Position numbers and translations under genes: made by a program. A model generated the notes under the pieces. That model was not told the origin of the DNA and did not search any database. It worked only from the letters and a program-made list of their open reading frames with translations. This document shows, in pieces, positions 1 through 64,000 of a stretch of DNA of 64,000 nt; positions within the stretch are counted from its first letter, which is position 1, and every line of letters starts with the position of its first letter. This DNA comes from Octopus sinensis (lineage: Eukaryota): the NCBI RefSeq assembly GCF_006345805.1, contig NC_043018.1, forward strand, positions 11,098,001 to 11,162,000. Reading direction: 5' to 3'.

Positions 1-139
1 TCTGTTAAAATATGCAAAACTTTTTTCAAGTTCAAAATGTAATATTGCATTGTTATCTACATTCCAAAGATGGAGCTTTGTATCTTTGTTAGAAATCAGC
101 TCCTTCTTCATGTAAATAATTAAAAACAAATGAGAACAT

Positions 140-1135
140 ACATATGTGCGTAAGCATACATACATACATACATACATACATACATACATACATACATACA
201 TGCATACATACATACATACATACATACATACATGCATACATACATACATCATACATACAACATACATACATACATAGACATACATACGTACATGCCTGCA
301 TGCATACAGCATACATACATACATACATACATACATCACACATACATACATACACACATGCATACATACATACATACATACTGCATACATACATACATAC
401 ATACAATACATACATACATACACACATACATACATACATACATACATACATCACACATACAACATACATACATACATACATACATACATACATACATACA
501 TACATACATACATACATACATACATCCATACATACATACATACATGCATAGACGTACATACGTACATGGCTGCATGCATACATACATTCATCATACATAC
601 ATAATACACACATACATACACACATACATACATACATACATACATACATACATACATCATACATACATCATACATACACACCTACATACATACATACATA
701 CATACATGCTATAGAGTACATACGTACATGCCTGCATGCCTACATACATTCATACATACCTAATACACACATACATACATACATCATACATACATACATA
801 CATACATACACACATACATACATCACACATACATACATACATACACACATACATACATACATACATACATACATACATACATACATACATACCACATACA
901 TACATCACACATACATACATACATACACACATACTCATACATACATACATACATACATACATACATACATACATACATACATACAACTAGACCACATACA
1001 TACATACATACATACATACATACATACATACATACATACACACATACATACATACATACATACATACACACATACATACATACATACATACATACATACA
1101 AACACATACACACACACATTCATACATACATACAT
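140..1135. repeat. (TACA)n microsatellite
   Basis: Direct reading. Confidence 0.97.
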
Positions 1136-1393
1136 AAAGATCCAAAAGATGGAGCCTTGTATCTTCGTTGGAAACCGGCTCCCTCCTCAGTGGAAGATTT
1201 ATAATAGTTAAAGAATAGAAGAGACATACAAAAATATCCTGTTGTTGATGTTGAAATTCCAGTGAAGGAGCCTTGGATCTAGGTTCGAAACCGGCTCTTT
1301 CTCTGTTGGAAAGAAATCTTGAAATAAAACTGAACAATGGCGTACATAGACTTGGTGACGCAAACTGTAAAAAGAAAACTCAAAGCATGAGTG

Positions 1394-1413
1394 TACACAC
1401 ACACACACACACA

Positions 1414-1445
<32 letters not shown>

Positions 1446-1611
1446 TACACACACACACACATACACACCACACACATACACATACATACACACACACACA
1501 CACATACACATACATACACACACACACACATACACACACATACACACACACACCACATACACACACATACACTACACACACACACACATACACACACACA
1601 CACATACACAC

Positions 1612-1646
<35 letters not shown>

Positions 1647-2030
1647 TACACACACACACATACACACACACACACACACAACACACATACACACACACAC
1701 ACACATACACACACATACACACACACACCACACACATACACACACATACACACACACATACACACACACATACACACATACACACACACATACACAACAC
1801 ACATACACACACATACACACACACACACATACACACACACATACACACACACACATACACATACACACACACATACACAACACACACACACACACATACA
1901 CACACACACACCACATACACACACACACATACACACACATACACACACACACATACACACACACATACACACATACACACACACATACACATACATACAC
2001 ATACACACACATACACAAGCACATGCGTAT
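1394..2030. repeat. (CA)n/(CATA) microsatellite
   Basis: Direct reading. Confidence 0.97.
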
Positions 2031-2699
2031 ATATACACGAATCTTTCGGCCCTTGAGTCACTGTAACTTCTGCCCATTATTAATATAACGGGTTTGCAAA
2101 ATGGACCGTTTTGAAAATTATTTTGATGATAGTCTGTTCTTTATATTTGTTATTTGTGGTGCTAATTCGAAATAACAAAATGCTCTTTCGCGTTTACTAA
2201 TGTTTATTCACAATTTAATGGTAAAATATACCATAATTTGTTGGTAAATTTACACATGGTAGGATAAATAAATGAATTTGGTATTTTATTTAGGAAAATG
2301 GCAGAGATGTAACTGAAAGGGGAGAAAACAGAATTTATTTGGTGGTTCAGCACCTCAAAATCTCTTCTTTTTCATTTGGAAGCTACGCCTGTAACTCTTT
2401 GATCTGTGAGTACTTGATGGACATTAATGATTCAACATCCAGCAGTAGTCGGCCAGCATATTACCATTCCATCTTCCCTGATATCTTCTTTCCGACTCCC
2501 CTACTTCTTGATGAATTCCTCCTCACTCAAAAAGACCAGGTTTTCCGGTAAGAAACCCAAATGCCCATATAGGAAATGAAGCTTAATACTGATTTTACAT
2601 CTTCAGGCCGCGAACTCTTCCAGCATTCTTGCCATTTTGCTGTTGTAGTTTGAATTCTTGTGATTATCCAAGAAAAAGAAAACACAACACGCCGTTCGA

Positions 2700-3155
2700 G
2701 AACGAAAGTATTTTTAAAAATTAAAAGAATACCAACACGACTGTTATGGCTGCGAGATAACGGTTTACTTAAAATACCCGCCGTCAGCTTCCACCGCGGC
2801 CTCATGACGGTTTCGGAGCCTGGCGCATGCGTTCTTCACTGTGTCTCTGGGAAGGTCTTCGAACACTTCCTTGATCTCGACCACAAACTCGATCTTGCTA
2901 CAACAGTCAGAGCGGTCGTTGTCTTTCTCAGCTGCATCCCACACATAAGTAATCCATGTGATTGCAGTGGGAGGTGGGGGTGGAGTCAGGAGGCCAGAAA
3001 TTGGGGCTGGGGAAGTCGTAGAAATTCTCCGACAACCGCTTCTGACTCTTTCCGGAAGTGTGGCCAGGAGCTGAATTCTGCTGACACGTGTATGACCCTC
3101 CCAGAAGCAGCAGCAACCCTGTCTAGCCAGATTCCGACCACAGTATCTAAGTAGA
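2700..3155 (-). mobile_element. Tc1/mariner (maT/DD37D-like) transposase C-terminal fragment, frameshifted
   Basis: QQNSAPGHTS...FWPPDS...MDY and KNACARLRNRHEAAVEADGGYFK*. Truncated by the RTE insertion. Confidence 0.8.
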
Positions 3156-3159
3156 GACT

Positions 3160-3606
3160 TCAAACTTGAAATCTTCAAAGCCACAGTCGAACCAATTCTA
3201 CTATATGGCTCAGAAACCTGGACGTTATCAAAGAAGCTTGAGAGGCGGTTGGATGGAACCTACACTCGCCTCCTTATGAGAGCTCAAAATCTCTCATGGA
3301 AGCGCCATCCAACCAAAATGCAAATATATGGGAAACTACCACCTGTGTCATCTCTTGTGAAAGGTAGGAGAGTCCAGTTTGCTGGACATTGTTGTAGAGC
3401 TGAAAAAGAGGTAATTTCTACTCTTCTCCTCTGGAAGCCATCTACTCGCAATACCAGAGGGCGCACACTCTCCTACCCTGATGTAATCTCCAGGGATACA
3501 GGCATCCAGCAGCAGGACCTCCGTAATGCCATGATGGACCGTGAAGTCTGGCGTAACATAGTAAATTCCATTGTCTCGACCACGGTCGAACAATGATGAT
3601 GATGAT
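3160..3606 (+). mobile_element. 5'-truncated RTE-clade LINE 3' end with (TGA)n tail
   Basis: TVEPILLYGSETWTL...RRVQFAGHCCR...DREVWR; the tail follows the stop. Confidence 0.88.
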
Positions 3607-4249
3607 TCACGTAGCAACCTGAATTGATCCTAAGGTCGACGTCTCCCAGCTGGAGGCACATCCAAAGACCACCACAGTTTGGGGGAACTTGCTTTCCATA
3701 ATATGAGGGACATCATATGGTTTGTAGGCAAACCTACATTGAGCAGCAGTCATGAGACAAGTAACTCTTTTCCAGTATTAGAGCGGCGAGCTGGTAGAAT
3801 CGTTAGCATGCCGGGAAAAATGCTTAGCGGCATTTCGTTCGACTTTAGGTTCTGGGTTCAAATTCCACCCAGGTCGACTTTGCCCGTCATTTTTTCGGGG
3901 TCGTTAAAATAAATACCGGCCGTATACTGGGGGCGAAGTAATCGAACCCACACCCTAAAAATTACTGGTATTGTGCCAAAATTTGAAACCAATATTCAGA
4001 ATACTTCCAATCCTCCTCCATGTCAACGAACTTTTTCTCAGTTACGACTTTATGGTCTTTATGCTCTCCAACGCTGTTGACTGCTCAACAATACATCAAA
4101 CTGTTCCCAAAGAAAACGGAGACACAAAATATCGTCGGATTTAATCCGAACACCCTCTGCCTTTGTTTGCTAAGGAACGGTTACACATGTAATGAAAGGT
4201 ACCGAAGGAAAAAGTCCATTTTTGTTGTTGTTGACTGTACAGAATATTA

Positions 4250-5735
4250 AGGGACGTGTTTTTCGGATGCTGTTCTGGTGTGTTGTAGAAATGATTTAGT
4301 GTTCGTGTGGTCTGACAGTTCGTTGAGTGTTATTAAAGATAGTGTTGTAGTAGTGTTCTGGGGTGTTATATACCCGCCTCGTCTGATTGTAAGGGATGAG
4401 CTTCTTGGGTGATGCGGTTGTGTTCAGTTGCGTTGTATCAACGACTTAATGTTTATGTCGACTGATCGCGTGTGTTCTTTGGGTGTTGTTGTTGTAGTGT
4501 CCAGCGGTATTATAGGCATAATTGGGAGTTTGTGTGGGCCGAATGTGAAGTAAATGTTCTAAAGGTGTTGTAGTTAGGGATCTAATGCGTTGTAGATATG
4601 ATCTGGACTGGACTGATTGTGACGGATGTGTCCTTAGGATGACACCACAGCAAAGTTCTAGATCAGTGGTTCTCAACCATTTTTCATTTATGGGCCCCTT
4701 TCATTACTACTTTATTCTGGTGCGAATGATTGGGGTTTAGGGTATTCGGAGTTCAATTCCCGGCAACGCGCTGTGTCCTTGAGCAAGACACTTTATTTCA
4801 TGTTGCTCCGGTCCACTCAGCTGGCAAAAATGAGTTGTACCTGTATTTCAAAGGGCTGGTCTTGTCACATTCTGTGTTACACCGAATCTCTTTGAGAACT
4901 ACATTAAGGGTATGCGTGTCTGTGGAGTGCTCAGCCACTTGCATGTTAATTTCACGAGCAGGCTGTTCCGTTGATTGGATCAACTGGAACTCTCATCGTC
5001 GCAACTGACGGAGTACCATTATTCTAGTGGACTTCCATAGCTATCGAAAATTAGTTTTATAAATACATCTTTCAAAATTCCTGGCTTGCTTTTCACATTT
5101 TCACTTGTGTAAGTCTGCGATAAGACCTGGAAGATCATGTTTCGGTGGGCAGAAACACGTTAAACTACGTAAAACGTTGGAGGAAAAAAAAAACCAAGTT
5201 GTTTCTTGCTAAAAATTGGTATAAACCATAATCTTTTCATGGGCCGTTAAAATACTACCGCGGACCTCCAAAGCACCAAATATTCACCCCCAGGGTCGTA
5301 TGGATCTCGATTGAGAACCACTGTTTTAGATACAACTAAACTGAGTGATGGATGTGTTCTTAAGATAGTGCTGTAGTAGTATCTAGGGGTGTTGTAGCTC
5401 TGCCTGGACAGGGTGTCAGGGTGTCAGGGTTGTGTTCTTAAGGATAATGTAGTAGTAGCACTGTGGTATGTTGTGGATGCATCTGGACTGGATGTGAGGT
5501 ACGTGTTCTTAAAAGATAGTGTTCAAGTAGCTGTGTTGTGTTGTGGATTTGTCTGGACTGTCTGTGTGGGTTGTGCTCTTGAAGATAGTTTTGTAGATGT
5601 CTCAGGCTGGGTATGAGGAACGTGTTGTTAAAGGGCCGCATTGAAGAGTTGCATTAAATTGCATTGGAGAGTTGCCTTTACTGAATGCGACGGATGTGTT
5701 CTTTGAACGCTTTTGTAGTAGTGTTGTAGTGTGTT
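4250..5735. repeat. Decayed satellite (motif gacggatgtgttcttaaagatagtgttgtagtag...tctggactgga) interrupted by a hAT MITE
   Basis: Recurring degenerate motif on both sides of 4664-5323. Confidence 0.5.
4664..5323. mobile_element. hAT (Charlie-like) MITE carrying a SINE insertion (~4730-5015)
   Basis: TIR cagtggttctcaa at both ends; 8-bp TSD ttctagat/ttttagat. Confidence 0.85.
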
Positions 5736-5757
5736 ATAGATGAGCCTGTCCGTCTAG

Positions 5758-7172
5758 AGGTGACTGTACGTGTAGGTGACTATACATGTAGGTGACTGTA
5801 CGTGTTGGTGACTGTACGAGTAGGTGACTGTACACGTAGGTGACTGTATGTGTAGGTGACTGTACATGTAGGTGACTGTACATGTAGGTGACTGTACACG
5901 TAGGTGACTGTACATGTAGATGAGTGTACGTGTAGGTGAGTGTACGTGTAGGTGAGTGTACGTGTAGATGAGTGTACGTGTAGATGAGTGTACGTGTAGA
6001 TGAGTGTACGTGTAGGTGAGTGTACGTGTAGGTGAGTGTACGTGTAGGTGAGTGTACGTGTAGATGATGTACGTGTAGATGAGTGTACGTGTAGGTGAGT
6101 GTACGTGTAGGTGAGTGTACGTGTAGGTGAGTGTACGTGTAGGTGTGTACGTGTAGGTGAGTGTACGTGTAGGTGAGTGTACGTGTAGATGAGTGTACGT
6201 GTAGGTGAGTGTACGTGTAGGTGAGTGTACGTGTAGGTGAGTGTACGTGTAGGTGAGTGTACGTGTAGGTGAGTGTACGTGTAGGTGAGTGTACGTGTAG
6301 GTGAGTGTACGTGTAGGTGAGTGTACGTGTAGGTGAGTGTACGTGTAGGTGAGTGTACGTGTAGGTGAGTGTACGTATAGGTGAGTACGTGTAGGTGAGT
6401 GTACGTGTAGGTGAGTGTACGTGTAGGTGAGTGTACGTGTAGGTGAGTGTACGTGTAGGTGAGTGTACGTGTAGGTGAGTGTACGTGTAGGTGAGTGTAC
6501 GTGTAGGTGAGTGTACGTGTAGGTGAGTGTACGTATAGGTGAGTGTACGTGTAGGTGAGTGTACGTGTAGGTGAGTGTACGTGTAGGTGAGTGTACGTGT
6601 AGGTGAGTGTACGTGTAGGTGAGTGTACGTGTAGGTGAGTGTACGTGTAGGTGAGTGTACGTGTAGGTGAGTGTACGTGTAGGTGAGTGTACGTGTAGAT
6701 GAGTGTACGTGTAGATGAGTGTACGTGTAGGTGAGTGTACGTGTAGGTGAGTGTACGTGTAGATGAGTGTACGTGTAGATGAGTGTACGTGTAGGTGAGT
6801 GTACGTGTAGGTGAGTGTACGTGTAGGTGAGTGTACGTGTAGGTGAGTGTACGTGTAGGTGACTGTACATGTAGATGAGTGTACGTGTAGATGAGTGTAC
6901 GTGTAGGTGAGTGTACGTGTAGGTGAGTCTACACGTAGGTGACTGTACATGTAGATGAGTGTACGTGTAGATGAGTGTACGTGTAGATGAGTGTACGTGT
7001 AGCTGAGTGTACGTGTAGGTGACTGTACATGTAGGTGAGTGTACGTGTAGATGAGTGTACGTGTAGGTGAGTGTACGTGTAGGTGAGTGTACACGTAGGT
7101 GACTGTACATGTAGATGAGTGTACGTGTAGGTGAGTGTACGTGTAGGTGAGTGTACACGTAGGTGACTGTAT
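5758..7172. repeat. 16-bp minisatellite (GTGTAGGTGAGTGTAC)n, about 88 copies
   Basis: Direct reading; explains the long repeat ORFs at 5734-7275. Confidence 0.97.
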
Positions 7173-7716
7173 GTGTTGCGACAAGGTTAGTCAATGATGC
7201 AAGTTTTGCTGTCGCAACAAACTGATTCTTTTGTATTTGTTTTTGGTTCATAGTAAATAAAGTAACACAATGCAATTAAGTGCAGCTGTATTGCTAGGTG
7301 TAAGTGCACCGCTGCATCGAAAAGTAGGCATGCTATTGTTATAGACGAGGTGCAGAGATACATACACACGTACACACACACACACACACACAACACACAC
7401 ACACACGTGTGTATAAACACGTACTCGGTGATTTATTCGTACACTTACACACACTTATGATTTCAAACGTGCGCATATTTAGTTCTACTCTTTTTCACAC
7501 GACCTGACAGACATACCCTTATATATAGACTCACCCTTATATACAGACATACCTTTTATATAAACCCACACAGACAGACACACATGTTCTTATACACATA
7601 CAAACTTCAACGCACGCACTTCATTGAACACACATTTATATGCTTTAACACACTCAAACATATGCTTAAACACACATTTTATTAAACATACATATACAGA
7701 CACACACAGACACACA

Positions 7717-7757
<41 letters not shown>

Positions 7758-7872
7758 TTAAGCACACAAGTTCTTAATTACGTACATTTTAAAATACTCA
7801 CCGAAACACGGAAATAGTAACATATATTCTTAAACCCACACATTCTCAAATATACAAATACTTAGACACACA

Positions 7873-8288
7873 CAGGAGTGGCTGTGTGGTAAGTAGCTTG
7901 CTTACCAACCACATGGTTCCGGGTTCAGTCCCACTGCGTGGCATCTTGGGCAAGTGTCTTCTGCTATAGCCTCGGGCCGACAAATGCCTTGTGAGTAGAT
8001 TTGTGTAGACGGAATCTGAAAGAAGCCTGTCGTATATATGTATATATATATATATGTATGTGTGTGTATGTTTGTGTGTCTGTGTTTGTCCCCCTAGCAT
8101 TGCTTGACAACCGATGCTGGTGTGTTTACGTCCCCGTCACTTAGCGGTTCGGCAAAAAGAGACCGATAGAATAAGTACTTGGCTTACAAAGAATAAGTCC
8201 CGGGGTCGATTTGCTCGACAAAAGGCGGTGCTCCAGCATGGCTGCAGTCAAATGACTGAAACAAGTAAAAAGTAAGAGTAAAAAGAGT
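7873..8288 (+). mobile_element. tRNA-derived SINE (major family, with internal TA/TG microsatellite)
   Basis: ggagtggctgtgtggtaagtagc...gggttcagtccc...gactgaaacaagtaaaa. Further copies at ~8625-8858(-), 15520-15676(-), 26133-26520(+), 30590-30740(+), 35198-35503(+), 40515-40665(-), 42843-43228(+), 47211-47620(+), 49015-49250(-) and 56055-56380(+). Confidence 0.9.
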
Positions 8289-9510
8289 ACACACATACAC
8301 ACACACACACACATACACACACAATCACAATCATATACAACCACAACCTTACACTCATACACTATCACTAAAATCTTACCTTCCATGTACACACACACAG
8401 AAACACCTCCCCACACACACCGACTCTGTGTGTACGGGTGTGTGTGTGTGTGTGTGTGTGTGTCTGTCTGTCTGTCTCTGTCGATGTCTCAAACAAACCC
8501 AATCTTACAAAACTCGCATCCACACATTCTTACCTATCCTAAACACTGTCACCTTCACATACACGCAACCACCCTCACACATACACACACACACACACTC
8601 TCTCTCTCTCTGTGTCACACACACCAACATCGGTTGTCAAGCGATAGTGGGGACAAACACAGACACACCCACCCACCCACACACACACATACATAAACAC
8701 ACATGACAGACTTCTTTCAGTTTCCGTCTACCAAATCAATTCACAAGGCTTTGGTCGGTCCGGAGCTATAGTAGAAGACGCTTGCCAAAGGTGTCACGCA
8801 GTGGGACTGAACCCGGAAGCATGTGGTTGGTAAGCAAGCTATTTACCACACAGACACTCCCAAAAGAAAACGCAATTTTGCAAACCACGAGGCTGCAAAG
8901 CGAGGTTCTTGACCGCACAGCCATGCCTGACCTCATTCATATACATTCATTCTTAGACTTATTCATATTCTTATTTCTGTTTACACACACACATACACAA
9001 CACACAGTTTCACTAAGCAAAGTCGACCCCGGCGACATAAGTACTCAGAACGTAAAGACAGTCGAAGTGGCGTTAAACTTTTTGTCCCGTGTCCTTATGG
9101 TTGTGTCGGTTCTCTGCCATACGCCAATTAAATATTACCCTGAAATTTTCGGTAGAGTGGCCCACCTGATGATTGGCTGTTTCTTGCGGCCCACTTCTCA
9201 GAAAAGGTTGCCGATCTTGGCTCTGATCTAGACTCTCTCTTTCTCTCTCGCACACACATTCACACACAAACACATAAATGCACCACACAGTCCCTCTTCC
9301 CCCCCTCTCTCTCTCTCTCTGTTACACGCACACATAACAACACACCACACGAAAAACTCTACACTAAAGTACAACACTTATCACACATGTACACTTCACC
9401 ACATACACAACATTACACACACATATACCATGATATAACACACACGCATACGCATACACACACATGCACACACATGACACCACGAACGCATCGTCACACA
9501 AGCCCCGCTA

Positions 9511-10368
9511 CAGGGTGTTCAGGCTAACCTTAACAATTTTTTATGCCTCATCTTCTTTCCCTTCCAGGGACTGTTTGATGAATTGATGAGCAGTCCAAGG
9601 CTTTGGAGAGCATGGACATTAATGTTATAGTTGAGAAAAAAGTTAGCTGAGATGGAGGAATGGCGGACCGGAAGTTATCTGAATGTTGGAAAAGACTTAC
9701 CTGATTTCTGACGTTTCGCGCCGAGTATCAAAATACTCAATGATCTGTGAACACTGTAATGGCTGTAAGGCACGACATGGACGGCTGCAACGGAGTTTAC
9801 GAAGCTGTGGCCAGCAGGAAGGGACACAGCAGACGCTCTGACTGTGCCCGCATGCCAGAGTTCATACTCAGTCCTTAGGTACAATTCAGACGGCTTTGTG
9901 AAGCTTCTGGAGACTCTGGCCAAACCTTGGCTGAACAAGGTTGCTGTTGGAAGGCCGTGTCTGACAACAGGATTCCGTTTTTGTCATACCTCCGGAGAGA
10001 ATCAAAATGATTGCTGGAGAATTCCTACGACTTCCCCAGCCTCAATTTCTGGCCTCCAAATTCTTCCGATTGCAATCCTAATGAATTACTGTGTGAGCAC
10101 AGTTGACAAAGGCACAATTCTGCTCTGCCTGCAACAGCAAAGCCGAGATGGTGACCAAGGTCACCGAGATGTTCGAAGATCTTCCCGAGATACAGTGAGA
10201 GACATTCCATAGCCGTATTGAGGCCGTGGTGGTCACTCTCAGCAAACTGCTATCTGTCAGTCATAGTCCGGTTGATATTCTTTGATTTTTAAAAAATAAT
10301 TTTGTTTTTGGACGAGACATTTTGTTTACTTTTCCTTTCATGCAGTTAATTTTAGCCTGACACCCCGG
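9511..10368 (+). mobile_element. Internally deleted maT/DD37D-like Tc1/mariner element
   Basis: TA|cagggtgttcaggctaa left TIR, matched by ttagcctgacacccc on the right. Decayed KPWLNKV.GRP, FWPPNSSDCNP transposase. Confidence 0.8.
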
Positions 10369-11379
10369 GACACACACGCACGCACACACACACACACCAC
10401 ACACACACACACACAACACACACCAGGCGTCACACCATTACAAACACACCACCGCACAAGCTAAGCTAACCACACACAAACACCCAGTATGATATACGAC
10501 AAAATATGCACATACACCATACTCTACACACACACACCCACACACTTACATACACACACTACGACACACACATATGCATTGCTCCGTATACTCAGAGTAG
10601 CACAAACCTGCAAAAATATGAAAATAGCGAAGAGAAAAACACCAACACAAACGTCAACATTTTCAGTTTTTTTTTTAAACATTTTCAGTGAATCAACAGA
10701 TATTTTTTTTTAAAATTAATTTTTTATTAATCAATCTTTCATGGTTGGTCTCCAATAAAATTTCAGAAAAATACCGACAGTAGAAAGCCGAATACTTCGT
10801 CTTAGAATCCAGAACTTATAATAATAAATGGAACAATGTTTTTGTTTTCTCCCTGTCTGTCTGTCTGTAGGCTGTCCCGCTAATCGTTATTATTTTTTAA
10901 TAAATTTATTTATTCATTTTTTAATTTTTTTCTTTTTAACATCGTTTTCTGATTTATCAATTGTTCTTTTTAAAGAAGTCTCTGAGCGTGTGTATGAGAG
11001 AGCGTATTTGTCTGTCTGTCTGTATATATATATGTGTGTGTGTGTGTGTGTGCACATGTGGGAATACATGACCACGTATGTGTATATATATATATATATA
11101 TATATGTTAGTATGTGAGTATGTTTGCATGTATATATGTATACATGTATTTGATTCGTTCGGTTGAAGTTTAATAGGATGTTTGCTTTACGAATGTGATA
11201 TTTTTTTTACTTAAAAATAATGAAATTTCGTACCTACACAGTCAAACACAGGCACACATCCAAAAATACACACGCACAAAGGGATAAACATACCCAAATA
11301 CACGTATACACACATACATATAAATGTGCATGTGTGTGTATGGTTTTTGTATATGTATATATATTTTTGTATATATTAT

Positions 11380-11382
11380 ACG

Positions 11383-11436
<54 letters not shown>

Positions 11437-11450
11437 GATATATATATATA

Positions 11451-11494
<44 letters not shown>

Positions 11495-11495
11495 T

Positions 11496-11538
<43 letters not shown>

Positions 11539-11622
11539 CCTCTACAACCGTTTCCTCGGCAGCATGTACCTATCACTCCTCAGTAAATTGTTCGACATAA
11601 TTCAACAAATAAATTATAATTA

Positions 11623-11684
<62 letters not shown>

Positions 11685-12037
11685 GTATATATATGTTTAT
11701 ATATATGCGTGTGTGTGTGTGTATAATACATATACATATATATGCATATGATTTGTGAAGTAGGTATGTATATACATACACATGCATGTATATACATACA
11801 TGCACACAGACACACACACATATAATTTATACGGCGTATGCATGCAGATACATATGAGTGTCCGATTGACTGAAGGGTTGAGAAAGAGGTTCTTGAAGCA
11901 ACGTCAGAAGGCTTCAAACGATTAAATTAAATTACTTATACTCCAATGCATGTATTGAGTACACCATGCCCTTCTTAAAATAACATAGGTTTGCGTGTGT
12001 TGATATATGCATGTACATATATACGTCATGCCTATAA

Positions 12038-12068
<31 letters not shown>

Positions 12069-12110
12069 ATAATATATATATATATGTATATATTTATATA
12101 CATTATAGAC

Positions 12111-12154
<44 letters not shown>

Positions 12155-12200
12155 GTGTATATATGTATGTTTGCATCCACTCACACACACAACGCTCACA

Positions 12201-12262
<62 letters not shown>

Positions 12263-12550
12263 CTATGATAACGGCCAAATTAACTCCAAGGAAAAAAAAC
12301 CCATAATAATTTTCGTATTTTTCCAATCATGTTAACCAAATAAAATAACTCAATTATATTACCTCCATATAAATACATATGCATATACTCATAAAAAAAC
12401 ACACACACAGATGCACATATGCACACTCATATATATATACATGCACACATACATGCATATATACCATATATATATATATATTTATATATATATACACATA
12501 TGAATATACATATATATATATATATATTTATATATATATGGATATGGATA

Positions 12551-12593
<43 letters not shown>

Positions 12594-12615
12594 ATTATTT
12601 TTATTATTATTATTA

Positions 12616-12665
<50 letters not shown>

Positions 12666-12889
12666 ATATATTATTATTATTTATTGTTATCATTATTATA
12701 TTATTATTATTATTATTATTATATCATCCGTCGTCACCTTTATTTTAATTCTATTCCCACCCCGTCTTTCTCTTCCTTCTTTTTCTTTACTTATTCGTAA
12801 TTTCGTTTGTCAACCTATTACGTATACATTCTCCGTTTCTATTCTCACTCCACCTAGTTTATCATCATCATCATCATCATCATCATCCA

Positions 12890-12960
<71 letters not shown>

Positions 12961-13712
12961 TTATCATTCATTATTCATTCTTTCATTCATTCGTTCGTTC
13001 ATGCGCATGCGTGTACGGAAGAAGCAGGAGGTGGTGTGGAGTTGTTGCTGTTGTTCGTGTTGTCGGTGGTAATGGTGGTGTTGGTGTTGGCGTTGGTGCT
13101 GGTGTTAGTGGTATTGTTGTGATGATGTTAGCGATGGCGATGGCGGAAAGTAATTTGATAAACCGTTTTGTTTGCCTGGTTCCATGTTGATTTTTTTTGG
13201 CGCGCATGTGTGTGTATGTGTGTGTATGATTTTTTTTATTATTCTATTTTTTGTTTTGGAAAGTGTGGTGGTGGTGGTGGTGGCGCTGGTGGTGGTCGTG
13301 GAAGGCGTGGTATAACAATGAATAGAAAATAATGATCAGCCGTTTCGTTCTCAAAAAAAAAAATAATAAAGCAATAGCAAAAACCAAAATGGACAGACGG
13401 AATAGTCCTTCTGTCTGCTGTGTATAATGGAATGGAAATTAACTCTGAAATTCCATGAACATGATTCCTTTTAGCATCTGGTTTCTTTGTATGTTCAAAT
13501 ACATGTTTAAATCCATTCCACATTTGCCCACCTCCACAAAAAAAAAAAAATTCAGTCGTATTTTTTATTTGTTTCTTCACAATACTCTTGCACGTTTGTT
13601 TTTCGTTTTTTTTTTATTTGTCTTTGTGGTTTTGTTTTTGTTATAATACCCATTATGCAACTGTCAGCAATCACCATCACCACCGCCATCATCATCATCG
13701 TCATCGTCGTCG

Positions 13713-13754
<42 letters not shown>

Positions 13755-14509
13755 CATCATCATTAACACGTCCTCATCTATCAACACCACCGCCACCACC
13801 ACCGCTAACTAGCATCATCAAAAGCATCGTCATCATAATCATCATCATCATCGCCGCCGTCATCGTCGTCATCCTCCTCCTTCTCCTCCTTCTCAACATC
13901 AACATCAGCATCATCATTATCATCATCATCATTAACAACACCAGGCAGCAGGCAGCAATGGAGTGGGGGGGATCCTCAATGCGATTAATCGGCCACTCGA
14001 CCTGCTAGAAGCATCAGTCAAATCGGTCTCTGTTTTAGTTATGTTTAAGATTAAAAGGAAGGTCATAACAAAGAATAACAATGTGTTGCAAGACGCACGG
14101 TGCAACCCATGGAATGGTCACGGCTAGAATGTCTTAGATCATGAGTGCACATGCGCAGAGCTGACTTTGGACAAAGTAACAGCAACAGCAACATCAACAA
14201 CGGCAGCGTCAATAGCAATAACAAATACAACTGCAGCAGCAGCAGTAGCAGCAACAACAACAACAGCAGCAAACTAGTAATGAAAAAGCTCGAAGAATAT
14301 TGTTGTTGTTGTGGTTATGTAAAATTATAAAACTTTACTATTCTAATTTGTTTTTGACAATAATTTACGAGATTAATTTGGGAGACGAAACGGATAACAG
14401 TAATCTTTAAAAAAAATATACACTACTAAACGAATGATATATATATATAATCTATATATATATAGGTATATATAATATATATATATATATATAGTGTTGT
14501 ATGTATATG

Positions 14510-14571
<62 letters not shown>

Positions 14572-14620
14572 TCACACACACACACATATATATACATTCA
14601 TATAGGTACATATACATATA
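11380..14620. repeat. Cluster of simple repeats: (TA)n, (CA)n, (ATT)n ~12550-12960, (GGT)n, (CAT)n ~13670-13930, (CAA/CAG)n
   Basis: Direct reading. Confidence 0.9.
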
Positions 14621-15296
14621 TACATATATCTGTAAGAATATACATTTACCTATGTATTCTTATACACATGTACACACATATCTATATACTAACATGAAGT
14701 CCATAAAAAGATACGCACACACATATATGTATATATACATACACACATACATACACGCACACACACATATGTAAATTGATAGATACATGAAGCGAAAATG
14801 AGCTGAAATAAGGTAAAAGAAATAAGCCAGTGGCCGATGGCATGTATTTGAACAATGAAGGAAAATGAGAGATAAGAGTATAGTAAATAATATATAGTAA
14901 ATAATATGCACGATAAATTCTTGATTTAAAGAATTATCTCCCCTTCCAGAGAAAGCAGAACGTTCACTTGCAGGCAGTTTAGTAAGAACTCTAAATGAGA
15001 AGGGGAGACAATTAGTTAGAACCAAGACTTCTGCAAAATCGACATACCATTATGGAAAACGATTGTTGCCTGAAGATAAGAGGACAACTTTACACGTGTT
15101 TCTGCCTGTACAGGCGTCATCAGCACAGCACTTATCCTACGTTATCTTAAGCAGACGAAACAAGTGTAAGCAAGAGAAAAATAAAAAGCAAACAGAAAAA
15201 AAAACAAACCAAAACAAAACAAAAATAGCAAAAACTAAAACGAAATATTGATCACATTTATGTGTGAGGATAATTTTCATAAATGAAATGGAAAAG

Positions 15297-15396
15297 NNNN
15301 NNNNNNNNNNNNNNNNNNNNNNNNNNNNNNNNNNNNNNNNNNNNNNNNNNNNNNNNNNNNNNNNNNNNNNNNNNNNNNNNNNNNNNNNNNNNNNNN
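15297..15396. other. Assembly gap (100 N)
   Basis: Run of exactly 100 n. Confidence 1.
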
Positions 15397-15771
15397 ACCT
15401 CCGAAAGTGGGGGGGGGCCGCCACGTCAAAACGGTTAGAGGAGTAGGGGCCGAAACCGGACGTGGTTCCTCCTGATGATGTCTTGAGCTAACTGGATCCT
15501 GACGAGTTGTAACTCCTGACGAGCTTCTTTCAGTTTCTGTCTACCAAATCCACTTACAAGGCTTTGGTCGGCCCGAGGTTATAGTAGAAGACACTTGCCC
15601 AAGGTGCCACCCAGTGGGGCTGAACCTGGAACCATGTGGTTGGTAAGCAAGCTACTTATCACACAACCACTCCTGTGTCTTAGCTGTTGAAATGATGCAT
15701 TATGGAATTCCACATTATGACAAGATTTTAAGGAACACAATGCTTCAGTAATCTGTGGGTTTCCATTTTAG

Positions 15772-16053
15772 ATTTTCTCTCAAAATGTAAAACCATTATT
15801 AGATTTGGACCGCTGTTTCTTGAATGATTCATCTAATCCTTTACTTGCTTCACCAATTTCCTCTACATTCAGAGATGAGAACTCCAGTGTTGCAGTGTGG
15901 TTGCATGACCTGCTAGAAGTAGCTGTCAAATCTCCATCTCATCACATCTTACAATTTACAAAACAAGAACAACACATTAAACAATACAGGCCAACAAAAA
16001 TTGTGCCTGAATTAAAAATGGGACAGCCATGGCTGGAATATCTTGGAGCATAA
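15772..16053 (+). CDS. Probable terminal exon of an unidentified gene (IFSQNVKPLLDLDRCF...WLHDLLEVAV...ELKMGQPWLEYLGA*, 93 aa)
   Basis: The open frame starts exactly after a ttccattttag acceptor (in-frame TAG at the acceptor) and has non-repetitive protein-like composition. AATAAA at 16374 and 16385. Upstream exons were not found; the gap is about 380 bp upstream. Confidence 0.55.
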   Translation: MFSQNVKPLLDLDRCFLNDSSNPLLASPISSTFRDENSSVAVWLHDLLEVAVKSPSHHILQFTKQEQHIKQYRPTKIVPELKMGQPWLEYLGA

Positions 16054-16373
16054 ATCAAAAGTAATTATTTGTTGGTGGACTTAATCATTGCTAGATTGAA
16101 CGTCATCACCTAGTTTCTGGAGACCCTCATGCTCTGTAACTAGAGAATATCAAATTGACAGAATCCATTCCTCTAGAAATTAAATCCACGGGAAGAGATG
16201 AAACCCTGGTTTCTTTAAAATCTTGCAAAATATTTAATTTGACAGTGCTTCCAATGCTGCTTCTGGAAATGAATTTTACATTTTTACATTACCTACCTAC
16301 CCTAGATACATATATGGAGGACTGGGCTTTTAAGAGCCTTGGCCACCAATATGAATTCTCCAATATATTTTAA

Positions 16374-16427
16374 AATAAAAATTAAATAAAATTTCAGACC
16401 AAATCTTTTAACATTTTCCATTTTATT
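16374..16427. terminator. Convergent polyadenylation signals
   Basis: Plus-strand AATAAA at 16374-16379 and 16385-16390; minus-strand AATAAA at 16422-16427. Confidence 0.5.
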
Positions 16428-16714
16428 CCCACACAAACACACACACTTGTTTCAATGTATCATCATCATTATAATGTCTGCTTCTCCATGCTTCCATGAG
16501 TTCAATGGGATTCATTGAGACAAAGTTTCTATGGCTGGATGCCTTTCAAATGCTTAACTCTCACCTGTCTCCGAGCAAGGTAATAATTTCTCCATGATCA
16601 GACATGTTTTCACAGAAGACTGGAAATGAAAGACACCACCTGTATGACAATGCTATTTACAACTGTCATGTGTCATCAGGAGAAGGTTACACACACACGT
16701 ATAATGTCTGTGAT

Positions 16715-17038
16715 TCAAAAATCATAACATTTCTTCAAGATGTCTACTACAATGTTCATATCCATTTTTGTCACAATCCGAACATTGCTTGCTTTGCCCA
16801 TTCTGTTTCTCCAGTCTGGTACCATTTGACCTCTTGTTATAGATCCATCTAGTTCTACTTCCGCATAAAGTTCCACACTGTCTAACACACACTGATCGTT
16901 CATGATAGCAGCCACAGTTAGTTCATCACACAATATATAGCTTTGGTCTTTGTCTATCCGTTCCATTGTACTTTTGTAGATTTTTTGCATAAAGGCAGCT
17001 TTCTTGCCAGGAAGTGATAGCTGATTCTTAAGAAAAGA
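16715..17038 (-). CDS. Nucleoside hydrolase terminal exon 6b ([21 protein letters not shown]...ILCDELTV...KKCYDF*)
   Basis: ttttttttcag acceptor, phase 0, open for 107 aa to a stop. Minus-strand AATAAA at 16422-16427. Confidence 0.88.
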   Translation of the reverse strand, partial: SFLKNQLSLPGKKAAFMQKIYKSTMERIDKDQSYILCDELTVAAIMNDQCVLDSVELYAEVELDGSITRGQMVPDWRNRMGKASNVRIVTKMDMNIVVDILKKCYDF

Positions 17039-20000
17039 CTGAAAAAAAAATTCGAAAGAGATAACAGAAATGAGCTTCTTTGCATGAAGTGCACTACAAG
17101 CGGTCAAGAAAGAGTAAAAGAGAGGACTGAGGGCAGCCATGAGTCAAAGACAGCAAAGAAAGTAACAAATACATGGTTTGCACACAAGATACAACACAAA
17201 AAGCCTGAAAAATAAACAGTAAAAAAGCCATAAAAAGAAAGGGTATATGGGTATGTCAGGAGTAGTGTTGGTGAATTTTGGGAAGCATGGAATCTTTGAG
17301 GCTTGTGTAGTGTCCTGACAGCTTTCATAATTCTGAGTGTATAGAAATTTTTTCATAAGTCATAAATGCTAAAATGATTTTCATGTTTATATATATATAT
17401 ATATAATATATATATATATACTAGCAATGCATCCCGGTGTTGCCTGGATGTTATGACTTACAGCCACATTGTATTATTTGTTTCTTTCTTATGGGCAGAA
17501 TCAGCACTCAAGGAATGTGAAACAAACAACTCTTCTTTATAAACTTGTTTTTCGGTCATTTTGTGAAGAACAATGCTGAAATTGTTGACACCAAAAACAT
17601 GTAGAATGGCAGCTTAAATTAGAATGAAATCCTAATATTGCCCTCAAAATGACTTACACTTACGGATTTAAAGAATTGGATGACGTATGAGGATGTATAG
17701 GTATCTGCATTGCAGAAAGTAAGGTACATGGAAAGAAAGCTGCTTCATTGTGAAAAGCATCATCTCTAATGTTTGGGCAGACAGCACACTTCAACATGTG
17801 TTAAGTGAAATGCTTCTGGGTAAACTATGTTTTGCATAAGCCAAGTATTGAGAGAATAAATGAACAAGTCATCTGCACTGCTAACTTGTGAGCATGTGAC
17901 ATATAGTTGTCCATGAGAAAAGCAGGGTAGTTGTAAATTGAGACCCATAATTTTTAAAGTTTGATCCTGGGCTTTGTTGATTGTCATAGCGAAGCATAAT
18001 CGCGCCAGGAACTGGAGGCACTTGAACTGAAATGGCACATTTGAAGGAATGAGGAGCATGCATGGAATGTATGCAATCTCTTCTCGATGACAGCCAGCAA
18101 TAATGGTTGCTTGTAGGACATGACTTGTCATTGGAGATACAGTCAATCTTGTACCATTGCATAGTTGTGGTGGATCGAAATTCCTCAAGAGCATGATAGG
18201 TGCACCTTTCTTTAGGAACAACTAATGCAGTGGCAGTCCTGTGGGTTGTAGAGAGAGAGAAATTCAACTGGATGCTCAACAGTGGCATGTTCATTTATGG
18301 TAGTATCAATGGAAACAAACGTTGAAGCATCTCCAGGTAGAATGTGGGGGAGTTCATGGATTATTTTATCAATGCTTTCATTTCAAGGTGTTAAAATAGC
18401 TCTATTTGTGAACCATGCTATGTTTTTGAAGTTGTGTTGCAATGTGAGAAATACATTTTCTTTAAGCTCAGCCAATGTAGACACCATGTGCCCATATTGC
18501 AGCACATGCTGTTGCAAGATGTTATTCAATGGTAAGGCACCAATTCAAATTTGTCTATGTTGATGAAAGAATTCCTCAGCTAAGGGGTCATTGTAGAGGT
18601 GAGCTCACATATTGCTGCTTAATGAAAGCTGACAAACAAACCTCCACAGAGGTGAAAACTTCAGACACACATGGATGCCATCAGCTCGTGTACCCTGTAG
18701 TATGACTGGTAATATTTGAAATCCCCTGCAAGAACAACAGTTAAGCCCCCCACCCCTATAATGGCAGTATTGTTTCTAATATCCCTTAGCGGCTTATCTA
18801 GGGCTTCTAGTGCATCATGGTGTGCCATTATGCATTCATCCCAGTCAATAAGTGTAATTTAGAGCAAAATCTCTGCCGTCAGTGATCGTTTTGAAATATT
18901 ACATATTTGGGCATCGCTGAAGTGAGTTTTCCTGAGCACAAATAGAGGCAGTTTTCTTTGTGGCCCTTGTTTGAGGAGATAAATGAGAATGTCTTCATTT
19001 TGGCAGCATGGCTGAAAAGAGTGAACAATTAAGGAACATATAAAATGGAAGACATAGCAATTTGAAGTTGTGCATTGTATAATTTGATTTTTTAGTAACA
19101 AATGAAAAGATATGCAAAAATTAATATGTCAATTTGTATGCTGCTATTTATGAGAAGAAGCGGTAAACTGTGAATGATCTGGCTTTACTCTGTCTTGATA
19201 AGCATAATGCATTCTGTTAGTTGATATATAGTGGAGTGGATTACTGGCTTAATGGAAGTTATTGTTTGTCCAGAAGTGAAGTGGGGGCGGGGAGGGTTAC
19301 AATTTGCATGAAAGTGATTTGTGTTCTCAAGAAGGATCACAAACTATGTATTGTTTCATGGAGTAAAAAGGGGTTAATATGATTTTGGCCAGAAATCATG
19401 TTTTCAAAATTATAATTTCCCCCCTCCCCATCGAAATTTCCTAATTTTGAACTGTTTTTCGAATTTTGTTTTTTTATGCAAGTGATAAAATACAGAGATT
19501 ACGAATGTGGGAAATATAATTTGTTTTTGAAAATTTAATTTTTCTGAAAGAAATATTAAATGCCCCTTCCCCTACCTCGGTCACCCATCAGCTACCTGCT
19601 TTCAGGCGAAATTGAAATCTCCTGTATGGAAAACAGAAATGTAGGTAAATTGAAGAAAGAAATAAGTAAATGGTGGTGGGGGTGGGGGTATGCAAATGTC
19701 ATCTCAGACATGCTAGAAACAACAGGTAAAGGACAGGATTTCTGAGATAACCTGCTTGTATGTTTAAATGGAAAATCAGGTTTTGGAATATGCACATCAC
19801 AAACAGGAATGATAGAATAGGAAAAGGTAATTTCCATAGAATTTGAGCTGTAATTTATTGCACAGCAAAAAATAACATAATTCATACAGAACTTTAACTG
19901 TGTGCCAAAGGAAGTTACTTTTGCATACCTTTTGTAATTCTAAAGGAAGAAAAAGTAGTGTAGTTGTAATATGTTAACAGCAGAAGGTCTCCGTACATTT

Positions 20001-20493
20001 TAATGAGAAATTGAAAGACAAAGATAATGCCAAATTCTATGCATGTGGGAAACATAGGACGAAAGTGAAAATGACCTTAAAATTGTACGACATGACCTCA
20101 TTTCTGGGGGTTTGGCTACTCCTTTTCTCCTGCTTTCCCCCTCTCTTTGTGTCGCTTTCTTTCACCTTCACCTATAGAACATACAGTATCAATTTTGTGC
20201 TGGCTTTCTTTCACTTACAACAATAGAACATACATAGGGTATGAAACACCAGCATCTCCCTTTCACCCATCTTTCAACTTCTATAGAAACTTGTTTCCTG
20301 TCTCTGTTTCTTTCTCTTGTGTCTCTATCTTTTTCTCATTCTGTGTTTCACTTGGTCATTCTGTAAAAATTAATTTCTTTAAGCTTGAAGAGAGCAGAAA
20401 TTGAAAGAAAAGCGAAAGTGAAAAGGGGAGAGAGAGAGCAGAGAGTGGAGGAAATGAGGTGAAAGATGTATGTACATGTATATGAAATGGATT

Positions 20494-20524
<31 letters not shown>

Positions 20525-23500
20525 AAGAGAGAGAGATAGAGTGAGTGAATGGAGGTGTGTGTCGTAATGATGGATGCCTTTTAAGGTAGACACTCATATA
20601 GAAAATGTGACGTCATCGTCGTTGTATAAAATATTTCCGATATTTGAGTTATGGAAAAGATTATAATTTTAAGTTTTTGTAATGGAAATATGTCAATGAA
20701 CATAAAGTTTAGTTGGTAGTGGAAATAGTACTGAATCTTTTGATACCCCATACATCAAAATTGGCAACTCGGTTTTAGAATGCATAAGGAACATATGCAC
20801 ACACACACACACACTTGTTTCAATGTATCAACATCATCATCATCATAAAGTTCACTCTTCCATGCTTGCATCAGAACAATGAGATTCATGTTTTCCCAGA
20901 AAACTGGAAATGTAAGAGACCATTTGTATGACAATGTCATTGTATATAATCGTCACGTAACATCAGAAGGGTATGCATGCATGTATAGTGTTTGTGGTTT
21001 AAAAATCATAACATTTCTTCAAGATGTCTACCACAATGTTCAGATCCATTTTTGTCACAATCTGAACATTACTTGGCTTGCCTGTTATGTTTGTCCAATC
21101 TGGTACCATTTGACCTCTTGTTTTAGATCCATTCAGTTCTACTTCTGCATAAAGTTCCACACTGTCTAACACACACTGATCGTTCACGATAGCTGCCATA
21201 GCTAGTTCATCACACATTACTGCATAACGTTGGCGTGCCTCTGCCTGTTTCATTGCATTTTTGAAGACTTTTTGCATAAGAGCAGTTTTCTTGCCAGGAT
21301 GAATTAGCAGCTTTTCAAAAAAAGACTATAAAAAGAAAATTCAAATACGATAATAGAAATGAGATTTTTGTACAAAGCGGTTGTAAAAAAGGGTAAAAGA
21401 GGGGAGAGAAAGTAGTCATAAGCAAAAAGAAAGAAAAACAGCAATGGAAGTGAGAAATACAGGGAAAGCACACAGGATAAAACATGAGACGGAGAAGTAA
21501 ACAGTAAAAAAGCCATAAAAAGGTAAGGGTATATGGGCATGTCAGGAGTAGTGTTGGTGAATTTTGGGAAGTATGGAATATTTAAAGGATGTAGTGTTTT
21601 GTCAGCTATCAACAGACATAAGGAGTATATTCTATACATGATCTGATCAAAAAGTATCTGGACTGTTGCCATAGTAACAAAGCTAAAGCACACAGAGTGA
21701 AGCCGCTTGGTACAGATTAACCTTGAACTCTGCAGTGCATGTGCACCAAATTTTAACATTCTCGATGACTTCCATTGTTTACAGCAGTGCTTGGAAGGAA
21801 GGTGTGTAGGATGTGAAAGTTAAGCAGAGAATCTGCATCAAATTTTGCCAAAAGTTTTCAAAAAGTTTTCATCATTCTCAGCAGAATCAAGGAGATCTTG
21901 TGCAACTAAAACCCAAATGTCTTTTTGGTCAGCTGAAAGTAGTTGTAGCACAAACTTGGCAGACACACGTCTCATACTCAAATCTTCATTGATAATGGAC
22001 TGAAATGAACCATAAATAATCTGCACATCCTCTGATAACTCACGGATGGTGATTTGACAATTTCCCCTCACAGCGACACACACATCTGCAACATTTTTCT
22101 CAGTTCTGCTGGTTGCAGGTCTCCCAGAGCATTCATCAATATCAACATTTTTTCAGCCATCTTGGAAACGTCTGAACCACTTGTACACTTGTGTGCAACT
22201 CATACGCTTTCTACAACTTTGTGTAGACCTCTGAGCAGGTATTGCCATGTCAATTTTCTTTGTCATGGTCAATGTGACGAACACACGCTACATACCTTCC
22301 TTCCAAGCACTGCTGTAAGCAGCAGAAGTGAGTGAGAACATCAAAACTCAGTGCTCATATGCACAGCAGAATTCAAGGTCAATCTTTGCCATGCAGCTTC
22401 ACTCTGCATGCTTTAGCTTCATTACTATGGCAACAGTCTGGATACTTGCTCATCAGACCTTGTATATGCTGAAATTATTTTTTTTTTTTCTAAGTGTGTC
22501 TAAGGGTGGTAGAGGTATAGACTTCATAGGAATGGTCTGAGTTGGATCCTTTAGGAATGAATCTGGTATGGCTGCATGGTTGAGAAATTCACTCATCGTC
22601 TACTTACAAGGACAAAGTATTGGTCATCTGAAGTCTGTGGTGGAAGGTTTTTGCCTGAGATGCCCTGCAGTAGAACTGAAGCTAATTGACAACCGCACCA
22701 ACAGATCCGTTTCCATTATTTGATTCCTGAATTTCTGATACTTACTGAAGGTTGCTTTAAATCTTCGCATAGTTCCCATGTTATCAGTGTTATTGGACAA
22801 GAAAGTTTCTTAAGAACAATGCTTGCTGCTTCCGGGTCATTGTAAAAGTTGAACTCAGCACTTCTTGATATGTTGCCAACTCCTGGAATATATATGACAG
22901 AAGAAAAAAACGTCTGTTTAAGTCACTTCATAGCTTTTAGTCACTTTGTAGAGTTTTCATTTTAGATTTATAGCCTGCAAAATGGTTTGGTTATTCCACA
23001 TCCATTTTCACAATATATCTTGAGTGGGAAGGTTTTCTTATATTTGGATATCGTTGAAATAATTATGTGAGTATAATTACAAAGCACAAAGAAGTGTTGT
23101 GTGTGCAGTTGAGAAAGGTGTTGTCTTGATACATAATTATAATAATAGCAATAATGAGCATATGCTATACAGTGCTCAGATGCACAACTCATCAGGAAAA
23201 TAGTAAAAGAAGGAACAGAAAGAAATGTCTAAGTCAAGAAAAAGAGCTATGACAGCCAAAATCGCATGCATAGTACATAGACACATGTAGTGAACAGTAA
23301 AAGGACGATAAAGAGGAAAGGATGCACATCAGGAACTGTGTTGGTGAATTTCAGGAAGCAAGATATATTTGAAGGATGCAGTGTTGTGACGTAAGAACTG
23401 ATCCATGATTCAACAATTCTGTGTGTGAACTCTACACATAATTACAACTGATGTTATAACATGGTTTTTCTAATATTCCTGTAATGAAATTGATGCATAT

Positions 23501-26500
23501 ACTTCACCCTACTTAAAATACCAACATGTCACAATCAAATGAAGAAATCCCTACATGTCATAGGCCATCTGAGGGAATCAGCTTTCTAGAAATAGCAGCC
23601 AAGTTGTTTTCAAATCAGACCTTATTGTTTTGAAAGGGACACATTGGTCTTGGGTGCCCAGTGTCTGGGAAACAAAAGTGATGGTCACAAGACACTTTTA
23701 ATCATATGCATGTTTTATCAGTGCTTTTTTGAGGCAGAAAAATTGAACATAACGTTTAGGCACAGGTGTGACTGTGTGGTAAGAAGCTTGTTTCCCAACC
23801 ACAAGGTTTCCAACCACATGGTTTCAAGTTCATTCCCACTACATGGCACCTTGGACTATAACCTCAAGCTGTCTAAAGCCTTGTGAGTAGATTTGGTAGA
23901 TGGAAACTGTTCCCCATCACTGCTTGAGAATCAACAGAATAAGTACCAGACTTTAAAAAAATATGATTCATTCAACCAAAATTCTTCAAGGTGGTGTTCC
24001 AGGATGGCCACAATCTAATGACTGAAACAAGTAAAAGATAAAAGATAACAAAATGAATATAAAATACAGAATTAAGGTGAATTAAAATAAGGTAAATAAA
24101 AAAAGAAAAGAAAAATATGAAAGTAAGATTGAAAACAAATGAAAGATTACCTTTATAATTTCCGCCCATTATATAGCAACTCTTGAGCTTTGAACCAAAA
24201 TCTGGATCTAAGGTAATTGCAGTGGCTATATTAGTAAGAGGAGCTAAGGAAACAAGATGTAACTCCCCTGAAAAGTAAAAAATGCAAAATCTGTATATTT
24301 TAGTACAAACACATGAAGCAGCAGCCGTCACATATTTAAGATGTGTACAGTTTAGTTTTTTAATATATTTCTGATAGAATGTAGAAGGCAATCACTGTGC
24401 AGCGGAATCTTGTTTGGGAAAAATTTTCCTTCAATAGATTTTGTGTGTGTGTGTGTGTGTGGTGTTTTACACACAAAATCTATTGAAGGAAAATTTTTCC
24501 CAAACAAGATTCCGCTGCACAGTGATTGCCTTCTACATTCTATTGGTGTGGTGTTTTACACACACACACACACACACATTGAGGTGAAGTTCAAGAAATG
24601 TTAAGTGAATACAGAGAAATTTTGCAGTGAACATTTTTAATGTTCTAGAGTAAAGAAGCAGACACATATACATATACATATAGATATAATCATCATCCTC
24701 GTCATTTAACATCCACTTTCTATGCTGACATGAGTTGGGCAATTTGACTGGATCTGGTGAGCCACAAGGCTACAATGGGCTCCAATGTCAGCTTTTGGCA
24801 GTTTTTACAGTTTGATGCCCTTCCTAACACCAACCACTTTACAGAGTGTGTTGAGTGCTTTTTGTGTGTGTGAATGTACCAAGTAACTTGCAAGACAGAA
24901 GAACAAGGAGAGGAAAAGGAAAAAAAACTCACACTGCTAAATGGGGCGTATTTGAGAGGGGATTGAGGGACAAGCACAGGCATCTTGCTATAAAGGAGAT
25001 AGATGGCTAACCTCTGTTATATAGGGAGGTGGATGGGAATAGTAGAGGAGATAAAAGGAAAGTAGTGAAGGAGTGCCAAAGCAAACTCTCCAGCTACAAG
25101 GTGACCATAAGAGAAAATATGAAAAAGATCATTAACAATTAGTTGTTTGCTTATAAGCAATGTGGTTTAGAGTGTTTTAATTTGGATTTTGAACTATAAA
25201 GAAAAATATCAAAAACAAGTTTTCTTGTTATCAATGAACTTTGGAACATTAGCTATCACTACCTGCTTATTGATAGTGAACTGGTACAGAATTGTTACCA
25301 AGTCAGGCAAAATTCTTAGCTGCATTTCATTCATCGTCAGGTTCTGAGGTCAACTTTGCCTTCCATCAATAAAATGAGTACCAGTTGAGTACTAGGATTG
25401 ATTTAATCAAGTTAGCCCCCTCCCCTGGAATTGCTGACCTTGTGCTACAATTTGAAACTGATATTGAACTTCAGTGAGATTTTCTGATTAAGTTTTATAT
25501 TACCGTAAAAACCCATGGAATTTGCAAACCTGTGTAACTTACGCAGGTGATTTTCAGGATAAAATTTGTTAAAAAAGCTTCTACTCATGTAAAATTCGCA
25601 CCCAAAAGTTTTCAGAATTGCCGATATAGCCAGGAGAAAAAGGTTTACAATTTAGTTGCATTTAGCATAATTTCATTTACTTATGATGAGATTTTATTAC
25701 ATTTTCATTAAATAAAAATAATTTCTGTTTAACAGTATCACATTGAAAGCTATTAAATTACAAAGGGTTTGCGTTATTTATAATAAACTTTATTTTACAT
25801 TTCTTGCCCACAAGAGATTATGTCTGATCTTTAGCGTACTGCTGTATGTCTTCTCAAACCACAATCACAGGAAAAGTTGTTGATAAGAATTACCAACAAA
25901 AACAAAGCTGATAAATACACACAGGTATTGCAAATTAAGTTTAATTACCAATAAACATCAGTTTGAATGACACTTTACGCAACCGAGTAAAATATGTAAA
26001 ATATGGCCTGGACCATGATTACCAGCATGAACGTCAGATTTCAAAAGTAGTTAACCATTTAATGGTTTTAGTAAATTTATACAGAAAAAGTAAATATTAT
26101 ACTGTCCAACATAAATAAAAGTCAACATTAGGTGCAGGAGTGGCTGTGTGGTAAGTAGCTTGCTTACCAACCACATGGTTCTGGGTTCAGTCCCACTGCA
26201 TGGCAAGTGTCTTCTACTATAGCCTCGGGCCGACCAAAGCCTTGTGAGTGGATTTGATAGACAGAAACTGAAAGAAGCCTGTCGAATATATGTGTATATA
26301 TATATGTGTGTGTGTGTTTGTGTTTGTCCCCCCAACATCGCTTGACAACCGATGCTGGTGTGTTTACGACCCCGTAACTTAGCGTTTCGGCAAAAGAGAC
26401 TGATAGAATAAGTACTAGGCTTACAAAGAATAAGTCCTGGGTCGATTTGCTCAACTAAAGGCGGTGCTCCAGCATGGCCACAGTCAAATGACTGAAACAA

Positions 26501-27004
26501 GTAAAAGAGTAAAAAGAGTATTATTTTTTCTGTAAAAACCTATTCTGATATTAAATGAGTCAACTTCCAGTATGGATGTTTATGCTTTGTACGTCATTTT
26601 TCAACAAAAAAAATTTCTAAAAAAATTCTGGAAACAATCTCCTCATGTAATTTACGCACCCACTAATGTTTATTTTATTTTTGCAAAAAAAAAAAAGGTG
26701 TGTAAATTACATGGGTTCTACAGTAATTGTTTTTGATAAGCCATGAAAAGTGTCATCAAAAGAGTTGATCTTTAATTAAAATGTTATTTAAATCTCAGTA
26801 GATGCAGTACAGCTGAACAGTTAAGAATTTCGCTTCACAACCACAAGGTCTCAGGCTCAATCTCACTGCACATCAACTTGAGCAAATGTCATTTTTTTTT
26901 AAGAATTTGGTTGATGGTGGTGATGATGATGTTGATGTTAACAATGAAGGTGGTGATGGTAGCAATAACAATGATGACATCAATGATGACTATGATGATG
27001 ATGG

Positions 27005-27072
<68 letters not shown>

Positions 27073-29131
27073 GTGATGGTGGTGGTGGCGGCGGCGGCGG
27101 TGGTGGTGGTGGTGGTGGTGGTGGTGGTGGCAATGACAACAACATCAATTTACCTGGGTTTTGGTTCACGAGATGAATTAAAGCATTTACAGCATGTTCC
27201 TTCTGAAGGTGATCCAAACCCGGTGCTTCACTGTCTGGAACATCTCCCAAACCATCTTTGCCGTGATAATATTGGGCATGCTGGGCTCTTTGCATTAATG
27301 GATACTTACAACCTTGAAACACTGGTATCTGAAACAATATTTTGGTATAAGAATTGAGAGATTGTTTTGCTGGACGTGTGCAATTACTGTTCACCTTACA
27401 CACCTGTAAATCTAAACTGATGAACAAAGGCAAAAACATGGGAGAAGAAGGAATTCCAGGGCTTCACACTCAGGAAAGGAAGGATTGGATATATAGTGGT
27501 TAAGGTTGGGAAGGAAGGATGGGTGCAGTATGAATGATGGAGTGTGCCAGGTGGGCTTTGATGGAGGTTGATACACTATGGCCTAGTTCCAACAAGCAGA
27601 TGCCATTGTAATTGTAAGTAGAAAGGTACAGAGTCAATAGCTACTGTAGTGTTAGTGGTGTTATGGGCTGTGATGAGCTGTGTGGTGTTGGTGGAGGGGA
27701 TTGCAGATGAAGTAGACAGAAGTGAAGACTGCGGGGGCCTGTGGGGCAGCCACGGGGCATGTGTGCACAGGAAGCACATGTGGTCAGTTCAAACAGAAAC
27801 GGCAGCGTGAAAGGACATGTTTATTTCTTGATAGTGATCGCTCATCCCGCCGAGGTCTACAGGTAAGGCCTTTTGTATTTCTTTCTTTTTCTGTTGTCCT
27901 TTCCTCCATCACACTACAGCTACAGAAAGTCTACAGGCTAGAGGTAGGAGTTAATTGGTGAGTAATTAGGGGAGGAAAAGAAGAGCAACATCCCTGGGCC
28001 TTTGGTGGGATGAAAGAAGAAAGTTAAACTGAACGTTGATACTTGAAACAGAGCATGCTCTACTATAGACACCCAAGAGTCAGGTGGTGGTGTTAAACTA
28101 GGTTATCAATTAAATCTATCATCCATGACCAGGTATAATCACCCTGATAAGCTTCCATGCCATTTCTATCTTATAAAGTTTGGGTCAACTTCAAATTATG
28201 ACTGAGGATATTTGCTCAAGGCACTGCACAGTAGATGTCAATCTTGGTACTATATGACTACAGTACATTCACCTATTTGTGTGTATGTACACACACAAAC
28301 ATATATATATATATATACATGCAACCATGGTTCCAGCCTTATGAAAATTTTCAGTGGAAAAACAAAAGTTTGTTACCATCATCTCTATATGGTTGCTTGA
28401 CTTAATAAATATAGCAACAGTGTTTTACAGTACTTAGTGTAGTAGTTATATAGCTGTACAATAATATGGAGGAGTTTTAAAAGTCTGCCTCAAGCCTACA
28501 GGTTCAGTGAGGTCAGAATTTGTTTGAATGTTCAAGGAGTTTAGACTGAAAGTACAAGATCCCCTTTTGTTCCTGAACAGGACACTAATCTGTCACTGTG
28601 TTAAACTCCAGCTATCGCTAGTAGTAATTTTCACAAATGGGAAATGAAATGCTTTTCTCAAGGACACAACATGCCACCTGGTTCAGAAACCCATGATATA
28701 GTTAAGTAGATGGAAATGGTGAAATAAAGGCATTTCCAATTTTTATTTTTAAGATAAAAAAAATGGAAATACCTTTAGCAGAAGCTCATCAGAATGATTG
28801 CACTTGTTCTTAAGTGGCTGATTAAATAGATCACCCCATTTAATATCACCATCTGGTTCTTAGGTACCTATAGCTGAGTCCCCTCTGCTCTGATCATATG
28901 CTCTGAGTATAACTTTCTCCTTTAATTCTCGCCAGTCTCAGAGGCCCAGTAAAAAGGCCAGGGACGTTGTTGCTCTTCCTTTTCTGTTTAGTACAAAGTA
29001 GAGAACAGCTAGCCTTGGTAACATATACTATGCTTTTACTAATTGTTTTAGATGCCTGTGTAGTCGTGAGCAGACAGAGACACCTCAGCCTACTCTCCCT
29101 CGACCCAGAAAGACATACAAAATGCAACAGT

Positions 29132-29192
<61 letters not shown>

Positions 29193-30437
29193 TTAGAGAT
29201 GTACCAGTACTCATTTATAGCTGAGAAGACTAAAGCAATGTGAAATACCCTTATTCAAACACACAACATGCCACCTAGTTCTGGAATTGAACACACAACC
29301 TTGTTTGTCATTATGAGCTGAACACCCTGAAGTCTTTGTTATTTGTTGAGAAAGGAGGGAAATAAAAGAATACTTACATCTTGTCTATTGGCTACCTTCA
29401 GTAACCGTAGCGTGTTCAAACTAGTATTCATAACAGGGGCATTGCCCTGAACAGTTGTTATGGCAACAACATCTACACTGCTGTCCTTACCCAGGGCCAT
29501 CAAAATAGCCTGAGCATCATCGATACCAGGGTCTGTATCAATTATGATTTTCTTATTGCTGGTAAAAGAAAAAAACAAAAGGAACAAGAAATGAAATAAA
29601 ACCAAATGAAAAAGGTGCAAGCATGGCAGTGTGGTTCAGAAATTTGTTTCCCAAACACACATTTCAGGTTCAATCACACTGTGTGGTACCTTGGGTAAGT
29701 GTTTTCTACCATGTCCGGTAAGTTCATTGTCATCAATTCACTGCAGGGAAAGTTCACCATCATCAATTCACCACAGGGAATCTCCATTTGACAATTTTTA
29801 AAAACCTTTTAATTACAAATTTTCTATAATAATTTTCAATTTTATCATAGCTTTTTAATGTCAAACAGGATTTTGAATAATATAAATTTGAATTTTGTGT
29901 TGATTTATGTTGTAAAGAAGTGTGAATTGAAAGTTAAGTTTATTTTTCTTCTTATTTAGTACATACTATGTTTTAACCCAAAAGGTAAAATCCCTGATTA
30001 CATGTTTTGATCTCCATTACTTTCAGTTTTTTCCTCAGTAAAATAGTGTTTAACTGTTAATGGTGAGATACTATGGATATATTTTCTTGGTAAACTTTCC
30101 TCGCGGTGAACTTCCTTCACAGTGAACTTATCTGTAATCCTTTTCTATATTTCTCACGAGTAAACCAAGGCTTTGTGAGTTAATTTGGTAGACAAAAACT
30201 GAAAGAAGCCTGTTGTTTATGAGTGTGTGTGTGTGTGTATGTGTGTGTGTGTGTGTGTATGTTTGTATATACTTTGGGTATGGTAGATGAGTTCAGCAAA
30301 AATTTGGATTCAGATGAATATGGTACTTAAGTTGAGGCACTAGAATTTAGTATGGTATTATCCATACAATTTCAAAGTAAGGTGATTAAAATCAAAATAA
30401 GTTTAGAATTATACTCCCTAATATTATTATTATTATC

Positions 30438-30496
<59 letters not shown>

Positions 30497-31401
30497 TATA
30501 GTTATATATATATATAATAAAATTATGTATATATATATATATACACACATACATACAGACATAAACACATATATACAATACATACATACATATGTGGTAA
30601 GAAGTTAGCTTCCCAACCACATGGTTCTGGGTTCAGTCCCACTGCATGGAACCTTGGGCAAATGTTTCTACTATGCCCTTGAGTCAACTAAAGGTTTGTG
30701 AGTAGATTGCATAGATGGAAAGTGAAAAAACTCATAGTATATATATATGTGTGTGTGTGGTGTGTGTGTGTGTGTGTGTGTGTTGTGTGTGTGTGTGTTT
30801 GTGTGTGTGCATATATATCATCATCATCATCATCATCATTAATAACTGCTGTGTTGAAAACCATCCAATGAATTTTAATGATGGATGAGCTCTATAGTAA
30901 ATTATACATTATACAGAGGACACAGCCATAACAGGTGATCCTACCATCTAACCCTGACAATCATGCCCTTTTCTCACGCATTGTATATCTAAGACTTCAA
31001 CATTCAAATGGTTTTGCACTAGTTTTGAAATAACAGGGCGAGATTTGACCCAATCTATGATAAAAGATATTCCAGAGGTGGCCATCCTTTTCTTCTCTCT
31101 GACACTGAATGTCTAGGACTACACATTTATTGCGCCTCCCACTCTACTTTCAAGCTAAGATGGTATAATCTATGGAGCATAGCACACAGTGTCAACGTTG
31201 AGCCCCCGGCCCTTTCGTCATTGTTTTGTGACAATTTTCTTGGTTAATGACCCTAAATTTCTTGGTTAATGTTTACAACCTATCAAAAGGGCATACATTA
31301 CGATTATAAAGGAATTTGTGGGGAAAATTTTTTCCAAGGGGCGGGGAGAGGACTTCTGAAAATTCACAAGATTCAAGTTTTTCCCTCATAACAGTATATG
31401 T

Positions 31402-31447
<46 letters not shown>

Positions 31448-32045
31448 TGTGTGTGCATATATATCATCATCATCATCATCATCATTAATAACTGCTGTGT
31501 TGAAAACCATCCAATGAATTTTAATGATGGATGAGCTCTATAGTAAATTATACATTATACAGAGGACACAGCCATAACAGGTGATCCTACCATCTAACCC
31601 TGACAATCATGCCCTTTTCTCACGCATTGTATATCTAAGACTTCAACATTCAAATGGTTTTGCACTAGTTTTGAAATAACAGGGCGAGATTTGACCCAAT
31701 CTATGATAAAAGATATTCCAGAGGTGGCCATCCTTTTCTTCTCTCTGACACTGAATGTCTAGGACTACACAATTTATTGCGCCTCCCACTCTACTTTCAA
31801 GCTAAGATGGTATAATCTATGGAGCATAGCACACAGTGTCAACGTTGAGCCCCCGGCCCTTTCGTCATTGTTTTGTGACAATTTTCTTGGTTAATGACCC
31901 TAAATTTCTTGGTTAATGTTTACAACCTATCAAAAGGGCATACATTACGATTATAAAGGAATTTGTGGGGAAAATTTTTTCCAAGGGGCGGGGAGAGGAC
32001 TTCTGAAAATTCACAAGATTCAAGTTTTTCCCTCATAACAGTATA

Positions 32046-32076
<31 letters not shown>

Positions 32077-32138
32077 ATACATGTGTGTATATATATGTGT
32101 GTATATAAGTGTGTGTATATATCAGATCACTATATATG

Positions 32139-32181
<43 letters not shown>

Positions 32182-33809
32182 CTAGAGAGAAAGTAATAAC
32201 GAGTGAATGAGAATAACGACGAAGGGTTAAAAAAGCGTAAAAATAATTGAAAATAAAACAAAATTGAAACCAAAACACTAACAATTATTGAAAGTGGGTA
32301 GAAATAAACACCACGTAGTGTAGTGGTACTACACTAGGGTATTTGTAGGGTATGTGATTTCGGAATATAACGAGGAAAAATTCGGATCTTAGGAATTCTC
32401 CGAAAGTCCTCTCTCCACCTCAAGATTTTCCCCTCAAATTACTTTATAATTGTAATCTATGCCGTTTGAAAGGTATTTATATAAAATTACATTGAAAAAA
32501 TCCCATTTTCCTAAAAGTTACGAGGGAAGAACTGGGATCTTGTGAATTTTCCGAGGTATTCTCCCCACCCCCTTGAAAAAGATTTTCCCCTCAAATTACT
32601 TTATAATCGTAATGTATGCCATTTGAAAAGTATTTCTAGAAAATTTCATTGAAAAAATCCCATTTTCCTTAAAGTTATGAGGGAAAAACTCGGATCTTGT
32701 GAATTTTCCGAGGTCCTCTCCCCACCCTCCCGTTGCTTTGTGCGCATTTTTTTTTTCTCATATTCGTTTCCTACACATTTTTTTTTTACACCCATTGCAC
32801 TATTTTTTTACTGATTTTCATTTCCGGGTCAAGTAGTAAACATTAACCATTTTCTTTAATGTTAAACATCGATCAAAGTACCAGGCGCCCTGAGTGTGCA
32901 GTTGTATGATCAGACGTATTCCAATCAGGTACTACGTGCGTAGTCGCACATCCGCGCTAGCTAGTCATGACTAGTCGATCCTTACTTTGTGTTATTTATG
33001 CTGTTTAAAAAATTTCCAATTGGGCGAACAAACGAAACATTGCCAAAAATTATTTACTTTGTGATTTATTTACTTTGTTTTAAAAAAATTATTTATTTTG
33101 TGTTTTATTTACTTTGCTAGGTAGTCGTTGTAGGATCGACCAGTCACGACTAGCTAGCGCGGATGCGCGACTACGCGAGTGCGTACACCGGGACCACTGT
33201 TCTCAAGTAGTACCTTCCAATCGTGCCCATCCCAACTTTTTGTACACATAGGACTATGTTGTTCAACGAGCCCTTGCTGATCAAAGATTATAGGACGTGA
33301 TTGGAGTGAATATAGCTATGATTTTTAGATGGTTGAGAACCACATAGATTATTTCTTTATTTCGATTCGATTATTTCTTTTTCCCTTTACTACGTATATT
33401 GATTCATATTCCATGCTCTGCCGGTGCTCTAGTAATAATTGTCTGCCATGAATTTTGTGCTGTTATGTAAATGAGCTTGTGCTGTGGGGATATTACTTAA
33501 TTGTTTTATTCATTAAGCCTTGAGCTTTTATCATTATAGTTTAGGAGTAAAAAGATGGGAGAAGCCAACAATAATAATGAAACCAGTCAGTTCGTTCCAC
33601 ATCCGTTCAAAACTGCCGAAAAACCTCCACCCTAATGGTCATAATTCAACGCGAAGATTGTAACTAAACACAGCAGGAGGTAGTTTTTATCAACTTCCTC
33701 TGCTACGATCATTACACAGTAAAAAAATATTGGGTTTCACGCACACACGCACACATGCACGGACGTACGCGCGCGCGCACATTGTACTTGGGAGAGTAGT
33801 ACAAAAACG

Positions 33810-33899
<90 letters not shown>

Positions 33900-34021
33900 T
33901 GCGCACACAATGAAATATAATCATAAAATTGATAAAATACTAACGAATTCATTCGACTGATGGTGTTAATTACACGAGGCAGGTTATGTAACGTTCTCTT
34001 CGTTATTCCGAGAAGTCGCAT
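16715..34021 (-). CDS. Nucleoside hydrolase (IUNH family), whole gene. Isoform A = exons 1-5 + 6a (1014 nt, 337 aa; 314 aa from second Met). Isoform B = exons 1-5 + 6b (1011 nt, 336/313 aa).
   Basis: All introns are GT-AG with matching phases (2,0,1,1,0). The spliced protein has the family motifs [46 protein letters not shown] and TRGQMVPDW. Confidence 0.93.
17421..19090 (-). mobile_element. Decayed Helitron (PIF1 helicase half) with intact 3' terminus
   Basis: [42 protein letters not shown]; upstream IWDE and AGDF motifs. 3' hairpin CATCCAGG-CAACA-CCGGGATG followed by CTAG|T at 17421. Confidence 0.9.
19854..19859 (-). terminator. Candidate poly(A) signal for the exon-6a isoform
   Basis: First minus-strand AATAAA downstream of the 6a stop (about 1.14 kb). 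An ATTAAA also occurs at 19999-20004. Confidence 0.3.
20999..21325 (-). CDS. Nucleoside hydrolase terminal exon 6a ([21 protein letters not shown]...VMCDELAM...KKCYDF*)
   Basis: ttttctttttatag acceptor, phase 0, open for 108 aa to TAA. Confidence 0.88.
   Translation of the reverse strand, partial: SFFEKLLIHPGKKTALMQKVFKNAMKQAEARQRYAVMCDELAMAAIVNDQCVLDSVELYAEVELNGSKTRGQMVPDWTNITGKPSNVQIVTKMDLNIVVDILKKCYDF
21637..22462 (-). mobile_element. Internally deleted mariner (DD34D) element in hydrolase intron 5
   Basis: TA TSDs at 21635-36 and 22463-64; long TIRs (c..g.tctgat...aagtatc..gactgttgccatagtaa). [10 protein letters not shown]...MRRVSAKFV transposase fragment. Confidence 0.88.
22746..22882 (-). 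CDS. Nucleoside hydrolase exon 5 ([24 protein letters not shown]...[12 protein letters not shown])
   Basis: tattccag acceptor, TCA|gtaagt donor, 137 nt, phase-0 end. Contains the AEFN motif. Confidence 0.95.
23130..23440 (-). mobile_element. Old CR1 3'-end remnant; related remnants at ~21340-21615 and ~17050-17360
   Basis: Aligns to the 3' end of the CR1 at 34441-35190 (aaggatgcagtg, ggaagca, tacagtgctcag.tgca..caactcatc, AAT tail). Confidence 0.65.
24151..24267 (-). CDS. Nucleoside hydrolase exon 4 ([15 protein letters not shown]...YIMGGNYK)
   Basis: tactttttcag-type acceptor, AAAG|gtaatc donor, 117 nt. Confidence 0.95.
24374..24543. repeat. Perfect inverted repeat, 75-bp arms with a 20-nt loop
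   Basis: 24374-24448 is the exact reverse complement of 24469-24543. Confidence 0.95.
25503..26723. mobile_element. Tc2/pogo-like non-autonomous element with nested SINE
   Basis: TA|ccgtaaaaacccatg...catgggttctacag|TA imperfect TIRs. Confidence 0.55.
26985..27130. repeat. Compound (GAT)n(GGT)n(GGC)n microsatellite just inside hydrolase intron 3
   Basis: Direct reading. Confidence 0.95.
27154..27328 (-). CDS. Nucleoside hydrolase exon 3 ([11 protein letters not shown]...[11 protein letters not shown]...LVNQNP)
   Basis: ttgtttcag acceptor, CCAG|gtaaat donor, 175 nt. Contains the HGxDGLG motif. Confidence 0.95.
29378..29558 (-). CDS. Nucleoside hydrolase exon 2 ([14 protein letters not shown]...ANRQD)
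   Basis: ttttaccag acceptor, GAT|gtaagt donor, 181 nt. Contains the Ca2+-binding DxDxxxDD motif. Confidence 0.95.
30750..32050. repeat. Near-identical tandem duplication, period 646-647 bp
   Basis: 30810-31400 repeats at 31456-32047; units are bounded by (GT)n. Confidence 0.92.
32360..32730. repeat. ~160-bp tandem unit (about 2.3 copies) with inverted partial copies at ~31272-31392 and ~31918-32039
   Basis: Shared ggatcttgtgaattttc...ttttcccctcaaattactttataatcgtaatgtatgcc. Confidence 0.7.
32928..33214. mobile_element. MULE-like MITE with internal inverted repeats
   Basis: TIR ggtactac/gtagtacc; 9-bp TSD ttccaatca/ttccaatcg; ~55-bp internal inverted arms. Confidence 0.75.
33811..33898. repeat. 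(GATA)n microsatellite in hydrolase intron 1
   Basis: About 22 perfect units. Confidence 0.97.
33945..34021 (-). CDS. Nucleoside hydrolase exon 1 ([26 protein letters not shown]), with in-frame ATGs at 34021 and 33952
   Basis: ATG AAT TC|gttagt is a phase-2 donor that joins ag|C AAT AAG of exon 2 to give [14 protein letters not shown]. The upstream ATG is in an aaaATG context. Confidence 0.8.
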
Positions 34022-34440
34022 TTTGTAGCTCCGCCTATGAGAATTACGAGAAAGAAAGAAACGGAGGCAAACGCGTCAGCATGTGACAATAAACTTTGAT
34101 GCTGCCAATCTGAGTTGAGATTGCTATTCCAAGTTAAAATTGAGACAACAAACGTGTTTATACAGAAAACAACTCCTCCCACCAATAACATTTAGAAATG
34201 TAAGTGGAACGAAATGATTTCATTCCGAAATCGAAACCCTTTGATAAACTCAATTGTTTGGGTTCCTAACTCCTCTAAAGCAATGTCAAAATTGGGATAT
34301 TGATCGTGCAGATGGGAGAACGTTTCTCAACAGCATTTAGCAGCTGTAGTTGACTGCGATCAGAAATCGAAACTGACTTACAAATGCAGTTAATTATTCG
34401 AGTTATTTATTTCTAACTTCACAGTACTCATTATAAACTT

Positions 34441-34441
34441 G

Positions 34442-34486
<45 letters not shown>

Positions 34487-35190
34487 TTGTGTACAGTGCT
34501 CAGGTGCACTACAACTCATCTAAAGTGTATGTATAATCAGGTGTAGTTTCGGCGGATTTCGGAAAGCATGAGGGCCTTAAAGGATGCAGTGTGATGGCAG
34601 TCAACAACTGACGCAGGCAGTTTGTTCCATGCTTCAGCAACTCTAAGCGTGAAAAAATGTTTCCGAAAGTCATGGGAGCTGTGTTGTTTTCTGACTTCGT
34701 AGGCATGTCCACGTGTGTTAGACACATGGAGATCAAAAAGGTGTTCAGTGTTGTTGTTGATGAGGTGGTTGATAACTTTGTGGGTGTTTACCAAGTCCAT
34801 CGCCAGACGCCGGAGCTTCAGTGAATCCATGCCCAGGGAAACAAGGCGCTCAGAGTATGGTAGGTGTCTGATGGAGGGTATGCGTTTGGTTGCACGTCTC
34901 TGAACAGATTCCAGGAGGTCAATGTTCTGAGCAAGATAGGGGTTCCAAACTGATGATGCGAATTCCAAGTGTAGTTGTACCATAGCTGTATACAGTTTTA
35001 AATAGATGGCTGGAGAGCGGCTAACAAAAGTCTTGCGGAGTGATGCCAAGACACCCTCAGCCTTCTTGACAATTTTAGAGATATGCTTTGTCCAACGCAA
35101 ATCACTGCTGACAGTGATGCCTAGGTCACGCTCGCAAGAGGATTTCTTGATATCAGTGTTGTGGAGGGAGTATGTGGACGCAGGGTTTAT
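34441..35190 (-). mobile_element. 5'-truncated CR1-clade LINE with (AAT)n tail
   Basis: ERDLGITV, LEFASSVWNPY, LESVQRRATK, TRGH, RVAEAWNKLP; stop at 34537, tail at 34441-34484. Confidence 0.92.
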
Positions 35191-35294
35191 ACAAGCGTAA
35201 CCACATGGTTCCGGGTTCAGTCCCACTGCATGGCACCTTGGGCAAGTGTCTTCTACTATAGTCTCGGGCCAACCAAAACTGAAAGAAGCCCGTC

Positions 35295-35332
<38 letters not shown>

Positions 35333-35888
35333 TTGTGTGTCTGTGTTTACGTCCCCGTAACTTAGCGGTTCAGCAAAAGAGACCCATAGAATAAGTACTA
35401 GGCTTACAAAGAATAAGTCCTGGGGTCGATGTGCTCGAGTAAAGGCGGTGCTTCAGCATGGTCACAGTCGAATGACTGAAACTAGTAAAAGAGTAAAAAG
35501 AATATACACATCTCTCCAGTTTTGTTTCAAACGAGAGGGATTATTGTTGTTTGATCCAATATTTTTAACAGTTGTTCAGCCCTAGGTCAGCCCTGATCCA
35601 GTATTCTTAATTGTTGTTTTTGTTTGATTCCAAGTCAGCCCTTACAAATAATTCTAAATGTTTAGTTCAGCTCAAACCCAATCAAGCAAATATATAATTA
35701 AAAAATACGGCAAGACTTCCGCCCGTATTCCCCACCAAAAAAAACACCCTTAAAAAATTTTTTTTTCCGACACCACATCACCCTTTTCGACTACGAGGAA
35801 TACGAATCTATAAAAAAATCGGCATTTTTAAATTACCCCCCTCCCCACACGCCTTACAATAATATAAATATGGATAAATGAATAAGAG

Positions 35889-37156
35889 TGCCAGAAGGAA
35901 TAAGAGAAGACGACACAACCGTAAAACGTAAAGTGAAAGGTTTTATTTAGATGTTAGTAGAGTGTGTGTCCGTGAGTACAACATAAGTACATACATAATA
36001 AGAACAATAATAGACAGACCGTCAAGCATACAATAATGTGTATGTGTGTACAAACAAGGGTGTATGCGTGTGAGATAAAATACAGAGTATAGAAATGTGT
36101 CTATAACAGAACGCTAGAAGTTCAGACACAAGATGAAGATAAATACCAGTTCGTAGTAAGGTACACAATAGTAGAATCTCTGTACAAGAAGTTGAGGTTA
36201 CAAGGCAGAGCCGGTTGAACACATGTCGTGTAAGCGGTTGTGGCTGCTATGCTGTGCCGGGTTACTTGGTACAGAAGGTACTCGCAGGTTGAGCTTGCTG
36301 TTAACCATGGTGAAGTATTCACAAACAGCGTGAAGTTAAACCAAAACGAAGTTGTTGGCATCGATAAGATGAAGGCGACGGTGGTGGAGGCGTCGTTAAG
36401 ATGAAGACGATGAAGGTGGAGGTCCGAAAATGCTGCTAGTGTTGTCTGTTGCTGGAACTGGCTGTGTCGCTGGGTGCTCTATGGTCAGGGGTTAGTCCTT
36501 AGAAAGACTAGAACCAAAGACGAGTTACGATGAATCGCTGAAGTTTTTATAGTGAAACGAGCTTAGCGTGTGAATATCTTCGTGCACTTTTGGGGTGCAC
36601 AAAGCAATCACTCACTAGCCGTTGCTTTAATAATCCAGAATCTCTACTAGTCAGAAACAAACAGGACGCAGACGGAAAAATATACATATAACTACTTTAT
36701 TCTCTTTCTTGGTAAACAATAACAATAAATGTGTTATCTGATGTCCTAGGTTCGGGCGCGCACCGCTATAAGTTAATAGATTGTAATATTTACAATCTTC
36801 AGCCCCAAAACAGAAAGGATTCAAGATGGCGTCGAACAATGGAGACGATGTTGGTCTGCAACAATTTTGGTTAAAAGTCTTCGGCCAAAGGACTGCTAGA
36901 ATCAGTTCAGACGGTGAGAATATATGCGTGACTGCCGCCTTCAATCGCTGGGTCCCAAGTCATTGGCTGCTGCTGCTAGCGGTCAAACGTTCTACGACCC
37001 CCTTGCCTCGCTAACTGCTACGTAGGCAATAGGGTCGTGCTACCGGTGGTTCGCGCATGCGCGAGAGGGCCCTTCCTTTCTGTGCCTTGGTGAAGGCACC
37101 AACACGCGCGAAATACAAATGGTCGGTGCGCGAGCGCGCCTTATAATATCACTACA
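35889..37156 (-). mobile_element. CpG-rich, solo-LTR-like segment (uncertain)
   Basis: The minus strand begins TGTAGTG and ends CTGGCA, with TATA-like ctataaaa and AATAAA followed by a pyrimidine-rich U5-like tract. No matching TSD found. Confidence 0.35.
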
Positions 37157-37423
37157 ATAGCAAATTAGGAAGCTCCAGCAGAGAATTTAGAAGACTGTGT
37201 CACGGGGCCTTACCAGAAAGCTGCGATTGGTTGGGTTGCACATTGGCGCGTAATAGAACAAGAAACAAATTGCGTTTTTGAGAGTGTGGATTACATTAGA
37301 TTGAAAATTGAAACAAGTTTGAAAAGAATAAGTGAAAATGCTAAAGTTTAGTGGTAACGAAGTCTGGGCAGAATAGATGAAGAATGATAAATTCTTCTAA
37401 AAAAAGTGTGATACAAGTAAAAG

Positions 37424-38535
37424 TATATTTTTACATTTGACGGATATTTTCCTAATCTTTGTTGTTGTTGACACAACATTTCGGCTGATACACCCTCCAG
37501 CCTTCATCAGGTGTCTTGGGGAAATTTCGAATCTGGGTTCTCATTCCCAAGTATGGATTCAGGACATCCGTATACCTAAAGCCGACTTTCACTGGACGAT
37601 ACCTTAACTTTAATTCCCACCATCCATACAGTGTAAAGAGAGGGATTGCTAAAACATCGAGCAATGAATATAAGTAGCGATCGTGATACCCACCACGAAG
37701 AAATTATCAAGCTCAGTAACAATCTCCCCAAATACCCCCAAAACATCAAGCTCAGTAACAATCTCAACAAATACCCCCAAAACATACTATCTACTCCAAT
37801 TATGAAGAAAAGAGAGATGAAACCAATAAACTGTCTACAGTCTGTCTACCCTATGTGAAAGGACTCTCCGAAAAGATACAAAAATTATGCGGCCCATATG
37901 ACCTCAGGACAGTATTCAAGAGTAATACTTCGCAAATGTCTCCTTCGGGTAAAACCACCAATAGAAGAGAATATGACCAAAAACTGCGTGTACTCCATCC
38001 CATGCAGCTGTGGTAGGTTATACAAAGGCGAAACATGCCGCCCCCTCAAAATAAGGGTAGAGGAACATCACAAAGCTGTGACACGAAGAGATATTGATAA
38101 ATCGGGTATAGCTGATCATGTATAGGAAAATGAAGACCACCTCCCCCTATGGGATGAAGTTAAAATAATAGACAGAGAACACTATTGGAAAATACTGAAA
38201 AAAATAAGCAACACATATGCTAGGACACAACAGCCTCCTAAGCAGACCGAGTGCAGATATGAATAGAATATTGGAACCGGTATTAAGGAAGGATAGGAAA
38301 ATATTAGATTTATAAGCCCTAAAATTCACTCCATAATTGCCTACAGACAAATGGCGCAGTGGTTAAGAGCGTGGAATAACAACAACCTCGAAAAATACCT
38401 TAGGAACAAGAACCCAGATTCGAAATTTCCCCAAGACACCTGATGAAGGCTGAAGGGTATATCAGCCGAACTGTTAACAACAAACAAGATGATGACATGT
38501 AAATAATGTACACAATTCCTCATCTCTTATAATAT
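37424..38535 (+). mobile_element. Penelope-like element: RT thumb + GIY-YIG endonuclease, 3' pseudo-LTR and inverted 5' pseudo-LTR
   Basis: KPTFTGRYLNFNSHHP; CVYSIPCSCGRLYKGETCRPLKIRVEEH. ~37424-37550 is the reverse complement of the pseudo-LTR at ~38400-38510. Confidence 0.9.
37470..37515 (-). ncRNA. Minimal type I hammerhead ribozyme in the Penelope pseudo-LTR (degenerate second copy at 38435-38475, +)
   Basis: GACAC-CUGAUGA-aGGCUG(gagggugua)UCAGCC-GAAA-UGUU-GUGUC. Helix I, core and helix II are all present. Confidence 0.75.
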
Positions 38536-52195: not shown

Positions 52196-53439
52196 TTTGT
52201 GTGTAACGTGACATTTCGTGACCAAATGAAAACGGCAAAAATAAACGTGTTAAAAAATTCAGTAAATCTATTCGGCACAGAATGAATGGAACTGTTTAAA
52301 TTGTGGAATGCGCCCATAAGTGTTTTGTGTGAAAATACAGTCGGTTCAGTCGAAGGTCCCGGAGAGACTAAAATGGAAAATAACAGATGTTTTCTTGGAC
52401 GAACTGGGCTGCTGCACGAAAACGAAGGCAAAAATTATAGTAAAGTAAAGTGCGACACCCGTATTTAAGCCAAAACGGAATGTACTGTTCACGGCACTAG
52501 AACAGGTAAATAAGGAACTTGAAAGCCTTGGAATAATCGAGAAGTCGGACCACTCAGATTGGGCAGCACCTAGGGTCTATGTAAAAAAGAAAAATATGCT
52601 GAGAGTTTGTGGAGATTTTTCAACGGGGTTGAATGATTGCTTAATCTCACATAACTTCCCGTTGCCAAGTCCAAACTAAAATGGAGGGAAATTCTTCTCA
52701 AAATTAGACCTCTCGGAGGCATATCTACAAATTCAAGTAGAAGAAGAATGCTCAAACTTATTAACCATTAATACACACCGTGACTTCTTTAAATTTAAGT
52801 GGCTTCCCTTCAGTGCAAAAGTGACCCCTTCTATATTTCAGCAAGTAATGAATACAATGCTGGATGACTGTGATTTTGCTATCGCCTGTTTAGACGACAT
52901 CCTACTAAAAAGCGAATCACATGAACATGTAGAACACATAAAGAGGGTATTCGAAAAGATAAGATAAAATTAAATACTTGGGCCAGATAAGAGATAAAAA
53001 CGGACGGAAATCGCTTCCATCCAGATCAACTGCGATAAAAAAAATATGCCCACGCCGAATAATGTGACTATGCTACAAGTATTCTTGAGTTTAGTAAATT
53101 ACTACCAAATTTATATTCCCAATACCGTAAATCCTCGAGTATAATCCGCATTTTCCCCAAAAAATTTAAAGGTCAAAATCCCTAGTGCGTACTATGTACG
53201 AGGTTAAAAATGAAAATTATTTTCTAAGCAATGTCCGAGTCTCTATTTGCTATCTGGCAATGTTTATTCAGACGTATTTTGTGATGTCGGGTGCGAAAAT
53301 ACCTTAAGCTAAACCTGAAAGCAATGAAGTCATAAAAGAATCATCCATAACTTGCAGTAAGCAACATTTACTAAACGTTATTACTGTTATTACTATTATA
53401 TCTGTATGGGACCTGTACAGCCCTTATCAACCATTTGTC

Positions 53440-53845
53440 AATCGCCAGTTTTCACATCATCCACCAGATAAGGGATTGGTGGACCTTGTCAAAGGCTTTC
53501 TCTAAGTCCACAAAAGCCAAATATAGGGGTTTATCTTTGGCTAGGTATTTCTCCTGCAGTTGCCGTAACAGGAATATAGCATCAGTGATGCTTCTACCTG
53601 GTACAAAACCAAACTGCATCTCATCTAAGCGGACTCTCTCCCTAATTATTTGGGTTATGATCCACTCCGTAACCTTCATCACCTGATCCAGCAGTTTGAT
53701 ACCCCTGTAGTTATTTCTGTCTAAAGCATCACCTTTACCATTGTAACAGTTGACTAAGGTGCTTCTACGCCAGTCATTGGGTATGACTCCATCATGAACT
53801 ACCTGCTTTACAATACGGGTCACTAGGCCATAGCCAACACTACCA
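53440..53845 (-). mobile_element. RTE-clade LINE reverse transcriptase fragment
   Basis: NYRGIKLL, QFGFVPGRSITDAIF, FVDLEKAFDKV. Confidence 0.9.
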
Positions 53846-54389
53846 TATATATATATATATATATACTTTAACTACAATGAGAGGTTGGTGTTGCTGAGAG
53901 AGAAATACAGCAAGAGAGGGAAAGAGAGTGTGTATGTGTGAAATATAATAGATGTCGCTATACTAGTTTAGCAAGCTTTTATTGAAAGCAGGAATAAGAG
54001 ATACAAGATACAGTGTACTTGTATCTAAAAAAAGATTGAATGCCGAATAAATGGGGGTACACTGTATGTGTGTGTGTGAAGTAGACCATTGTAAAAAAAA
54101 GTTGCTGTCATTGTCTATCTGATACTCTACAAATTCAGTTACGTAGCCTTTCTGCTCAATGCTTATCAGCTGAAACAATTATCTACAAGATCAAAAGGCT
54201 TTGTCATACTGAATCCCCTCTCAAATTCTCACACTTATTGCAGCGGTGATTCAGTTTTTCTAAGCCCTGTAAAAGAACTTGGAAGGTTAGATCTCCAACT
54301 AGGCCCTTTGTGATACTGTTAAAGGCAGGAACTTTTCAGCAACCCGTCATAACTATGTATATAAGTGTGCAGCTGACCCACCTTGAATG

Positions 54390-55420
54390 ACAACCTATTG
54401 AATGAGACTGTTGTATCAGATCCATTTCAAAGCACCAGAGATTTGGCGCGAAAATTTAATGTGTCGTGTTCAACTATCCATGAACATCTCAAGTAAATTG
54501 GGAGAACATGCAAAGAGGGAATTTGGATTCCACATGAACGTGGCCGATGCCAGAGCTGCTTTGACTGGCTTCCGTGCCAGTGGCACGTAAAAAGCACCAT
54601 CTGAACGTGGCCGATGCCAGAGCTGCTTTGACTGGCTTCCGTGCTGGTGGCACGTAAAAAGCACCAACCAATTGTGGCTGCTGCCAGCCTCCCCTGGCAC
54701 CTGTGCCAGTGACACGTAAAAAGCCCCCACTACACTCATGGAGTGGTTGGCGTTAGGAAGGGCATCCAGCTGTAGAAACACTGCCAGATCAGACTGGAGC
54801 CTGGTGCAGCCTCCTGGCTTCCCAGACCCTGGTCGAACCGTCCAACCCATGCTAGCATGGAAAACGGACATTAAACGATGATGATGATGAACTTACGCTT
54901 GAGAACTGAACCATCTGCAGCAGTTTGCTAGCCAGGAATAACAACCTGTCATTGCTGTAGCATATTGTTATAGGTGATGAAAAATGAGTTTTGCATCACA
55001 ACAGAAAACGAAAACGACAATGGTTATCATGTAACGAGAGGCCACTGCCAATGCCAAAACCAGAACTCCATCCACAAAAGTCCTTGCTCTGTGTTTTGTG
55101 GAACATGAAAGGTATCATCCATTATGAGCTACTGGAATATGGAAGGACAATCAATGCAGATGTCTATTGTTAACAACTTGATCGTCTAAATGAAAACTTA
55201 CAATGAAAATGGCCAGCTTTGGTAATCAGAAAAGGTGCTTTTCTCCAGCATGAAAATGCACGTCCACACTCTTCAAAACAAACTCTACGGATTTCTATCA
55301 CTGGAACATTTTATATGAGGCAAAACATTCAGAAATAGGGAGGAAGTTGAAAATAGCCTAACCGACATTTTTCAGGAAATGAAATAGGATTCTTTGAACA
55401 TGGTATAAAAAAGTTACTTT
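54390..55420 (+). mobile_element. Decayed mariner (DD34D) transposase interrupted by a SINE
   Basis: WIPHE, IVIGDEK, PKPELHPQK, HYELL, QHENARPH; multiple stops. Confidence 0.88.
54541..54891 (-). mobile_element. Third SINE family with (GAT/CAT)n tail, inserted in the mariner
   Basis: ATGAAC duplicated at both junctions. Related copies at ~24690-24900, 55520-55945 and 62460-62715. Confidence 0.75.
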
Positions 55421-56211
55421 CCCATTGGGCTGAAGCAAGCTACTTACCACACAGCCACTCCTGGTTCTATGTTACATACTTCTTGTTTTAAAGTGATCCT
55501 AATTAAAATCTTCCTTCAAAAGTTCATCATCATCATTGTTTAACGTCCTCTTTCCATGCTAGCATGGGTTGGATGAATGACTGAGGGCTGGCAAACCAGA
55601 TGGCAGCACCAGGCTCCAGTCTTGATCTGGCAGAGTTTCTAAAGCAGGATGCCCTTCCTAATGCCAACCACTCTGAGAGTGTAGTGGGTGCTTTTACGTG
55701 CCACCAACACAGGGGCCAGTCAGGCGGTACTGGCAGTGACCTTGCTTGAATCTTTTTACACATGCCACCAGCACAGGTGACGTTGGTAACGATCACGCTC
55801 AAATGGTGTCTTTTACGTGCCACTGGCACGGAGGCCAGGTAGCCACTCCGGCAACGATCACGCTCAGATGGTGCTCTTTAAGGCAACGCTGGTAACGATC
55901 ATGCTCGAATGGAGCCTTTTAAGTGCCACTGGCATGGAAGCCGCTTATTTCAAACAGCAAATGACAAAGTTATTTTACTAAATTCTTCGTTATTTTCAAA
56001 ATTAATTGAAACAAAGGCAGTGAATTTCATCAAAAATATGGTAACATAGGCCCTGGAGTGGCTGTGTGGTAAGTAGCTTGCTTACCAACCACATGGTTCC
56101 GAGTTCAGTCCCACTGCATGGCACCTTGGGCAAGTGTCTTCTACTATAGCCTCAGGCCAACCAAAGCCTTGTGAGTGGATTTGGTAGACAGAAACTGAAA
56201 GAAACCTGTTG

Positions 56212-56242
<31 letters not shown>

Positions 56243-57963
56243 TTGTTCCCCCAACATCGCTTGACAACCGGTGCTGGTGTGTTTATGTCCTTGTAACTTA
56301 GTGGTTCAGCAAAAGAGATCGATAGAATAAGTACTAGGCTTACAAAGAGTAAGTCCTGGGTCAATTTGCTCGACTAAAGGTGAATAACAAAAGGGTTAAA
56401 TGGCACTATATGAACTTTAATTAATTCTGACTGAAAACATTTTTTTCTTATTCATCTTGTTCCAGGTAAAATATGAACTAAGTTTCTGGGGAACAAGTTT
56501 ATCTTTTTAACCAGTAGAAAAATAAAAACAACAAAAATAAACAAACACAAAAGCCAACATTCAGGACTTTAAATATTTGGTCAAATTTATTGCTTACGAA
56601 AGAAAGAAAAATTATGAAAATTTCAATCAGGTATTTTAATCTAAAATAATTAGCAAAGAAAATGTGAAAGTTTTTTTTCTTTTAAAAAGAGTACAAAAAT
56701 AATAAGTAGACCACGCATTCTTTTCTTTTCAAAAACTAGAAAACCATTGACAACATTCAACAAATAAAACCATTTATAAAGAGCTTAGTTAATCCTCCCA
56801 TGCCCTCCCCAGTTAGGAAAATTTCAATCGTATTTTTGTTAAAAATATAAGGAAAAAAACAAAGAAAACAAAAATAACATTTTTAAAGCTTCAATTTTAT
56901 TTGTTTTAATTAAAAAAAAAACAACAAAAGACAAATATTAGATCTAATTTTAAACTATTATTTGAATCTGTTCTCTTTTTCTTTCTTTTCATATTTAGTT
57001 TATCTAAAAAGTACATTTTTATGCTTACATTTTAAAACAGACTTGAGCTCAAAAGATTCAAGGAGCAGAGCAAAATATAAGGCTGGACTAGTTTATTTTA
57101 GTAAAGTCGACATGCTTAACCCTTTGAACTTGCAAGTACACTGTCTCTGACCCTGGTAGGAAACGCAGGCAGCCACATAGTTGTGGGTTTATGACTGAAA
57201 AATAACGTTTCTGCTAATTAGCAAGCCATAAACACCAAATCATGTGACCACCGGCTTTTTCTTCTAAGGGTATGGTCAAATGAAATCATCTACATAACAT
57301 CCTCTTCTCCATGCTTACATGGGTCAGATGGAATTCATTGAAGCAGATTTTATATGACCACATGACTTTCCTGTTACCAATCCTCACCTGTCTCTAATAA
57401 TTCCTCATTGCCAGACACATTTCTCACAGAAGACAAGAAATGAACAACATTGCTTGTATGACAGTGATGCCAGTCCACAACATCATGTGATGACTAGACA
57501 AGGGTACAAACACGCACACACACACACACACATATATATTTATACAAAGGCCTTCTTTCAGTTTCCGTCTGCCAAATCCACTTGCAAGGCATTGGTTGGC
57601 TTGAGGATACAGAAGCCCAAGGTGCCATGTAGTGGGACTGAACTTCAGACCACATGATTGGAAAGTAAGCTTCTTAGCTGCATAGCCATGCCTGCACCTT
57701 GCAGGTTCAAACAGTTAGCTTACAATGAACAAGAAATGGCTGATTAATAACTGCAGCAACCAAGTGTTTTGAGCACAGCAACGCTGACAAATTGTCTTGA
57801 ACACAAAATGATATTCCATTTATTGTTTTTTTTTTGTTTTTTTTTGCATTTCCCATAATCCCAAAAGAAGAAACAAAGTTAGTACAGTGAAAAATTTTTT
57901 ACAAATCATTATATATAGAATGGCACACAATAAAGTATCCCAGGTTCTGTAGTACAGTGTAAA

Positions 57964-58357
57964 TCTCTCTATATATAAAGCTGAAGTTGTCTGTGTATGG
58001 CAGGTGCTGGTAGCTTTCAACTAACACTATCTCCTCCGAGACCCTGTGGCGCAAGTTGACCAAAATTCAGAGTATGATAGAAGAAGGCTTACTCTTCCTT
58101 CCATAGAAGAAAAAATTCAAATCGGACCATGTTAACACCAAAAATTATTTACATCAAAAAGGTGCTTTTTTTTCTATGAAAATCCCTATTTTTTACGATT
58201 TTTTTACTGCTGTGTCGCTATTTTTCAGTGTATTTCAACCAGAAAAATGTTCACTTAAAGAGAATATCAAGCTACATAATGCAAAATTTTTACTTTTCAA
58301 AAATTCCAATTCTAAAGGGTCGAAACAAACCCAAGCAACGCCGGGCGATACTGCTAG
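57964..58357 (+). mobile_element. Non-autonomous Helitron
   Basis: A|TCTCTCTATATATAAAG 5' end; 3' CCC-AAGCAACGC-CGGG hairpin then CTAG|T. The 3' end resembles the Helitron end at 17421. Confidence 0.8.
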
Positions 58358-58549
58358 TACAGAAATAAACTTACATAAAAAAGCACTGAGCTTCTCGTTT
58401 GCAAGTGTCATTTTGACTGCTTGTAACTGCTGAACAAAGATGGCACACTACTTGACTGTTTGTTACGTTATTCTCACTGTATTCTCACCACATTAATCGA
58501 TAGTAAGATTGCAGTGAGTGAGTGAACATCTCTAGTCTTTTCTGCAAGA

Positions 58550-58945
58550 TGATGTACTCAGCAGTGAAAAGAGTGGAGATTGTGAAAGTGTATGTGAGAA
58601 CAGGTTCTGTTAAGCAAAATGTGTGAAATTTTTGTAAAGGCTCACAGGAAAAAGGAACGATACAAATGTTGGTTAAGAAGTGGTGTGCTACAGGGTCAGT
58701 GCACAATGCCCCGAAACAAAGACACCCTACAGTTTGAATGCTGAAAGTTATTCAAGACTTAAAACAAAGGATTACTCAAAGTCCTTTAAGAAGTCAATAT
58801 GTAAATTAGTGCAACAGCCTCATATGAGCAGGAGATCATATGCCAACAGGTGTAGGAAAGTCTAAAATTGAAGCCATATCGTTTCACAAGTGTACAGCAA
58901 TTAAAAGTGGATGACAAGAGCAAACGAGTAAATTACTGGACCTGG
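58550..58945 (+). mobile_element. Decayed Tc1/mariner transposase N-terminus (DUF4817-type HTH)
   Basis: MYSAVKRVEIVKVYVRTGSV...TIQMLVKKWCATGSVHNAP...KKSICKL...LKPYRFTSVQQLK.DD..KRVNY. Confidence 0.75.
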
Positions 58946-59529
58946 CCTTCAATAATAGTTACAATCAGTAGGAGCAACACAATGACACTTACAAAGGAAA
59001 GGCTGGGTGCTTTTCATGCGTGTGATATTTTTTTTGTATTTACACTGTGTTAAAGAAACCAGGATACTTTTCCGTGTGCTAGCTTTGCTCTTTCTCATTC
59101 TCTTGAGAAGATGGCAGACGAATTTCAATTGTACACAAGTCCCTTTACAGAAGAGAGACACAAAATAACACCTTAATTAACTGCATGAATACCCAAACGT
59201 GCACATCCTCACACACACACACGCAGAAACAGAAAATTCATAGCTCACAACTTGGATGACAGTGGAACCTTAAGTTTTGTCTACTGGTATATTCAACCAG
59301 TTGAATAAGCTAGTTGCATAAATTGTTATACAACACTGGTTGAATAATAAATTTTATTTTACTTCCAACAGTAAACCTTCAGTTGCCATTTCTTAAATTA
59401 ACAATATATATATATATATATATATATATTTCTAGTCTCAGCTCAGAGCTGTGGCCATGCTGATGCACTGCTGTTTAAATATATATATACACACACAATA
59501 AACTATATATATATTTTATTTTTTATTTA

Positions 59530-59926
59530 TATACATATATACATGCAAATAAATATGTAGTTTATTTAAATAATAAATATTTAAATATATATATATATAT
59601 AGTTTATTTAAATAATAAATATTTAAATATATATATAGTTTATTTAAATAATAAATATTTAAATATATATATATATAGTTTATTTAAATAATAAATATTT
59701 AAATATACATATATATAGTTTATTTAAATAATAAATATTTAAATATATATATTTCTTTAAATAACAAATATTTAAATATTTATATATATGTATAGTTTAT
59801 TTAAATAACAAATATTTATATATATCTATAGTTCATTTAAAATATATATATGTGTGTGTATATATATAGATAGATATACTTTTTTTAAATAACAAATATT
59901 TATATATATATATATAATATATATAC

Positions 59927-59977
<51 letters not shown>

Positions 59978-59993
59978 CATATATATATATCTA

Positions 59994-60091
<98 letters not shown>

Positions 60092-60096
60092 GATAT

Positions 60097-60131
<35 letters not shown>

Positions 60132-60348
60132 ATATATATATATATATCTATATATACACATATATATATATATATAACACATATATATATATTATATATA
60201 TACACATATAATATATATATATATCACATATATCTATATATATATATATAATACACATATATACATATATATATATACATATATATACATATATATATAT
60301 ATATACATATATATTATACATATATACATATATATATATACATATATA

Positions 60349-60406
<58 letters not shown>

Positions 60407-61383
60407 GAGAGGAAATCCCCACCGCCAATCAGTAAACATTGTGTTGCTACCCCTTAAAAATAGGCTAAAACTTAGAATGTGTGTGTATGTTTGGTTTTAT
60501 ATCAAGTTATATATAAAAACAGCTTGACATCATTTTGGAGGATTCTTACTGTTATTCCTTTACTTCTTTCAGTGGCCAGACTGTGGTCATGCTGGGGCAC
60601 TGCCTTGAAGAATTTTAGTTGTGTTTATTTTCAAGCCTGGTACATATTCTATAGGTACTCTTTTGCCGAACTGCTGTGTTACAGGCACACAAACACACCA
60701 ACACCCATTACCAAGCAGGGATGGGGTGATGAACACAGACACACATACAGATATATATATATATATATATTTATAGACATATCTATATGTATATATATAT
60801 ATAATTATAAACAAGGGCAAAAGAAAAAAGATTTCTATGCCAATATGCTGAGAATAGACTTTAAATCGTCAATCACCACATTTATAATATACATTCACTA
60901 TGAATACACGTCGTGCAGAAATCGAGGAAGGCAAGCTCACAGAATTTTTTTTTTTAATTCGTTATCTCTATATTGAATCAATTTCGGGATTAATCCCATG
61001 GATTTTTCTCTCTTCAGTAGAGAATACGATAAGAAATAAATGAAATACTTACAAGCGCCCATGGCAAAAAAGCACAAGTGAAAGTCATAAGTACACATAA
61101 GTACCCCAGTTATATCAAATTCCATCATACACCAGATGAGCCATTGACAATTTTGATGGAATTGCATTAGTCAGAAGAGAGGAACCATGAAAGGAGTGTG
61201 GAGAGTGTACAAAAATAAAGGGTGAAAAATCATGATGGTGTTCCAGCATAGCCACAGCCATCTGTTTGAAACACAAAAGAATTAATATACATACATATAT
61301 ACACACATAGGCATATATATATACATATATATATACACATATGCATATATATATATACATACATATATATATATACACATATG

Positions 61384-61417
<34 letters not shown>

Positions 61418-61469
61418 GCATATATATATATATATATAACACATATGCATATTATATATATATATATAT

Positions 61470-61520
<51 letters not shown>

Positions 61521-61807
61521 TATACATATATATATATTATATATATATATATATATAATATATATACATATATATATATATACACATATATATATATATA
61601 CACACATATATATATACATACATATATACACATATGTATATATCCATACATATATACACACATATATATATACATACATATATACATATACATACATATA
61701 TTACATATACATACATATATATAACATATATACATACATATATATACATATACATATATATATACATATACATACATATACATACATATACATATATATG
61801 TATAATA

Positions 61808-61853
<46 letters not shown>

Positions 61854-61855
61854 TT
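59530..61855. repeat. AT-only minisatellite (~35-40 bp, 59530-59830) and (TA)n/(TACA)n arrays (59890-60405, 61285-61855)
   Basis: Direct reading. Confidence 0.9.
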
Positions 61856-62168
61856 ATATAATTACAAAAACTGTTACTCAGAGTTTTACATTCCTGTCCG
61901 TCACATTATCACAAGGCAGGATCTTTAACATTGCCCTTGTTTAAAAGTAAATGCTGCCTGTGTTCAATATCCAACAACAATTAACAACAAACAAAAGTGC
62001 CCCTGCATCTCTCTTGATTCAAGTTTCATGTTTACCTCTTCCTTGCTTCCTTTCTCCATTCCTACAAGTTTTCCTTTTCTTCCTTACACTCTCTCTCTCT
62101 CACACACACTGTCTCTTTCTCTCTCTTGCATTCTCGCTCTCTCGTGCACCCTCTTTCTCCCTCCAGAC

Positions 62169-62314
62169 TCAGCTCTTTTTTGAAGACAACAAAGTCAGGA
62201 TGAGTTTGTTATCTGTTGCATCAGCTGGTGTTTCCCCTTCGTTACATTTCATGGATGGGTCAGCATGGTTCTCAAGGAGTTTCTGAACAATCGATTCATA
62301 TTCACAAGAAGCAG
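62169..62314 (-). CDS. ACBD6: Last coding exon of an ankyrin-repeat protein, likely acyl-CoA-binding domain protein 6 ((A)ASCEYESIVQKLLENHADPSMKCNEGETPADATDNKLILTLLSSKKS*)
   Basis: ttctttgttaaag acceptor, phase 1. Ankyrin consensus (..IV.LLL..GADP...G.TP). Resembles the ACBD6 C-terminus (HYASACEFLDIVELLLQSGADP) as recalled. Too short for the ORF track; upstream exons lie beyond the window. Confidence 0.6.
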
Positions 62315-62915
62315 CTTTAACAAAGAACAAAAAAGAAATAGAAGAAGAAAGAAACCATTAATAATAATCAAACAAGCAATGATTTCATAAGCAGTAATGA
62401 GTTTTACAATTCTCTAAATAATTATGCTTTTTCTTTATAAGCTTAAACTTATGAGATTACTGTCATCATTATCATTTAATGACCGCTTTCCATGCTGGCA
62501 TAGGTTGGACAGTTTGACTGAGGACTGGCGAGCCAGAAGGCTGCACCAGGCTCCAATGTGATCTGGCAAAGTTTCTACAGCTGGATGCTCTTCCTAACGC
62601 CAACCACTCTGTGAGTGTAGTGGGTGCACTTTACGTGCCAGGCGAGGCTGGCAACGACCATGATCGGGTGGTGCTTTTTACGTGCCAGCGACACGGAGGC
62701 CAGTCGGGGCGGCACTAAAGATTAAAACTACAGTTAATATTTATAGTAAACAAAGGGTGTGAGCTGGAACAATGGTTAGCATGCTGGGCAAAATGCTTAG
62801 TAGCAATCCGTCTGTCTTTATGTTCTGGGTTTAAATTCCACTGAAGTTGACTTTGCCTTTCATCCCTTTCAGAGTCAACAAAATAAGTACCAGTTGAGCA
62901 CTGGGATTGATTTAA

Positions 62916-63133
62916 CCCCTTAGCATTTAAACCGGCCATATCCGGCTTGTGTATTTTACCTGTTTTAAGTTCAGATTAGCCAGATCTGGCCTCTCACACC
63001 TACCCAACAATGTCATTCTAAACATAAAAACAATCACATCATTTGAAATCTTGAAGCTGAAGATATACATGAATTAATTCAAAACAATGTGGAAATAAGC
63101 ACTACATTTAACAGTAATCTGAATGCTGAAGGG
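62916..63133. mobile_element. piggyBac-like MITE nested in a SINE
   Basis: TTAA|cccct(t)agcatt...aatgctgaaggg|TTAA. Confidence 0.8.
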
Positions 63134-64000
63134 TTAATCAACTCACCCCTACCCTGACATTGCTGGCCTTGTGCCAAAATTTGAAACCAATATTAATTAG
63201 TATTCCTTTCTAATGTAGGCACAAAGCTTGAAATTTGGGTGGAGAAGGAGCAGTTGATTACATCAACCCCAGTGTTCAATTGGTCCTTATTTCGTCAACC
63301 CCAAAGAGATGAAAGGCAGTCAGCCTCAGGGGAATTTGAATTGTACAGACAGATGAAATGCCATGAAGCATTTAGTCTGGTATGCTAGCAACTCTGCCAG
63401 CTCACCACCATAATGATGATGATGATGAAAGGTAAAACTTGGAGGAATTTAGAATCAAAATATAAAGAGATATAACAAAGCAGCAGGGCATTGTGTTAGA
63501 AATGGTGAAATTTGATCTCAGAAAGCTGGACCTCAAAAGAAGAAGAGTCACTGTCTGTGCTAGAAAAGTTTCTTCCAACTCATGAATACATGGAGAAAAA
63601 CAGATATAAAAATTATGACAATGATGAATTTAAACAATGATTTGTAATTTCAACACAAGTCCATCAATTCATAGGGAAGGAGTTTTGTTGATATAATCAA
63701 ATGTAATATATCAATGGTATTTATTTATTTATCAGACCCCAGAGAGATGAAAAAGAAAATTTACCTCAACAAGATTTGAACTTAGACCATAAAGGAACAA
63801 TGAAATATTACACAATCTTTACTACTGACCACACTTCCAACCTTGATTTGTTCACTACATTCATCTGTCATTCCCCTCTCACCTACCCTTCCTGATTCTC
63901 TGTCCATATTCTCTCTTAAACTCACTTTCTTGTATCTTGAGAGTATGCTCAAACACCTGATTGCCAACATCATTTTCTTCTTTCCAGTTACTCCCTCTCA

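Follow-up and report, generated by a model that had tools for sequence, protein, structure and literature searches.

A duplicated last exon and two probable alternative C-termini in an octopus nucleoside hydrolase gene

The window analysed here is a stretch of 64,000 nucleotides from the genome of Octopus sinensis (assembly GCF_006345805.1, contig NC_043018.1, forward strand positions 11,098,001 to 11,162,000). It carries, on its minus strand and running from about 41.7 kb to 16.4 kb, a gene which is listed in the public annotation as inosine-uridine preferring nucleoside hydrolase-like, and the last coding exon of which is present in two copies, designated 6a and 6b. Four alternative first coding exons were identified from public models, all on the minus strand. 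The outermost (41616..41705, MYVMCV...) was located by tblastn of the model N-terminus and belongs to RefSeq isoform X3 (XP_036368220.1). The next one (39498..39502) consists of ATG GG followed by a GTAAGT donor, so that the protein reads MG/NKK...; it was found by a candidate scan, the sequence and the models, and is used in isoform X5 as well as in the 312/313-aa forms of O. bimaculoides and O. vulgaris. The remaining two, both placed by tblastn at 100% identity over their full length, are an exon of 71 amino acids at 36149..36361 (MPTTSF...), found in RefSeq models of 383 aa ending in 6a and 382 aa ending in 6b, and one of 26 amino acids at 33944..34021, found in models of 337 aa (6a) and 336 aa (6b). 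The common part of the gene, likewise on the minus strand, begins with exon 2 (29378..29558), which was placed by tblastn and is bounded by the acceptor accag/C and the donor GAT/gtaagt. Exon 3 (27154..27328) and exon 4 (24151..24267), placed by tblastn and their splice contexts, follow, and exon 5 (22746..22882, from the sequence and tblastn) is the last constitutive coding exon. Its donor TCA/GTAAGT, with 22746 as the last exon base, is in phase 0.

When compared to the Pfam profile PF01156, for which the cut-off is 34.2, the isoform ending in 6a scores 292.6 bits and the one ending in 6b 292.2 bits, and the match spans positions 1-293 of the 297 profile positions. The Ca2+/ribose fingerprint DXDXXXDD is encoded by exon 2 as DTDPGIDD, and its Asp columns show no variation among 57 aligned sequences. 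The third Ca2+-coordinating Asp, some 230 residues downstream of the fingerprint, is the Asp of a CDE motif contained in 6a as well as in 6b; its column is invariant in the 57-sequence alignment (D267 / D272) and holds Asp in 100% of 129 outgroups. The motif reads ...VMCDE... in 6a and ...ILCDE... in 6b and was aligned to H-D in the Leishmania enzyme and to C-D in the C. elegans enzyme 5MJ7. In group III, the metazoan Cys-type enzymes, a Cys replaces His241/Trp260 directly before the last Ca2+-binding Asp (PMC8910321). Judged from these alignments, the octopus enzyme is predicted to be a metazoan-type nucleoside hydrolase with Cys-Asp replacing His-Asp. The beta3-alpha3 loop of the octopus protein reads YYHGKDG, with His as in group I.

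A repeat search of the window yielded collinear direct repeats at a constant offset of about 4285 nt, which blastn and MAFFT delimited on the minus strand as block A (21611-20798, with 6a) and block B (17327-16430, with 6b). The initial annotation had described a block of about 1 kb occurring twice, and all three methods bear this out. Each block is composed of the end of an intron, an acceptor, a last coding exon, and a 3' flank. In block A the intron part (21326..21611, 78% identical to 17039-17327) comprises the end of intron 5 with a pyrimidine tract and the TAG acceptor of 6a; it is followed by the proximal coding exon 6a (20999..21325), which has 108 codons and a TAA with the Cys-Asp pair at codons 38-39, and by the duplicated 3' flank (20798..20998), which ends at a (GT)n microsatellite. 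In block B the intron part (17039..17327) contains a U9 tract and the CAG acceptor of 6b, and the distal coding exon 6b (16715..17038) has 107 codons and a TGA with the Cys-Asp pair at codons 37-38. The acceptors read tttttatag/TCT at 21325 for 6a and tttttttttcag/TCT at 17038 for 6b. Both have the AG and a pyrimidine tract and both are in phase 0, the phase of the exon 5 donor. The two frames end alike, the stop codon following ...KKCYDF in 6a (TAA 21001-20999) and in 6b (TGA 16717-16715), so that the phase-0 acceptors, the TCT start, and the open frames to CYDF* noted initially are seen in both exons.

Identity between the blocks is 78% in the upstream intron, 85% in the coding sequence, and 81% in the 3' flank; within the coding sequence it is 73% in codons 1-36 and 91% in codons 37-108. 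About ten insertion or deletion events separate the flanks and a single one, of 3 nt and in frame, the coding sequences. At the protein level 75 of 108 residues are identical (69.4% by tblastn), exactly the count previously made by eye. Short inverted repeats, only about 71-75% complementary, lie near the 6b acceptor and were considered as RNA structures which could guide the choice of exon. A stretch of intron 4 (23198-23388) examined as a further copy of the block turned out to be no more than a local repeat of 100-190 nt without an exon remnant. No second copy of exons 2-5 was detected by tblastn in the whole window, and at the orthologous loci, too, exon 6 alone is duplicated, which upholds the earlier proposal of an exon duplication within one gene rather than a second gene.

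The 3' UTR of 6b (16400..16714, minus strand) contains an AATAAA at 16427-16422 with a GT-rich stretch downstream. An old interspersed repeat, resembling 57285-57513, occupies 16462-16696 of it. Downstream of 6a the nearest hexamers in O. sinensis are about 1 kb away, the first being an ATTAAA at 20004, followed by an AATAAA at 19859-19854; AATAAA signals are thus found at both of the previously listed candidate poly(A) positions, 19854 and 16422. O. bimaculoides has an AATAAA behind 6a and an ATTAAA behind 6b at homologous positions, and O. sinensis and O. vulgaris have kept the ancestral signal at 6b alone and lost it at 6a. Transcripts ending in 6a would therefore have to terminate in these two species either at least 1 kb further downstream or at the 6b site, and present-day use of 6a is less certain there than that of 6b. 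In O. bimaculoides the homology behind 6a is at least 370 nt longer and includes the AATAAA; the point 20798/16430, where the repeat stops on its 3' side today, is not the edge which the duplication had originally.

Transposon sequence surrounds the blocks. Just upstream of block A a transposon-like insert in intron 5 (21633..22466, unstranded) was recognised by inverted repeats, self-blastn, and the alignment of O. sinensis with O. bimaculoides; it has inverted repeats of about 185 nt at its bounds and is shared with O. bimaculoides. It contains remnants of open reading frames which we take to be mariner-like, and a Pfam search with these gave no matches. The spacer between the blocks (17328..20797, unstranded), characterised by Pfam and the same alignment, carries degraded Pif1-type helicase reading frames on the minus strand at about 17766-18828 (PF21530, PF05970), the remnant of a Helitron-like transposon. 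It is mostly common to both species, O. sinensis 19526-15696 aligning to O. bimaculoides at 90%. Capture of the exon by this element was considered and dropped. The remnant is real, but capture is not required. In O. bimaculoides the duplicated unit continues beyond the poly(A) signal, the way an ordinary segmental duplication would.

Two exons 6 are present in four assemblies from three species (O. sinensis twice, O. vulgaris, and O. bimaculoides). In the older O. sinensis assembly a scaffold 99.75% identical to window positions 35245-15397 contains both exons at the same spacing. A comparison with other cephalopod genomes, as had been proposed in the initial annotation, showed the pair in these Octopus species and a single exon 6 in Argonauta hians and in the cuttlefish Acanthosepion pharaonis, for which 10 kb of downstream flank were searched. 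Both acceptors and their pyrimidine tracts are conserved in O. bimaculoides. Intron divergence (K) between O. sinensis and O. bimaculoides is 0.125 for the 6a and 0.133 for the 6b orthologs, against paralog values of 0.24-0.29 (about 0.26), and intron trees separate 6a and 6b orthologs cleanly. Since these species split about 34 My ago, the duplication clearly predates that split. It took place in tandem in an ancestor shared by all three Octopus species, once Argonauta had split off, and the unit copied measured at least 1.3 kb. This unit ran from about 290 nt before the end of intron 5 across acceptor, exon, and 3' UTR to the poly(A) signal and a piece of the DNA beyond it. Transposon sequence now keeps the copies about 3.5 kb apart.

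For O. sinensis, O. vulgaris, and O. bimaculoides, RefSeq, ENA, and UniProt contain models in which exons 2-5 are followed by 6a and others in which they are followed by 6b, in line with the initial proposal that these are alternative last exons of one upstream set. The translation of 6a is identical to the C-terminus of XP_036368218.1, XP_036368220.1, XP_029649592.1, and XP_029649594.1, and that of 6b to the C-terminus of XP_036368219.1 and XP_029657176.1. A further RefSeq model, XP_036355901.1, is an implausible hybrid in which the first 14 codons of 6a are joined to 6b without splice consensus. Of the O. vulgaris models of this gene one ends in 6a and three end in 6b, and the annotation of that species took its alternative forms exclusively from transcripts assembled by PASA out of Iso-Seq and RNA-seq data (PMC10700109). 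Use of both junctions is thus supported by the gene models of other groups and by the stated method of one annotation. The initial remark that no description was known for animal nucleoside hydrolases needs correcting, as both isoforms are already in public annotation; papers discussing the arrangement were not found in the literature searched.

According to the anatomy of the locus and the public models, the exon 5 donor (22746) would be spliced either to the proximal acceptor at 21325 or to the distal one at 17038. As each last exon has its own stop codon, 6a and 6b are mutually exclusive by construction. Exon choice would then be a competition between two routes, one being splicing and 3'-end formation at 6a; in the other, transcription would run on through 6a and splicing would then go to 6b with its stronger U9-CAG acceptor and conserved AATAAA.

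The pairwise dN/dS of 0.80 between 6a and 6b is unable to separate decay of one copy from constraint on both, and it was therefore replaced by profile simulations and ortholog comparisons. On a profile built from 129 outgroup hydrolases the exons score 88.3 (O. sinensis 6a), 89.8 (O. sinensis 6b), 90.2 (O. bimaculoides 6a), and 95.0 bits (O. bimaculoides 6b), the single exon of Argonauta likewise reaching 95.0 bits. When the observed number of ortholog differences was placed at random, 53-71% of the trials contained stop codons and the remainder scored 63-72 bits, a loss of 18-28 bits, with at most 0.3% of trials reaching the observed score; in the corresponding simulation of the paralog comparison none of 1000 did. 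Both copies retain every family-invariant position, and the differences between 6a and 6b fall in columns which are variable in the family (Mann-Whitney p=6e-4), symmetrically between the copies. Together with the conservation of reading frames and acceptors over about 34 My, this fit far above neutral simulations bears out the earlier suggestion of selection on both copies.

Ortholog comparisons add a regional pattern. Taken alone, the codon-based tests carry little weight. Over the whole exon, omega comes to 0.56 in 6a and to 0.70 in 6b, in neither case a significant departure below 1, compared to 0.27 for exons 2-5, so both exons evolve fast, and part of this may be relaxed constraint. For codons 37-107 of 6b omega is 0.25 (p=0.012). 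In codons 1-36 of 6b, on the other hand, 15 replacement and 0 silent differences separate the two species (p=0.038), an excess which may reflect positive selection and equally fits a region poorly constrained throughout the family. With an entropy of 3.5-4 bits this region is the family's most variable part, and its rates of replacement equal or exceed that of the introns. It holds about two thirds of the replacement differences in O. sinensis and about three quarters in O. bimaculoides. Gene conversion has taken place and blurs such rate comparisons: in O. bimaculoides paralog dS is smaller than ortholog dS, and both O. sinensis copies share an E->V change. In O. bimaculoides conversion made the exons alike over their 3' two thirds, the first third being left distinct. 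Recent conversion as the cause of the similarity of the 3' two thirds in O. sinensis was rejected, as dS is 0.195 there and the same elsewhere.

According to sequence and gene models the two proteins have residues 1 to about 205 in common and continue in homologous C-terminal thirds. The initial annotation had taken the swap to exchange the C-terminal third of the active site including a Ca2+-ligand Asp. That Asp is indeed encoded by exon 6, but it and the preceding Cys are unchanged between the copies; the swap alters the surroundings of the invariant catalytic pair and not the pair itself. AlphaFold2 models have a mean pLDDT of 91.2 for both isoforms and a pTM of 0.88-0.89. The 6b model matches solved hydrolases in a fold search with TM values of 0.8-0.9, and the 6a model has the same order of secondary structure elements. 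The differences between 6a and 6b lie mainly in the helix and loop directly before Cys-Asp (codons 1-36), with the one-codon insertion or deletion just before the catalytic Cys. The predicted helix comprises 19 residues in 6a and 16 in 6b, where the loop has a dip in confidence (77). In nucleoside hydrolases studied so far, this helix and loop form a flexible lid of the base pocket which sets base preference (PMC8910321). Since replacements are concentrated there, the isoforms may differ in substrate preference or kinetics, which we regard as a possibility well short of an even chance.

Taken together, the data point to one nucleoside hydrolase gene with a duplication of its last exon that arose within octopods, giving two alternative C-termini which are both under constraint, a reading to which we assign a probability of roughly 0.85. 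That the two blocks are haplotypes of one locus assembled in tandem, a possibility raised by the initial annotation, is hardly credible and in effect ruled out: divergence of 15-27% with many indels is far above allelic variation, the pair recurs, arranged and spaced alike, in both O. sinensis assemblies and in two further species, O. vulgaris and O. bimaculoides, and the intron trees divide the sequences into 6a and 6b orthologs. Very improbable is also a separate downstream transcription unit for 6b, be it another partial hydrolase gene or a transcript driven by a transposon, even though immediately upstream of block B the same strand carries the Helitron-like helicase remnant. Beyond this gene no other hydrolase exons occur within 16 kb downstream or 43 kb upstream of 6b, nor in the orthologous loci examined. 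A C-terminal piece of 107 residues would be unable to adopt the fold, but constraint is seen at its family-invariant positions, and the acceptor phase of 6b matches exon 5, to which, with exons 2-4, all public models join it. A somewhat less remote view is that only one exon is truly used and the other is an unspliced relic, its gene models being artefacts of protein-homology placement. The hybrid XP_036355901.1 does show that the RefSeq pipeline can err here, whole-exon dN/dS is not significantly below 1 for either exon, and in O. sinensis there is no poly(A) signal close to 6a. We nevertheless consider it improbable, given that reading frames, acceptors, and pyrimidine tracts of both have remained intact, that random mutation would break the frame or cost the profile fit which all four copies retain at 88-95 bits, that transcript-derived alternative forms of O. 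vulgaris include both ends, and that three independent annotation pipelines agree.

Closer to the preferred reading of two used exons is the proposal that their protein differences are near neutral and that the duplication's yield is regulatory, with two 3' UTRs and poly(A) sites altering stability, localisation, or translation. The 3' UTR of 6b is conserved above neutral expectation, with a K of 0.071 for O. sinensis against O. bimaculoides where the introns have 0.13, and the flank of 6a is rearranged with loss of its poly(A) signal, so the two ends differ strongly in their 3' UTRs. Identical catalytic and invariant residues, the location of most differences in the family's most variable part, and the high ortholog omega values fit this proposal as well. 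Against it stand the clustering of replacements in the base-pocket helix and loop (PMC8910321), the all-replacement pattern of codons 1-36 in 6b, the one-codon indel with the differing predicted helix length before the catalytic Cys, and the sparing of the first third of the exons by conversion in O. bimaculoides. We see it as a serious minority option. Rather doubtful, as a whole, is the converse idea that last-exon choice re-tunes the nucleobase pocket, with the helix and loop before Cys-Asp under diversifying selection in both copies and one gene making two hydrolases which differ in base preference or kinetics. A coupling of splicing to polyadenylation might then switch between these two enzymes, perhaps from tissue to tissue.

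Duplication of the last exon is a familiar route to two versions of a protein, and the octopus gene does not introduce a new principle. Its value is that of a worked case of a clean and datable duplicated terminal-exon unit, in which acceptor, coding exon, stop, 3' UTR, and poly(A) signal were doubled as one piece to yield alternative C-termini of a metabolic enzyme, the swapped part covering the active-site lid. What nucleoside hydrolases do in animal physiology is little understood (PMC10526354), and a natural isoform pair differing mainly in the base-pocket helix would probe specificity in the little-studied Cys-type group.

Among solved structures the best sequence match of the octopus protein is the C. 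elegans enzyme (PDB 5MJ7, E=5.6e-47), which has the same ...CDE... motif; the predicted octopus fold matches group III enzymes such as 5MJ7 with TM values of 0.83-0.86, and DXDXXXDD is shared. Alternative C-terminal exons of the nematode or frog hydrolases were not reported in the literature searched, and the octopus sequence is absent from the supplementary files of a hydrolase review. Plants such as Arabidopsis, Physcomitrella, and maize have several hydrolase isoenzymes with different properties encoded by separate genes (PMC10526354). While plants duplicate whole genes, the octopus has duplicated the last exon only, both versions sharing promoter(s) and exons 1-5.

With regard to the kind of exon involved, the octopus gene resembles known C-terminal swaps. 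Duplicated 3' exons of this kind occur in the tropomyosins (TPM1 / Tm1 / lev-11). Among human tandem duplicated exon substitution events, 77 of 236 swap C-terminal regions, a strong enrichment (PMC9741552). As in such events, the octopus exons are homologous, adjacent, within one gene, in the same strand and phase, and, in the public models, used singly, and the isoforms conserve core and ligand-binding residues with mostly peripheral changes. Unlike the human events, most of which are older than 500 My, the octopus case is young and confined to octopods, being absent from Argonauta and the cuttlefish. It exchanges a third of a globular catalytic domain instead of a tail, helix, or disordered segment, and in one lineage the poly(A) signal belonging to one of the copies is gone. 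Enzymes offer a second comparison. In pyruvate kinase PKM1/PKM2 kinetics are switched by duplicated mutually exclusive exons, and the same applies to ketohexokinase KHK-A/C (PMC9741552). Like these, the octopus gene has homologous duplicated exons adjoining the active or ligand site with catalytic residues unchanged. The kinetic difference is proven for KHK and PKM, whereas the octopus isoforms are known here from sequence and models. The KHK and PKM exons are internal, and their exclusivity needs an enforcing mechanism; the octopus exons are terminal, and exclusivity is therefore automatic and the choice coupled to 3'-end formation.

The nucleoside hydrolase gene lies on the minus strand of the window, and a full-length protein search matched it at 100% identity to the O. 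sinensis protein annotated as 'inosine-uridine preferring nucleoside hydrolase-like'. Its exons were placed by translating the region and by tblastn with recognisable hydrolase pieces, which yielded exon 2 (29558-29378) with the motif DTDPGIDD, exon 3 (27328-27154), exon 4 (24267-24151) and exon 5 (22882-22746), the last ending in a phase 0 donor in which TCA is followed by GTAAGT. Two last coding exons were recognised by tblastn and from the sequence, the proximal 6a (21325-21002, TAA at 21001-20999) and the distal 6b (17038-16718, TGA at 16717-16715). Both are preceded by AG acceptors in phase 0, that of 6a reading tttttatag and that of 6b consisting of cag after an unbroken U9 tract. The initial annotation had proposed one gene with a duplicated last exon, the copies sharing 75 of 108 residues, and tblastn gave exactly this count of identities. 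No second copy of exons 2-5 was found by tblastn across the whole 64-kb window; only exon 6 is doubled.

Existing public models from three species join exons 2-5 to either 6a or 6b. In O. sinensis 6a is used by XP_036368218.1, XP_036368220.1, XP_029649592.1 and XP_029649594.1, and 6b by XP_036368219.1 and XP_029657176.1; in O. vulgaris one model ends in 6a (CAI9738689.1) and three end in 6b (CAI9738686.1, CAI9738687.1, CAI9738688.1); in O. bimaculoides the 6a ortholog occurs in XP_014774668.1 and the 6b ortholog in XP_014774676.1 and UniProt A0A0L8IEV3. As splice variants entered the O. vulgaris annotation only via PASA updates from Iso-Seq and RNA-seq alignments (PMC10700109), these models point to transcript support for at least the 6b junction, and probably for both. 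The observation of two alternative terminal exons is confirmed, and its interpretation as a splicing choice is supported. Four alternative first coding exons are also found in the public models, beginning MYVMCV (41705-41616), MG (39502-39498), MPTTSF (36361-36149) and MRLLGI (34021-33944), all on the minus strand. They add 2 to 71 N-terminal residues, and several are paired with either last exon; the long N-termini may be genuine or merely longest-ORF calls. One RefSeq model from the older O. sinensis scaffold VCDQ01004248.1, XP_036355901.1, fuses codons 1-14 of 6a to the remainder of 6b (GKKT joined to AFMQKIY). The join is without a GT donor and falls in a stretch near-identical between the two exons, and the model resembles an artefact of chimeric reads or of gene modelling, though it could represent a recombinant allele.

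Orthologous loci were compared in this older scaffold, O. vulgaris, O. bimaculoides, Argonauta hians and the cuttlefish Acanthosepion pharaonis. Both last exons, about 4.25-4.29 kb apart, are present in the first three, the older scaffold being 99.75% identical to window positions 35245-15397. Exon 6 is single in Argonauta and also in the cuttlefish, where 10 kb of downstream flank were searched. Intron sequences taken from the 300 nt before each exon 6 group cleanly by paralog, with a divergence K of 0.125 between the 6a copies of O. sinensis and O. bimaculoides and 0.133 between their 6b copies, compared to 0.24-0.29 for all a-b pairs. The two blocks being haplotigs, the case that the initial annotation had named against itself, or another assembly artefact is ruled out, since the arrangement recurs in a second O. 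sinensis assembly and in two further species and the introns sort by paralog. By these intron divergences the duplication would be roughly twice as old as the split of O. sinensis and O. bimaculoides, dated to about 34 My ago, and younger than the split from Argonauta; judged from the loci compared, it is Octopus-specific and more than 34 My old. Downstream of the hydrolase an aldo-keto reductase gene is located on the opposite strand in Argonauta (locus L001, 21847-29430) and in O. bimaculoides (locus L002, 47644-52371), indicating conserved synteny.

The duplicated unit around 6a (block A, 21611-20798) aligns with that around 6b (block B, 17327-16430) along its full extent, with 78% identity in the upstream intron, 85% in the coding sequence (73% in codons 1-36 and 91% in codons 37-108) and 81% in the 3' flank. 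About ten indels occur in the block flanks, and a single one of 3 nt in the coding sequence. One of the flank indels, of 88 nt, is a deletion inside an interspersed repeat of the 6a flank which is shared with O. bimaculoides and thus predates the species split. The 3' UTR of 6b consists mostly of this type of old interspersed repeat (16462-16696), 69% identical to a second copy 40 kb away (57285-57513).

Behind 6b an AATAAA is found at 16427-16422, 288 nt past the stop codon and followed by a GT-rich stretch. Behind 6a the homology of block A extends only as far as 20798, where a (GT)n run lies, and no canonical hexamer occurs for about 1 kb, the first ATTAAA being at 20004 and the first AATAAA at 19859; both poly(A) candidates put forward previously thus carry an AATAAA. 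In O. bimaculoides the flanks of the two exons stay homologous over at least 370 nt beyond the edge seen in O. sinensis, and this extension includes an AATAAA behind 6a (L002:38343), its positional counterpart behind 6b being ATTAAA. These homologous hexamers argue that the original unit was a complete terminal exon including its poly(A) signal. The 6a signal was lost later, in the lineage of O. sinensis and O. vulgaris, via a rearrangement at the microsatellite, and owing to this loss 6a transcripts of O. sinensis must either carry a long 3' UTR or terminate at the 6b site. Compared with O. bimaculoides, a neighbouring 150-nt piece (20745-20593) has the opposite orientation; the regions concerned behind 6a are 20593-20798 and 19526-19917 of the window and 38235-39545 of L002.

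Several repeats surround the blocks. The 3.5-kb spacer contains degraded Pif1-type helicase open reading frames on the minus strand (17766-18828; Pfam PF21530, PF05970), a Helitron-like remnant with the orientation of the hydrolase gene, in a region common to O. sinensis and O. bimaculoides. Intron 5 harbours an element (21633-22466) with terminal inverted repeats of about 185 nt, 80% complementary, which ends 20 nt upstream of block A. Its open reading frame remnants, which gave no match in a Pfam search, look mariner-like, and its presence in O. bimaculoides makes it older than about 34 My. A local repeat of about 100-190 nt, 72-80% identical, is shared by intron 4 (23198-23388) and the intron parts of both blocks (21388-21601, 17109-17315); no exon remnant was found beside the intron 4 copy. 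A dispersed family of about 150 nt (23756-23909 and at least 10 more sites, 67-79% identical, in both orientations) occupies introns and flanks, for example at 15531-15646, 26128-26270, 47046-47358 and 56047-56197, and microsatellites are very abundant in the window.

The pairwise dN/dS of 6a and 6b, 0.80, is uninformative alone. On a family profile built from 129 outgroup hydrolases the exons score 88.3 (6a) and 89.8 bits (6b) in O. sinensis and 90.2 and 95.0 bits in O. bimaculoides, and the single exon of Argonauta scores 95.0 bits. When the nucleotide differences between orthologs (22 for 6a, 33 for 6b) were scattered randomly in 1000 trials, a stop codon arose in 53-71% of them and the stop-free remainder dropped to 63-72 bits. 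The observed score was reached in at most 0.3% of trials for either exon in either direction, and in 0 of 1000 when the paralog differences were used, which bears out the earlier suggestion of selection on both frames. The positions at which 6a and 6b differ are ones that vary across the family (Mann-Whitney p=6e-4), and the family-consensus residue is carried about equally often by each, so that neither copy is 'decaying'. Acceptors and pyrimidine tracts of both exons are kept in O. bimaculoides, codons 37-107 of 6b show an omega of 0.25 (p=0.012), and the 6b 3' UTR (K=0.071) has diverged less than the introns. These comparisons argue, separately for each copy, for constraint. Both evolve fast: the omega of the whole exon between orthologs is 0.56 for 6a and 0.70 for 6b, neither significantly below 1, and that of exons 2-5 is 0.27, lower than either.

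Comparison of the exon pairs (window 16718-17038 and 21002-21325; L002 37799-38122 and 42048-42368) gave signs of occasional gene conversion in their 3' two thirds. In O. bimaculoides the dS between 6a and 6b (0.06-0.08) is below that of either to its ortholog, and one heptapeptide has Val at its fourth position in 6a and 6b of O. sinensis (NIVVDIL) but Glu in both exons of O. bimaculoides (NIVEDIL) and in Argonauta (KIIEDLL). The first third of the exons is distinct between the copies in both species.

The first 36 codons hold 24 of 37 replacement differences in O. sinensis (about two thirds) and 18.5 of 24 in O. bimaculoides (about three quarters). Their replacement rate, 0.27-0.36, equals or exceeds the paralog intron rate, and between species the changes of 6b in these codons comprise 15 replacements and no silent one (p=0.038). 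The additional codon of 6a is missing from 6b and Argonauta and is therefore an insertion in 6a. The O. sinensis isoforms agree in only 4 of the 18 residues before the Cys of the Cys-Asp pair, and this pair and all invariant family columns are retained in both. In an alignment to solved structures this Cys lies opposite the catalytic His of trypanosomatid enzymes, and the best match, the C. elegans enzyme 5MJ7, has an identical CDE motif, which places the octopus protein, as far as sequence can tell, in the metazoan 'group III' hydrolases. In this group the Cys participates in leaving-group activation; the hydrolase active site is completed by helices alpha8 and alpha9, alpha8 has a C-terminal end that becomes ordered only when a base-like ligand binds, and in E. 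coli RihB the kcat/KM for inosine rose 50-fold on two Tyr substitutions in alpha8 (PMC8910321). AlphaFold2 models of both isoforms have a pLDDT of 91.2 and agree in the order of their elements, and that of 6b superimposes on solved hydrolases with a TM of 0.8-0.9. The predicted helix before Cys-Asp is shorter in 6b (16 residues) than in 6a (19 residues), and the 6b loop after it is of lower confidence. The swap would accordingly alter the lid of the base pocket and not the catalytic pair; of the active-site exchange initially envisaged, including a Ca2+-ligand Asp, the change in surroundings stands and the change in the Cys-Asp pair does not.

It is a reasonable inference that the isoforms may differ in base preference or kinetics. 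Alternatively, the changes in the protein may be nearly neutral, the 3' UTR being what really sets the two forms apart. If the choice of last exon sets substrate specificity, the interest of the case would rise.

No paper was found on such an exon swap in any nucleoside hydrolase or in cephalopods, and a review merely includes the 6a isoform of O. bimaculoides among the animal hydrolases (PMC10526354). The arrangement, of which the initial annotation knew no description, is nevertheless already contained in public models from three species, and its class is well described, which makes its significance modest. Added here are the date of the duplication, the constraint on each copy, the poly(A) signal in the unit with its loss from 6a in one lineage, the signs of gene conversion and the mapping of the differences to the lid of the base pocket. 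The octopus hydrolase falls into the C-terminal type of 'tandem duplicated exon substitution'. In PKM enzyme properties are switched by duplicated exons beside the ligand site. The same applies to KHK; homologous C-terminal swaps, strongly enriched, make up 77 of 236 such events in the human genome, and tropomyosin genes have duplicated 3' exons in human, fly and worm alike (PMC9741552).
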